A stretch of DNA of 64,000 bases from Hyaloraphidium curvatum SAG 235-1 (taxonomy: Eukaryota; Fungi; Monoblepharomycota), in the NCBI GenBank assembly GCA_025558095.1, contig JAIVFI010000011.1, positions 62,001 to 126,000 of the forward strand. Direction: 5' to 3'. Positions 1 to 64,000 of this stretch are shown in pieces. Under the pieces are notes generated by a model. The model did no database searches, had not been told where the DNA came from, and worked only from the letters and a program-made list of their open reading frames with translations. The position numbers were made by a program, and so were the translations under genes. Each line of letters begins with the position of its first letter. Positions within the stretch are counted from its first letter, which is position 1.

Positions 1-441
1 GCCGTTGCCGACGTCGACCCAGAAGCCGAAGGTCGTCTGGTCCGAGTAGCTGGAAACAAATGTTCAGCCTGACTGGAGAGGGCCGCCGGCTCGGCCGCAG
101 CAAAGGACGACCCACCTCGGGTCGATGACCGAGTAGGTGCTCCACACCAGCGACCAGTACTCCATCCCCAGCGCGTCCCGCGCCGCGACGTGCTCAAAGA
201 GGAACACCGGGCTCGGCAGCCTTTTGCCGAACTTGGCCTTGAACCCGGCGTACTCGCGGCGTATCCGCTCCCGCGAGATGTACAGCGTCATTTCCCACAG
301 GCATATCAGCACGTTGATGCAGAGGAAGAGGGAGAGGGCGAGCTGCGCCGCATTGGTGCCGTGGAGGTTGCGGTGCGCGTTGGCGAGCGCGAGAAAGGGG
401 GCGCCGACGTAGGCCGCGACGTAGAAGAAGGCGAGCACCAT
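1..441 (-). CDS. Membrane protein, EXPERA/EBP-like (3' end runs off the window)
   Basis: Hydrophobic ORF from ATG 441. GT-AG intron 50-115 splices to give WSTYSVIDPSYSDQTTFGFWVDVGNG, resembling the W..Y...D.RY motif of EXPERA-type proteins. Confidence 0.5.
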
Positions 442-868
442 GGCGGCGGCTCGCAGGGGGGATTCCGGCGCAACGGAAGGCCGGTTGTTTGAGGCTCAAC
501 CGGCAACGGTGGTCCCACTCGCCCAGCCCGGAAACAAACTCGGCCGACCATCCGGCAAAGCGTCGATTCCCTGCCATCTTGGCATGGACGGCGACTGTCT
601 TCGAAGTGGAATCATCATGCCTGGATTGCTGCGCAGATGGAGGCGCTGTTGTCATCTTCCGAGAAGCTAGCGAGGCAGCTCTCCCATGCAGTCGCCTCGC
701 AGCTCCCTGGCTGGGATTTTGTGGATGTTTGCATCTCCTTTCGATGCTAGCTGAGGTGTTTCGCGCTTGAAATACTGTGGCGACGGTTCCGCCGCGTCGT
801 TGACTTGTCTCCCTTTTCCAACGCTCACCTAACAACCGCACGCCCATCTCGTCGACACAATCCACGCG

Positions 869-2239
869 ATGCCTTCGCTTCCTGCTGTTCCCACGGTCGA
901 GCTCGGCCGCACGGGCGTGCGAGTGTGGGTCCGCCTTCCCTGCCCGTCGCGACGCTTTGTGACGTCTCCCTGGCGGACGACGCGTTCGGCCCCTCCCCTC
1001 GTCTTGGAACCAACCAAAGCTCCGCCCTGGGCTTTGGGGCCATGGGCCTCAGCGAGTTCTACGCGCCGGACCTCTCGCAGGAGGACCAGTTCATCGATTT
1101 GCTGGGCAAGTGCTCGCAATACGGAGTCACGTTCATCGATACGGCGGACATGGTCGGTCGGCTTCACGGTCGCGTTTCCGGTAGTCCTGACGCCCGGAAC
1201 AGTACGGCTCGGGGGCGAACGAGGAGCTCATCGCCAAGGCGATCAAGAAGTTCGGACGCGACAAGTGTTGGGTTCCGGGCTCCCGCGCCGCTGACACAAG
1301 CTGAACTCGCGGGCCCTCCAGTCTTCATCTCGACCAAGTTCGGCATCGTCCGCGACTTCGAGAAGCGCTCCGGCGCGCGGCTCGGCATCCGCGGCGACCC
1401 CGAGTACGTCCGCCAGGCCTGCGAGGCCAGCCTGAAGCGGCTCGGGGTCGAACAGATCGACCTGTACACGCAGCACCGCGTGGACCCCAAGACGCCGATC
1501 GAGGAGACGGTCAAGGCGATGAAGAAGCTGCAGGACGAGGGCAAGGTCAAGTACCTCGGGCTGTCCGAGGCGTCGGTCGAGACAATCAAGAGGGCGCACG
1601 CAGTTGCGCCCATCTCGGCGTTGCAATCCGAATACAGCTTGTGGGCGACCGACGTAGGCTCTTTTCTGATCTTCTCGACGACTTCTGACCAATCGACCCC
1701 AGACGGAGCCCCAGATCAAGCTCTGCGAGGACCTTGGCATCACCTTTGTCGCCTACTCCCCCCTCGGTCGCGGCTTCCTCTCGGGCGAGATTACCAAGCC
1801 CAGCGACCTCAAGGACGGCGACTTTCGCAAGTTCCTGCCCCGTTTCTCGGGCGACAGTTTTGCCAAGAACATTGATCTCGTGGTGCGTGTCTGCCTGCGA
1901 CGCGCCTCGAGCCTCTTCGATACCCGCCGTCCCCCAGAACAAGGTCAAGGAGGTCGCAAAGCGCAAGGGGTGCACCCCGTCGCAGCTGGCTCTGGCGTGG
2001 TGTATCGCCCGTTCGCCCAAGACCATCCTGCCCATCCCCGGCACGACCAAGTTGACGAGGCTGGAGGAAAACATCGGGCTGTTCAACGTGCATTTGAGCC
2101 AGGCCGAGTGGAAGGAGTTGGCCGATGTGATGAAGGGGGTGGAGGGACTGCGGTATCGTGAGTTGGCTTTCGGCCGCACCTGTCTCACAATCTGACTTTG
2201 CAAACCCGGACAGCGGACATGTCGGCCGTCAACCTTTGA
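869..2239 (+). CDS. Aldo-keto reductase (YakC/pyridoxal-reductase-like), multi-exon
   Basis: Motifs [78 protein letters not shown] and PIPGT are spread over several frames and joined by short GT-AG introns. The last exon ends at TGA 2237-2239. Confidence 0.92.
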
Positions 2240-2262
2240 AATCAACTGTAGACCCCATATCA

Positions 2263-4181
2263 TTACGACCAATCGAGTTTTGGCATGATGAACTGCCACG
2301 CGCTCGCCTCGGATCCGGGATCGAGGACGATCTCGATCAGGGAAGGGCCGTTCCCGTGCCCGTTCGGGCCCGCGTTCGACCACTTCAGCGCCGTGGCGAG
2401 CTTGTCCGAGAACTCGTCCATCCTCTTCTGGAATACCGCTGCCGCCGGGCCGTCCTCCGCCGAGTAGGAGATCCCGGCAAAGTCCACGACGTGGACGGCA
2501 CCGTCGACAAACCCCATTGCCTTTGCCACGTCGGCATAGCGCACGGGATTGAACTCGGAGCCGATCCTCCGGCCCCCGAAGCCTCTGTCCTGGTCCCGCA
2601 TCACGTTGCCGTACGACGAATTGTTGAAGATGAGCACGACGACCCCGATGCCTTCCTGCGCGGCCGTCGCGAGCTCCATGATGCCGAACTGGAAGCCGCC
2701 GTCGCCATTGATGGAGACGACGGGTGCGGAAGGGTTGGCCACCTTGACGCCCAGGGAGGTCATGAATCCGAATCCCAGCGTCCCTTGGAACCCCGGCGAG
2801 ACATAGCGGCGAGGACGAAGAACAGGGTATGTGACGTATGACGCGAAGCCGACCTGTGACAGTGATGTGAGCTGCGTCCGACCGCGCTGCTTCACAAACA
2901 GACCTGCGAAAGTTCTTCGACAAAGAAGCCCTCGGAAGGCAGCAGGGTGCGGATCGACGTGAGGAAGGAAGACTGCGGCTGGACGGCCTGGAAGATCTGC
3001 TCCTGCGCGTCGCGCGCTGTTGCGTATACCTGGGCCCGGTAGTCCGCTTTCGGCGCGATGTTGGCCCCGCGCAGAGCCTGGTTGAGTTGCGAAATAACCC
3101 TCGCCGAGTCCCCGACGATGGTGAGATCGCACTTCACCCGCTGCGCCTCGGTCGAGTCGATTTCAATGCGCACGAACTTGATCCGCTTCCCCGTGTTGCC
3201 CGTGAGCCGAGGGTCGTCCGTGCGCGAGATGCACTGCATCATGTTGTTGTTCCAGCGCATCAAGGGGAGCTCGAGGCGCGTGCCGATGCCGATCACGAGG
3301 TCACAGGTCGTAAAGAGCGTGGCTCCCGCGTACGCGCTGATCCCAATGGGCCCTTCGGCGAGGTCCTTCTCGGAAAAAGCCATCTCGTTTTCCAGCGTCG
3401 GAGACCATTCAGGAACGGTGCCACGCCCTCCACGGAATCCCACCACGGGCGCCGTAAGCAGCTTGGACAGATCCTGGATCTGCTGGGCCGCGATCTGCGC
3501 TCCCGACCCGCAGATGATCATTGGCCTCGCGGCCGACGTCGAAATGGCGACAAACTCGGCAATGTTCTCCGCAGACGCGTCGAGGAGCTCGTCCCGAGAA
3601 GGTGCCTGCACAAGAGGTGGAACCCGGACCTCACGGCGGTCCGCCATGACGTCCCAGCACATCTCGACAACGACGGGACCGGGCCGTCCGGTAGTCATCT
3701 GCGCAAACGCGTCCGCAATCACTTTGAAGGTATCCTGCGGCCGCTCGACCCTGGCAGCCCATTTCACGATGGTCCTCATCGTCGCGAGCTGATCCGGCAG
3801 CTCGTGGAGGTGGCCGCGCCCGCGTCCAAGGAAATCGCTCGGAACCTGCCCCGTCAGGCAAAGCACGGGCGCGTTCGCACCCATCGCCGTGCACAGGGCG
3901 CCAGTGGCGTTGAGAATGCCCGGTCCGGGAACGACCACGAAGACGGCCGGCTTGCCCGTGGAACGCGCCGCCCCGAACGCGGCATAGGCGGCAGACTGCT
4001 CATGCCTCGCTACGACCGTGCGGATCTTGTCCTCCCGCCTCTTCAGCGCGTCGAACACGGGGTAGATTTGCGCGCCGGGCAGGCCGAACACCGTGTCGAT
4101 TCCGTGCTGGAGCAGCGCTTCGACGATGGCCTCCCCGCCAGTCACTGAGCTCGCCGGCATCGGTACAGATGTCCCGTTCAT
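2263..4181 (-). CDS. Thiamine-diphosphate-dependent enzyme, acetolactate-synthase large-subunit superfamily, bacterial type
   Basis: TGGEAIV, VFGLPG, RHEQ, VPGPG and LTGQ motifs, plus the TPP motif GDGGF...IFNN. One intron at about 2853-2902. Confidence 0.9.
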
Positions 4182-4494
4182 TTTGTCGTCTCCGGCTCCG
4201 GCGAGGGACGGCGATGAGGTGGTTTGTGATTTCAAGAGCAGGCGAGGCAGGGGCAAGCGCGGCAGCAGAGGCAAGGCAACTCAAGCCCGCCAGCTCGATC
4301 CATCCACGCACGCGCAGGCAGGCTAGGAGCTATTGGACTTTACGAATCAATAATGGATGGAGATACGTAAGGCAATTAGATGAGTCTTGTGCTGTCCTGA
4401 TCCTCTGTCCAAGCGACTCTGCCTCCGCAGCCCAGAGGATCCACGTGCCCGCAAGCATCACATCCGGCGAAGAGAAGCTAACTGCTTTGACCTC

Positions 4495-4554
4495 CACTAG
4501 TACATGATGCAAAAGCCGTTTGCTCACTAGTACATGATGCAAAAGCCGTTTGCT
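4495..4554. repeat. Exact tandem duplication, 30 bp x2
   Basis: cactagtacatgatgcaaaagccgtttgct at 4495-4524 and 4525-4554. Confidence 0.95.
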
Positions 4555-4711
4555 CAAGAGAACCAAACACAAAAGTGGTCCAGGTACGTCATCGGGAGAC
4601 AGGTCCTCACCAGCCGCGGAGCATTCCTTCTTCGCGCGCGGGCAGTCGGCAACCTGCTTCGAAATCGAAATCGCCGTTGACTCCAAAACTCCCAGCCCGT
4701 CCTCCGGCGCC

Positions 4712-5375
4712 ATGAAGCCGTACGACAGCACGTTCAAGCCCGGCCTCTTCGCGAGGCAGGTCGTCATCGTCACCGGTGGGGGGCGTGCGGCTTGGACGCT
4801 CCGGGACGAGCGCTGACGACGCAACGCGCGCAGGTGGCGGGACGGGAATCGGGGGAAATAGTAAGGATCAAGCGCGACCCGCAAGGTTTCACAGGCAGAT
4901 GACGTCCTTCGCTCAGAAGGTTTCACAGGCAGATGACGTCCTTCGCTCAGTTGCGCACGAGTTGGCCGCTCTCGGAGCCACCGTGGGTGGGTTCCTTTGA
5001 CCGACCCCAGCCACACCACCAACAAGCCCGCCAGTCATCGCCGCGCGGCGGGCTGAGCCGCTGCTGAAGACCAAGGCGGAGATCGAGTCTCTGGGAGGCC
5101 GCTGCGATGTGTACCACCCGCTCAACATCCGCGACGAGAAGAACTGCGCCGCGTTCGCGGCCGAGGTAGTCAGGAGGCATGGCAGCATCGACGGTCTAGG
5201 TGGGCATGGTGTTCCGCTAAGCTAAATGTTCATTCTAACCTCGTGACATGGTGAAGTGAACAATGCTGGGTGCGTCAAGCCATTCTTGCTTCCCATTTCT
5301 CGCTGACGGACTACGATCACTGGCCAGTTCCCCGCACCTGCGGACAAGATCACCGCCTCTGGGATGCGCAACGTT
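4712..5375 (+). pseudogene. 5' half of a peroxisomal trans-2-enoyl-CoA reductase-like SDR, truncated
   Basis: Spliced reading MKPYDSTFKPGLFARQVVIVTGGGTGIG..IAHELAALGATVVIAARR...IDGLVNNAGGQFPAPADKITASG. The last acceptor reads CAC instead of CAG (about 5320). The sequence then switches to an unrelated duplicated fragment before any YxxxK motif. Confidence 0.75.
4883..4950. repeat. Exact tandem duplication, 34 bp x2, duplicating an intron branch point and acceptor
   Basis: aaggtttcacaggcagatgacgtccttcgctcag at 4883-4916 and 4917-4950. Confidence 0.95.
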
Positions 5376-5619
5376 GCGGCATTTCACTATCGACTTCCAA
5401 TACGCCCCTGCTTATTTTGACCCCAACTCGGGCGAGGTGGCGTTCGCCGGCCGCCTGCTTGGAGGCCTCGCCAAGATCCGGCCGGGGTTGCGCTCGCTTT
5501 CACTCCGCAACGCTTTCATTGAAGCGCCAACCGAGGACGTCCGCGTTTCCTTACCGTATCTTGAGTCACTTCCCCTAGGTTTCGTTGGGCTTCGTGTCTC
5601 CGCCGCCGAGTTCGCCTCT
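5375..5619 (+). repeat. Dispersed copy of an internal fragment of the gene at 24537-26264
   Basis: 5389-5619 aligns without gaps to 25161-25391 with about 15 mismatches in 231 nt (hand count). Both encode IDFQYAPAYFDPNSGEVAFAGRLLG...VSAAEFAS. Confidence 0.93.
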
Positions 5620-6331
5620 ATGCCGACCCTCGCCGCCCGCATCGTCCGCCTCCCCCTCCTGCTTGTCCTCCTCCGAGATGTACTCGAGGTGAGGCAGATC
5701 GTCTTACACGTCGTCCTCGCTCTCCTTGTCGGCAAATGCCTCCTGCGCGTCGCACCTGTCGCGGGGAGCGTCGGGCACGAGAAGGTAGTAAGGTACTGCG
5801 GTCCCGGCATGCCCGCCTGTGCTCCCACTCCTTCCGGAGCCCTCCCGCCGCCGTCCACCTTCACGTCCGCCATGTTCCAGTCCACCGCCGTCGACCGTGC
5901 CTGCGCGGGAGGGGCGCCGAGCGGGGCAACGCGTGAGGGAGGTCCGACGGGGGAGCGGGGCGGGCGGCCCCCACTACGCCCTCTCCCGGTGCCGCGCCGC
6001 GCCGCCGCCGCACAACGCACGCGCCGTCACCGTGGTCGCGTCCGCCGCCTCCGGGAGCCGCCCATGAGGTCAGGAGCCTCGGTTTTGGGGGGGTTGTTTG
6101 GGCGCGCGCTCCCCCCCGGCCACCACCGGCCCGGAAACCCCCCCCGCAGGGGATCTCACTACCCATGCAATTCTCAACAGGTTTTATTGCATCAAACGCA
6201 TGCTTCTGCATCTCAACGTCCGTTTCCCGCGCGCTGCCGGCGGCCGTCCACCCGGGAATGATCTGGGCGCGAAAAGTCATTTGCGCCTGCTACCCTTTCG
6301 GTCGGGGCTCCGCCCCTCCCCAGCCCCCCGC

Positions 6332-6510
6332 GCTCGCTGGCGCTCGCCAAGCCGCTCCGCGGCCGCGCTCCGCGCGAAGCTAGATGGGAGGTAGCGGCGG
6401 GGAACGTGCGTGCCTGCGGCGGCCGGCTACGTGCCCGCTGCCGCGGGGCTCGCTGGCGCTCGCGGGCCGCTCCGCGGCAAAGCTTCCCGGGGACAGCGGC
6501 GGGGGAACGT
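6332..6510. repeat. Imperfect direct repeat of a GC-rich unit
   Basis: gctcgctggcgctcgc..gccgctccgcggc..aagct..agcggcgggg(g)aacgt occurs at about 6332-6407 and again at about 6448-6510. Confidence 0.7.
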
Positions 6511-6696
6511 CGGCTCCTCGAGGGAAACTGAGGTCCCCTTGCCAGCAACCAACCTGGATTCAGAGACCATTCGCCGCGCGACATGGAATCAGTGAGACCA
6601 GACTCCGCAAGATCATCGAGGAACAGATCGCAAAAGGGGGCGGACCAAAAGGGAAACTGTGAGCGGTCGTTCATCTCCGTCAATAGAAGTCGGGCG

Positions 6697-7483
6697 CTAC
6701 AGCTTCCCTGCTCCGCCGGACTTGGCGTCCAGGAACTCCTTGTACCGTACCAGGAACTCCTCCTGGCTAGGGCTCTGCACCGCGCCCGTCCGCCGCGACC
6801 TGACCTTCTTCAGCGCGTCCTCCGGGTCCATCCCCCGCCCAATCAGGAAGCAGGCGATCACGAGGCCCGTCCTGCCCATCCCCGCGTGGCCTGTGAGGCG
6901 AGTCAGACCACCGGCTCGGACGGCGAGCGGGGAGGGACCCACAGTGGGTCGCCACTTTGCCTCCGCGTTCGACGACCCGTTTGCACTCCTCCACGACGGA
7001 ATCCATGAGCTCCAGCGACGGCACTCCCAAGTCCTCCCACGCCGGGTTGATGTAGGCGATCCCGTGGTCTTCAAACTCCGAGGGATAGTACGAGAATCCC
7101 GATCCAGGCGCGAGATTGTCCCCGCAATACGGGTGCTCGCCGTGCTCGGCTGCTCGGGAATCAGCTGGGTCCCACAGACACCCCCAGCCACGGAGCACCC
7201 ACTCAGGTTGATGAGCAGCTTCACCCCGCTCCGCTGGAACTGTCCTACGAGGTCGTACTCGCGGATGATCCTCGAACTGTCCTACGAGGTCGTACTCGCG
7301 GATGATCCTCGATGACGGCCTAGAGAGGGCCAGCATCTCCGAGGTGACCCAGGTCGCGTTCACGCCCGGCATATCCGTCGCCAGGCCCTGGTACCGGGCG
7401 CCCTCGGGGTGCCACCACCGCTTCCAGTTGTGGCCGCAGTACATGCACTTCGGCCCGCCGCAGGTCGTGCAGATGTAGACCAT
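6697..7483 (-). pseudogene. PTPDC1: PTPDC1-like protein tyrosine/dual-specificity phosphatase, frameshifted by a 37-bp duplication (or assembly error)
   Basis: N-terminal CGGPKCMYC, then ATWVTSEMLALSRPS, GEHPYCG, GFSYYP and catalytic HC|HAGMGRTG (CX5R) across an intron. The frame is broken by the tandem copy at 7237-7310. Confidence 0.75.
7237..7310. repeat. Exact tandem duplication, 37 bp x2, inside a coding exon
   Basis: gaactgtcctacgaggtcgtactcgcggatgatcctc at 7237-7273 and 7274-7310. Confidence 0.95.
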
Positions 7484-7693
7484 CTCGGCGGCCGATTGTC
7501 CGTGAACTCGCCCGAAACGGTCCCTCAGCTACCAAAACGACTCCAGAAATCGATTGAGGATCGTGTCTCCCCGCAGGAACGACGCTTTCGCGGGCCGAGC
7601 TCACAGCCGATGTTGACGTCGTGGCAATCCCTTGCTATCCTGAGTCTTGTTCCTATTCTGGGATCGGCCGTTGGCGGGCATCGAGCATCCAAA

Positions 7694-8806
7694 ATGGCCA
7701 GCGAAAAGCCGAAACTCGTTCTGGAAGCCGCCAACGAGCCGTCCGAGGTCGTTCGGCAGGGGATGCGCAACTACCGCGGCTTCGGCAGGCCATTGACGCT
7801 GGATCGCTACCTCGCCCGCGAGGCGGCCCTGAACGCCCTCCCTTTCGGCGCCGGCGGGCACCGCTGGGCGCTCAAATCACCCGACGGCGCGTGGACGTCG
7901 ACCTGCGAGACGTACCATCGCGACTGCATCTGGGCCGATGGCGGGGTGCTCAAGGATGGCGAGGTGGCGGTGGTCGCGTCGGTGTTCACGCCGGAGCACC
8001 TCCGCGGGCGGGGCTGCGCGGCGGAGATGATGCGGCAGTTGAGGAAGTTGCTCAAGGCGCGGTTTCCTGGGCTCGTCGCGTCGACGCTCTACTCGGACAT
8101 TGGACCCACATTCTACGCCAAGCAGGGATGGACGACGTGCCCGTCAAAGGAGGCCGTGCTGACCCTCCGTCCCGAGGACGGACCTGCGGGCAAGTTGGAC
8201 GGCATTCCCGAGGCGCGCGCCGTGCCCGAGGCCGAGATCCTCTCCCGCTACCTTCCCGCCGACGCCGCACTCCTCCGCGACGACGTGCTGCGCGAGCACA
8301 ACGCCAAGGGCACCCGCGTGTTTGCCGTGGTTCCCACCGGGGATGCCGTGCAGTGGATCTGGGAGCGGTCGAAGTTCTACGTGGCCGAGATCGGGCCGCC
8401 CGAAGCGAGGGGCACCCAGATGGTCCTCGGTTTCGCCATCGGCACCCCGGACGATGCTGCTTGGTCGTACGCGATCCTGTACCCGAATTTCAAGGAGGAC
8501 AACCTCTTGCTGCAACGCGTGCGGCTCGCTGCGGGCAAGGACTCCGAGGCGCACGCCACCGCGCTGCTCCTCGCCTCGGCGGGCGAGGCGCGCAGGCTGG
8601 GGTTGTCCAAGGTGACGGCGTGGGACACGGCGCCCGCGATGGACGCGGCATGTCGGTCTTTGGAGGGGCTGGGGGCCGTGAAGATCGGGGAGCGGGAGAG
8701 GGAGGATTCGCTCTCGGCGCTATGCTGGTACGGCCCTGCCGCCGAGCCGGTTGTCGATGCCGGGGACACCGTCTGGCTCGCAAACGAGAAGTACGCCTGG
8801 GCTTGA
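7694..8806 (+). CDS. GNAT-family acetyltransferase, fungal LYC1-like
   Basis: TCETY, VASVFTPEHLRGRGCA (acetyl-CoA motif A) and STLYSDIGPTFYAKQGW; C-terminal WLANEKYAW. Single exon. Confidence 0.8.
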   Translation: MASEKPKLVLEAANEPSEVVRQGMRNYRGFGRPLTLDRYLAREAALNALPFGAGGHRWALKSPDGAWTSTCETYHRDCIWADGGVLKDGEVAVVASVFTPEHLRGRGCAAEMMRQLRKLLKARFPGLVASTLYSDIGPTFYAKQGWTTCPSKEAVLTLRPEDGPAGKLDGIPEARAVPEAEILSRYLPADAALLRDDVLREHNAKGTRVFAVVPTGDAVQWIWERSKFYVAEIGPPEARGTQMVLGFAIGTPDDAAWSYAILYPNFKEDNLLLQRVRLAAGKDSEAHATALLLASAGEARRLGLSKVTAWDTAPAMDAACRSLEGLGAVKIGEREREDSLSALCWYGPAAEPVVDAGDTVWLANEKYAWA

Positions 8807-8862
8807 CAATCTAGAGACAGAGAGAGACAAAGATACAGCTTCCAGGCGGGCTCCGCGACAGG

Positions 8863-9366
8863 TCACCGGTCCAGCAGCTCCTTGGCGATATCCGGTCTCT
8901 TGTCCAGGTATCCTCGGACGTACCAACCTACGCCAACGTTGAGAATTGTGCTTTTGGAAAGGGAAACGCGGCGAAGGCTGCCTCACAGGACGGGACAACC
9001 TTTTTGCCCTCCTTCCGCGCCGTCTCGATGGCCTTGGTCGTGACAATCTCGGCTGCCGCGGCCCCACACGCCGGCCGTAAGCGTCGGAACCGAAATCCGG
9101 CCCGCGTGCCCCACCGTAGCCGTTCCCGCGATGGGCGGTGGGCGTGAACGTGTGCTGCATATCCCACGTCCCGCCCAGGTCTTCGTATTCGAGCACCGCC
9201 TCGTCTGTCGGCAAGAAACGCGTCACTCGGCCCCCTTTCCGGCCCCAGACGCGGCGAACCGACCCTTCTGCCCGCCGGGGCCGAGCCGGAGCACGAAGCG
9301 CGAGTTGGGCGCGTCCCATTCCACGTCGTCGGGAGTCTTCGCGGCGTAAGAGGCGGAGGATGCCAT
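8863..9366 (-). CDS. Small GNAT (Acetyltransf_CG / YjdJ / NATD1-like), 4 exons
   Basis: Spliced reading ...RFVLRL..EAVLEY..WDMQHTFTPTAHRGNGYG|AEIVTTKAIETARKEGKKVVPSC|WYVRGYLDKRP matches the HT.V....RG.G and P.C.Y pattern. Confidence 0.82.
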
Positions 9367-10051
9367 GGCGCGGAGGAAGGTCTCGAATGGCCTGCGGAGG
9401 GCGTCGGTGTGGCGCGCGAGGGAAGGCAGAGTGGACATGAAACGCGGGTCGCGTGCTGGACCGCTGTCGGCAACTCGCGGAATCGTTGTCCCCGTGTCTC
9501 CCATTACTGGTAGTCCTCATGCCGGAGGAAAGAAAAGAAACTACATATCAACTGCAAAGTTAGTTGAAGGTTGCTCCGACCTGTTTCCTTGCCGGTCCTG
9601 AGCCCAATGAACGAGCTCGGCATGGTCGATGGCAACGGACAGTGTCACCCGCTCAACCTCTTTGGCCCGGTGTTTCCGTCGTAAGCCTCATCGAATTCGG
9701 GATTTCCGGCCAGAGAAAATGGAATTGAGGAGGTGCGTCCTTGCTATGGGCTTGGTGAACCGTTGCGAGCCCTTTGCAGCACCCATAGCGGGGCAGGTAA
9801 GCGAGGGATCGAGCTGGAGGATTCCGCAAGTGCAGCTCTGCAGGATGCAAGCAGTTCCTGTCGGACTCGCACTTCTTGTGTGTTCCAGAGGAACAGGGGG
9901 CGGAGCACGGCGGCATCCCTCACGGCGGGATCCCAAACGGCCGTCCCTGGGGGATCCCATAAAGGCCCGACCGCGGGGCCCACGGCAGGAACCACCAGCT
10001 CGAACGGCCGGCCTTCCCGGCAACCGCCTTCTGCCTCACGATCTGCCAGCG

Positions 10052-13000
10052 ATGGCACCCCGGCCGCGCCTGCCCGCGCTCTTCGCGCTCGCCGCCACCC
10101 TCGCCGCGGCCGCGCTCTCCTCACCGGCCACCGCCGCCCCGTCACGCGCCGGTGTGCTCGGCCTCACGGACGTGTGGTGCCAGGAGGAGGGCGGCATCAC
10201 CGGCAAGTTCGGCCCCGTGCTGGAGTGCCCGGTCGGGCACGCCATCGCCGTCCAGGCCGTCTTCCTCGGCCGCGACGTGCCTGGCGTGCCGTCCATCCCG
10301 GAAACCTGCCCGTGCACGTTGGCAAACGGCACGCTGGCGCCCCTCTGCGACGGCGTCGGCCGCCTGGGCCTCACGATATCGGACAATGCCACCGACTGCC
10401 TGCCTGCCGCGAGGGACGCAGCCGCCCTCGCGGTCTTTGTCGCCGAGCGCTGCGATGGCAAGCAGTCGTGCTCCGTGGCCGTCAGCAGCATGGACCACTA
10501 TCTTTTCTCGATTCCTCTGGACCTCTTCCCTCGCCCATGCGTCTCTTTCCCTGTGGACCTGTTCCACCCGCAGCCCATGACATTCCTCCTCCTCCGCACC
10601 ACGTACGACTGCTACGACACCAGGGTCGTCACGGCCATCCCGTCGCCCGTCAAGCCGTCGCGCTACAACCTCGGAAAGTTGACCTGGCCCGAGATCAGAT
10701 TCCCCTCGACCCTGGCTGCGCCCAAGGTGCCCGCGCTGGCCAAAGCGCTGGACGACATGAACAAGCTCGCGCTCGTGTACGGCGCCAAAGCTGGCAGCTC
10801 GGCCGTGGAGCTCAACTTCCTGGACTTTGACCTCAACACGGTCGACCGCTACATAAGCGACGCCACGGGCGGCCAGATCAACCTCGGCAACCTGACCTCG
10901 CTTACCATCCGGGCCATCAACATCTTCACCGGCAGCCGCCTCGACATTGCCCGCAACACGAGGAGCAGGACGACCCTGATCTTGGACGCCGTTAACGTCA
11001 TGGTGTCGCACCAGATGGACGACAGGCTCCGCGTCTTCTCCCAAGGGGCGCCGGACGTCACGGTGCAGGCCTTCAACTACTACCCGGTCGCGCCCAAGAT
11101 CGAGTGGGTCCCCGTCGTCGTCCAGGGGGCACGTAAAACCACCGCGAAGGCCGTCAAGGCTACGACGGTCAAGCGGCGGACCACGTCGCGCAAGAGGAGG
11201 ACAACCACCAAGCGGAAAGCGACCTCGGCCAGGAAGCGGCTCACCTCGGCCAAACGGAAGGAGACGTCGGCCAAGAGCCGCACCACGACCAAGAAGGCCG
11301 TCGTCTCGGTCGCGCCGCCTCAGGTGGGAGACGCTACGCCCTAGATCCGGCCATTTGCTGACCGATCTTTCGCAGGCCGGAACCCCGATTGATGCAGCGA
11401 ACCCTGCGTACCTCTCCGACCCCGTCGCCCAGCTCTGCGACCGCGCCCTCTCCGAGATGGTCCGCAGCGGCCGCCTCGTCGAGGCTGTCGCCTTCGCCGC
11501 GGACCTGAACCTGCCGATCAGCAAGGGCGCCCCCGCCGGCCGCCCCGCCCTCTCGGCCTCCCTGACCCGCTTCATGAACGTCGCCTCGGGGCTGCTCGCC
11601 AGCGGACGCAACCGCGCGCTGGCCAAGGTGCCCTTCCTTAGCCGGCAGGCCATCACGGGGTCGATCCTGATCGAGCTGGACAACCTGGCGAACCTGGCTC
11701 GCAAGTCGGACTCGCTGCTTGCCCGCGGGGCTACGGTCGAGACGGCCCGGGAAGCGGCGTCGACCTCGCTGGCAGTCATGCGCTCGCAGCTCGAGTCGTA
11801 CAAGCAGGAATTCGGCGTGCAGTCGGGCTTCCTTGCGAGCATGAGCGAGACGGTGACTAAGCTCAACTCGACCTACAACGACCGGCTCAAGGCGATGGAC
11901 ACCGCGGGGGCCAAGTACAAGACGGCCGTGGAGGCCAAGGTCCGCAAGGAGCTCGCGTTCGCCATCACTGGGATCGTCTTCGACGTGCTCGGGATCCTGA
12001 GCAGCGGCGGCAGCGCCGGGTTCCTGGCCGTCGACATGTACGGGCAGATCAAGGCGCTTCGCGGGCATCCCGACGTCTCGGCGTGGATCATCCTAGCGGA
12101 TCTCGAGAAGATGTCCAAGATGCTGGACAACGTAAACAAGATCTTTGCGGTGCTCGGCAAGATTGCTCCGGTTGGTCGAGGCGCATCGGTTCTCGAATTG
12201 CCCAGCTGACAGTTACCCCACAGCTCGTCAAGAGCTTCATGTCGCTGCCCAAGGACCCGAACTACAAGCCCTTCGACGTGACCGTCGACATGGCCAAGTC
12301 CTTCTCCAACGGCGCCATCAACTCGTCCTCCCTCGCCGACCTCTCCGTGGCCACGCTCAACTTCCAGGACCTGCACGACCAGGCCCTGCTGGCCTTCCAG
12401 CCCTCTGTCGTGTCCGGGATCGGCGCCGCGACCGACTTTTCCATCGCGATCGCACAGGTCGCCAACGCCGGGTTCGACCTGACCACAATCATGATCAACG
12501 AGCTCGCGCAGCTCAACCAGGTCGTGCTGAGCAGCATCAGATACCAAGCCGCCCTCGCGCAGCTGAACGACCTCCAGGCCAGCGTCGACACCTTTGCCCG
12601 GCAGGCCACCGCCGTCACCGGCGCCGTCAGGAACCTGCAGCAGGCCGTGCTGGAGAGCAAGCTCCGCGCGCTGGACCGTCTGGACCAGGCCTGCGCCGCG
12701 TACGAGTTCGCCAACACGGAGCCCTGCCCCGGTCGGGGATCGGTGCAGCTGGATTCGTCGCCCGAGGAGTTTTCGGCGCAGTTGCGCGCCGTCCTGGACG
12801 GCCTGTCGACGGCCGCCAGCGCATCGCAGTGTATCTGCAACATGTCGATCGTGGTCACGGACCCGGGCTTCATCGGCAATCTGTCGGCGGGACAGGCGGT
12901 GCTGGACCTCGTCGCCGCGGACACGGAGCAGCGGCTATCATTCTTCGACAACCTACACATCTTCCAAATGAACAGTCAGTGCTTTCTCGCTTGCTTGGCT

Positions 13001-13471
13001 TGCCCGCGAGCTGACCCATTCGCACTTCCAGTCAAGCCGATCGGGATCCAGCCGTCGACCCCGACCTCGGGCACCCCCTGGCTGCGCTTCCTCCTCGCGA
13101 CCAGCGGCCGCTTCCTCAACACGGGCTTCGTGAGCTCGATGGGCCGCTACCTCCAGGAGTTTATCGCTCCTGCCGTGCCCATTCAAATGATTTACGAGCC
13201 TGCCAACGGGTTCCGAGCCATTGTGCCGGGGGCGCTCACGGACGAGGACACCTCGGTGTTCTACGTGCCCACGCCGCAGACGCGGTTCACGGTCACGGAT
13301 CGGAGCCAGGGAGTGGTGTGGGACTACAGCAACGTCAAGTCGGTGCTGGTCGAGCTGTACGGGTACGGGCGTTTGCCGCCGGGGCAGCTTGCAGCAGACC
13401 AGGCGGTGGTGCCCAACACGGGGTCGATCGTGCAAGGAGGCTCAATCTGCAGCGTCTGCTTCAATAAGTAG
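10052..13471 (+). CDS. Large secreted protein: signal peptide, SUEL/Gal-lectin-like domain, K/R/T linker, long helical region, C-terminal beta domain
   Basis: Signal peptide MAPRPRLPALFALAATLAAAALS. LECPVGHAIAVQAVFLGR...RCDGKQSCSVAV...PC...YDC is the SUEL pattern. Introns 11324-11375, 12171-12223 and 12975-13031 join three ORFs in frame. Confidence 0.8.
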
Positions 13472-13612
13472 AGCTAGAATCCATTGGAATACCTTCAATC
13501 TTCGAGAGAGTGTGCCCACCATCGCGCCTCAGCGCGAAGCAGCGACTCAGCGGCGCGCCGGTTCCGACAATAACCTTCCTGTCACAGCTGTCTCCGAATC
13601 CTGCCCGCCGCC

Positions 13613-14228
13613 ATGTCAAAAGACCCGAAAGTGGCCGCTCCACCACCTCCGCGCCCTTCGCTCGGCCCGCTCGCCTACGCGGCGGCGGTGGCGCTCTTTG
13701 CCGTCGCGATATACGCGCTCCGCTCCTCCTCCTTCTCGCCCTTCCGCTCCTCCGAGCCCGGCCGCCCCGACACGCGCGCCGCGTGGGAGGCCGCCGGCAG
13801 GCCGCTGAAGGAGTTTTCGGTCGCGGAACTGGCGCTGTACGACGGGACGGACGTTTCGAAGCCCATCTACCTCGCGATCCTGGGCGAGGTGTTCGACGTG
13901 ACGGCAGGGGCGACATACTACGCCAAGCCGGACGGGGGTTACTCGTTCTTCTCGGGCGTAGACGCGTCGCGGTCGTACGCGACGGGCTGCTTCCAGACGC
14001 ACCTGACGCACGACCTGCGGGGCCTGACGGAAAAGCAGGTCAAGGTGGGATCCGCGGCGCGTCCTATGAGCCCGTCCGCGCCCCGGCTGACATAATCTGC
14101 AGTCGATTCGCGACTGGGCGGACTTCTACCGGAAGAGCAGCAAGTACTTCAAGGTCGGCACGGTCGCGCTGCCGCCCATCGACCCGGACTCGCCGATCCC
14201 GCCCGACTGCAACGCGCCAAAGAGCTGA
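13613..14228 (+). CDS. Cytochrome b5-like heme/steroid-binding protein (MAPR family)
   Basis: N-terminal TM, then FSVAELALYDGTD.SKPIYLAILGEVFDVTAG..YY...GGYSFFSGVDASRSYATG. One intron (about 14046-14102); exon 2 reads DWADFY..SSKYFKVG. Confidence 0.9.
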
Positions 14229-14316
14229 TTCGGCAAAGGCACTATACCAACGAACTAATGTGTATGCTTTTGTTCTTCGACAAGACGAGGTACTGCTCCA
14301 AGCCCAGGACGTTGTA

Positions 14317-15453
14317 TCACGTCGCGCGAAGCCCGTCCGCCTCGGCTTCCTGCAGCTCTTTGATCCGGAGCCTCAGCTTCTCGATGTCCCTCTTGCTGCT
14401 GCCCTCGGGGATCCCGAGGGACTTCCAGAATTCGACCTGCTCGAGCAGCAGGCCCGTGTCCTCGTCCGCAACCTGCTCCGCGGACGGCAACCTCATCGTC
14501 CTGACCGCCAGTACGACGTCGGACCGCGAGGAGATCAAAGCTCTCATGCTGTCGAGGTCCGTCGCGGGCATCACAGCGAGGTTGAGCACAACACACTGGA
14601 GTCTCTCGAGGTTGGGGGGGAGCCCGTGGAGGAGGTTCGAGCTCGGCAGGTCGTGGCACCGGAACTCCCGGACCGGCAGCCTGACCGCCTTCCTCCACGT
14701 CCTCACATCGGCCGCGGTCCCGGGTCCGACAGCGCGGACGACCGCCGGGGCGAACCCGTCGTCGGGAGCAAAGTTCCAGAAGATTTCCTCGTACTGCGGG
14801 CGGATGGTCCAGGAAGTGATCTTGGCCACGAAGGACGGCGGCCATGTCATGTCGTAGGGGCACCGGTGGACGTCGAGCTCGACCTCGCGCAGCTCGGGGC
14901 ATCCCGAGTCCAGGGAACGGAGCAGGGGAGCGTTCCACAGCCCCTCGTACCTCAGCGATTTCAGCGACGGGAGGTCGAAGGAAAAGTCCTCGGCGGTGAG
15001 GTGGAACATGCGGGGCGGGGAATAGAGCCGCAAGTCGAGCGAGACCAGGTCGCGCCAGCGGATCGCCGAGAACCGGACGAGCTGCGCCTCGCTCGCCAGC
15101 CGAACCGACGCCCGCGTGGTCTTCGGGCATCCCCGCGCGACCCTGTCGACGACTTCGTCCGGGGTGTCGGACCGAGCAAACAGGTTCACGTGGCGCGCGT
15201 AGCGGAAGCGGTCGTCCTTGCCAAAGGCGCCCATGATGCGGTCCGGCGCGGCGTGCTTTCCGGGGCCGTAGTTGATGTCCAGTCCGCGGTGGAGATGCGG
15301 CACGAGGAGCTCGTAGATGTCCCGGGAGGCGAGGGCGAGCTCCAGCAGGCTCTTTGTGCCCGGCTCGAAGCACTCGCCGGCGTTCACGAAGAGCTCCCGG
15401 GGAATGACGGGAGACGAGTCGTCTGCAACACCTGCCGCTGTTGCTAGAGCCAT
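14317..15453 (-). CDS. Hypothetical F-box-like/LRR-like protein
   Basis: 378-aa single-exon ORF with natural composition. N-terminal IPRELF...LLELALASRDIYELLVPHL, then LxxLxL repeats (LPSLKSLRY, CPELREVELD). Confidence 0.6.
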   Translation of the reverse strand: MALATAAGVADDSSPVIPRELFVNAGECFEPGTKSLLELALASRDIYELLVPHLHRGLDINYGPGKHAAPDRIMGAFGKDDRFRYARHVNLFARSDTPDEVVDRVARGCPKTTRASVRLASEAQLVRFSAIRWRDLVSLDLRLYSPPRMFHLTAEDFSFDLPSLKSLRYEGLWNAPLLRSLDSGCPELREVELDVHRCPYDMTWPPSFVAKITSWTIRPQYEEIFWNFAPDDGFAPAVVRAVGPGTAADVRTWRKAVRLPVREFRCHDLPSSNLLHGLPPNLERLQCVVLNLAVMPATDLDSMRALISSRSDVVLAVRTMRLPSAEQVADEDTGLLLEQVEFWKSLGIPEGSSKRDIEKLRLRIKELQEAEADGLRAT

Positions 15454-15956
15454 ATTCTCCAGATGCGGTTCAGGCGGCAGTTCTTTCCGCGGTCGTCCTG
15501 TTCCGCAACCCCGGCCGACGCGCTGTCACGACGAATCCCGGAATGAAAAGCTAATCGTGGCATGCCCACCTACGCCTAGAACTGGACAGAAAACAGCGAT
15601 TCAGACGGCCAATTGATGGCACTCAAGGCGCCTGAGCAGAGCACTAAGTAGCGGACCCTGAGTTGCGATGCCGCAGTAGCTCGAATCCGTGGACCATCCG
15701 CAACGTTCCGTGGTTGTATATCCCAAAACTAACCAGCAAGCGGGAATTGGAGGTCACCATAGCAGTCACCGTATAGTTCGGAGTGGCGGCACCTGTCACG
15801 TATGTCGCTGGTGCTGCGCTCGGGGGATCGTCCCCGAGGACAGGACCCTTTTCCCGTTTTCACCTCCCCCCAATTCCGCCGACCGCTCCGCCCCGTTTCC
15901 TCCACCAGGGCCCGCTCGGACGAGGCACTAAACTGGTCCGAGTGCAGGAAAGGGCG

Positions 15957-17490
15957 ATGACGGTGGAGGAAGGCGCCGACTACGGCGCGGTCAAGGCGGC
16001 GGCGGAGCAGGTGGAACGCGATGCCAAGGCGCCGACCAAGTGGACCCGTGGCCGCATCGCGCTCCTCGTCGCCGGCGCCGGTGAGTTTCCGGTCCTCGTT
16101 CAGTGTCGATTGCCTCTCAATGCTGTTGTGGCGACCAGTTGTGCTCGTGGCCGCCATCGCCGCCGGTATCGCGGTCGGCGTGACAAGCGCCCAGCGCTCC
16201 TCGTCGGGGTCATCGACACCATCCAGCCTGGGAGCCGCTGAGCCTCTACCGACGGCGCAGCCGGCCGCAGCCCCTCCTGCGGCCCCTCCTGCGGCCCCGG
16301 CCGCCCCGCCCGCCCCTCCGCCGCGCCCGGTGCCCGCGCCGCCCGCGACCTGCCAGACGCCCCCCGGCGTCAACCGGCTCGACCTCCCCAACTCGGTGCC
16401 GCCGTACCCCGGGTACTGCCTGAGCTGGGAGACCGGTGACGAGGCCTACCTGGCCCGCGACCGCCTGCAGCGCAACCCGGGCATCGTCTGCGGCTTCGTG
16501 CAGTCCAACGACCCGCAGAACTGGGACCAGTCGGGCTTCGACCACTACGTCGACTCGATCGTGAACACGACCAGGCCCGGGGAGGCATCTTCCATCCTGG
16601 AGCTCACGCTCATGCCCAACTACGAGCTGCGCCTGCTCAACGACACGACCATGCGCCGCTGGGCCAGCGAGTTTGCCAGGGCCAACAAGCGGGGCGTGCC
16701 CATCCTGCTCCGCTTTGCCCACGAGATGAACGGCGCCTGGATCAACTACGGCATGAAGCCCACGCAGTTCATCCCGGCCTGGCGCAAGTTCGCGTCGATC
16801 GTGCACGCCGCGACCAACCTCACGGCCATGATGTGGGCGCCCAACGTCGGCGAAGGCTACCCGTACGAAAAGTCGGTCTACACGCCCGAGCCGGGCACGC
16901 CCGACTTCCTCCTCCTCGACAGCAACAAGGACGGCAGCCTGGACCCGCTCGACGATCCGTACTCGCCCTACTGGCCCGGCTCCGAGTACGTCGACTGGGT
17001 CGCCACCTCGCTGTACTGGACCGGCGGCTCCTGGCCCGGCATCGTCAACACCCCCCCGCCCCCGGACCACGTCGGCCCGACCATCGAGGGCAACTCGACC
17101 GCCAACATCAACCAGGGCCAGGCACAGTACGACTTCAACGCCATGTTCTCGGTCAAGTACGGCAAGCCCATGGCGCTGGGCGAGTCGGGCGTGAGCTTCT
17201 ACCGCACCACGGCCGCGGGCGACGTCGTGGACCCCGGCATTGGCGAGCTGGCCATCAAACGCGCGTGGTGGAGGCAGACCTTCAACCACACCCTGCACAC
17301 GGCCTTCCCGCGGCTCAAGGGCATCGTGCATTTTGACGTCAAGAAGGACGACGGCAGGGGCGCGGTCGACTACACCATCACCGAGGGCGTGGCGCTGCCC
17401 GAGTACAGGAAGGAGATGGAGGGCGTGCCGCTGACGTGGGCGGACAAAGTGTTGGCGTGGCAGTGCGACGGGACGGTGGCGCTAGCTTAG
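15957..17490 (+). CDS. Glycoside hydrolase family 26-like protein with N-terminal membrane anchor and Pro-rich stalk
   Basis: LLRFAHEMNG (acid/base), MWAPN, YWPGSEYVDWV and KPMALGESG (nucleophile). Intron 16081-16138 lies within the TM segment. Confidence 0.87.
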
Positions 17491-18157
17491 CTTCTGACAC
17501 GCCTTTGGAGAACCTGCCAATTTTGCGGATGGACGACATATGTTTCTTCGGACATGAGAGCCTTAGTCTCACTCTCATGTATTCTCCGTCTGCGCATCTA
17601 TACATTTCTTATCTGACTCCGACTCCACATCCTGTGGAACCGTGGAGAATCTCCTGGTTTCATATGGAGGGCGATCAGGGCGGGTCAGCGAAGGGCTCGC
17701 GCGGGGGCGGATCATGCTGCCGGATCGTGAAGGTGGGGGGCTGCTGGGGTCGGGCGTGTCAGTCCGAGAGTGGCGGAGCATTCGCGGAATGTCGAACCCA
17801 CGAAATCGCGCCTGGCGTGACCGGTCCTATCCCGGGCCGGAGCTTCCCCTCCCTCTCGTAGTAGTCCGCCGGCGCTGCCTCGAAGTCGAACCGCCGCCTC
17901 TTGAAGGGGAGATTCGGAGCCGGACCTCGGGTGGTCCACGGCACCGTGGTCTGTGCAAGGGGCTCCACGCCTTTGTCGAGTACCTGGACTCGATCGTCGT
18001 CAACGCCACGGACCTGGGATCGGTCGCCTGAAGGTTCTGCCCTACTTGATGCACGCTTCTGTCACGCTCGGTTGTTTCTATATGCCCCTCTCGTCCCGTT
18101 GCTCCCTCCCTCGCTTGCCCGCACTGCGCGAGGCAGCCACCTCATCAGCGTTGACGG

Positions 18158-19650
18158 CTACTCGGCGGCCGCCGGAACGACGCAAAAGTCCTTGCCCCCC
18201 TCCTGGCCTTCCGCGTCCCCGAACACCACCTCCCTCACCCTCTCGCTCGACGCTCCCGGCACGCGGAAAGTGAGGTTGTCGATCCTCGCGATCCCGTGCA
18301 CTTCGGGCTCCGGCGCCCGCGGGAACCAGGAGTAGGGGTACTTGTACGCGCGGTAGACCAGGGCGAGGGCCAGCGGCGGCTTGCCCCAGTACGGCGAGAC
18401 GTACTCCCAGACGGTCTCGTGCTCCGGCGTGACCTCGAAGATGCGGCCGTCCGAGCCCTCGGTGATGAGCGTGTTGCCGTTGGGGAGGCGCTGCGCGCTC
18501 GAGACGAAGGGCGAGTAGAACCGCGAGGCGTCGAGCGGGACGATGTAGCCGGCCTCGCGGGGGGTGTACTGCCACTTGATCTCCAAGGTGGTGGGATCGA
18601 TCTCGAGCACGCGGGAGTAGTCGCGCAGCGCGGACTTGGTCCCGTCGCTGGAGGGGTTGGCGTCGCCGTACCCGGCCCAGCCGCCGTTGTCGAACAGCAG
18701 CAGGTTGCCCTCGCCGGGGAGCCCGCGGGGGATGATGTGCGCGTGGTGCAGGCCGATGATCCAACCCAGCTTCTTTTCGGCCGGGTTGTTGTCGTAGCGC
18801 GGCCCGAGCTTCCACGCGATCTTGCCGGTAGCCTTGCTGACGATCGCGATGATGTTGGATTCGCGCGAGTCCCAGATCAGGTTGTCCGGGTGGAACCGCT
18901 CGTCCCCGGCGTCGAACCACCTGTTGGGCCCGACGTACGAGAGCGAGTTGATGTGCAGCCAGTCGCCGACGCCCTCCCCGACGGGGACGGGGTTGGGCTT
19001 GCGCCGGAGGACGTCCTTGGCGGCGTCGTCGAAGCCGAGCTCGTCAAAGTGCTCGTGCGGGTGCCATTCCCAGGTGATCTTGCCGGCGTGGTCGATCTCA
19101 ACGATGCGGTCGTCGAGGAGGGGTTGGTCGCTGATCCGGGGGTCGGTCACGTCGCGGTGCACGAGGATCAGGGTCTTGAACGGGCCTTCCGTCTGAAAGA
19201 ACCGAAGTTCAGCATCGCAAAGAGAGCAAGACAAGCCGATCGCCGAACCTTGGGCTCCTGGCCCGGCGCAAAGTACCCCGTCGCGCTCCCCTCGCGCTGG
19301 AAGTCGTGGTGCTGCCTCGCGATCCACCTCCTCTCCGTCCCCGGATCCTCCACCTCCTCCAGCTTGTCCCAGCTCCACACCACCCTCCCTTCCGCATCGA
19401 CCTCCACCAGGTCCAGCTGGTCCTGGAAGCCGAACCGCGGGTTCCTCGTGCCCGAGCTGCCCAGCACGTTGCCGTTGGGCAGCAGCTTGTTCGGGAACCC
19501 CTGCAGGCCCTTCCAGACCTGCACCTCGCGGCCGATGGGGTCGAGGAGCACGGCGCCGTGGTCGGCGGCCTGGAAGAGGACGAAACCGGGGTAGGCCTTT
19601 TCCGGGTTGAAGAGCGTGACGCCCGTCGGGTGGACGGTCGGGATGCCCAT
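18158..19650 (-). CDS. Aryl-sulfate sulfotransferase (ASST), bacterial type
   Basis: MGIPTVHPTGVT, ARQHHDFQR, DWLHINS, HHAHIIP, LLFDNGG, SRVLEIDP and SSAQRLPNGNTLITEG. One intron at about 19193-19249. Confidence 0.9.
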
Positions 19651-20274
19651 GCTTTCGGCTGTCGGGAAGGCGATGCGATGTGAAGACGGCGGCGTCGCCT
19701 TTCTCCTCGCGCCACCCCGGGGTTGTACTGTTGTGTGCGAGAATGGCGCACAATCGCACCATTCCGGCGTCGGGAGGCTGTGCCGAAGTTCACGCGCCCC
19801 GCGCCTCCATGCCCGCAGGTCGCAGCTCGGGCCCGTTCCCTGCGCCGAATCTCCGCGTGACAGGACAGGCCCGCTGCCCACCTGGTGACTGAGCCCCGCC
19901 CGCCCCCAAACGATGGTAACGCGGCCGCCGCCCCCGGCGTAGGCGCGACCGAGTGAACGGCGCCACAACTGAAGCTTCCCGACCGGCGAGGTGTGTGGTC
20001 GGTTTTCTGGAGAGGCTGCAGAGGACAAAGAGAGCGGAGTCAGGCCAGAGCGTTGGCCAATGAAGGCCGTGAGGGGGTGTCACTCGCAACAGAGGGGATT
20101 ACGAAGATCGACTGCCACTGTAGACTACGCCTCCATCCTTAGCAGAAAGGCAGTATTCAGGCTGCTCATCGTACAGCAAATCAACGATGGGAGCAACGGC
20201 GCAATTGAGATGTCCAGCTTTCGGCGGTTCTAACCCCTCCCGTCCTCTCGTCCCCGACCACGTGCGAGCCAGGC

Positions 20275-21057
20275 TCATGCCGCAACCTCGTTGCACTCCC
20301 AGTACCCCCGCAGGTCCGGCATTGCAACCCCGCACGGGGCCGCGAACGAGTCGTACGCGCCCAGCCCGCGGCCGGCCCCGCCCTGCACGTCCTTCCCCAG
20401 GCCCTCGAGCCCCTCCATCAGCATGCGGTCGCATTCCTCGGCCGGGTACCCCCGCGCGTACTCGGCTGCGGCCCACGTCTCGCGCACCTCGACGGTGCCG
20501 AAGAACCGCACGCGCTTCCGCGTTGCGCCGGCGGCGGACGGCCGACGCAGCCTCGCCGCGGCGCGGGTGCAGGGGAGCGAGGCCGACGCGCGGGCGGGGT
20601 AGGAAGCGTCCGGGGAGGCCGACGGTTGAGGCGGGAGCAGGAAGGGGTCGTCGTCCACTGGGGACGGGGAGCGCGGGGACTCGGTGGGCGTCGCGGAAAG
20701 AGTGGTTGGCGGGGAGTCGCAGGTCTCTTCCGAGTGCGCAGGAGAGGCCGGGGAGGTGTCCAGGGGAGGCGGTTTCGCGTGTTTGCTGCGGTAGCGCGCA
20801 AGCGCCGCCGCGGGTGCGTCCCCGCCGAGGGTTTCGTCCGAGCCGAAGGAGCGCTCGTCGGCGAACGCCTGCTCAGTGCCGGGGGGCGGGAGCACGGCGG
20901 CGTCGGCGCTGGCCCGGCGCGGCACGAGGCTCATGACGAACGATTGGTCCCGCGGCCAGGCGGGCGCGCCGGTGCCGAGGAGGGGCTCGGAGTGGCGCCG
21001 TGGGACGGGGAACGGAACAAAGATATCGGCGGACTGCATTTCGTGCGGTTTGTCCAT
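20275..21057 (-). CDS. Disordered Pro/Ser-rich protein with a C-terminal RVxF PP1-docking module
   Basis: RKRVRFFGTVEVRETWAAAEYAR matches the [RK]VxF...V..T....EY.R module of Bni4/neurabin-type PP1 regulators. Confidence 0.6.
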   Translation of the reverse strand: MDKPHEMQSADIFVPFPVPRRHSEPLLGTGAPAWPRDQSFVMSLVPRRASADAAVLPPPGTEQAFADERSFGSDETLGGDAPAAALARYRSKHAKPPPLDTSPASPAHSEETCDSPPTTLSATPTESPRSPSPVDDDPFLLPPQPSASPDASYPARASASLPCTRAAARLRRPSAAGATRKRVRFFGTVEVRETWAAAEYARGYPAEECDRMLMEGLEGLGKDVQGGAGRGLGAYDSFAAPCGVAMPDLRGYWECNEVAA

Positions 21058-22170
21058 CTGTGTCAGTGTGTTGTGTCCTGGAGGGGCGGAGGTGACGGCC
21101 AAATCGGGACCCTCGCCAGGCGTCACCGACGTCACGATCGGCCGATCGCGGGACGCGGTCAAAACCCTGCACAAGGCTTCTGGAATCTAAATGATCGGAT
21201 GCTGACAGCTGTGGCCAATATTTTCAGACCCTATCCTCCCTCCCGCGCTCCGTCGGGTCGCATTTTTCAGTGTCACGCGACATCCGATCCTTGGCTCGAT
21301 CCCATCCCCCTGAATAAACCCCCGCGCCCCCGCCGATCGCGTGCATCCCCCGCCCTATCCATCCATCGTTCTGTTTGTTGTCATCCTTCTGTGCCGATGC
21401 GCACTAGTCCGTTCCCGGCACAGTGTGGGAAAAGCGGCCGGGGGGGGGTGGGGGGGGGGGCTGGTCGGACCCTGGCGGCGGTCGGGCATCCCTTGAACAA
21501 AGGGTGCTCGGGCCTCTCCCTGCCCAGAGAGATCGGACCCAAACGGCGGGGAAGCCACCGCGTTAAAGAGAGCGTTTCTTTATAAGGCCTCCAAGTGGAA
21601 GAAGGCGAGGCGCCGTTTCAATGAGGGGGTGGAAGGTGTTGCGAACCCGAAGCGCCGCAAAGCACATGACCGACACTTGCAGCCGCACCTCAGCTTCGAC
21701 GTTTGCCGAACGGGACGATCCCAAGCTCGCTAATCGTCGTCGTTTGGCCGTGGGGCGGGGGGTTTGTCGGAGGTGTCCTTCTGGCCGGTTCCCGCGATGG
21801 CCGGCCATGGGTCGGTGGCAAGACCTCACTCTGCCCCTTCCAACGACCGCCAGCGATGCATGCTCCGGGACAGAGCTGACGGTAGACGCAAATACTGTAT
21901 TTTTGCAACCCAGTCCCGGGGTCTTCAGCGGTTCCCGTGCATCGGCATGCGGGAGGGCGGGTGTCCTTCCCCCGGCTGGAAAGGCAAGGGGAAGTGCGCT
22001 TGGGCGCAGCGGCCGCTCGGCGGACCCGCAACGCGCCCCGGACGGCCGTAGAATCTCGAAATCAAGTTCGCGGGAGCCTGTCCCCGGGTCTGCTTTGTCG
22101 AGGACCCGGTCGTGAGGCGGGGGCGAGTGCTTCCGCGCGGCACCCGCCCGGGCGCAGCGTCGGGGATTCC

Positions 22171-23010
22171 ATGGACGCCAATGCGGCCGCCGCGGGACGC
22201 CCGGTGGCGGCGCGGAAAATGACAGCCCGGTCTTCCGGTGACGCGCCGCGCCATGCAGCGGACCGAGCGGGCGCGGCGGCGCGGCCGGGCGCCCGTGACA
22301 TCTCGTGGGTGCGCGCCTTGCTGCCCCTGGCTGTGCCCCCCGGGGGACACGGAACCGGCGGCGCTAGCCCGGCTCTGCCCGAAAAAGACGGCGGGCTGAT
22401 CCCCGTGTCGCCGTGCACGTGCGGGAGGGGCCGGTGGGACGGTGCGCCGCCGCCCGCCGGGCGCGGGCATCCGGGGACGCTTCCCGGGCTCGGGGCCTGC
22501 GGGGACTTTCTAGAACCGGACAACGATCCCTGCTTGGATTCGGCATCCGATTCGGACGAGGAGACGGACGACGGGCTCGCGGGGCACGTGTTCGACCCTT
22601 CCGCGACCCGCCGTCTCCCGGCGACGCCATCGGATCTCGGCACGCAACGACCTCTGGACGCTCCGGGACGGACGTGGTGGTCCAGCTTTCCTCCCTCCGC
22701 CCCTGCACGAGGCCTGAATATCCAGGACAGCCTGCGGCCACTGTCGACCCCCCGTGACCACCGTCCGTCGCTGCCGCCTCCCGGCACCGCGGGAACGGAT
22801 GCTCCCAACCTCGGTCGATCGGACGCGTTCAGATTTCCCTCTGCCGGCACCACGGGGCTCCATCAGCCGCAATCATTGGGATTGCAGGACGAAGGAGCGG
22901 CCAAGCAACCCCGGGCGGACGCCGACGGGGCGGACCTAGAAGAGGGCGCCGAGACGCTGGTGGTCGGGCGGAGGGTGACGGACTCGAGGGACGCCGAAGT
23001 GCACACCTGA
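22171..23010 (+). CDS. Possible low-complexity hypothetical protein
   Basis: Open frame with an acidic patch (DSASDSDEETDD) and no recognisable domain. Could be spurious. Confidence 0.3.
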   Translation: MDANAAAAGRPVAARKMTARSSGDAPRHAADRAGAAARPGARDISWVRALLPLAVPPGGHGTGGASPALPEKDGGLIPVSPCTCGRGRWDGAPPPAGRGHPGTLPGLGACGDFLEPDNDPCLDSASDSDEETDDGLAGHVFDPSATRRLPATPSDLGTQRPLDAPGRTWWSSFPPSAPARGLNIQDSLRPLSTPRDHRPSLPPPGTAGTDAPNLGRSDAFRFPSAGTTGLHQPQSLGLQDEGAAKQPRADADGADLEEGAETLVVGRRVTDSRDAEVHT

Positions 23011-23195
23011 TTAAAAGGGGGCTACGTAATGCAAACTACAAATCTAAGCGGTCAACCTCCAAATTCATTCTAGACGCGTTTTGGTTCGAGCGGGCTCTGC
23101 TCCGCCCTCGTGCGACCTTCACTGAGTCACCTCCCGCCCGCACGGCTCCCAAACCCCGCTCCCCGAGCTCCGGACTTCCTGAAAATCCCCAGACC

Positions 23196-24134
23196 ATGAG
23201 CTCCAAATCGTCAGCAACCCCCACCGCCGCGGAACCGGCCACCCCGCCAGCGGACACGCTCGCCACGCTCCGCGGCCCCGCCGTGCGCCTCCTCGTTGGC
23301 CCCTCCCGCGAGCTGCTAGACCTGCACCGCGCCATCGCCCTGCGCGTACCATTCCTCCGCCAAGCGCTCAAGCGCAGCCATTCCGATGCCGCAAACGGCG
23401 CGGTGGAACTACCCGAGGAGGAGTGGGAGCCCATCGCGAGGGTGGTGTCGTTCCTTTACTTCGGGAAGGTCTCCGTCGGGAGCGAGCTGGAGTGGACGGA
23501 GAAAAGGCTGGAGCTCGCCAAGGCCTACCTGGTGGCCGAGAAATGGATGGCCGACAAGGCCTCCGAGGCGTTCCTCAAGGCGCTGCGCGACGCGGGCCCG
23601 CCGCCCCGCCCCGAGGGCGTCTCCGAAGCCGAGACAGCGGTGCTCTGGCTCGGATACTGGAAGCAAATCTACGAGCTGACGGAACCTAAGGGACCGGGCG
23701 CCTATCTGCGGATCCTGGGCGAGCCCAGCTTCCACGCGTGCGAGATGGTTAGGGCCCTGCACCGCACCGCCGAGTTGGACGCGATCGAAGACTTGCCCGG
23801 GCTAACGGTGGATCTCCTGAGGCGCGCCGGGGAGGAGGAGCTCAAGGCGCGCGCGCCGAAGAAGCCGCAGGTCGCTCCGCAGCCAGCAGAGCCTTTCGCA
23901 CCCCCGCCGGCCAACCCTGTCAAGCTCCCTGCGGGATTCAGCTTCGGCGCAGCTACCTCAGGCCCCGGAATCCAGGTCGCCGCGCAGCCTGCCTCCTTTT
24001 TCGGCCCCGCGGGCTTCGGGACGCAGCCGTTCGCTCCCCCCGCGCCGCCGCAACAGCCCGCGACGTCCTCGCACCCTGCGGCTTCCTCGCAGCCCGCGCC
24101 GGCCTTGTTCACCTTTGGGGGCAGCTCGACCTGA
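23196..24134 (+). CDS. BTB/POZ-domain protein with Pro/Ala/FG-rich tail
   Basis: VRLLVG....LHRAI...VPFLRQALK.......VELPEE......VVSFLYFG...AYLVAEKW is the fungal BTB pattern. Confidence 0.8.
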   Translation: MSSKSSATPTAAEPATPPADTLATLRGPAVRLLVGPSRELLDLHRAIALRVPFLRQALKRSHSDAANGAVELPEEEWEPIARVVSFLYFGKVSVGSELEWTEKRLELAKAYLVAEKWMADKASEAFLKALRDAGPPPRPEGVSEAETAVLWLGYWKQIYELTEPKGPGAYLRILGEPSFHACEMVRALHRTAELDAIEDLPGLTVDLLRRAGEEELKARAPKKPQVAPQPAEPFAPPPANPVKLPAGFSFGAATSGPGIQVAAQPASFFGPAGFGTQPFAPPAPPQQPATSSHPAASSQPAPALFTFGGSST

Positions 24135-24536
24135 TCGGAGATCGAACAACGAGTGGGATCGAATCGCACGTCGTGTACAATCAAATCCAACGCCGAATAG
24201 TCTTCCTCGCATATGGCACGTCTTCGTATGTCGCACTCCTGGTGAAAAACGTAGAGGCCCGCGAGCGTGGCGAACTCGGCGGCACATTCGAGCAGACGAT
24301 CCGGGTCCCGCACCGCTTCGTCGAAGTAAAACGCGATCGTCAGGCACCCGTGGGCAAAGCGCGGCTTCGTGGGCTTTCCAGTAACGACCGAGGGCAATTA
24401 GAAGACGTCGGAAGCAGCGTTTCGGGACTGTACGCTCATCGGGAGGCGTTCTGGGGGACACTTTGTTTGTTGAATTGCTGCGAGTGATCCTTCGCGTTGC
24501 AGAGAGTCGTCCGCCACCCCCTGGTCAGATCCGGCG

Positions 24537-26264
24537 ATGGAGAAGGAAATGCACTCGGAAATTGCGGGCGAGGCCATCCCCAGCCCGCCCGCCGCGTCGT
24601 GCTCCGGCGCTGCGCGGGGGGACCGCGCCGCCGGGTGTCGGAACGCCGAGATCCTCCACCTCGTCTCCGACGCCATCGCCGCCTATCTCGACAAGCCAGC
24701 CCTCTTTCAATGTGCCCTGACGCGCCCAATGCACGCCGCGGCCATTATGGAGCTGGCTCGGACGTCGGGCGCGGTTGTCGACGGACCCGTCCTTGCGCCA
24801 GCGCAGGACAGCGACGCGGATAACGCCACGCCTCACTGGCTGGCTCGCCTGCGGAGCGCTGCTGACGGAAACATTCCGGAGCACTGCTGCCAGGTGCCGG
24901 AGCGCCGCGTCTCGGTGGTCGCTCCTTCCGAGGTGCCGACCGGCATTCTGCCGATGCTGTTCTCGCGGGCGTCGAAGTTGCGGGAGCTGGACCTCCGCGT
25001 GCGGAGCGATGAGGATGTGGCGAGCATAATGGAGGCTTTCGAGACGTCTGCCGCCATCGGGTCGGACCCTCGGAGCCGGATTATTTCCCTAGCCATCGTT
25101 TTGGAGGGACGCGTGTCCTTGCTACCGATTTCCGCCTTCCCGAGCCTGCAGCATCTGACCATCGACTTCCAATACGCCCCTGCTTATTTTGACCCCAACT
25201 CGGGCGAGGTGGCGTTCGCCGGCCGCCTGCTTGGAGACCTCGCCAGGATCCGACCGCGGTTGTGCTCGCTTTCACTCCGCAACGCTTTCATTGAAGCGCC
25301 CACCGAGAACGTCAGCGTTTCCTTACCGCATCTTGAGTCACTGATTCTAGGTTTCGTTGGGCTCGGTGTCTCCGCCGCCGAGTTCGCCTCTTGGTTGCCT
25401 GCCCTCCACCACCTGGACGTGCGGCGCGGGTCCTCGGATGACTTTGTCTCGAAACTCGTGCATCATCTTCCTCCCCTGGATTCGGTTTCGCTGTCTCTCA
25501 TTCCTTCTTCTCTACCCAAAGCGGTCGCCGCGGTCTCCATGGCCGGCCTGCGCAGGTTGGAGCTATCAACGGCGAATCCAAGCCACCTCGTCGACCTCTG
25601 CGGTCGTTCTTTGCAGGAACTCATCGTATGGAAGCTCGAGATCCCGCGCCAGGAGACGGCTGGGCCGGCGCCCCCCAGCGGCCAGCTCCCGCCCGAACCT
25701 GTGGACCCTTTCCCGCGCCTCGCGATGTGGCAGCTCGCGCTGGACGTCGACATCTGGGAGCCACGGGAGTTTCCGGTGCGGCTGTACCCCTGGGGCACCC
25801 CCGTCATGCGGACGGTGCCGTACTGGGCGGAGCAGGACTCGGCAAGGAGGCTGCTGCGCTGGCTGGCAACGCCCGAAGAGATGCCCAGGCTGCGGAAGGT
25901 CGCTGTGGTGCTCTCGAGCCGCCTTATCAACAAGCGCGAACGGCACACGTACGTCGACCAGGTCAAGCGGGTGCTCGTGGATGCTGGATCTAGACAGGGG
26001 ACCCGGGTCGTGGAGGTGCTGGTCCCGCAGTGGTCCAAGTTCGCCGACCGCCTGTGCCAGGGGGCGGCGACGGAGAACCCGCACGTGATGTACGAGATCG
26101 TAGGGCCGCGGCTCAGGGAGGAGGTGCCGCAGGAGGCATCGGGAGAGGACAGTGTTTCCGGAGGCGGCGGGGACGCGGGCGGCGCAGGAGGCGGCGGAGA
26201 CGGGGAAGACGGCGAAAGCCGGGTGATCGTGGATCCGGCGGCGGTTGGAACGGAGGCAGCTTAG
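24537..26264 (+). CDS. Hypothetical F-box-like/LRR-like protein
   Basis: 575-aa single-exon ORF. N-terminal AEILHLVSD...LFQCAL, with repeated LRELDL / LQHLTI / LESLIL / LRRLEL units. Confidence 0.65.
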   Translation: MEKEMHSEIAGEAIPSPPAASCSGAARGDRAAGCRNAEILHLVSDAIAAYLDKPALFQCALTRPMHAAAIMELARTSGAVVDGPVLAPAQDSDADNATPHWLARLRSAADGNIPEHCCQVPERRVSVVAPSEVPTGILPMLFSRASKLRELDLRVRSDEDVASIMEAFETSAAIGSDPRSRIISLAIVLEGRVSLLPISAFPSLQHLTIDFQYAPAYFDPNSGEVAFAGRLLGDLARIRPRLCSLSLRNAFIEAPTENVSVSLPHLESLILGFVGLGVSAAEFASWLPALHHLDVRRGSSDDFVSKLVHHLPPLDSVSLSLIPSSLPKAVAAVSMAGLRRLELSTANPSHLVDLCGRSLQELIVWKLEIPRQETAGPAPPSGQLPPEPVDPFPRLAMWQLALDVDIWEPREFPVRLYPWGTPVMRTVPYWAEQDSARRLLRWLATPEEMPRLRKVAVVLSSRLINKRERHTYVDQVKRVLVDAGSRQGTRVVEVLVPQWSKFADRLCQGAATENPHVMYEIVGPRLREEVPQEASGEDSVSGGGGDAGGAGGGGDGEDGESRVIVDPAAVGTEAA

Positions 26265-26636
26265 GCATGACATTAGGAACCCAGCCATTGGAGCTCGGCG
26301 GGAACAGATTAGTCTTGAGTCCAACATCCAAGCCCTGACGAACAGCAGTATCGGCGGGGCGCACACCGAGTTGCCAATTTCGAAGGGCCCAAATCCGCGC
26401 GAAACATCAGAGGATTCAGAGTGTGTGTTTTCGGGCCAGAAAGGCACGGTGCGAGGCGGATGATATGGCGGATCGGTCGATGCGAACGAGGATGCTGAGC
26501 AGCGCGGGACGATCGACCTCTGTGCATCCTTCCTTTTTGCATTTTGCATTACAAAAAGAGGGTGGCAAGATATGCAACAATCCGACAAAGAACGTTCACC
26601 TCCGCCCCACCGGTTGCACCCGTCCGGCATGATCCA

Positions 26637-28171
26637 TCACCCGTCGTTGGCCGTTCCCGAGCTCGAGCTCCTGCTCCCCCCCTCGTGCTCGTCCTCCGAA
26701 TGCCTGTGCTCGAGGGCGAACAGGTTCTTCGCCGCCTCGGGATCCGTTTCGTGTCCCGCGAGCTCGATCTCCTCTGACGCCCTCCCAAGCTCGCCGTACC
26801 CCGCATCTCCTCCCTCGCTCTCATCCGGCGCCTCCGCCGGCCCCATCAGCGAGACAAGGAACGCTACCCACGCCTGTATCCCGAACGCCACCCCCGCCAT
26901 CCCCGCGGCGTACGACACGGGGTCCACCCCCAGGTGCTCCAACCACGCCACGTGCTCCTCGGTAGCCGATCCCAGGAGCAACCCGGCGGTCGCCAGGAAC
27001 GTCGGCGGCAGGGTATCCGCCCCCTTGAGCCCGGCCAGCGCAACCAGGCGCGCCAAAGCGGCGCACAGGAGGGAGGTGCCGAAGAGCTTGTGCACCGTGC
27101 GGGAAAAGGCGGAGATTTGCACCTCGTGGGCTGTCATCTGGGCGCCGGTGAGGAGCAGGGCGAGGGCGGGGAAGGGGTCGGGACGGGCAGCGAGGCGCTG
27201 GTGCGCGAGGGAGCAGAGTGAGGCGAGGAGCCAGTAGATCCCGATCGCGGTGTGTTGCTGGTCTGGCGGGCAGGGCGGGTGGTCAGAAGTCACGTCGGAG
27301 AAAGCGCGCCGGGGGCCCACCGGTGTGGTTCCACTGCCGCTCGAAGCTGCGGTGCTCCGTGGTGAGCGCCACAAGCCCCCAGATCCCGAGTGCGACGGCC
27401 TCGACCCGCTCGCGGCGATCGAGCGGGAACCACGATCTCAGGCGGCCGAGGTTCTGCAGCGTGTAGGCGACGGCGAGAAGGACGAAGGAAGGGCCCTTGA
27501 TGAAGTGCGCCTGCCAACCTCAGCGGTCAGACTCGCGGGAACGGTGCGACTCGCGTGCCCCAGACAGCGAAACCCACCACGCACTGCCCAGTAAAGTGCC
27601 GTTCTTCCTCGACGCACCACCCGTTGGCGCCCACCACGCCCCAGATGGCCACGAACCAGGGGAGCACCATCAGCACAGGGGCGGCCCCCTTGTGGAACGC
27701 CCTCAGCGCCGCCAGCGCGGTCCTCCCCGCGCCGTAGGCCATTTCTCGGGCCCGCAAGAGCCGCACCGAGTGGCCCGCCCAGCCCTGCACGACGGCGAGC
27801 ACGAGCGTGAGCGCCCCCAGGACCCTGTGCCCCGCAATGGTTTTGAGCTCCCCGTGCGCGTGCTCCGACGCGTGGCCGAACGTGGGCAACAGCACCCCGA
27901 CGAGGACAATCGCAAGGGCCACCATCTGCAAGGTGCCGTGCCGCCTGTCACCGCCCTTTGCGAGCGCGGCGCCGAGGGGGAGCAAAATCGCGAGCGCGGC
28001 GAACATGAGCACCGCGTGGGCGGCGACGGCCGGATTCGCGAGGGGCCACGGGTGCGGGTACTCTGCGAGCGGCCATTCGTTGTAGCCGCCCGCGGGAGGG
28101 CCGCCGTGCGCGTGGCCGGCCTCCGCGGGGGCAGCGGGTGATTCACCAGTCACGTTGCCGCCCGCAGACAT
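26637..28171 (-). CDS. YTP1-like multi-pass membrane protein (cytochrome b561-like N-terminal half), multi-exon
   Basis: HAVLM..LLPLG, His residues in TM helices (H..LQ, HRVLG, FHK), and C-terminal LLTGAQMTAH....VHKLFG....GLLLGSATEE. Confidence 0.72.
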
Positions 28172-29717
28172 GGCGGGCCGGGCGGGGTTGGGGAACGCTG
28201 GGGCGGAGGACGCAGCTGCGGGCGAGCGGGCGGCACGGGCCGGCGCGGGGTCCGGAGGGTGTGCGGAGTTGGTGTTCGGTCGGACGATCCCCGACGATCT
28301 CCGGGGCTGGTTCGAAATTAGCCGCGGATCGCCAAACGGGCCACATTTCTCCGCGCCGGCTTGCGTCGCGGTAGGCCGTGGCCGAATGACCTTCCGGAGA
28401 TGTCCACCGTGAGACTGCGTGCCATTCCTAGTCGTTCAAGCAACGCTAGCGCTCTCTAGGCGCGTCGGATCAAGTGGGGGACTTCTCTGAGTCCGCCGTC
28501 CCGCTGTTTCCACTTCTTTCCGCCGCGGTCCCAGCGACGCGCCGGACATCTCCGGCTCATCGATGACACTGAATGTGCCAATAAAGGACTTGGCGTGGAG
28601 TTGGATCGGCTCCCAACATTGGGAACAAGTGGCCGACCGCGAGGGGGATCTCTTGTTCTCTTCCCTCGGGTCTGGAATGGCCCGCCCGGTGGCAAAGCGC
28701 GAGTGACCTTGCGCTGCTGCACTACACCGCCGAACGGACAATGCAGGTGGCGACGATGTGGTCTCTGCTCCAATACAGGGTCGTTCCGGTCTCCGTCTCC
28801 CCGAACCACCCCGCCCGGGCGGCCCCCCGCGGATTTCTGTTGAGGGCGGTCGCGGCCCTCGGCTCGGCTTTTCGTCTGGTCCAGGGCCGCGCAGGAGAGG
28901 TTCGCGACGCGGCCATTCGTTTTCCAGGTGCATCCGTCACCTCCGACCCCGGCTCCTCCGTTCGATGCGTTCGCCACCGCCACCAGGGCGCAGGCATCCC
29001 GATATCCGTCCCAGGTGTGCCGCTGGCCCTCGCGCGGCACCGCGATCACCTGAACAGCTCGAGACTGCCGGAAAGGTCCCCTGGCTCCGGGCAGCGTGGT
29101 GGCCGCCGAACGCAATCGCCCAACGATGGCCGTGCCTTGAACAAAGGCGGAGCCAACGGCCGTGCCGCATCAATCTAATCATTTGCTCGAAGATTAGGTG
29201 GAGCCATTGGGATGCTCAACCACGGCGAGCTGCACCCCCTCCAGGCCGCGTGGCTGCACCCCAAGCTGCGGGCCATGATGGGATAGTGGGTCCCCTCCGT
29301 GCTCGCATCGGAGGAACGTGCTGATTCGAAGGGACGTAGCTCGGTGATCCCTCCGAGCGTGGGGCAGATCGCCGGCACGCACCCACAGCGGAGGCTGGAT
29401 CCGGAGGCGGAGGGAGGGTACCGGTGGCTCGTGCGGGACTACATGCCGCTGCGGGAGGAGAGGAGCAGGATGTGACGGCGCCGACGGCCCGGGCCTCGGC
29501 GATCGCGGTGCCATGCGCGTGCAGGCCGTCGTGCGCGCGGGCCAAGCCACCGAGCGCAAGATCCTGTCTCCCCTAGAAAGGAAGGGGAAATACCACTTAG
29601 GTCGGACTTGCAAGCCTCCCCGCACCATCCCTCGCCCCTCGCGGCCCCGCGGACCTTCCCTTCCGCCCGGTCCGCCCCCCGCCGAACCCGCCCGCATCCC
29701 CGCCGCCCCGCGCAACG

Positions 29718-30221
29718 ATGGGCTACACCACGCGTTTCACCGGCGCCTTCCGCATCGCCCCGCCCCTCTCGGACCCGCACAGGGCGTACCTCGTCGCCTT
29801 CTCGCGCACGCGGCGGATGGCGCGCGACGCCGCCGCCGTCGCGGGCCTGCCGGACCCCCTGCGGGACGCGGCGGGGCTGCAATTGGGCGAGGACGCGTGT
29901 TTTTACGTCGGGGGCAGCGACGCCGGCGTGCTGGATTTCAATTCGCCGCCCGCGGGGCAGCCGGGGCTGTGGTGCGACTGGCGCCCGTCGGCGGACGGCG
30001 CGTCGTTCGGGTGGAACGGGACGGAGAAGAGCTACATGTACGAGGAGTGGGTGCTGTACCTCGTGGAGGAGTTCCTGGAGCGGTGGGGGTACGTCGCGGA
30101 CGGGACGGTGCGGTGGACGGGCGAGGGGGAGGGGGACCTGGGGAGGATGGTGCTGAAGGACAACGTGCTGCTGGTTTACGCGGGCCGGGAAGACGACCCC
30201 GGGGAGACGGGCGAAGTCTAG
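29718..30221 (+). CDS. Phage/bacterial-type hypothetical protein, intronless
   Basis: 167 aa: MGYTT.F.G, F..TRRM.R, PP.GQPGLWC.W, W.G.EK.Y.Y.EW..YL...FL..WGY...G.V.W.GE. I recognise this pattern from uncharacterised phage/bacterial proteins; no search was run. Confidence 0.7.
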   Translation: MGYTTRFTGAFRIAPPLSDPHRAYLVAFSRTRRMARDAAAVAGLPDPLRDAAGLQLGEDACFYVGGSDAGVLDFNSPPAGQPGLWCDWRPSADGASFGWNGTEKSYMYEEWVLYLVEEFLERWGYVADGTVRWTGEGEGDLGRMVLKDNVLLVYAGREDDPGETGEV

Positions 30222-30368
30222 GGCGGGCCGATGGTACGCAGATGGGAGGAGGGAGGCCGGGCCGGCGGACCGGGACAGGCTTGAGGGGAAACGGGGGCAA
30301 GCGCAGCAGTTCCTTGTTTCGTCTTGACGCGTGCATCCTCCGCCCCGGCCCCTCGGCCCGCGTCCCCG

Positions 30369-31607
30369 CTACGCCCAATCCAGCCGCACCAGCGGCGGCG
30401 CCTCCCCGCCCCTCCCCCCCCTCCGCGCCCCCGGCCGCGCGCCCATGGTGATCCGCGTGAACGGGTTGACCTCGAGCTCCGCGGGGTCGGGGTGGCGGCC
30501 GAAGTAGGCCAGGTACGGTATGGGTGCGTACGGGTGGGGAGCCTCGCGGGGGGGTTCGTCCTCGGGGCACTCGTCGCGGGCGGGGGCGGGGTGCGGGGCG
30601 GTGGCGGGCGGGGGAGGGGGTAAGCGCCGTCGCGCAGGGGGAGCGGAGGGCAACGGTAGCGGCGCCCCCGGGGAGAAGGTCGTCCTTGCCGTGCGGCCCG
30701 GCCCCCCCACGTCCTCCCCGCTCCTCCTCACCGCTTCCTCCAGCTCCCCCCTCTCCCCGTCCTCAACAAGCGACACCGTCATCCCCCCCAGCGCCCTCAG
30801 CAGCTCCAGCCCCTCCCACGCATCGAGCACCCCCAGCAGCCCCTGCACCCCCCCGCCGCGGCCCTGCTGCCGCGGCCCGGCGTCCGCGCGCACCTTTGCC
30901 GACCCGAGCTTGGCCCGCCCTCCGTTCCCGTCGGGGTGCGCGTAGAAGCATTCGTCGCCGAACGGGCAGCCCTGCCCCCCGGAGCGGGAAAAGTGGCGGC
31001 AGGGTATCCTGGCGCGGGAGCGGCGGTACGCCTCCACGATGCGCTTCTTGTCGTCCGCCGAGCAAGGCAGGGTGTGCGAGGGGACGACGAAGAGGGAGAG
31101 TTCCCTGCACGCGGGGCAGGACCGCAGGACCAGGGGCGAGGCGGAGGGGGCCGGGGTGTCGGGGCGGCGCCACCGGCGCAGGCAGGGGAGGCAGAAGACG
31201 TGCTGGCATGCTTCGAGGAGGCCGAAGAGGTTGCCTCCCGCGAGGACGGGTTCTGCAACACGAAGGAAGGGGTCAGATCTCCCGCAGACGGGGGCGGGGC
31301 GGAGGGGGTCACCGAAGCAGATGTTGCACTCGGCGTCGGCCTTTTGCGGGCCCTCGGGGCGCGCGGGGCACGCCTGCAGGTGCCGCGCCCTGTCCTGGGC
31401 CGAGTGCGGGTGGAGCACGGGGCCGTGGCAGTGGGGACAGGGGGCGCCGTGCGCGTAGCGGCACCTGTCCCCGAAGGCGCAGGCGCCCCTCAGCGAGTAG
31501 CGGCAGATGGGCACCGCAGCCAGGGCGCGGGCGTCGTGCGGCAGCGGGCAGCCCGGGGCGAGGCAGCCGCCCGGGGCGTGCAGCGCGGCGGGGCACGCCG
31601 ACGCCAT
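30369..31607 (-). CDS. MKRN: Makorin-family CCCH + RING E3 ubiquitin ligase
   Basis: CCCH fingers (CRYSLRGACAFGDRCRYAH; CRHFSRSGGQGCPFGDECFYAH), a Cys-His motif, and RING CNICF|E....FGLLEACQHVFCLPCLRRWR...SCPACR..S.FVVPS. One intron at about 31255-31311. Confidence 0.9.
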   Translation of the reverse strand: MASACPAALHAPGGCLAPGCPLPHDARALAAVPICRYSLRGACAFGDRCRYAHGAPCPHCHGPVLHPHSAQDRARHLQACPARPEGPQKADAECNICFGDPLRPAPVCGRSDPFLRVAEPVLAGGNLFGLLEACQHVFCLPCLRRWRRPDTPAPSASPLVLRSCPACRELSLFVVPSHTLPCSADDKKRIVEAYRRSRARIPCRHFSRSGGQGCPFGDECFYAHPDGNGGRAKLGSAKVRADAGPRQQGRGGGVQGLLGVLDAWEGLELLRALGGMTVSLVEDGERGELEEAVRRSGEDVGGPGRTARTTFSPGAPLPLPSAPPARRRLPPPPPATAPHPAPARDECPEDEPPREAPHPYAPIPYLAYFGRHPDPAELEVNPFTRITMGARPGARRGGRGGEAPPLVRLDWA

Positions 31608-32167
31608 GACAGGCGGTCCCCCGTCCTAAGCGCCGCGCCTAACGAGGTCCTTCCCCGCGTCCGGCGACTCCTAGAAGCTCCTTAAATGCCCGACCGCGGG
31701 AAGCCCGGCACCGGAGCCGGGTCGGCGGTGCCGGGGCCGCCGGCGGAATCTCCCCGACGCGTCGCGTGACTTTCGCGCGGCCGCCGTCCGCCCGCTCCGC
31801 CGCCGCCCTCCCGCCGAGCGCGCTTCCCGTTCTCGAACGCGGCAGTTCCGCCGCGGGGGCCGCGCGGAGGATGTCACGCGGGGTGCGTATCGTTGCGCAG
31901 GGAGGGACGGCCAGGCGGGCGCGCCGGGTCTCCGCGTCTCTGGACCAGTGAGACGAAACGCCTGAAGCGGCCGGGAAAAGCCAAACCAAAGCACCAGCCG
32001 CTTCCCGAGCGGATGGATTCCCGAGCGGATGGAAGGAAAAGGTTGCAATTCGGATGGACGGATGGCAGAAAAGGAGGGCAACGGCGACTCGTGGCCCACC
32101 ACCGCCTCGGACGGACGCGTCAGGCCTAGCCGGGACAAGTCCAAAACATCGTCCGCTCCATTCCCCG

Positions 32168-33710
32168 TCACGCCATGACGATCTTCTGCTTGCCCCCCTT
32201 GCGCTTCATCGCCTTTTCCCTGTCCTTCTCCGCCAGCTTGGCCTCCTCCCTCGCGCGCCTGTCCGCCGGCAGCGCCGCGATCCTCCTCTCCTCGGCCTTG
32301 CGCGCCTCGACCTTGCGCTTCCTGAGCTCCTCCAGCCGCTTCTCCTCGTCGGCCTTGCCGAACTTTTTCCGCTCCTCGTCCCGGGACTTTTTGATCTTGG
32401 CCCTGGTGTCGGCCGGCAGCGCGCCCCTGGAGGCGGCGAGCAGGTCGACGGCGGCGAGCGCGAGCGAGGCGAGCGAGCGCAAAGCGGCGGCCTCGGCGTC
32501 GGTTGCGTCGCGCGAGACGAGGCCGGGGGGCAGGCGCAGGGTGAGCGTGAGCCGCTTGACCGAGTCGCGCTCGAACGCGTCGGTGCTGCACCGAAGGCGG
32601 CGGGTCAATGCCGGGCGTCAGGACGAGCCCAGGAAGGGGAACACGCACGTCTCGACGGCCTCCCTCGGCACGTCCGAATACGAGAGCTCCTCCAGCCACA
32701 CGCCCCCCGGCGCCGCGGCGGCACCGGCGGGCTCGACGACGGCGCGGAGCAGCGCGAGGAAGTTCGGGTCCGACAGCGCGGCGTCCGAGAACTCGGGGGC
32801 CTCGGTGAGCTGGATCAGCTGCTCCCGCGGGAGGTTGTTGTGCGAGCGCGGGCGGGGCAGGGCCTGTCGCGGGCGGGCGGCGGTGAGCGACGTCCCACCA
32901 CGGCGAGGAGGTAAAACCCACGAGGTCGGCGCGCAGCAGCTTCCCGTCGATGGCCTTGCTCCGCACGTACGAGTCCGACACCCGCTTGTGCAGCAGCGCC
33001 CACACGAAGCCGTCCGCGGCGTCGGGGTCCAGCTCGAAATCCAGCACGAGGAGGTCGTTCTGCCGGAGCCACATGGTGCGGTAGATGTACAGGAGGGGGT
33101 CGTTGCGCGGGAGGAGCTGCGATGGGCCGCGGGTCAGCCGAATGCCTCCATCGGCGGAGGGGCAGCACCGACGGACCTTGAAGAACCCGTACATCCGCCT
33201 CACCGCGTCCCTTCCCGTGGCATAGAACATCGTGTTGCTCGGCCCGTCCCGCATCAGCTTGTGGCCCTCCCCGTTGCCCAGCTGGGCAAACTGCGCCTCC
33301 CACGCGGCCGCGGTGGCCTTGTACCACCTCTTCGCGATCTCGTCGTTGCGCCGCGCCCCCAGATACGAGACGGCGTAGTAGGCGACGATGAGGAGGAGGA
33401 ACAGGCCGTCGAGGCGGAAGCGCGACCACGGGACCGCGGAGAGGTATTCGCCCCAGGTCTGCGTGCGGCGGGGGGCGGCGCGGGGCGATTCCCTGGGCTT
33501 GGGCGCCTCCTTCGCCGGCGCGTCTTCGTCGTCTTCCTCCTCCCACGCTTCGGCGGCGGGCGCGGGCGCGGGGGGCGCCTCGGCGCGGGCGGGCAGCGCC
33601 GAGGGGAACGCGCGGGAGAGGGCGCAGCCGCCGCGCGCATCGGGGCCGCCGGCCAGCGCGAGGGCGGCGGCCACGAGGAGCGCGAGGAGGAGGTGCCGCC
33701 TCAGCGCCAT
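32168..33710 (-). CDS. CCDC47: CCDC47 / PAT complex subunit (DUF1682), multi-exon
   Basis: Signal peptide, acidic luminal part, TM, then G.RRN..IA..W, QFAQLG, LMRDG, FYATGR, L.PRND, FVWAL; charged coiled-coil C-terminus. Confidence 0.85.
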
Positions 33711-33916
33711 CGTGGGGATGGCGCGGGGAAGGGCGGTGCGTTCGGTGGACGCGTTTGTTGCTGGCTCGATCGCGCAACGCCGGCCCACGGTGCAGGCTGG
33801 ACCAGATCACGATCCGTCGGATAGGGCCTCGGTCGGTGCGATACAACGACGATCACTCTCTCTATCAGCATCGCGGTAAGAATTCCCTCTCGGGCTACAA
33901 GGCATCACCCCGCACG

Positions 33917-35320
33917 CTACTTGGGGACGACGATCGGGTTCGGGATCGCCAGCATCCCACCGATGGCGATGGCGTCGTGGTCGCGCATCTCCGAGGCAAT
34001 GACCTGCATGTTGATCGGTAGCCCCTCCTTGCTCAGGCCGATGGGCACCGAGGTCGCGGGCAGGCATCCGTAGACGGGGATGCCCGCCCAGGCAAACTGC
34101 CACCAGAAGGGGTGCTGCTCGCCGTCGATGTCGATCATGCGCTTGGTGAGGTCGGGCTCCTCGTCGTGCTTGAAGGCCACGCTTCCGTGGACCGGGGCGA
34201 GGATGGCGTCAAAGTCGCGGAAGAAGCGGCCCCATGCGAGGCGGGCCGCGTTCTGCTTGCCGAGCAGCGCGAGCCACTCGGGCACGCTGGGCGTCTTGCC
34301 CTCCGCGTTGACCATGCCGTGGCTCATGGTGACCGCCAGGGTCGTGGTGTAGGCGTCGTGGAAAGCGACCAGGTCGGGAAGCTTGGAGTTGTCGCGCGTG
34401 ACGACTGCGCCCGCGGCCTCGGCGCGCTTGGCCGCGTTCTCGATCGCCGCGGCGATGTCCTTCATCACCACGGCCGCCTTGACCGGGTGCTCGGTCATGA
34501 CCAGCAGGCGCACGCCCTTGAGCGACGAGAACCTCGACTTGGGGAGGGGCACCCTCGAGAGCAGGTCGAGCGCGCCCGCGAGGTCGTCCGCGCTGCGCGC
34601 CAGGGGCCCCGCGACGGCCGGGTGCAGCGGCTCGGTCTCGGCCTTGGGCATGCCGTCGAGCGGCACGACGTCGATCGTGGGCTTGTGCCCGAACACGCCG
34701 TTGAAGGCGGCCGGGGTGCGGATCGAGCCGCCAATGTCCGACCCGAGCTCGAGGGGCACCATGCCCGTGGCCAGCGACACGCCCGAGCCGCCGGACGACC
34801 CGCCGCACGTGCGCGTCTTGTCGTACGGGTTGACGGTCTTGCCGTAGATGACGTTGAACGACTGGATGTCCGCGCAGTTGAGCGGCACGTTGGTCTTGCC
34901 GAGGATGATGGCTCCGGCCTCGCGCAGCAGCTGCACCGCCTCGGCGTCCTCCGTCGCCACGTTGTCCTTGAAGTCGGGATTGCCCCACGAGCAGACGTGG
35001 CCCTTTGTGCGGAACGACTCCTTGACGGTCATTGGAACGCCGAGCAGCGGTTTGCGCACGCCCTGCTTGACCTGCTCGTCGGCCTGCTTGGCCTGCTCGC
35101 GCGCGGCATCGTAGTCCTTGATGATCACCGCGTTCACGGCGGGGTTGACGGCCTGCGGGCGACGGTCAGCGGGGTGGCGCAACGTCCTTCGGGGGCCGCG
35201 CACCTCGATCCGCGCGATGGCGGCTTCGACCTCGGCGGCGGCGGTGGTCCGCCCTTCGGCGATGGCGCGCGCGGTCTCGAAGGCGCCGAGCAGCGGCGCG
35301 GGGGCTCCCGAGTCGGGCAT
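33917..35320 (-). CDS. Amidase-signature family amidase
   Basis: PLLGVPMTVKES, GAIILGKTN, GGSSGGS, LGSDIGGSIRTPA and GLPINMQV. One intron at about 35153-35203. Confidence 0.93.
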   Translation of the reverse strand: MPDSGAPAPLLGAFETARAIAEGRTTAAAEVEAAIARIEVRGPRRTLRHPADRRPQAVNPAVNAVIIKDYDAAREQAKQADEQVKQGVRKPLLGVPMTVKESFRTKGHVCSWGNPDFKDNVATEDAEAVQLLREAGAIILGKTNVPLNCADIQSFNVIYGKTVNPYDKTRTCGGSSGGSGVSLATGMVPLELGSDIGGSIRTPAAFNGVFGHKPTIDVVPLDGMPKAETEPLHPAVAGPLARSADDLAGALDLLSRVPLPKSRFSSLKGVRLLVMTEHPVKAAVVMKDIAAAIENAAKRAEAAGAVVTRDNSKLPDLVAFHDAYTTTLAVTMSHGMVNAEGKTPSVPEWLALLGKQNAARLAWGRFFRDFDAILAPVHGSVAFKHDEEPDLTKRMIDIDGEQHPFWWQFAWAGIPVYGCLPATSVPIGLSKEGLPINMQVIASEMRDHDAIAIGGMLAIPNPIVVPK

Positions 35321-35953
35321 GGTGGCGTGGGAGATTCGTCGGCGGGCTTGCGAAATATTCGCGTGCGGAGTGAGCGAGGTGTCTCCCGCTCCCTTGCCAC
35401 TCGCGGCGTGGCGCCATTGGACGCCATGGAGCAAGACCGCCAGCGAATCCCGCGGGATGAGTCGTGGGATCAACGGGCATCCATGCCATAAATGCTGATG
35501 TGACTGGGCCTTCAGGTTTTCGTCGCCTTCGGGGGCTTCCGTGGTGGGACGCCCACCCTCTACCATTTCGCGCAGTACTACTCCCCGGAATGCCAGCGCT
35601 CGGCCTGGGAGGCACACCGCGGGACTTGCGCGCAGATCGTGGGGATGGGCGAGCCGGGTTTCCCTGGACTGGTGGTGGATCCGCCGCGGCCCGAGCCGAA
35701 AAGAAAGGGGGGCACGTCCCGCAACCCGACGGCGACAATCCGCAAGGGAGGATCCAGCGCAACATCTTATATGACGTAGCTTCGGGATCCACGTGTAAGC
35801 ACCAGATTCCGACCGCGAACATTCACCCGCTGGGCGCCGCCTTTCTGGCGCCCCTCGCGCCATCGCCAGCTCGCCATCGCGTTCTTGCGCCACTGGCAAT
35901 TCCGACCACGGCAGACTCATCCGGAGACCATTTCTCTGCTTTCCTCGGCGGCG

Positions 35954-37758
35954 ATGAGCTTCGGCGCGGCCGCTTCCCGCGCCGCGTTCGCTCTTGCGCT
36001 CTTTCTCCTCTCGCCCGAGTCCGGCGCGCTCGCTGCCGGCTGGTACCGCTCGCGGCCCGACCTTGCCCCCCCGCGCCTCAACATCACCGTCCCGGCGTCT
36101 CCCGGCGTCGGCGAAGGCCTGATCTTCGTCGCGCCCTACGGCGGCTTTGCTCCGGGCGACCGCGGCCCGCCCCAGGCGGGCGCGCACATCTTCCGCGACG
36201 ACGGCGAGCTCGTCTGGTCGGGGCTGGGGCACATCGCGGGGTGGGCGGCCAATTTCAGGCCCGACGTGTACCAGGGGAGGCCTGTGCTCAGGGCGTGGCA
36301 GGGCCAGCTGGACATCGAGCACGTACGGTTCTACGGCGACTACGTGATCCTGGACGAGCACTAGTTCGTCGCGGCATTCCGAGCCCGCTCACGTTAGCCC
36401 TGACGCTCCCTCCGACCGATCGTAGCGACGTCGTCAAGACCGTCAAGCCCGGAAACAACCGCCTCGGCGCCGTGCACGAGTTCCGAATCCTGGACGGCAA
36501 GACGGTCCTTGTGGAGACCCCGCTGCCGCGGTTCGTGGGGCTGCAGCGCTGGGGAGGCAAACCCGGGCAGGATTGGATCATCAGCTCCGGGTTCCAAGGT
36601 GTGATGATGTGCTCTCGTGCGTGGAAGTCTTGGCTAAGCACGGCAATGACAGAACTGGATCTGGAAACAGGAGAAGTTCTCTTTGAATGGGAGAGCCTGG
36701 ATCACGTCGACCCTGCTTGTAAGCTTTTAGCGATGCCCATGTGCTGGGACTAGCCTTGACAGACATTCTGCCGCTTCCCAGACACCGCCCTCCCTCTCTC
36801 CGAGACGGGCGAGGGCTTTGGCCGCGACTCCTTGGACGCGTGGAACTACTTCCACATCAACTCCGTGGACAAGGACGCGCGCGGCAACTACCTGATCTCG
36901 GCGCGCAACTACGCCGCCGTCTTCAAGATCGACGGCCGCACCGGCAAGGTCCTCTGGCAGCTGGGCGGCTCGTCCAACCGGTCCGACTTTGCCCTCGACC
37001 CCGAAGCGGAGTTCGCCTTCCAGCACGACGCCCGCTTCGTCTCCCGCTCCGACGATGGCACCGTCGAGGTCATCTCCCTGTTCGACAACGCCGCGCACAC
37101 CCGCCGCGACAAAGTGCGCCCCTCCTCGCGCGCCCTGATCCTGCGGCTCGACCAAGCATCCCGCACCGCCCGCGCGATCGCCTCGTTCCCCGCCCCCGGC
37201 GGCCTGGTCGCCCCATCGCAGGGCAACGTCCAGCTCCTCCCGGGCGGCACGGTGTTTGTCAACTGGGGCCAGGCCGGCGCGGTGACCGAGTTCGACCGCT
37301 CCGGGAACGTGCTGTTCCACGCGCACCTGGATTCGCATCCCGGGAGAGGGGTGCAGAGCTACCGCGGGTTCAGGTTCCCGTGGACCGGCAGGCCCGGCGG
37401 GAAGCCGGCGGCGGCGGCGATCAGGGGGCGGGACGGGCTGGGCCTGTACGCGTCGTGGAACGGGGACACGGAGGCGGTCGCGTGGCGGTTCTTTGCCCGC
37501 GGGTCGGGCGGGGCGGGCGGGCAGGTGCTGCTCGGGGAGGCGACGAGGGATGGGTTCGAGACGTGCCTGGTGCTCCCGCTGGCGGAGGCGCCGGGGGCTG
37601 GGGCGGGGGTCCATGCGGAGGCGGTCGGGAAGAACGGCGAGGTGCTCGGCAGGAGCAGGGACGTGCGCGTCGAGGAACTGCCGACCTTCAGGCACGGGCG
37701 GTATGGCAGGATGGGGTCCGGGCAGGATAGCAGGCAGCGTGTGATTGGTCGCAAATGA
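35954..37758 (+). CDS. Secreted arylsulfotransferase-like protein (fungal ASST/Arylsulfotran_2 type), multi-exon
   Basis: Signal peptide, YRSRPDLAPP, HEF.I, LFEW.SLDHV, WNYFHINSVDKD..GNYLISAR, FAFQHDAR, SLFDN, SQGNVQLLP and LYASWNG.TE. Confidence 0.88.
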
Positions 37759-37774
37759 AGCCCGCCCGACAAGC

Positions 37775-38779
37775 TCATTCAACTTTTGCCCCCGACACAT
37801 GGTCCGATCCCGCCACGGGCACCTTCTCTTGCCAGCGCAGCTCCAGCACGGGAAACTCCCAGCCCCCGTAGAACCACCCCGCGTACCCCAGGTAATCGCC
37901 GTACATCTCCCCCGGAAACTCGACCAGCCCGCACTCGGCCTCCAGCAGCATCCCCCCGGGCACCGCCGCCTCCCCCGTCGACTTGGCCGACTCGGCCAGC
38001 AGGGTGAGCACCGCCTGCCCCACCTCCATCTCGGCCGCGCGGATCAGGAGCTCCGGGTGGCCGAAGGTGTGGTACAGCCCGACGGTGAACGAGAACCGAG
38101 GGATCCCTAGCTCGTCGTTGGGCTCCACGTGCACCACGTGGAACCCGTGGGAGGCGACGTCCGCGAGCAGCTTGGCGTCGCGCCCGTCCTCGGCCTCGCG
38201 GGGCGGCTTCTTCCTCCGCTTCTTTGGGAGCTTGCTCGGTTCCGCGGGGGCATAGCACCTCAGCACGTGCTCCTCCGCAAACTCCACCGAGTCCCCGAGC
38301 CTCAGCACGTCCGGCGAAAACACCCCGGGCTCGTTGCGCACCTCCCCCCTCCCGGGCGCCGTCACCGCCACCCACAGCCGCTCGAACCACCTGTCCTCCC
38401 GCGTCGGCACGGCCGTCAGCCCCAGCTTGGCCAGGGCGCCGGGTAAAGGCCGCATCCGCGCCTCGTGGCCCTCGTCCAGCACGGCGAGCACGGAAGCGCG
38501 GGGGGCGAGCGCGTACCCCCTTTCGCGGTCGCCGGGGGAGAGGGCCACGTTGCGTAGCAGGAGGTCGGCGGCGCACGGCGGGCAGAGGGGGAACGACGCG
38601 TCGGCGGGGGCGCAGAGGGTGCACGCGGCGGAGGCGGCGGGGAGGGCGCGGAAGGAGCGCAGGCGGCCTTCGAGGAGGTGCGCGCACGCGCGGGCGGCGC
38701 CGGGCGGGGTGGGCACGCCGCAGCGGGCACACGGCATGGGCGGGCCGTCGGCAGGTGCGATGGACGCGTTCGACGCCAT
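37775..38779 (-). CDS. Cys-rich N-terminus + DUF2314-like + DUF4262-like fusion protein, intronless
   Basis: CARC..CAH..CTLC..CPPC, then ERLWV....G.V.NEP....LRLGDSVEF..EHV, then HGFHVVHV......FSFTVGL..TFGHPELLI...VLELRW. Confidence 0.62.
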   Translation of the reverse strand: MASNASIAPADGPPMPCARCGVPTPPGAARACAHLLEGRLRSFRALPAASAACTLCAPADASFPLCPPCAADLLLRNVALSPGDRERGYALAPRASVLAVLDEGHEARMRPLPGALAKLGLTAVPTREDRWFERLWVAVTAPGRGEVRNEPGVFSPDVLRLGDSVEFAEEHVLRCYAPAEPSKLPKKRRKKPPREAEDGRDAKLLADVASHGFHVVHVEPNDELGIPRFSFTVGLYHTFGHPELLIRAAEMEVGQAVLTLLAESAKSTGEAAVPGGMLLEAECGLVEFPGEMYGDYLGYAGWFYGGWEFPVLELRWQEKVPVAGSDHVSGAKVE

Positions 38780-38937
38780 GGACGCCCGGCGTGGGAGACG
38801 GAATGCGGTGGGCGGTGTTGGCGGTCGGGTGGACCCGTCTTGGTGCCGCAACTCCGGACCCCTTCTATTCACCTGTCTCACCTGTTCCCGCCCATGGAGC
38901 CGCGACATCGACGAACGACGTCCAAGCAGCGCCTTCA

Positions 38938-40510
38938 TCACGCCCCGCACCCCGCATCCATCGTCACCGCGATCCCCAGCGGCCTCAGTATCCCCCACAG
39001 CCCCACCCCCAGCGTGAACAGCGTCGCCGCGACGGTCCGCACGGTGCCGTAGCCCGCCGCCAGCCCGAGGATCCTGCTCCTGTACCGCGGCCCGTTCTCG
39101 GCGAGCGGGGTGAGGGAGGCCAGCCGGTCGCGCCAGCGCTGGGATGCATCGGAAGTAGGGGCGAGGGAGAGCATCTGCGAGAGGAGCGAGGCGGCGGAGG
39201 CGTAGGTCGCCGAGACGGTTTCGATCTCGCCGTTGACCTGCGCGCAGTTCACGAGGCCGAAGAGCAGACCCAGGCCGACGTAGCCGAGGAACGAGAGCGC
39301 GTAGGCGGGGATGCACGATCCGGCAGCGAGGTTGACCACCATGGCGAACAAGGCCGTGGCGAGGTTGGTGGCGCGGAGCACAAAGGCGGACTCGATGATC
39401 TGCCGCTGGGAGAGCCACGCGGAGGCGAGGCACGCGTGCAGGCGGAACTCGAGGTTGCCAGATAAAGGTGCGGGGCCGGTCGGTTTCTCTCCTAGCGGTG
39501 ACACCGGGTCGTGGTGGTGGTTGAGCGGCTGGGCTTGCGAGGTGGAAAACAGTCCCCGCTGTGCGTCCCGGAGCAGCTCGCCAAGGGCGAGCGACACGGC
39601 CCGGCCCCGAAGCCGGCTTTTGAGGGCGTCGAGGTCCGAGTTCTCGGCGTTGAACACGGGGAGGTGGCTGAAGAGGGTTTGGTTGACGCACAGCAGAACT
39701 ACGGCGGGCGGGTGGCGAGAATCAGCACCAACGCAGCTGGCACCCATCCAGTGCCACCCGACCTAGCAGGCTGCCCGAAAGTGCACCCCACCACGTGCCC
39801 CAGAACCCCGGCACCGCCGCCACGGGGTTCCACGCCGCGCAGAACAGCGAAAAGGCGAACGCCGCGGCCGTCAGCACCACGCGGAGGTTCTTGGCGGTGA
39901 ACGCCCTGGCCACGGTCCCCTTGCCGCGCGCCAGGCAGGCCGGGCAGGGGCACGCCCCGTCGCCGTCCTCGTGCCGCAGGAGCGGCGGCGCGGCCCCGGG
40001 ACGGGCCAGCTCGGCGTAGCGGAGGAGCAGGGCGAGCGGGTTGCCGGTCTGGTCGGCGTGGCCCATTGCGGCGAGGAACGGGTGGTCGCGGGTCATCGCG
40101 ACGACGACGGGGGTGGCGTACACGGCGACCAGCGCGATCGTGGCGGCGACCTTTTCGGCCGTCGAAGAGGACGCGCCGTACGCCCACACGCCGGCCAGCG
40201 AGAGCGACAGCACGGCGGCGGCGGCGGGCAGCGACCGCGCGATGAGCCGCCGCGACCATCCCGCGCCGGCGGCCTGCGCAGAATAGACCGCGGCCAGCGG
40301 GGGGAACTCGGCGCGCAGGAACGCGAGCAGCTCCTCCCGCGACACGCTCTTCTCCCGCCACAGGGCGGGGAACGGGCCCGCGTCGACGGCGGGCGATGCG
40401 GCGAGCAGCAGCGCGGGCGGGGCGGAGGGGACCGCGAGCGGCGACGGGAAGAGGGCGAGCCAGGACGCGTCGGAGCGGTGCCATGCGGGCTCCGGGCCCT
40501 CCGAGCCCAT
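38938..40510 (-). CDS. 7-TM membrane protein, gustatory-receptor-like (7TMIC/GRL) architecture, copy A
   Basis: Two ORFs joined by a GT-AG intron (about 39699-39762). Seven hydrophobic segments arranged as pairs with short loops 1-2, 3-4 and 5-6. Paralogous to 43826-45375. Confidence 0.7.
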
Positions 40511-40591
40511 CGCGGAGAACGCGGTTGCTGGGGTTCCGAATCCCTTTGTCGCCCGCACCCCTAGGCGATTTTGGCTGGACTCACCAAAGGC

Positions 40592-41524
40592 ATGACGCCA
40601 AAGCCGCTGCAAAACCAGACGGCGCTCGTGACGGGCGCGTCGTCCGGGATCGGCCTCGCCGTTGCGCACCGCCTCGCGCGTCTGGGCGCGTCGGTGACAC
40701 TCGTCGCGCGCGACCCGGGGCGACTGAAAGCCGCCGCCGAAGCGATAAAGCGCGACGCACCGGACGCCCAAATCGAATGCATCGCACGGGACCTGACGCT
40801 CATGTCCTCCGCCGCCGAGCTGGGCTCGCGGGTCGCGCCGCCGGACATCCTCGTGCACTGCGCCGGACTCATGCTGCCCGCGCGCACGCTCACCCCCGAA
40901 TCCGTCGAGACCGTGTTCGCGATCCAGTTCCTCGCGCGGTACCTGCTCGACACGCGGCTCGCCGCGCGGCTCCCCGCGGGCGCGAGGGTGGTCTCGGTGT
41001 CGGCCGGCGGGTGCTACGCGTTCCCGCTGCCGTGGGACAACCTGCAGGGCGAGAAGCACTACGACGGGGTGAGGCAGCTGCAGGTGGAGTCCGTGTGCAA
41101 CGACATGCTGGTGCTCGAGATGCGGGAAAGGTGGAGGGGGGCGAGGTGGTACTGCTACGGGCCCGGCTACGTCGCGGGCACGGGGCTGCAGAGGGAAATG
41201 GGCGGTATGCTGAGGTTCGCGAGCGCGACGTTCGGCAGGATGGTCTCGTACCCGTTGGAGAAGGCCGCGGACGGCGTCGTGCGGCTGTGCATGCAGGCGG
41301 AGGAGGGGCCGCCGCTGCAGGGCAGGATGTACGGGCGCAAGGTGGTGGAAAACCGGCCGTCGGCGTTTGCGGGGGATCCGGAAAACAGGCGGAAGCTGAT
41401 GGGGGTTGCTGAGTCGCTAGTGCAGGATGCGCTGGCGAGGAGCAGCAACGAGGAGGGCACTCGTGGCGCTCCTTCGTGGTTCGGCAGGACAGAGCAACGT
41501 ACTGTCGTCGAAGCGGCCAACTAG
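40592..41524 (+). CDS. Short-chain dehydrogenase/reductase, retinol-dehydrogenase-like, atypical active site
   Basis: ALVTGASSGIG, DILVHCAG, E.VFA.Q and RVVSVS. The expected YxxxK is replaced by LQVES. Confidence 0.85.
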   Translation: MTPKPLQNQTALVTGASSGIGLAVAHRLARLGASVTLVARDPGRLKAAAEAIKRDAPDAQIECIARDLTLMSSAAELGSRVAPPDILVHCAGLMLPARTLTPESVETVFAIQFLARYLLDTRLAARLPAGARVVSVSAGGCYAFPLPWDNLQGEKHYDGVRQLQVESVCNDMLVLEMRERWRGARWYCYGPGYVAGTGLQREMGGMLRFASATFGRMVSYPLEKAADGVVRLCMQAEEGPPLQGRMYGRKVVENRPSAFAGDPENRRKLMGVAESLVQDALARSSNEEGTRGAPSWFGRTEQRTVVEAAN

Positions 41525-41983
41525 AATCCAGGGCTGCGACAACCGGCAATCGCGGGCCTCGCCTCAGAGACGGCACGCGTGTCTATAAGTCAAATCTCCT
41601 TTACAGGTCCAAGAGAAGCGTGAGTTGGTCCGTCCGGGCGCGCGGGCTACGTCCCGCCCAATGCTCACAGCGGTCCGTCCGCCGCGGTCACGCCTCAAAT
41701 ATCAAGTGAGGATTTCCGAGCACATCAATCTGAGGTGCAAACTCCTGCGCGCTATGTCGGCGGGGTGATGTTCGGAGGAATGGGGCGGAGGCACAGCAGA
41801 CCCTTCCAACACCGCCACATACGGCCATACCCTTCGGCGTGCGCCGCTTCTTGGAATCCGCACAGCCGCGGAGCGCAGAGCAATAAATGGTGGCCGACCT
41901 GCTCGCTGGGGAGGGACAGCAACGCAACCCCCTTCTTCCCTCCAAGTCACGCCGCCAACGCGACCGACCCGAACTCCACCGCC

Positions 41984-42535
41984 ATGAAATTCTCCACCGC
42001 CTTCGCCCTCTTTGCCGCCGCCCTCCTCCCCGGCGCTCTCGCCGCCGGCCCCTCCGCCCGAGGCGCTCCGGCCCTCCCCGCCGTCCCCCCACCCCGCAGC
42101 AGCGAGCTCGCGCCCCGCTCCTTCCCGCCCCTCCCCCCTCCTCCCGCCGGGCAGTTCTGGACGTGGCCAACGGGCTGCTATCCCCAGTCGGTCCCCACCA
42201 ACATGATCTGCTCCATCGTGCAGAACTGCACCTACACCGGCGCCGCGGTGGTCGCGCAGTTCCCCGGCACCTCCTGCGACACGTGGTACCCCCGGTGGTG
42301 CGGGTGCTTCGACGACCCGTCGACCAACTTCTACCCCGGTTCGGACCCGAGCAACGCGCTGTTTGGCGTTTCGGACAGCTACTGGACCTTCGTCGGGTGC
42401 GCGGCGCCGGATGCAGGCTGCCCGAGCAAGCCGGACGGGACGGCGCCGCTGGCGACGTACCACGGGAAAACGGACAAGAATGCCGAGTGTCCGGCGGGGC
42501 AGGAGGGGCTGTGGTGCGGGTACAAGTTGACGTGA
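41984..42535 (+). CDS. Small secreted Cys-rich protein
   Basis: Signal peptide MKFSTAFALFAAALLPGALA, Pro-rich spacer, and a mature region with 10 Cys and many Trp/Tyr. Confidence 0.78.
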   Translation: MKFSTAFALFAAALLPGALAAGPSARGAPALPAVPPPRSSELAPRSFPPLPPPPAGQFWTWPTGCYPQSVPTNMICSIVQNCTYTGAAVVAQFPGTSCDTWYPRWCGCFDDPSTNFYPGSDPSNALFGVSDSYWTFVGCAAPDAGCPSKPDGTAPLATYHGKTDKNAECPAGQEGLWCGYKLT

Positions 42536-42944
42536 GGTGTAGCTTCCGGGTGCCGCGCGCGCCGGCCCCAACATACCCGCTCTCGCTACAACTATGACCC
42601 AGGATGCTTTCGCATCGGTCGTCGATCCCATTCCGCGCTATGGCATAGCCTTCCCGTCCCAGACCATCAACGCTAGGGGGACACAATCTTTTCCCTTGCA
42701 CTTGGCTGAAGACCTAGGTGTGCATCAGCGAGTCAAACTCGGTCAGCTTCCACCAATCTCAGCGTCGTGGATGTCTCGTGATGGATACATTCTCTCGCGG
42801 CGAGGCATAGCCGGCGGAACCATTGCGTAGAGGCACGCGCCTCGCCCCCACCGGGGAGAGAACCTCGATACTCCGGGCGGGCGGCTATTTCTCTTCAGCA
42901 CCGGCAGACCACTGAGAACCAGCTCGATTGCCGTTCTTCCCGCG

Positions 42945-43691
42945 ATGGCGCCCAAGAACCTCCTCGTCCTCGGTGCCGCCGGCAACTTCGGGCGGCACCT
43001 CGCCGTCGGCGCGCTCGACGCCGGCCACGCCGTCTCGGTGCTCGTCCGCTCCCCGGACAAGCTCCCCGCCGAGATCCGCACCCGCGCCAAGGTGCTGCAG
43101 GCGGACCTCGCCGCCGCGTCGCCGGAGGAGCTGGCGGCGCTCATGGCGGGCCACGACGCGGTGCTGTGCTCCGCCGGCAACGTCACGCAGGGCGCCGAGT
43201 TCAACGCGCTGATCGACAACATCGCGTCGGCGGCCGAGCAGCTCCCGAAGGGCACGCCGGTGTGGTTCCTCGCCGGCGCCGCGCTGCTGGACTTCGATTC
43301 CGGGGGCAGGAAGGGCACGGACCTCCCAATCGTCGGCACGAAATTCGCCCCGCACGCCGCCAACCTGGCCCGCCTGGAGCGCAGCACCCTCGACTGGCGC
43401 CTGCTGTGCCCCGGGCCGATGGTCGACCGGCCCGCGGTGCCGCAGGAGGGAATCCGCGTCTCGGTGGACCGCTTGCCTGTGGACCTGCCCTGGGTGGGAT
43501 CCTACGTCGGCTGGCTGCCGGGGTTCGCGGTGCTGCCGCTGTTCGCGAGGGCGATACCCGAGGTCACGGTGCCGTACGCCAACGCGGCGGCGGTGGTGCT
43601 GGCCAATCTGGAACCGGGGGGTGAAATGTCGCGGAAGAGGGTGGGGCTGGCGCTGCCCCCGGGGATGCGGATGGTGAAGGAGGGTTACTAG
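42945..43691 (+). CDS. NAD(P)H-binding atypical SDR (BVR-B/flavin reductase-like), intronless
   Basis: LLVLGAAGNFG, GHAVSVLVRSPDKL, GHDAV, FLAGAA.L and S.LDW.LLCPG.M. Confidence 0.85.
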   Translation: MAPKNLLVLGAAGNFGRHLAVGALDAGHAVSVLVRSPDKLPAEIRTRAKVLQADLAAASPEELAALMAGHDAVLCSAGNVTQGAEFNALIDNIASAAEQLPKGTPVWFLAGAALLDFDSGGRKGTDLPIVGTKFAPHAANLARLERSTLDWRLLCPGPMVDRPAVPQEGIRVSVDRLPVDLPWVGSYVGWLPGFAVLPLFARAIPEVTVPYANAAAVVLANLEPGGEMSRKRVGLALPPGMRMVKEGY

Positions 43692-43825
43692 GGAATCGGG
43701 TGTGGTGGGACACGAAGGTCGAGGAGAGCCACAGGGATTCGAATGGCCATTGCACCCCACAGTCCCTCGGCTACTACACACGTCATCCGTTTTGCCGCCC
43801 ATTTTGCCTGTCCAACCATTCACGC

Positions 43826-45375
43826 TCACCCGCCGCACACGCACTCGATGGTGATGTCCACCTGCAGCGCCCTGAGCACCGTCCACAGCGCAAACGCCGC
43901 CGTCAGCGTCCCCCCCGCCGCCCTCCTCGCCATGCTCGCCGTCACGGGCACCCCCAGCAGCCTGGCCCCGGCACCGGCCACGTGCGCCTCGACCAGGTCG
44001 TGCAAGGCGGCGCGGTGCGCGAGGATGCGGTCCGCGAGGGGGGCGGGGGCGGGGGACGCGCGCGCGCGGGCGGCGAGGCGGGAGAGGGCGAGGGAGGCGG
44101 ATTTGATGGCCGCGGAGGTCTGGGAGATGCGGCCGTTGCCGTAGACCGCGTTGACGAGGGGGAAGAAGAGCGCATCGAGGCCCATGAGGAGGAGCGCGAC
44201 GGTGTAGACGGGTAGACAGCCGGCCGCGGTCTGCAGGACGGGGTGCGGAGGATCACCGACCGTTGCCGCAGGCCGCGCGGCGAACCTACGATGTAGACCA
44301 CCATGGCGATGGCTTCCGTCCCGAAAAAGAACCCGGCAAGCGCCACCATCTGCGGAAGCACGGTATCCTGCTGCCACCGCGCGGCCAGCAGAGGCACGAG
44401 GTCGAGGTACCAGCTCTCGCACGGCGCCGCCGGCCCTTCAACGCCACCGTCCACCATCCCACGGAAGTGCGCGACGAGCGAGTCCAGCGCGTGTCCCAGT
44501 GCGCGGCCTTCCAGCCGCCGCTCCAGGTCCCTCGCGACCAGGTTGTCCGTCATCGCGGCGCCGCCGAGCACGCTGACGAACTCGTTGTCCAGCAGCAGGG
44601 GGATCAGAAGGACGCCGGCGACAGCCCAGGGCGTCGTCCAGAGCTGGCCGCCGAGGGTCACCAAAAAGGTGAAGTAACGGGTGATATACATGAAGCAGAA
44701 GAGCAGAAGGATAATCGCCAGCGCCGCGACGCGCGCGGTTGCAGCGCGCCGGGGAACGGACCCGGCGCATTCGGCCCGCGGGCAGCAGCATCCGAGCAGG
44801 TCGTCGGCGCGATGCTGCAGAAGCAGGAAGGGGCTTTCCGAATCCTCGCTGGCAGATTTCCTTAGCATGTTGTAGCGCCAGAAGACGGCCTCGGGCCAGC
44901 CGTCCAGCGTGGCAACCTTGACGAACCCTCCCGAGACGGTGTCCGGCTTGCGCTCCTCCGGGTCGTCCCGCCGCGGCTGCCGGCCCCCGCTCCACGCGAG
45001 CCACCTCATCAGCGGCACCCCGAACGAGTACGCCGCATTTTCGAATGCGATCACGGCCACCGTCACGGCGAGCTGCCTCTGCCCGAAGCCGTGCGCGGGC
45101 CCGTTGATCCACAGGAAGGGCAGCATGACGGTGGCAGTGAACACATGGCCCACCGCGACGCGCAACAACAGCTGCGCGGAGTGCGGCGCCAGCGCCAACG
45201 AGGTCCACGTGAGCCCGCGGAGCACGCGGTTCGCGGAGGCGGCGTCGAGGGCCGCGGCGGAGGTCAGTGGCCGCGCGCGCCGCGCGTCGCGCCCGGGGTC
45301 CGGCGGCGGCAGCGGCGCGGGCAGGAGGCACAACGCTTCCTCCGGAGTTAGGAATCCAATGTCGGGCGCGTCCAT
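43826..45375 (-). CDS. 7-TM membrane protein, gustatory-receptor-like (7TMIC/GRL) architecture, copy B
   Basis: Two ORFs joined by an intron (about 44233-44286). Seven hydrophobic segments. Shares H..D..C.C..C, W.T.W, R.L..RA...AL..L, L...W, A.VV....GC.P.Y, LVN...N..I, R.LG and LW..LR.L...T...C with 38938-40510. Confidence 0.7.
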
Positions 45376-45642
45376 TTCACTGTGGGGGACAGTGACGTCT
45401 CGGGTTTAGGGGCGCACACGTCCCTTTTGCGGAGTCCGTCAAAGCAACGGTCGTGTGCCGTCAGCCTCTATCACAGGCGCTGACCGGAATTTCTCAACTA
45501 GCTCCCGGGGCTAAATCATCCTCGATTGAGACATGGCTTTGTAGTGTCCGCTCCCCAAGTTGATGAGCGGAGGATCGGGCGCTGTTGCGACCAAAGGGGA
45601 GGGAGGAGCTCAACAGAAACAGGCAGAAGGCGATGAAGTGAC

Positions 45643-46220
45643 TCAATTACGCCCGTGGAGTGTGTTCAATGGTCGAGACGTCACGACCACTGTCTGCAAG
45701 TTTCCTTGTGCCCTGCCCACGCAGCCCTCTGGCACACTCGGCCCCGCAGTACCGCGTGACCTTGCACCCCCCGCAGCGCCGCAGCCGATCGCCCTCGGCG
45801 CCACACCGGTCGCACGAGTCGGGCGCGATACCCTTGCGCGAGGCCCTGAACTCCCTCCGCACCTGGGGAATGCTCGCACGGCGCCAGCGGCCCCGCGCAG
45901 GATGAAGGCCACCTTGTCCGCGTGGTGGACGAGGAAGCGCAGGTCGGGGTTGCTGTAGCGCCCGAACATCTCGAAAAACAGGAACACCGCCTCCCATGGG
46001 CGGAAGTTCTCCATCATCGCGTTGGTCAGGCCAAAAAACGAGGCAAACGCTCGGACCGCGTCCTTCGCAAAATCCGGATCGGGATTCGGAGGCGGGCTGG
46101 CGCCACGCGGGGGGAAAGAGCTCCGTGAGGGAATTGATGACGTACCCGGCGTCAGTCGCGGGAAACCCGAACATCGTGCAGTCGCCGCTCGTCCGCGTAC
46201 GCTGGAACAGCGCACCCTAA
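45643..46220 (-). pseudogene. Degraded MYND zinc-finger gene
   Basis: CDRC.....RLRRCGGCKVTRYCGAEC is followed by a 2-nt insertion (gagtgTGccag); the shifted frame continues QRAAWAGHKETC. Further frameshifts lie upstream. Confidence 0.72.
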
Positions 46221-46966
46221 GGCGAACGAGGCCGCGCCATTAAGCAGGCGCAGGCCCGGGCAACGCGCCCGATAGGAGGTCCGCAAACTCCCACGTACCG
46301 TCGTCGCGTCGGCAGACCCGGTTGCTGGTCTCTCGGCGGCGGCGGCGCTCCGGCAACCCAAACACACACTAACCTGATTTCCGTTCCCAGAAGCCATCGT
46401 CGAGTTCCACCAAATCCACAAGTTCCACCAGGTCCGGGGAAGGGGAGGGCGAAACGGGTCGGGGAGGGAAGGAGGCCAGAGGTGAGCACGCGTTGATGAT
46501 GCCGGGCTGGGGGGTCGACGGGCGCCGCTGCTGCCGAGAGACCGAGCGTCGGGTGGTGACGGCCTTGAGTAGAAGCGGTGTGCAGGGGAGGCAGGGAGTG
46601 GAGGCGTCGGGCGAGGGTGGAGCTTTTGACAGCTGCGAACGAACCGGGGGCGAAGCGCTCAGCGAACGACCGGCGTTGCGCAAGCGTCGGGAACAGCAGA
46701 TTATTCCGAGGAATAATGAGCTTCACCCGCCCGCGAGAACAATCAGCCGGGGCGTCGAGAGCGGGCTTCACGTGAGCCTGGTCCCTGGTCCCGCGAGCAC
46801 CGTCCAGTACCACAAGCCGAGGAACACTCTATGCCAGCACCAAGCACAAGTCGACCGAGAGAACCGCTCCCGTGTCCGGAGTCAGGGTCCGAAGAGAGGG
46901 TTGGCGATCGGGGGCGTGGGTGACGGGACCGCCCAGCAGCGCACCAGAGAGCCCGATCTTATGCGA

Positions 46967-47765
46967 TCAGACCAACCAATGGCCGGGTGAAGCGCGGCAC
47001 CACCGGAGCACGTGCGCAAGCACGCCGAGACGAAGGGGAGGGGACGGAGAGTGGCAAGAGGTTGGTGTGTGCGATTGAACATTGCGTTGTAGGCCTCGGT
47101 CGGCGCGCGCCAGCCCGGGTTCGAGGGCTCGCCCGTCACTGGCTGCCCCGCGGCGGCGTCCGTGGCGCCCCAAATCGTCCTGCGTGCGGACGACCGCGGG
47201 CCCGCGAACTCGGCGAAGGCGGTGCGCAGGTGCGGTCATCCCGCCCGGAAGACCGCGAGCGCCGCCGACGGAGCTCGCGTCTCCCCCGCGGGTGGATGTG
47301 CTGACGTCCGTGAAGCTCAGGTAGCGCAGGGTCTTTGCGGCGGCCGCGATAAGCGCGTGCAGCCTGCCGAGGTCGGCCACCGCGCCGCAATGGAGCTCCT
47401 CGAGGTGCGAGCAAGGCCTTGGCATGTCCACCTCGGCCTCGAACTTGCCGGACAGGTAAAGCTTCCGCGCGTGTGAGAACTTGGCGGCCCCGTTTGGGCC
47501 GCCCAGGAACTTGCGAAGCAGCCGTTCCTGGCGGGCGTGGCCGCCGCCCTTCGGCCGGAAAACCACGCCCGTGCGGAGATCGACGGTCCGCAAAAAGAGC
47601 GGGAGGAAAAGCTGGCACATGTCGCGCGACGTCCTCATTAGGCGGGAGAGGTCCCGCGGCACCCGGCGCCCGTCAATGCCGTCCGCGAGGGTGAAGTTGG
47701 GCGGCGACCTCGAGCATGAGCTCCGGCGGAAGGACGCAGCCCGCCGCGTCCACGCTCTTCGTCAT
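46967..47765 (-). pseudogene. Degraded F-box-like/LRR-like gene
   Basis: MTKSVDAAGCVLPPELMLEVAA, then a +1 frameshift near 47700 into NFTL...LSRLMRTSRDMCQLFLPLFLRTVDL...LEELHC...LRYLSF. Confidence 0.6.
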
Positions 47766-47977
47766 CGTGTCGGACGCGCCATGGTGGCGCTGGGCCGGGC
47801 CGGCGGAGCGACGCGGCATCTCGAAGTTGCGAGTTTGCTTTCACGCTCGGAGATGGCGTGGCGCATCCAGTTCTGCGACCGGGACGAACGACGTTCTGGA
47901 TCGTGCCTATGGATCCTTTTGCAGATAGAGCAGCCTTCCCAGCGTTTACATGCGTGTAGATTCCCCTGGTGAATTGC

Positions 47978-48014
47978 GCAGTGCGCCAACCGATCTGCGC
48001 GGGCTGAAACAGTC
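47978..48014. repeat. 37-bp direct repeat, left copy
   Basis: gcagtgcgccaaccgatctgcgcgggctgaaacagtc, identical to 50792-50828. Confidence 0.93.
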
Positions 48015-48244
48015 CGCCCCAACAGCAGACGGTGCCACGCCGTTACGCCGGCGTCGACTAGGGGGAGATCCGCAAACTCCCAGGAGCAGGGGAACGTACC
48101 GGCGCGCCTCGGCAGCCCGACCTCGGCGGCGGCGACCCCGTAGACCAAGACCCCAGACCCGGACCACGCGAGAGGGTACTAACCTGTTGAGCGTTGCCGT
48201 TCTTCATGGTTGGAATTGCTGATCCCGATCCTCGCCGACGGCAA

Positions 48245-50569
48245 TCAAGCCCTGATCGTCAGCGCAGCCGTCCCGCTGCCCGCGTTCAGCGACGAGCTCC
48301 CGTCGAACCGCACGGCGACCGTCGCCCTCCCGACCCGCATCGATCTCGGTGCCGTGTACGCGAGGGTCGCCACCCCTTGCGCGTTGGTCCTTGCCCGCCC
48401 AACCACGGCGTTGTTGACCCTGAACGTGACCTGCACGCTCCCCACCGCGCGACGGTTGTCCGCCCGGGTGATCGTCGCGCGCAGCGTGACCCTCGCCCCG
48501 CGCCTCACGGAGGCGGCCGAAACCGAGATGCGAACGGCTACCTTCCGGGGTGCGCATCCGCTGGCCGTGGGGCAGTACGTGAAGAAGTAGTCGCTAGAGA
48601 GGACGCGGAAAAGGGTGCCCGGCGCCGCGCCGTAGCGACCATCGCCGCAAGCATTGGGATACATCCGGCAGACTGAAGTGCTGGGGTTGTAGTTGAACAC
48701 GTAGCAAGGGCCGACTTCGAGGCATGCGTCCTCGCAGCCACTTAGTGTCGTGACCGTCGTCTGTAGAGGAGTTCCGCAGCACGTCCTGCCGGATCCGCAG
48801 TCGACGAAGCTTGGTCCTTCCGGCGGCGGCGGGGGCGGAGGGGGCGGTGGCGGAGGAGGCGGGGGTGGAGGTGGTGATGGAGGTGTCGTGCGAACGTATC
48901 CCGAGATGTGCCAGGGCCGTGCCACGACCTCGTGGTAAGCTACCGCGCGTTCCACCACCCAGCAAAGATTTTCTCGTGCGTCCAAAGTCCATGCCGTGCA
49001 GGATGGTGTGTCGTAACAGAATCTGAAGCAGTCAACGGCATCGGAAAAGGTTACGCCGAAGGAAGCAGCCTGCAGCTCTGTTCCGATAAGGGCGTCAAAG
49101 CCGGGCGCAAGGGTCAAATGACGCGCAGCTCCATCGCATGAAAAGCTCGCGGACTTCCGGCACACCGATGCGATGCCGCTTTTGGTGGTTCCATGGGCAT
49201 AGAATGTGTGGAGACGGATAACCAGACCATCGTACTCGTAAGTTTCGCCGGGAGCGAGAGCAACGCGGCGTTGCGTTGCGCTGTACCATGGTTTAAAGCG
49301 CGGCTCATTCCAGATTGTAACGGTCAGGCGGTCCGCCACAGCAGGCTGGAGATCGTCCTTGTTCATGTCCGCATTTCCGACGAAGGCGATGTAGAAATCC
49401 CATCCGCCTTCGCTGACCAGCGCAATTTTGAGACCGGCTGTAGGTGATGTGACGAAATTCGGCAGTTCGCGGAGCGTGAGACCACCTTGTGGGAGCGAAA
49501 GCACGATCGGTTCATCCCAGCCAAGGGCCCATTGTTCCGCACCATTGAAGCATCGCGCCCCAGCGCCGACTTCGGAGACCAGATCGTACACATCCTCAGG
49601 TGGTCCCATGGAATGGTCGATGCCAAGGTTGTGTCCGCCCTCGTGCATGAGCAGACCGGGGAAATAGCCGTTTCCTCCAAGGATGGTCATGCGAGGATGA
49701 TTGAAGTAAGCATGTGCCCACCATCCACACGTAGTTGACGGCCAAATGTAGATGGCGAATCTGTACCTGCCGTCCTCGATGTTTCCCCACGAGGCCAAGG
49801 CGTCGCGCGAGAGCTGCTCCAGGTGCTGCGTGGCTGTACCTTGCCCAGTTGTGCTTGGAACATCGTCCGGGCACCCCTGGGTGAACAATCCAGGGTACGG
49901 GCAGCCTAGGTCAATGTCCGCAATGTGCGAGTTCTCCCGCCGAATCCAAAAACGGTTGTGGGAGCAGTACTGCAACCTGTTGGCAAAGCTCTCCCACGAG
50001 TCAAAGAGGGCGGTGGTGATTCCATCATGCGTGACATCGGGTGTGATGCCGCAGATGGTAACTCGCACGGTCAAGCTCGCCACTCCGCCAAGGGATGCCA
50101 TTCTGCCGTCCGCTGCCATTTGATCCGCGGCGGCGTCATGGGCCGCGATGTCCAGCGCGACGTCCAACGCCCTTAAAGCAGTCGCCCGAAGCACGCCATC
50201 TTTTCCGGCGGTCAGATCCGCCTCGACAATGGTCTTCGTGGCTGCTGCATTTCGGATCCACGCGGCATCGCGGCCCCCGAAGCCGTCGAGGGGGATCCCG
50301 TGCAGTGAAGAGTTGAGCGGCCGCAGCTCAGCCCTGAGCTCGTTCAACAAGATGGCAAAGCTTGCATTCCCGGGCTTAACGAAGAAGGAGAGGAGCTGCA
50401 GGGTTCCTTGTACGGTGTGCTGCGGAGCGGGCGTGTTGGTGGGGGTAGCGCTGGCTGTTGGCGACTTGGAGGGCGTCGCGGCTCCCTCGCCGGCGGTGGC
50501 CGAGCAGAAAAGCAGGCACAAGATCACAAGAGCTCCCAGAAGAGTGAAGATCCTGGCCGGCGGCGACAT
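48245..50569 (-). CDS. Secreted metzincin protease, M11 gametolysin-like, with PAN-like, polyPro, Cys-rich and Ig-like domains; intronless
   Basis: Signal peptide, LQYCS, CGW.A.A, HEGGHNLGIDHS, RCFN...WALGW, PAN-like CFRFCYDTPSCTAWT......CW, polyPro, and C-terminal VTLRAT....V.F.....VG.A.TNAQG.ATL.Y. Confidence 0.82.
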   Translation of the reverse strand: MSPPARIFTLLGALVILCLLFCSATAGEGAATPSKSPTASATPTNTPAPQHTVQGTLQLLSFFVKPGNASFAILLNELRAELRPLNSSLHGIPLDGFGGRDAAWIRNAAATKTIVEADLTAGKDGVLRATALRALDVALDIAAHDAAADQMAADGRMASLGGVASLTVRVTICGITPDVTHDGITTALFDSWESFANRLQYCSHNRFWIRRENSHIADIDLGCPYPGLFTQGCPDDVPSTTGQGTATQHLEQLSRDALASWGNIEDGRYRFAIYIWPSTTCGWWAHAYFNHPRMTILGGNGYFPGLLMHEGGHNLGIDHSMGPPEDVYDLVSEVGAGARCFNGAEQWALGWDEPIVLSLPQGGLTLRELPNFVTSPTAGLKIALVSEGGWDFYIAFVGNADMNKDDLQPAVADRLTVTIWNEPRFKPWYSATQRRVALAPGETYEYDGLVIRLHTFYAHGTTKSGIASVCRKSASFSCDGAARHLTLAPGFDALIGTELQAASFGVTFSDAVDCFRFCYDTPSCTAWTLDARENLCWVVERAVAYHEVVARPWHISGYVRTTPPSPPPPPPPPPPPPPPPPPPEGPSFVDCGSGRTCCGTPLQTTVTTLSGCEDACLEVGPCYVFNYNPSTSVCRMYPNACGDGRYGAAPGTLFRVLSSDYFFTYCPTASGCAPRKVAVRISVSAASVRRGARVTLRATITRADNRRAVGSVQVTFRVNNAVVGRARTNAQGVATLAYTAPRSMRVGRATVAVRFDGSSSLNAGSGTAALTIRA

Positions 50570-50791
50570 CGTGCCGGTGCTGGAGAGGGCGAGACGCCGT
50601 CTGAGAACCCTCACGGTCCCCCGTCGCAGTCCCGCGCCAACTCACCCAGGGGGCTCCAGCGTCCGCTCGGGCACGCGTTCGGTGCCGATTCCAACGTTTT
50701 GGGCTGCTCCGTGAGCCGGCGCTCCGCGGCCCCCGAGCCGGACCGAGTTGGCCGTTAGTCAAGGACTGCGAGCCTAAACTCAGGGGATCGT

Positions 50792-50828
50792 GCAGTGCGC
50801 CAACCGATCTGCGCGGGCTGAAACAGTC
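50792..50828. repeat. 37-bp direct repeat, right copy
   Basis: Identical to 47978-48014. A further partial copy, tgaaacagtccgcccc, lies at about 50884-50899. Confidence 0.93.
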
Positions 50829-51067
50829 GCCGATGCGGCCTAATGTTTTGTAGACGTTCACGAGAAGTAGATCCGTCAGACCTTGAAACAGTCCGCCCCC
50901 CTGCGCTCCAGCTGTCGCCACGGTTCGCCGATGTCGAGGACAGACGACGAGCAAAATGTCTTCAAGTCGTTTTCCCATCATCCTTCCTGCTACGTAAATC
51001 GGCAATAGACACAGCCTTCCGCCCCGCCCCGTGCTGCAGCGCCTACCCCACTCGCCTCCATCGTTCG

Positions 51068-53367
51068 TCACCGCATCGACGTGGTCGACCCCACGTACAT
51101 CGACGTCGTCGATCCCTGGTACATCGAACCCCCGTAATCGCTGCTGCTCCCCGCGCCCGCGTTGGCGATGATCCAGTTCGCGTACTGCGGCACGCGGAAC
51201 CCGTCAGCCCCTCCGAGCATCTCAACCCGGAACGGGAAACCCACCTGCCCCTCGATCTGCTCCCTGTACAGCCCCAGGTAGTACTCGTACGCCTGCTGCT
51301 GCTGCTGCGGCGCGGCCTGGGGATACTGCGCCCTCACGTGCTCCGCGATCGGCCCCGCGTACTGCGCCAGCTGCGCGTTGATCTGCGCGTCCACCTGCGC
51401 CCTCGCGTCGGGGGGCAGCTGCGCCAGGTACGCCGAGGGCGATAAGGGCGCGCGCTGCGAGGCGAGGAGGTGCTGCTGCTGCGCGCGCATCTGCGCCTGC
51501 GCCTGGGCCTGCTGCGCCTGGAGCTGCTGCATCTGCGCGAGCTGTGCGCGGCGGATGCGGTCCATGGTGGAGGAGTTGAGGCGGCCGGCCTCGGAGGAGA
51601 GCTGCACGGAGAGGGGGGAGAAGGAGGGATCGGTGGGGGAGGAGGGTTGCGCGGTGGCGGGGGGTGCCAACGATCCCGACGGGGGCGGTGCGCCGGCGGA
51701 CCGCGAGGAGGCCGTACGCTGCACCTGGTTCCCGCCGGACCGCGTGCCCATGACGGCGCCGGTGGTCACGACGGTCGCGGCGGTGTAGCTCTGCGGCTTC
51801 GGTGCCGGCGCGGCCGCCGGCGCTGGCGCTGGCGCCGGTGCCGCCCCCGGAGCCGGCGCGGAGGCCCAACTCCCAGCCGCTTCGCCCGTCACCAGGTGGT
51901 CGCTCAAACTCGCCCCCGTATCCGATCTCGCCGCCTGCTTCCTCGCGTACTGCGCCGCCTGTTCCTGCGTGAGCGCCTTGCCGTCCACCATGACGGCCGG
52001 CATAGTGTGCGCGGCGGCGATGAGCGCGTCCTTCTCCTTCTTGCGCATCGACATCATCATCTCCTCCTTGGTGCGGTGGAACTTGATGAGCGCGGCGATC
52101 TTGATGCCGAGGGACGCGACCATGAAGGCCGTCGCGAGGCAGGCGACTGGGATGGGGTGGGCAGTCAGCTCCGCCGGCGCCGAGGGTTGCACGTCCTGGA
52201 AACCCACAGTAGAACCCCACGCCGAACGTCCAAGCCTGGTACGGCGTCAGACTCGCCGGAATCCGGGTGATCATTACGATCATCATGGCGAACGCCGCCA
52301 TCCAGGTGGCGTTGGCCACCATGTTGGCCCCGGCGACGAAGTAGAAGGATTTGCGGCCGTTGGTGCAGAAGAAGGCGGCCACCGGGACGATGGTGAGGAA
52401 GAACATGGCGAACTGGCGCAACAGGCGGGTCAGTTGCGGAAGAAAAGTGGGCAGTGTGGGCGGGTCGCCGACGAACCATGGTGAGGATGGGCATGGAGAA
52501 CATCCACGGCTTGCCGAAGAGTTGGAAGCCCCACGGGTTGCTGAACCACAGCACACACGCGTCTGTGATACCCGAGCCTGGCAGCTTCGGGAATGTGCAC
52601 TGAAGAAGGAGGTGAGCAGGACACCGTGAGGTTTGGGGCCGTGGCTTCCAGCCGAGTCATCCCACCTGCCCCCAGATGCCCGTGTACACGTCGACGCCCG
52701 GCACACCGTTATACGTCGCGGCGGTATATGCCGTCCAGGTGAGGGTCAAGTTCCAGGTGGCGATGCCCGACGTGGCGGAGACGATAAAGACCAGGGCGGC
52801 AAAGTCGAGGCAGAAGGACGCCAGGATGGCCAGCGCCCGCCCCTTTGTGTTCTTGCCCACGCGTGCCTTCATGGTCTGCGAGAACGTGCTCTCCATTTTG
52901 GAAATCGTTGCCGAGAAGAGGTTCTGGCCCCCCTCGGGGGCCTGCAGGCTCTCGACCGACGACACGTCCGAGTCGTCGTCCAGGTCGTCGTCCGCGGCGG
53001 CGCCCACGGGGCCCAGCGGGATGCCCGAGTCCAGGTACTGGTTAGCGTACGGCTGGCGCGTCGGCGGCACCTGCGGGTACGCCGGCGGCGAGGCCGGCGA
53101 CGAGACCGGCGTGGGGTACGCGCCCGCCGCGCCGTACACCTGGCCGTTGATCCCGTTCATCCCGGGCGCCGCGGGCTGCTGAGAGCCCATCTGCCCCTGA
53201 GACGCCGCCGGCGCGGCATAGGCCGGGTAGGCGCCGGGGACCTGGAGCGAGCCGCCCTGCCCGCCGCCGCCCCCGCCGCCCCCCGCCGCCGCCGGCGCGC
53301 CGTACCCCGCGGCACTCGTGGGGGGCAGCGCCGGCGACGGCTGGTACAGGAATTCGGAGGCGTTCAT
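51068..53367 (-). CDS. Four-TM claudin/SUR7-like membrane protein with Pro/Ala/Gln-rich termini, 4 exons
   Basis: Spliced reading: TM1-W...VYTGIWGQ|..DAC..TM2..TM3..WTFGVGFY|TM4, with long low-complexity N- and C-termini. Confidence 0.6.
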
Positions 53368-54049
53368 CGGCGCATGGGGGTGGGCGGGGGAGCGCCTGGC
53401 CTGACCGATGCCCCGCGTCCTTTGTCCTTGGCCGCCGCAGCACCGTGACCTCACCGTCCCCCGTCAGCGCGATGGCCGGAACAAACGATCACGCGACAAA
53501 TGCTGGGCAAGCCATCTAACAACGACCAGTTACTGCCGATCCGGTGGTTCCCGCCAAACAGGGGACGATAGGGCCGCGAAGAGTTTCTGGGGGACGCGTG
53601 GACGGCAGGGGCCACTTGAGGACCGACAAACATCGAGATTGGTACCGACCACGGTCGACTTTTCCGGCTCCCACGGATTCATCAATGCCACCGAACTTAT
53701 CGGTGCTGCATCGAACTGGTGAATATCCGTGTCAAGGGGAGGGGTGCCTTGTGTAACACGCCCTAGCGGCCTTCGGCTGCGCACAAGCGGCTGACTCCGG
53801 CGCTTAGTTACGATGCTCACCATTAGGATCTTTCTTTGTTTACATCTTGGAAGCTTGGATAGGACGTCGTCAAGGACCTGGGGGATGCCGCTGACGAACA
53901 GCACCGTCCAGCGGTTGCGTCCCATTCCACCCCACCCCCGGCCGGATCCGCGGGTGCAGGCTCTTGGCGCCGCCGGCGCAACGTTCCCGATGTCGTTGGC
54001 TTCGTCGCCGGCGGGCGTCGGGCGCCGGACCCTCAGCAACCGGGACCCA

Positions 54050-56363
54050 ATGCCGTCCCACCTCGCTCGCCTTGCCGCCGCGCTGCTCCTCGCCCTCTGC
54101 CTCGCGGCGCCGGCCATCGCGGCTCCCTCGCTCTTCTCCGATCTCCCGCCGGCGGACGAGCGGCCGGCGGTGCCCGATGCGTTCGCCAAGCGGGCCCGCC
54201 GGGTCGCCGCCGACGCTTCGCTCCTCGCTGCCGGCGGCCCGGCGCGCATCGCGCTGCCCTTCTTCGCCGACGCCAACTTCACCGCAGTGTTCACCCGTAC
54301 CAGCAAAGGGGATGCCTCAGAAACGTGGTTCGGGACGCTGGACGGCACCGACCCGGGGTACGTCGCCATCACGCACTCGGGCGGCAGCATGATCGGCACC
54401 GTCGTCGCGGGCGGCTCTACCTACGACGTGATGCCCAGTGAGCAAGGAGTGCACACGCTCAGGGAGGTCAACACGGGGGCCAAGCCCCGCTGCGGCAACG
54501 CGGGCGGCATGCCACCTCGTCTTGCCCCGTCCGTCGCCGTCGGCCAGCTTGCCGACGAGCCCATCGCCGGCAGCCCCGCCGACAACCCGCTGGCCAACGT
54601 TACGGGCCCGCGGCTTGCCCGCAGGCAGGCGCAGCCCGGCGCCGATGGCATCTACACCGTGGACCTCCTCGCCCTCTGGACCCCCGCGGCCGCCGCGAAA
54701 TGGGCCCCCACCAGCCCGCAGCTGGTCATCGAACACGACGTGCAGCTCACCACGGACTCGTACCGAAACAGCGGGGTGTCGATGCGCATGCGGCTCGTCC
54801 ACGCCGCGCAGGTCGCCTACACCGAGCGCGGCACCCTCAAGGAGACCTTCAGCAACGCGCTCGACGACCTGGGTGGGGTTAATGATGGGTACATGGACAA
54901 CATACATGCCCTGCGCAACCAGTACGGGGCCGATCTCGTCGCTCTCTACATCGATAACTATGTGCGAGCACTTCGTGACCGCATCCCGGGCGTCACTTAC
55001 GCTTTCCCTCCAGGAGTACTGCGGGCTGGGATATCAGATCACGGTGCCGGGAGGCAGCTCTAACCCGGACTTTGGGTTCTCGGTCACGAGCGCGAGCTGC
55101 ATTGCCGACTGGACCTTGGCGCACGGTGGCTGCCTGCATGCAGGAGGCCGGCATGGCTTTAGCGGCAGCAGCTTACGCGCCGTCCCTCTTGCTGCAGAGA
55201 CGGGGCACAATTCCGGCTGTGCGCACGACCGCGAGACCGAGGGCGCAACCGGCAAGGCGGGGGCGTACACTTATTCGTACGGGTACCTCCACCGGGAGGG
55301 TGCCAACAGCTTCCGCACCATCATGAGCTACGAGTGCAAGGACGTCGAGTGTCCAACGGTGGGCTACTTTTCCAACCCCAACGTGGCGTACAACGGCCGC
55401 CCGACGGGCGTCGCCAACTCGGAGGACAATGCGCGCACGCTCAACAATATGGCCGCCGAGGTCGCCGGGTTCCGCGCCACCAGCGTGCCCCCTCCTCCAC
55501 CACCTCCTCCAGGCCCGCCGCCGCCGCCGCCTCCCCCGACCCTGGCGACGTACACCTCGTGCGGCGCGGGCCGGACATGCTGCGGCACACCCCTGCAGGT
55601 CCTGACCACGACCGTCGCCAACTGCGAGGCCACCTGCAACGACCCCAACAGCCCGTGCTACGTCATCAACTACGACCCCTCGACCTCCACTTGCCGCCTC
55701 TTCGCCTCCAATTGCGGCGGCGGCCGTTGGACCGCGTCGGCCAACACCCTCTTCGGGGCCGCCGGGGCCGCCAACTGCCCGGCCCTGCAAGGCTGCACCC
55801 CGCCCCCGCCCAGCCTCCCGACTTACGCCGTCTGCGGCGTCGGGCGGACGTGCTGCGGCACCCCGCTCCGCACGCGCACCCTCGCCAACGCCGCCGCATG
55901 CGAGGCCGGCTGCGAGGCCAACCAGGCGTGCTACATGGTCAACTGGAACCCGTCCACGCGGGTGTGCAGGGAGTACGGCCCGTGCGCGCGGTGGACGGCC
56001 GCGGCGGGGACGGTGCTGGGGCACTACGACAGCGCGACGGGGTGCCCGGCAACGCAGGGGTGCCCCGTCGGGACGAGGGTGGTCGTTGCAGCTGCGAGCG
56101 CCAGGCGGCTGGCGAGGGTCACACTCCGTGCCACGGTGACGAGGGCGGACAACAGGCGGCCGGTGGGGAACGTGCAGGTCACGTTCAGGATCAACGGCGC
56201 CGTGGTGGGGAGGGCGAGGACCAATGCGCAGGGGGTGGCGACGCTGGCGTACACGGTGCCGAGGACGCTGAGGCTGGGGAGGTCGACGATCGCGGCGCGC
56301 TTCGACGGGGGCGGGTCGTTCACCGCGGGCAGCGGGACCGCGGTGCTCACGGTCAGATCGTGA
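54050..56363 (+). CDS. Secreted reprolysin-like (M12B-like) metalloprotease with polyPro, two PAN-like Cys domains and an Ig-like domain
   Basis: Signal peptide, prodomain with CG switch, LRNQYGADLV and YCGLGY. The zinc motif LAH|ETGHNSGCAHD is split by intron 55126-55197. Met-turn FRTIMSY, then FSNP. Confidence 0.88.
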
Positions 56364-56597
56364 CCTTTGTCCATTCATAGTGCAACGTATGAACTTGCGT
56401 TTGTTGGCACTGGCTCAAAGCGTTTCTTTGTTGGACACGTTTCTTTGTTGGACAGTGATTCGATTGCGGGTTTCGATTGCGGCTCTGGTCCGTCAACAAG
56501 TGAAGCGCGTCACCGGCTGTTCAAGAGAACGCCACGTGGCCCGAACATCGAGGGCCTGCGACCGCGGCTTGGGAACTTGGAAACGCCCGACGCACCA

Positions 56598-57515
56598 ATG
56601 GAAGAGAACTACACGGTCGCCCTCACCGTCGTCACCCCCTCCGCCGTCGAGCGGCCACAGATCTTTGAGCGGGACTTTCGTCTCTCTGCCGATGCCGTCC
56701 GGCTCGCGCTTGCCGCCAAGTCGGTGCTCCCGCACCTGCCCGAGGTCGGCGCGTGGAAGGCCAAGGCCGTGGATTCGCGCCCCTGGCCGTGCTACATGTG
56801 TTCGGAGCCGGCCACGGCTGTCGCGTCGGCGCCCCAGTTGATCCCGATGCCGGAGGACGGCTTGGCGAAGGCCCTGGGCGTGCTCTGCGTGCCTCACTGC
56901 ACCAAAGGGCAGTGCGTCAGCAACGTCGGGAAGCTTCTCGCAATGGACACCACCGTGCCAAGCGACGTCGTGTGCGGCATCGACGTCCCCGTCGCGATCT
57001 CTCTCTGGTCATACTCGGGCGTTGAGAAGGTGCTGCGGGAGCCGTTCAACATCCCGGTCTCGCAGATCAAGACCCGGCCCAAGAAGGCCACTGCGGTTCT
57101 GGGCATCCTGCACGGGCTGTGGCGTCTGCGGTCGGACGCCTTAGGTCGGGTACGGGACTGGCACTGCATCGGATGCGGCCGCGTCTCCGGGGCATACCAC
57201 ATGTCCGTCGCCAAAGGCGCGCGGGGCGCCCCCGAAAAGTGGCTCGCGGACGTTTTTCCGCACTGCGATGATTCCGATTGCCGGGCTCGCGCGGCCGCTA
57301 AGGCCTTGAAGCACGCGGGGGGCGACCCCGTGGGCACCGCCGAGGGCAGCTTCTGCTGCGCCGACTGCGACGCCATCACCACCGACAAGGGCCGCGGGAT
57401 GCAGCGCTGCGGGCGGTGCAAGGCGGTGCGGTACTGCTCGCAGGAGTGCCAGAGGAAGGACTGGCCCCGGCACAAGGCCGTGTGCGTTCCGCGGGAGGCC
57501 AAGGGGGGCGAGTGA
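56598..57515 (+). CDS. MYND zinc-finger protein with two upstream Cys-motif repeats
   Basis: C-terminal CADC.........MQRCGRCKAVRYCSQECQRKDWPRHKAVC. Internal repeats W.C..C...P.C....C occur twice. Confidence 0.85.
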   Translation: MEENYTVALTVVTPSAVERPQIFERDFRLSADAVRLALAAKSVLPHLPEVGAWKAKAVDSRPWPCYMCSEPATAVASAPQLIPMPEDGLAKALGVLCVPHCTKGQCVSNVGKLLAMDTTVPSDVVCGIDVPVAISLWSYSGVEKVLREPFNIPVSQIKTRPKKATAVLGILHGLWRLRSDALGRVRDWHCIGCGRVSGAYHMSVAKGARGAPEKWLADVFPHCDDSDCRARAAAKALKHAGGDPVGTAEGSFCCADCDAITTDKGRGMQRCGRCKAVRYCSQECQRKDWPRHKAVCVPREAKGGE

Positions 57516-57883
57516 TTTTGTCCTTCGAGCGCTCGGGAAAGAAAGAGCGGAGGCTCGATTGAACGGTGTGCATGATGTATCTTCAACGAGTGCAATTGCA
57601 GGCATGGAGAGGGCCGCTTTGCGCGTTGTCCCGGCCGGCTTACTTGGCGGGGCCCAGAATCCGACTCGTGCGCCCGTGTTCCGCCGGGGCGGGGCCAGGT
57701 AGCGAGCTCTGTGCCTCATATATCCTTGGGACGCGAAATTTCGGCCCGCGGCCGGGGGAAGTTGGTCCGAGGATCCGGATGGGGATCCCTATAGCGCCAT
57801 CCCCAGTGGCAAGGGTCGCCAGGCATCGACGTGACTCGTCTTCCCCCGGACCCCTATCCCTGCCTGCCGCCCCGAATCCGAGG

Positions 57884-60378
57884 ATGGCCACTCTATCCGT
57901 CCGTTCCCCCCTCCTCTGGGACGCGCAGCCGATGCCCGGCCCGCCCGGGCCGTGGCCGTCCTCGGCGCCGCAGCTCGGCGTCCCGGGGAAGTGGGCGCCG
58001 CCCGTGGCCAACGCCAAGGAAGCAGCGGCACCGCGGACGCCCGCGGCGCCGCGGGAGTGGGTTCGCCGGAAGATGGCGTGCGAGCGGTGGGTTGCAAACA
58101 CCCACGGCTTCGCTTCGTCAGCTGAGGGATCGCCCCCCCGCGTACTAGGTGCCGGGGCCGCAAGAAAAAGTGCAACCTCGCCGAGCCCAAGTGCAAGTCG
58201 TGCGAGCGAACGGGAAACGTGTGCACGTACAACGAGCGGCCGCAGCGGAAGGCGAAGAGAGTCGAGGTGAAGCCCCAGGAGAGGGGCAAGGAAGCCTCCA
58301 GGAACGCCGGCAACGCCGGGACGGCGGTGAACGGGGCGACCGGCGGAGCCGATGGGCGAGCTCTACAGAAGCCGGCCGGCAACACCGCAGCGCCGAGGTT
58401 GAAGGCACTCTACGCCGTTTCGGATGCCGGAGCCGCGCGGGGCGACGCGAAAGCCGCGATCCCCAGCCCTTTGCTCGTCCCGGACGTGGAGCGGCCTCCT
58501 ACTGCGTCCGGCAGCAGCGTTTCAGAATCGTGGCAGGCCGACTTTCCGTTCGAGCTGATGTACCCAGCCGCCGCCGAGGCCGTCCCCGGCGCATCCGGCG
58601 GGCTGATCGCCGCCCCGATCCCGCGGACCCCGGCGCTGCTCCCCGCCCTGCCCGCCGACTCGGACGTCGTGTTCGCCGTCATCGACAGGTTCTTTCTGTG
58701 GTCGGACGAGCTGCTCCCGACCATCCACCGCGGGCGGTTCTACGAGAACTGGCCGCCCTCGCCTCTGCTCCTCTCCACGATCCTGCTCGTGACCCCGCTG
58801 TTCGACCCCGCATCGCAGGAGCTCGTGGCATCGACGTGCTCGAGGCGCAGCTGGAACCAGGGCCTCTTCTCCCGGGTCAAGGCGTCGCTCCCCGCCGCGC
58901 TGGACCTTTGGGCGTCGGCGAGCGACCCTGCGATGGACATCGCGGCGACCTTCCTGCTGGGCGTCTGGTCCGGCTTTTCCGGGCTCGGCCAGCTCCTGCA
59001 GGGTTTCTACGGCCTGACGCGGCACCTCATCCACCGCGCGGGCTGGGAAACCTCCCCCGCCTCGCCCGCCCCCACGTTCCGGCAGCTCGCCGCGCGGCGC
59101 TTCGGCCCGCAGATACTCACCGCACCTCTGACGCCCCCCGAGGTCGCCTTCCTTCGCAACATGTGGATCGACCTGTGCCAGCAGCACCGCATCATGAGCA
59201 TCGTCTCGGTAGCGGAGCAGACGCGCAGGGACTGGGCGCGCGCGCTGGACAGCCCGCCCGGGACCGGCGATTTCGACGCCGCTTACCGCCCCGCCCCGCC
59301 GGGGATCGCGGAGTGGGAGGCCAGCTTCGATCCGTCCTTCGATCCGAGAAGGCTGCCCGAGACGCCGCTGATCTCGGACGCGATCGGGTGGATCGACCGC
59401 CCTGCCGGCCACCCCGACCGGGAGCGGGCGCTGGAGAACTTGGCTTACTACCTGACTTCGGTGCGCGGGACGGTGCCGTGGCTCGCGGGCAAGTTCCGCG
59501 CGCTGGTGGACGGGTTCCTGTGGGCCTGCCGCGCGGCGGGGCTGCATTCCCCCGCGCAGCTCCCGCCCGCCGCGCCGGAACCCCCCGCGTGGCTTTCCAG
59601 GCCCTCGCTGCAGCGCCTGCTCGCGATGCGGGAGCACGCCGACGCCGCGCTGCTGGCCTTCCGCCGCGCGCTCCCCGCCGCGATCGGCCGCGCCTGGGCG
59701 TCGGGCTCCGCGGCCGAAGCCGTGCTCGCGTTCCTCGGCCCCGGCGCCAGCGAGCACCACTTCCAGTACGCATTCAACGTCGCCGCCCACCTCCCCGGGA
59801 TCTTCCTCCTCCGCGCCGAGCTGTACACGTCGATCGGGACCTGCCTCTCCCGCGGGCCGAGCACCTCCACGGAGCTGGCGCCGGGGTCGCTGGAGGTGCT
59901 CGCGGACGAGTTTGCGGTGCCCGCGGAGCCGTTTGCTTCCCTGCTCGAGGACGCCATCCTGTGCACGAGGTTCCACGCGGGGCACCTCGGCATCGAGCCC
60001 CGGCTCGCCAGGGCGGCGGGGACGGGAACGCCGACCGTGCTCCGCTGCGCGATCCTGCACACGGCGTTCTGCCAGCGGTTCCGCGCCGCGGGGGTCGCGC
60101 CGGGGGTGCTCGAGCAGGTCGCTGGCGACGCGCGGGACGCGCTGCGCGTTTTGGAGGCGTTCGCTGGCAGGCACGGCGGGTTCATGGGCTCCGCCTACGC
60201 GCTGGCGAAAAAGCTCTGGGAAGATGGCATTCCGAGCGAGTTTGAGGTGGAGGCGGTGCGGCTGGGGGTGGACCTGGAGCCTGGGGAGGAGGACGGGGGC
60301 GGGGCGCTGCGCGCCGATCCGGCGCTGGCCAAGCTGCTGGATGCGTACGCAGGACGGAAGGGAGGCATTTCCGCATAA
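57884..60378 (+). CDS. Zn(II)2Cys6 fungal transcription factor
   Basis: Intron 58087-58148 gives ACERCRGRKKKCNLAEPKCKSCERTGNVC. Downstream IDRFF......PTIHR..F matches the start of the fungal TF middle-homology region. Confidence 0.9.
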
Positions 60379-60509
60379 TGCGTCGAGTAGTATGATACCT
60401 GAATTGTGGTGCGTGCGTCATTTGGGCCGAGTGATTCTGCTTCGAAAGCGGGACGGCGGATGACTCGACCACCCCAACTCAACACAACTCAACTCCCCTA
60501 ACACCGGAA

Positions 60510-61685
60510 ATGCTCGCCAAGGAGGACCTCGTCCGCGCCGTCAAGACCCGCTGTGAGTGCCGCCGGCGCCCCCGGTGTCCCGCCTGACGCGGACGACGCC
60601 CGCAGACGCCGAGGCCGCGCTCGCGGCGCCGGGCTTTGCCACGCAGACGGTCGCGCAGGCGATGGGCTACTCGGCCGCGGAGCTCGCGTCGATCCCCGCC
60701 GAGGCGAACCTCGGCCTGTCGTGCGGCAACAGCGTGCAGCTCGCCGCGCCCAAGCCCGGCGAGACCGTGCTCGACCTCGGCGCCGGCGGCGGCCTCGATG
60801 CGTTCCTGTGCTCGCGGCTGGTCGGCGACGCGGGGATGGTCATCGGCGTCGACATGACGGAGGAAATGGTGGCGCTGGCAAACAGGAACAAGGAGAAGGT
60901 GGGCGTCCCCCACTCCACTCCTAATGGCTCAACTCACCCGACCCAACGGACTTTAGAAAGGATACAAGAACGTCACCTTCGTCCTCTCCACCATCGAGAA
61001 CATGGTCGACTCGGGCGCCGTCCCCGCCGCCTGCGCCGACACGGCTATATCCAACTGCGTCCTCAATTTGTGCCCCGACAAGCCCGCGGCCTTCCGCGCC
61101 GTGTTCGCAGCCCTGAAGCCCGGCGGCCGCCTCGCTGCGTCCGACATCGCGCTCAAGAAGCCGCTCCCCGCGAGCATCGCCGCCGAGGTGGTCGCGTACA
61201 CGGGGTGCATCGCCGGGGCGCTGCTGGTCGCCGAGTACAGGCGGCTCCTGGAGGAGGCCGGGTTCGTGGACGTGCAGATCTTCGACGCGGGGAGCGATCT
61301 CAACGTCTACAAGGAGCTCGGGGCGAGCTGCTGCGGGCCAGCGGAGGGGCCCGCGGTCGAGGCCGCCGCCGCCAAGGCAAGCTGCTGCGGGCCGGCGCCC
61401 GCCAAGGCCTCCAAGGGAGGATGCTGCGGCCCGGCTCCCGCGCAGGCCGCCGCCGACGACGGATGCTGCGGATCCGCCGCTTCCGGCTGCGGCTCGTGCG
61501 ATGCCCCCGCACCCAAGGCCAGCAGCGGCGGGTGCTGCGCGCCCACGACCGCCTCCGCATCGGGCTGCTGCGGCCCGACCTCGGCGGACCGCGCATTCGC
61601 GTCGGTGCTCGCGGACGTCGACCTCAACCAGTGGGCTGCGAGCGTCAAGGTGCTGGCCGTCAAGCCGCTGGGTAGCAAGGAGTAG
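60510..61685 (+). CDS. arsM: Arsenite S-adenosylmethionine methyltransferase with poly-CC insert
   Basis: [57 protein letters not shown] and ASVKV.AVKP. Introns at about 60554-60605 and 60899-60956. Confidence 0.93.
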
Positions 61686-62063
61686 CGTGCGATGCATCCC
61701 AGCAGTTGCTTTCGAAGCTTCCGATTCGTGCTCCCCGCGCGCGAGTCCCACTTGCTTGTAGAGACCCCGGATGATATACACCTTGCCGGGCAGTATCAGC
61801 CATGGGCCCGCCTTCGGCGATACATGTCAGGAGTGGCCCTGGCTAACGTCATATAAATACTGTAAACTATTTTGGTCCCAAACTGCAAGTGCCCGGGCCA
61901 TCCCTGAAGCAGCAACTCGCAGCCGAAACTGCTCCACATCCACTTGTGCAGCTACAGGAGGCCGTTATCTGTTGACACGCAGCGCAACTCGAAGATCCAC
62001 AGTTAAAGCAGTCATTGCATAGAGTAGGTGTGCACACCGTTGGCGTCTGCGTGGCCGGGCCGA

Positions 62064-62784
62064 TCAGCCCTCACTCCGCCCGCTTTTTTGCCGGAGTGGG
62101 ACACCCACCGTCGTGTAGCCCACCCTCCCGGTGGCCGTGAACGTATACGCTGTCGGATCCACCGGCAGGTCCCCCGCGGCGTTGGTCACCAACACGGTGA
62201 ACGTGGCCGTGGGCTCCGCGGAACCGGTTGCGGTCGCCGAGTAGGTGCAGTAGGCGATGAGGGTCGTTGTCAACCCTGCCGGCACGGCCCCGGACGGGGT
62301 GGGCGTGGCAAGCCTCCAGAACGCCGGCGGAGCCGCGCGCCGAAGCAGCTGCGCCTGGCCCGAGCCAGCGACCTGGGTAATGGTCATTGGGGCGTTGCCG
62401 GCGTTGGAGATCGTCAGCGTGGTAGTAGCAGCCTTGTCCGTTGTGGAAATTGAGATGCCGCCGCCGTTCTTGACGTCCAGCATGGTCAGCGTGGCCTGGC
62501 CGGGCGGCGCAGCGTAGCGGCGGTACAGGCGGGGCAAATCGGCGTAGCGGACGCAGGCCACGTGGTCCTCGGGTGTGCCAGGGTAGGAGAACTCGCTTCG
62601 GAAGAGTCACGAGTCAGTGGGACGCGCGGGGCGGGGGGGGGGCAGCGGCACACCAGAACTCGGCCTTCCCGCACTCCCCGCAAGAGCGCTTGAAAACGGG
62701 ACCGGGCGCCGCGGCCGTGCCGACAGAGATGAGGAGGGCGGCAAACATGGTGAGCAGCAGCAGCATGCGTGGCGGACGCGGCAT
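62064..62784 (-). CDS. Secreted protein with small Cys knot and Ig-like (PapD/ASH-like) beta domain
   Basis: Signal MPRPPRMLLLLTMFAALLISVG, KR site, CGECG..FW|C....C across an intron (about 62598-62653), then TTTLTISNAGNAPMTITQV. Confidence 0.62.
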
Positions 62785-63265
62785 GTTGTCGTTCGTTCGG
62801 TGGGAGAGGTGTTGCGTTCGTTTGAGAAACGGCGTGACTCAAGTTGTGCTGCTCTGTCCCTCATTCGGCCAAATGCGCGAGTGCACAACGAAAAATGCAT
62901 GCACCCGGACCCGCGAGAGTAGGAGAGAGAAGCACGGTGGGGCAGGTCCGCCCCGTCGCGTTTCTCGGCCGGTGGCGTGCAAGTTCCCCGGGCGGTATGA
63001 CGCAGTTTGCGGAGTTCGCCTTGTCCAGATTGGCGGAGTTTTCGCAACCGTCATGGTGCGGGAATACCCGTCATTGTGCGGGATCCCCGTCACCGGCGGA
63101 TTGCCCGCGGATGCGTCAAGATTGGTCGCCAGCACCGCGAAGGTCCCCAAATCTATTCAACGCGCAGAAAGGCGGGAGCGCCTTGGCTACTCCGGGAGGC
63201 GGCCCAATGTCATCACGACCACCTTTGCACGTCCGAATACATGGGGAGCCGATGATACCCTTGCC

Positions 63266-64000
63266 CTAGGCGGCCTTCCTCGAGGTAGTCCTCCTCCTCT
63301 TCGTGGTCGTCTTCCTCCTCGCCGAGCTCCTCCGCATGCTCGTCCTGCGCCGCGTCGTCGTCCTGCGCCGCGTCGTCGTCCTCCTCCGCGCCGTCGTCCT
63401 CCTCCCGACCGTGGTCCGCCGGAAACCCCGGGCGGTCGTGCGGTGCGCGGCAGGCGCGGTCACTGGCGGCGGATCGCCGCGGGGGGTACGGCTCGCGGTC
63501 GCCGGGGCGAAGGGAGAGGTGGGTGGGGTGCTGCTCTCGGTCGCTGAGCTCGTGGTGCTTGTGCTCGGGGTGTGCGAAGAGCTGGCGATCATGGAGCTGC
63601 TGGTGTGCGTCACCGAGGCCGTCGCCGTCCAGGTTCGACTGTCGCTCGTGGGGGGGGTCTGCGCCGCCAGGATGCTCGACGGTGCCGGAGATGCGATCGA
63701 AGAAGGCGGCGAAGCGGCCGGGGTCGCCGATGTCGTAGCCGTCAGAGAATAAGTGCTTGGCGTCCGCGAGGCCGTGGCCGTCTGCAACGTGCTGGACAGC
63801 GTGGTGCTGGTCGCCGTCTCTGAGGAGCTAGAGAGCATGGACGTTGACGGCGCGAAGGACTCGCTCGTGGTCGACGATGTGAGGCTCTCGCTTGTGGTCG
63901 CGGATGTGAGCGTTCCGCTCGTAGTCGAGGATGTCGAACTCGAGCTAGTCTGCGTCTGCGACGTGCTGGACAGGGCGGAGGAGCTATTCGTTGTCCGAGA
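63266..64000 (-). CDS. 3' end of a Ser/Thr-rich mucin-like protein with Arg/Thr-rich tail (5' part outside window)
   Basis: Frame open to the window edge; S/T-rich stalk, then RRTTARRRTTTRRRTTTRRRTS...KAA-stop. Confidence 0.75.
   Translation of the reverse strand, partial: SRTTNSSSALSSTSQTQTSSSSTSSTTSGTLTSATTSESLTSSTTSESFAPSTSMLSSSSETATSTTLSSTLQTATASRTPSTYSLTATTSATPAASPPSSIASPAPSSILAAQTPPTSDSRTWTATASVTHTSSSMIASSSHTPSTSTTSSATESSTPPTSPFAPATASRTPRGDPPPVTAPAAHRTTARGFRRTTVGRRTTARRRTTTRRRTTTRRRTSMRRSSARRKTTTKRRRTTSRKAA

What the first reader, a model, noticed from the sequence alone, without database searches (positions are those of the whole stretch)
38938..45375. Candidate fungal family of gustatory/odorant-receptor-like 7-TM ion channels (two divergent paralogs)
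Seen: two spliced genes (38938-40510, 43826-45375), each with seven hydrophobic segments and no signal peptide. Loops TM1-2, 3-4 and 5-6 are very short; loops TM2-3, 4-5 and 6-7 are long and Arg-rich, implying N-in/C-out topology, the inverse of GPCRs. After TM6 comes LVN...N..I, then a helix, then R(I/L)LG preceding a split TM7 with T...LW near the C-terminus. Known: this is the layout of insect GR/OR channels and their 7TMIC/GRL/DUF3537 relatives (A.VN.E after TM6, G.F before TM7a/7b). Inference: an expanded, fast-diverging chemosensory ligand-gated channel repertoire in an early-diverging fungus. This is my best candidate for an undescribed system in the window. The canonical TY....QF motif is not present.
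Basis: partly seen in the sequence, partly recalled or inferred. Interest (0 to 1): 0.85.

Follow-up and report, generated by a model that had tools for sequence, protein, structure and literature searches.

The report
Fungal insect-like chemoreceptor channel family
Two expressed genes of the aquatic fungus Hyaloraphidium curvatum belong to an undescribed family of roughly 450 very divergent seven-helix membrane proteins whose predicted fold matches the smell and taste receptor ion channels of insects; a repertoire of that size was so far known only from animals.

Summary
Both genes exist on the minus strand and are two-exon. Contigs of a public run lack exactly the two proposed introns, 39699-39762 and 44231-44289.

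Each gene encodes a protein of about 500 aa with seven TM helices. No Pfam family matches.

They are two members of a very large family:
- A profile of 14 paralogs finds 454 cluster representatives at 50% identity.
- All 20 representatives sampled are Hyaloraphidium curvatum "hypothetical proteins".
- One relative lies on a metagenome contig of different GC content.

An AlphaFold2 model of P0002 was built with 112 family rows (pLDDT 89.8). P0002 is a full-length paralog about 50% identical to gene 2.
- Foldseek and an exhaustive search of 48,161 PDB clusters both put insect OR/GR channels first (Z 11-12.7, 300-356 residues aligned).
- The model has long TM4-6 extensions and a TM7a/beta-hairpin/TM7b split.
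- Charge bias supports an N-in, C-out topology.

TM1-6 evolve fastest (dN/dS 0.40). The pore-helix region is most constrained (0.10).

The following were not shown:
- sequence-level homology to 7tm_6, 7tm_7 or DUF3537
- the TY..QF motif
- tetramer formation
- any channel or chemosensory function

First readers flagged this family in other windows of this genome; none was followed up.

The parts
38938..40510 (-). Gene 1, family member of about 502 aa (exon 1 39764-40510, intron 39699-39762, exon 2 38941-39696, stop 38938-38940)
   Evidence: Sequence and translations. Spliced contig of run X1 skips 39699-39762. Exons match the family profile at positions 19-276 and 286-516.
43826..45375 (-). Gene 2, family member of about 496 aa (exon 1 44290-45375, intron 44231-44289, exon 2 43829-44230, stop 43826-43828)
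   Evidence: Spliced contig skips 44231-44289. Profile match at positions 16-387 and 390-516. About 50% identical to the full-length paralog P0002. The deposited model P0001 retains the intron and starts at an internal Met.
39699..39762 (-). Intron of gene 1 (64 nt, phase 1, inside TM4)
   Evidence: GT..AG on the minus strand. Joint 39698>39763 in a contig.
44231..44289 (-). Intron of gene 2 (59 nt, phase 0, at the end of TM5)
   Evidence: GT..AG on the minus strand. Joint 44230>44290 in a contig.
39929..39973 (-). Gene 1 His/Asp/Cys cluster in the long TM2-TM3 loop (H-E-D-G-D-G-A-C-P-C-P-A-C); third Cys shifted by two positions relative to the family
   Evidence: Alignment to P0002 residues 216-231. 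H216, C224 and C226 are in 110/110 rows and C231 in 109/110.
44767..44814 (-). Gene 2 His/Asp/Cys cluster in the TM2-TM3 loop (H..DD...CCC....C)
38980..39144 (-). Gene 1 TM7a (39091-39144), hairpin linker with RILG (39052-39090), TM7b (38980-39051)
   Evidence: Mapped from the P0002 model: helix 452-472, strands within 473-485, helix 486-509. Most conserved part of the family.
43868..44038 (-). Gene 2 TM7a (43979-44038), hairpin linker with RLLG (43940-43978), TM7b (43868-43939)
39313..39315 (-). Gene 1 invariant Cys of the short TM5-TM6 loop; its likely partner is the invariant C-tail Cys at 38947-38949
   Evidence: C395 in 110/110 rows, C520 in 108/109. Both lie on the low-charge (outer) side. 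Strands 395-397 and 513-515 pair in the model. The disulfide itself is inferred.
44216..44218 (-). Gene 2 invariant Cys of the TM5-TM6 loop; its likely partner is the C-tail Cys at 43835-43837
39232..39234 (-). Gene 1 invariant Asn just after TM6 (gene 2 equivalent: 44135-44137)
   Evidence: N422 in 110/110 rows; mapping.

Best explanation
Both genes encode members of a family of about 450 genes that, in current databases, is almost confined to Hyaloraphidium curvatum. [quoted passage not shown] Shown or predicted here: a cytoplasmic N-terminus, seven TM helices, short outer loops, cytoplasmic extensions of TM4-6 packed with a TM7a helix into an anchor-like domain, and a beta-hairpin followed by the membrane helix TM7b. 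Inferred from the family it resembles: four subunits assemble through the anchor domain, the conserved TM7b lines a central pore, and the fast-evolving membrane parts of TM1-6 form a ligand pocket that differs between paralogs. On that reading the family would be a large repertoire of ligand-gated channels for sensing chemicals in the water. Two features are peculiar to this family. One is an invariant His/Asp/Cys3 cluster in the first intracellular loop, probably a metal site. The other is an invariant pair of outer-side cysteines, probably a disulfide tying the C-terminal tail to the TM5-6 loop.
For: Genes and splicing:
- Both genes are real and spliced as modelled.
- Both match the family profile over its full length.

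Structure:
- The AlphaFold2 model of paralog P0002, made with 112 family rows, has mean pLDDT 89.8 and pTM 0.88. The single-sequence model was poor, pLDDT 44.
- Foldseek against the PDB: 8 of the top 10 hits are insect OR/GR (best E 0.015, probability 0.99, TM-score up to 0.48 by target).
- Exhaustive VIA-align over 48,161 PDB clusters: the top 5 are OR/GR, Z 11.2-11.7, with 301-339 residues aligned across model residues 60-511.
- Second look: the top 14 are all OR/GR, Z 11.0-12.7, up to 356 of 375 target residues aligned. The first unrelated hit aligns only 133 residues.
- ESM Atlas fold search: a cnidarian cluster (TM 0.55/0.69, 362 residues aligned) and an arthropod cluster in which 10% of members carry DUF267. 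DUF267 occurs together with 7tm_7 in other clusters.
- Language-model neighbours among named clusters: DUF3537 (7 of 30, score 0.92), 7tm_7 and Trehalose_recp.
- Model elements match the published OR/GR description (10.1101/2023.08.30.555482; PMC12635824): a 48-residue TM6 helix (398-445), TM7a (452-472), hairpin strands within 473-485, and TM7b (486-509).
- From my own knowledge: the AlphaFold2 training cut-off (April 2018) precedes the first 7TMIC structure, 6C70, released 2018-08-22 (date). The fold is therefore not recalled from a template.

Topology:
- K+R counts next to the membrane are 9.45 on the side of the N-terminus and long loops, against 1.34 on the other side.

Evolution:
- Median pairwise identity is 27%. 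Column entropy is about 3.0-3.1 bits for TM1-5, 2.8 for TM6 and 1.7 for TM7b.
- dN/dS of close pairs is 0.20-0.42. By region it is 0.40 for TM1-6, 0.19 for the anchor helices, and 0.10 for hairpin, TM7b and tail.
Against: - No sequence-level link exists to any 7TMIC family: Pfam on the exons and on 14 members, a profile search of PDB sequences, and 7tm_7 and DUF3537 searched in the whole genome (the controls of those two searches rang nowhere, so they are weak).
- No Foldseek E-value reaches 1e-3. Z 11-12.7 lies under the tool's caution mark of about 13 for helical proteins, and rmsd is 5-6 A.
- The GR signature TY.....QF is absent.
- TM7b is bracketed by two nearly invariant Arg (R490, R508), unlike insect pores.
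- TM4 is broken by a loop (299-306) before its cytoplasmic helix.
- Tetramer formation was not shown.
- The model is of a paralog, not of the two window genes.
- From general knowledge: the organism has no swimming stage, so the use of a large chemoreceptor set is not obvious.
- Recognition by the language model was low (1573), so those neighbours are leads only.
Confidence: 0.6

Rival explanations
1. The proteins have the 7TMIC fold but are not an environmental chemoreceptor repertoire. They would be channels or scaffolds with another role, for example self/non-self or pathogen recognition, sensing of internal metabolites, light or temperature, or work in internal membranes, as for non-chemosensory members of the superfamily.
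For: The fold evidence is the same as for the best explanation. Non-chemosensory roles are discussed for superfamily members (PMC7746228). From general knowledge, the organism is non-motile. The invariant cytoplasmic His/Cys3 cluster suggests regulation from inside the cell. A first-reader note reports F-box/LRR genes paired head-to-head with family members elsewhere in the genome (s1-701813; untested).
Against: A set of about 450 paralogs with 27% median identity, with the fastest change in the membrane helices TM1-6, is the pattern of ligand-diversified receptor families rather than of a housekeeping channel.
Confidence: 0.22
2. The resemblance to insect receptors is convergent or only approximate. 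The family would be an unrelated lineage-specific seven-helix protein, such as a transporter, a GPCR-like receptor or a structural membrane protein.
For: No sequence similarity to any 7TMIC family was found. Z-scores are under the caution mark for helical folds, rmsd is 5-6 A, and all Foldseek E-values are >= 0.015. The tetramer test gave no verdict.
Against: Every OR/GR cluster in the PDB ranks above all other membrane proteins in an exhaustive search, with 85-95% of the target aligned in order. No GPCR or transporter appears in the top 50 of either VIA-align list. The rare TM7a/hairpin/TM7b arrangement is reproduced. Independent language-model neighbours are DUF3537 and 7tm_7 clusters.
Confidence: 0.13
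3. The family is a selfish or decaying repeat, such as a gene carried by a mobile element or a pseudogene swarm, and the two window genes are not functional.
For: Hundreds of copies are scattered over all contigs and many are intronless. A few copies carry in-frame stops.
Against: dN/dS is 0.2-0.4 in eight independent close pairs, and region-specific constraint goes down to 0.10. Nearly all copies have open frames. Both window genes are in spliced transcript-like contigs. Median identity of 27% is not a recent burst. The neighbouring genes in the window are ordinary.
Confidence: 0.03

Closest known systems
Insect odorant and gustatory receptors (Orco, MhOR5, AgamOR28, AaegOR10, BmGr9, Gr43a, Gr64a; Pfam 7tm_6/7tm_7; Class-A 7TMICs)
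   Same: Best structural matches over almost the whole chain (Z 10.6-12.7, 300-356 residues aligned). Seven TM helices, N-in topology, short outer loops, cytoplasmic helical extensions, and TM7a/hairpin/TM7b. A large and very divergent paralog set whose C-terminal pore region is the most conserved.
   Different: 7-10% identity in the structural alignments and no Pfam match. No TY.....QF motif. Longer N-terminal region (about 90 aa) and a longer first intracellular loop carrying a His/Asp/Cys3 cluster. TM4 is interrupted before its cytoplasmic helix. Two conserved Arg lie at the ends of TM7b. An invariant Cys pair lies on the outer side. The host is a fungus.
Fungal GRL candidates SpunGRL1 / SpalGRL1 of Spizellomyces (Benton et al. 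2020, PMC7746228)
   Same: Early-diverging fungus, about 350-500 aa, seven TM, N-in, intracellular loops longer than extracellular ones. The TM7 motif is poorly kept in those proteins too (one of four positions).
   Different: Those are single-copy genes found by sequence similarity to GRL/DUF3537. Here there are about 450 copies with no detectable sequence similarity to the Pfam models. A direct comparison was not possible because their sequences could not be fetched by any tool.
Plant DUF3537 proteins (PF12056)
   Same: Nearest named language-model neighbours (7 of 30, score 0.92, 189 shared features). Same superfamily fold according to the literature.
   Different: No hmmscan match. Plants have 4-12 genes (PMC7746228).
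PHTF-like Class-B 7TMICs (10.1101/2023.08.30.555482)
   Same: 7TMIC core with an enlarged TM2-TM3 intracellular loop. That paper reports 7TMICs in Chytridiomycota and Blastocladiomycota.
   Different: No match to any Pfam model at E <= 10, so none to a PHTF model if Pfam holds one. IL1 is only about 75-85 aa. Class assignment was not tested.

Membership tests
7TMIC superfamily (insect OR/GR, GRL, DUF3537) | Seven TM helices with the characteristic packing | tested here: met
   Model at pLDDT 89.8. All OR/GR PDB clusters rank first in an exhaustive search, with 300-356 residues aligned. This rests on a predicted model of paralog P0002, not of the window genes.
7TMIC superfamily (insect OR/GR, GRL, DUF3537) | Intracellular N-terminus, extracellular C-terminus | tested here: met
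   Positive-inside count over 108 members: 9.45 against 1.34 K+R next to the membrane. The invariant Cys pair lies on the low-charge side. This is a prediction only; DeepTMHMM was not available.
7TMIC superfamily (insect OR/GR, GRL, DUF3537) | Extracellular loops shorter than intracellular loops | tested here: met
   Mean loop lengths are 5, 17 and 4 aa on the outer side, against 71, 73 and 65 aa on the inner side.
7TMIC superfamily (insect OR/GR, GRL, DUF3537) | Long TM4, TM5 and TM6 extending into the cytoplasm as an anchor domain | tested here: met
   Helices 307-336, 347-364 and 421-445 (TM6 is one 48-residue helix, 398-445). TM4 is broken by a loop at 299-306, which is a deviation.
7TMIC superfamily (insect OR/GR, GRL, DUF3537) | Split TM7: cytoplasmic TM7a, beta-hairpin, membrane TM7b | tested here: met
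   H452-472, strand residues within 473-485, H486-509. The feature is described in PMC12635824.
7TMIC superfamily (insect OR/GR, GRL, DUF3537) | N-terminal re-entrant helix (TM0) | tested here: inconclusive
   Helices 63-72 and 76-92 precede TM1 and are included in the structural alignments (model range starts at 59-78). Model coordinates could not be inspected.
7TMIC superfamily (insect OR/GR, GRL, DUF3537) | Sequence-profile similarity to 7tm_6, 7tm_7, Trehalose_recp or DUF3537 | tested here: not met
   No hmmscan match at E <= 10. No OR/GR in the profile search of PDB sequences. Only language-model neighbours were found. Many accepted 7TMICs also fail this test (10.1101/2023.08.30.555482).
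Insect/animal GR family (7tm_7) | TY.....QF motif in TM7b | tested here: not met
   The TM7b consensus is R..(7)..T.....W...R..G. Only a conserved Thr could correspond, and its positional equivalence was not tested.
7TMIC superfamily (insect OR/GR, GRL, DUF3537) | Homotetramer (or heterotetramer) with TM7b lining a central pore | tested here: inconclusive
   Four copies of residues 276-523 gave no verdict; the tool did not use the alignment.
7TMIC superfamily (insect OR/GR, GRL, DUF3537) | Ligand-gated cation conductance | not testable with these tools
   Needs electrophysiology or calcium imaging.

The most novel reading that the evidence does not exclude
A fungus has independently built an animal-scale repertoire of about 450 genes of 7TMIC-type ligand-gated channels. 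It would be the first large expansion of this superfamily outside animals. It has its own additions: a cytoplasmic His/Cys3 metal or redox module in the first intracellular loop, and a disulfide-stapled C-terminal tail. The family would serve a non-motile planktonic cell as a chemical sense.
Probability: 0.45. Interest if true: 0.85.

Novelty: new variant of a known kind. Interest (0 to 1): 0.75.

Why it matters
Large, fast-diverging sets of 7TMIC receptors have been regarded as an animal, mainly arthropod, invention. Outside animals the superfamily is reported as one to a dozen genes per genome, and as a single candidate in two chytrids (PMC7746228).

A family of about 450 members in a 32-Mb fungal genome would show that such expansions arose more than once. 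It would offer hundreds of natural variants of one scaffold for studying ligand pockets and gating. It also raises the question of what a non-swimming aquatic fungus senses with them.

All members are deposited as "hypothetical protein", and many gene models are truncated or keep an intron. The family is therefore invisible to annotation-based surveys.

Tried and rejected
Each exon was used by reference, and the full-length paralog P0002 stood in for folding.
- The single-sequence AlphaFold2 model of P0002 was unusable (pLDDT 44).
- Complex prediction with four copies of residues 276-523 gave no verdict (score 0.01, alignment not used, controls not run). It is evidence neither for nor against a tetramer.
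- Pfam on the exons and on 14 members found nothing relevant.
- A profile search of PDB sequences gave only chance-level rows: Flycatcher1 at E 0.74 and an opsin at E 6.9.
- 7tm_7 and DUF3537 searched in the own genome found nothing, but the controls rang nowhere, so this is weak.
- The search for homologous proteins with the family alignment returned only two members, because word candidates were swamped. The C-terminal region search returned five.
- The supplement of the 7TMIC preprint holds no species list.
- The tail of the 454 profile hits could not be seen, since only the best 150 are listed. Relatives in other fungi are therefore not excluded.
- Rejected: a transposon or pseudogene swarm (dN/dS 0.2-0.4).
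- Rejected: an outer-side disulfide role for the His/Cys cluster of the TM2-3 loop. It lies on the positively charged, cytoplasmic side.
Full report
**What is in the sequence**

- Gene 1 runs from the ATG at 40510 to the stop at 38938-38940. It has a 64-nt GT..AG intron at 39699-39762 (phase 1).
- Gene 2 runs from the ATG at 45375 to the stop at 43826-43828. It has a 59-nt GT..AG intron at 44231-44289 (phase 0).

One public run, probably RNA, was found; its contigs carry adapter remnants. It holds contigs that skip exactly 39699-39762 and 44231-44289 and cover most of both genes. So both genes are transcribed and spliced as modelled.

The deposited product of gene 2 (P0001, 394 aa) starts at an internal Met and reads through the intron into a Pro/Ser/Arg-rich tail. 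It is a mis-model.

Every search used the exons by reference.

**Paralogy and family**

The C-terminal 133 residues of the two genes are 33% identical (E 6e-9). The N-terminal parts are only faintly alike.

Gene 2's first exon finds paralogs named "hypothetical protein [Hyaloraphidium curvatum]". One is the full-length P0002 (523 aa, 47-50% identity), whose sequence continues across the position of gene 2's intron exactly as the spliced model predicts.

Searches of the window's own genome (32 Mb, 55 contigs):

| Query | Matches | First-look candidates (scored) |
|---|---|---|
| P0002 | 91 | 650 (82) |
| P0128, the metagenome-encoded relative described below | 103, many at new places | 610 (136) |

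Most copies are intronless open frames of 490-550 codons. Some sit in tandem or inverted pairs.

A profile of 14 paralogs (A1) found 454 representatives of 50%-identity clusters:

| E-value threshold | Representatives |
|---|---|
| <= 1e-3 | 454 |
| <= 1e-10 | 404 |
| <= 1e-30 | 283 |

. All 20 representatives that I looked up are singletons from H. curvatum, all "hypothetical".

The same profile matches all four window exons collinearly. Gene 1 covers positions 19-276 and 286-516. Gene 2 covers positions 16-387 and 390-516. No further member lies in the window.

One representative (P0128) comes from a metagenome scaffold with 54% G+C. It has no DNA match to this genome and at most about 50% protein identity. 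At least one other organism therefore carries the family.

**Fold**

No Pfam family matches the exons or 14 members. A family profile finds no solved relative by sequence.

Folded alone, P0002 gave a useless model (pLDDT 44). With a 112-row family alignment (A2) it gave pLDDT 89.8 and pTM 0.88.

- Foldseek against the PDB put insect odorant and gustatory receptors in 8 of the first 10 places. The E-values are weak (>= 0.015), the probabilities reach 0.99, and TM-score by target is up to 0.48.
- An exhaustive aligner that does not depend on Foldseek compared the model with 48,161 PDB cluster representatives. It ranked five OR/GR entries first (Z 11.2-11.7, 301-339 residues aligned over model residues 60-511). 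BmGr9 and Orco followed among short helical-bundle matches.
- In the second look, the first 14 rows are all OR/GR. Z is 11.0-12.7, and AaegOR10 aligns over 356 of 375 residues. Orco 6C70 is at Z 10.6. The first unrelated row aligns only 133 residues to the cytoplasmic bundle.
- The ESM Atlas fold search gives a cnidarian cluster (TM 0.55/0.69, 362 aligned). It also gives an arthropod cluster in which 10% of members carry DUF267.
- Among named clusters, the language-model neighbours are DUF3537 (7 of 30) and 7tm_7/Trehalose_recp/DUF267 clusters. Recognition was low, so these are leads only.

The Z values are under the tool's caution mark for helical proteins. The coverage, the sequential order and the fact that every 7TMIC cluster outranks every other membrane protein make chance unlikely.

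From my own knowledge, the AlphaFold2 weights were trained on structures released up to April 2018. That is before the first structure of this fold (6C70, released 2018-08-22).

**Anatomy compared with the published definition**

The 7TMIC features are listed in 10.1101/2023.08.30.555482 and PMC12635824. In P0002 numbering the model gives:

| Element | Residues |
|---|---|
| N-terminal helices | 63-72, 76-92 |
| TM1 | 95-118 |
| TM2 | 125-157 |
| Long loop (disordered 150-190, then a confident segment) | 158-231 |
| TM3 | 232-261 |
| TM4 | 279-298 |
| Short break | 299-306 |
| Cytoplasmic helix | 307-336 |
| Cytoplasmic start of TM5 | 347-364 |
| TM5 | 368-393 |
| Four-residue outer loop | 394-397 |
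| TM6, a single 48-residue helix reaching into the cytoplasm | 398-445 |
| TM7a | 452-472 |
| Linker with paired strand residues | 473-485 |
| TM7b | 486-509 |
| Tail; its strand 513-515 pairs with 395-397 | 510-523 |

. This reproduces the anchor domain and the TM7a/hairpin/TM7b split. Gene 1's intron falls inside TM4 and gene 2's falls at the end of TM5.

**Topology**

Over 108 full-length members, the residues next to the membrane carry 9.45 Lys+Arg on the side of the N-terminus and the long loops. The side of the short loops and the C-tail carries 1.34.

**Family-specific features**

- H216, C224 and C226 are in 110 of 110 rows, C231 in 109 of 110, and D220 in 104 of 110. They form H-x3-D-x3-C-x-C-x4-C in the cytoplasmic TM2-3 loop. 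I infer a metal (zinc) or redox site.
- Gene 2 has this spacing. Gene 1 has the third Cys two positions earlier.
- C395 (TM5-6 loop) and C520 (tail) are invariant and lie on the outer side. I infer a disulfide.
- Also nearly invariant are N422 just after TM6, R319, G481, R490, T498, R508 and G511.
- The GR motif TY.....QF is absent.

**Evolutionary pattern**

Median pairwise identity is 27%. The closest pairs have dN/dS of 0.20-0.42.

| Region | Column entropy (bits) |
|---|---|
| TM1-5 | 3.0-3.1 |
| TM6 | 2.8 |
| Anchor helices | 2.3-2.7 |
| Hairpin | 2.1 |
| TM7b | 1.7 |

| Region | dN/dS, summed over eight independent pairs |
|---|---|
| TM1-6 membrane helices | 0.40 |
| Anchor helices and TM7a | 0.19 |
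| Hairpin, TM7b and tail | 0.10 |

So the genes are under purifying selection. The membrane helices that form the ligand pocket in insect receptors change fastest. The presumed pore and assembly parts change slowest. The 7TMIC preprint reports the same conservation pattern for the superfamily.

**Mechanism**

- Shown: expressed, spliced genes; a very large and divergent family; a predicted 7TMIC-type fold and topology; region-specific constraint.
- Inferred: tetramer formation through the anchor domain; a pore lined by TM7b; ligand binding in TM1-6; a chemosensory role.
- The tetramer test gave no verdict.
- The two conserved Arg at the ends of TM7b differ from insect pores. They might change ion selectivity or pair with the acidic position 517. 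This is speculation.

**Comparison with what is known, and novelty**

Fungal members of the superfamily are reported as single candidates in two Spizellomyces species (PMC7746228). They are also reported as unspecified Chytridiomycota/Blastocladiomycota proteins in a structural screen. Plants have 4-12 DUF3537 genes.

No paper in the library mentions Hyaloraphidium together with such receptors, and no 7TMIC paper reports a fungal expansion.

I file the family as a new, sequence-orphan variant within the 7TMIC kind on the basis of fold. Membership by common descent is not established.

Other first-reader notes flagged the same family in other windows of this genome, for example nine copies in 64 kb. 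None had been followed up.

Noticed in passing
window 43942-45375 (protein P0001): The deposited gene model of gene 2 starts at an internal Met, so it lacks the N-terminus and TM1. It also retains the 59-nt intron and ends in a spurious Pro/Ser/Arg-rich tail. Ten sampled family members of 265-389 aa are probably similar truncated models.
   Followed up: partly
L068:1-1231 (ENA metagenome scaffold, ERZ28593542): A family member on a 2.9-kb contig with 54% G+C. It is at most about 50% identical to any copy in this genome and has no DNA match. It has an in-frame stop at 1124-1126 and a frame change near 155-168. Next to it lies an SNF2-like gene. This is evidence that another organism carries the family.
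   Followed up: partly
G000 C39:45261-50510; C9:734008-739157; C14:38282-41825; C6:171259-174534; C22:532816-535528: Family members lie in tandem or inverted pairs. Extra copies appeared on the flanks of loci L002, L012, L020 and L025.
   Followed up: no
window 40571-41524 (+): A short-chain dehydrogenase-like ORF is divergently oriented about 60-80 bp from gene 1's start. It is covered by a transcript-like contig (40637-41518).
   Followed up: no
window 42945-43691 (+): A 248-aa ORF with an N-terminal NAD(P)-binding Gly motif (NmrA/atypical SDR-like) lies between the two family genes. Transcript-like contigs cover 42116-43031 and 43234-43723.
   Followed up: no
window 37775-38780 (-): The gene downstream of gene 1 has a Cys-rich stretch followed by segments that look like bacterial DUF-type domains. 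In this G+C-rich DNA its long ORF (37775-39691) runs on in another frame across exon 2 of gene 1.
   Followed up: no
window 45643-46215 (-): An ORF with a MYND-type zinc-finger-like Cys pattern lies upstream of gene 2.
   Followed up: no
family alignment A2, P0002 residues 20-62: A conserved N-terminal cytoplasmic motif, (A/E)EWL.L.P.P ... DPA...R...PLT, is modelled with confidence (pLDDT 79-97). I know of no counterpart in insect receptors. Its role is unknown.
   Followed up: no
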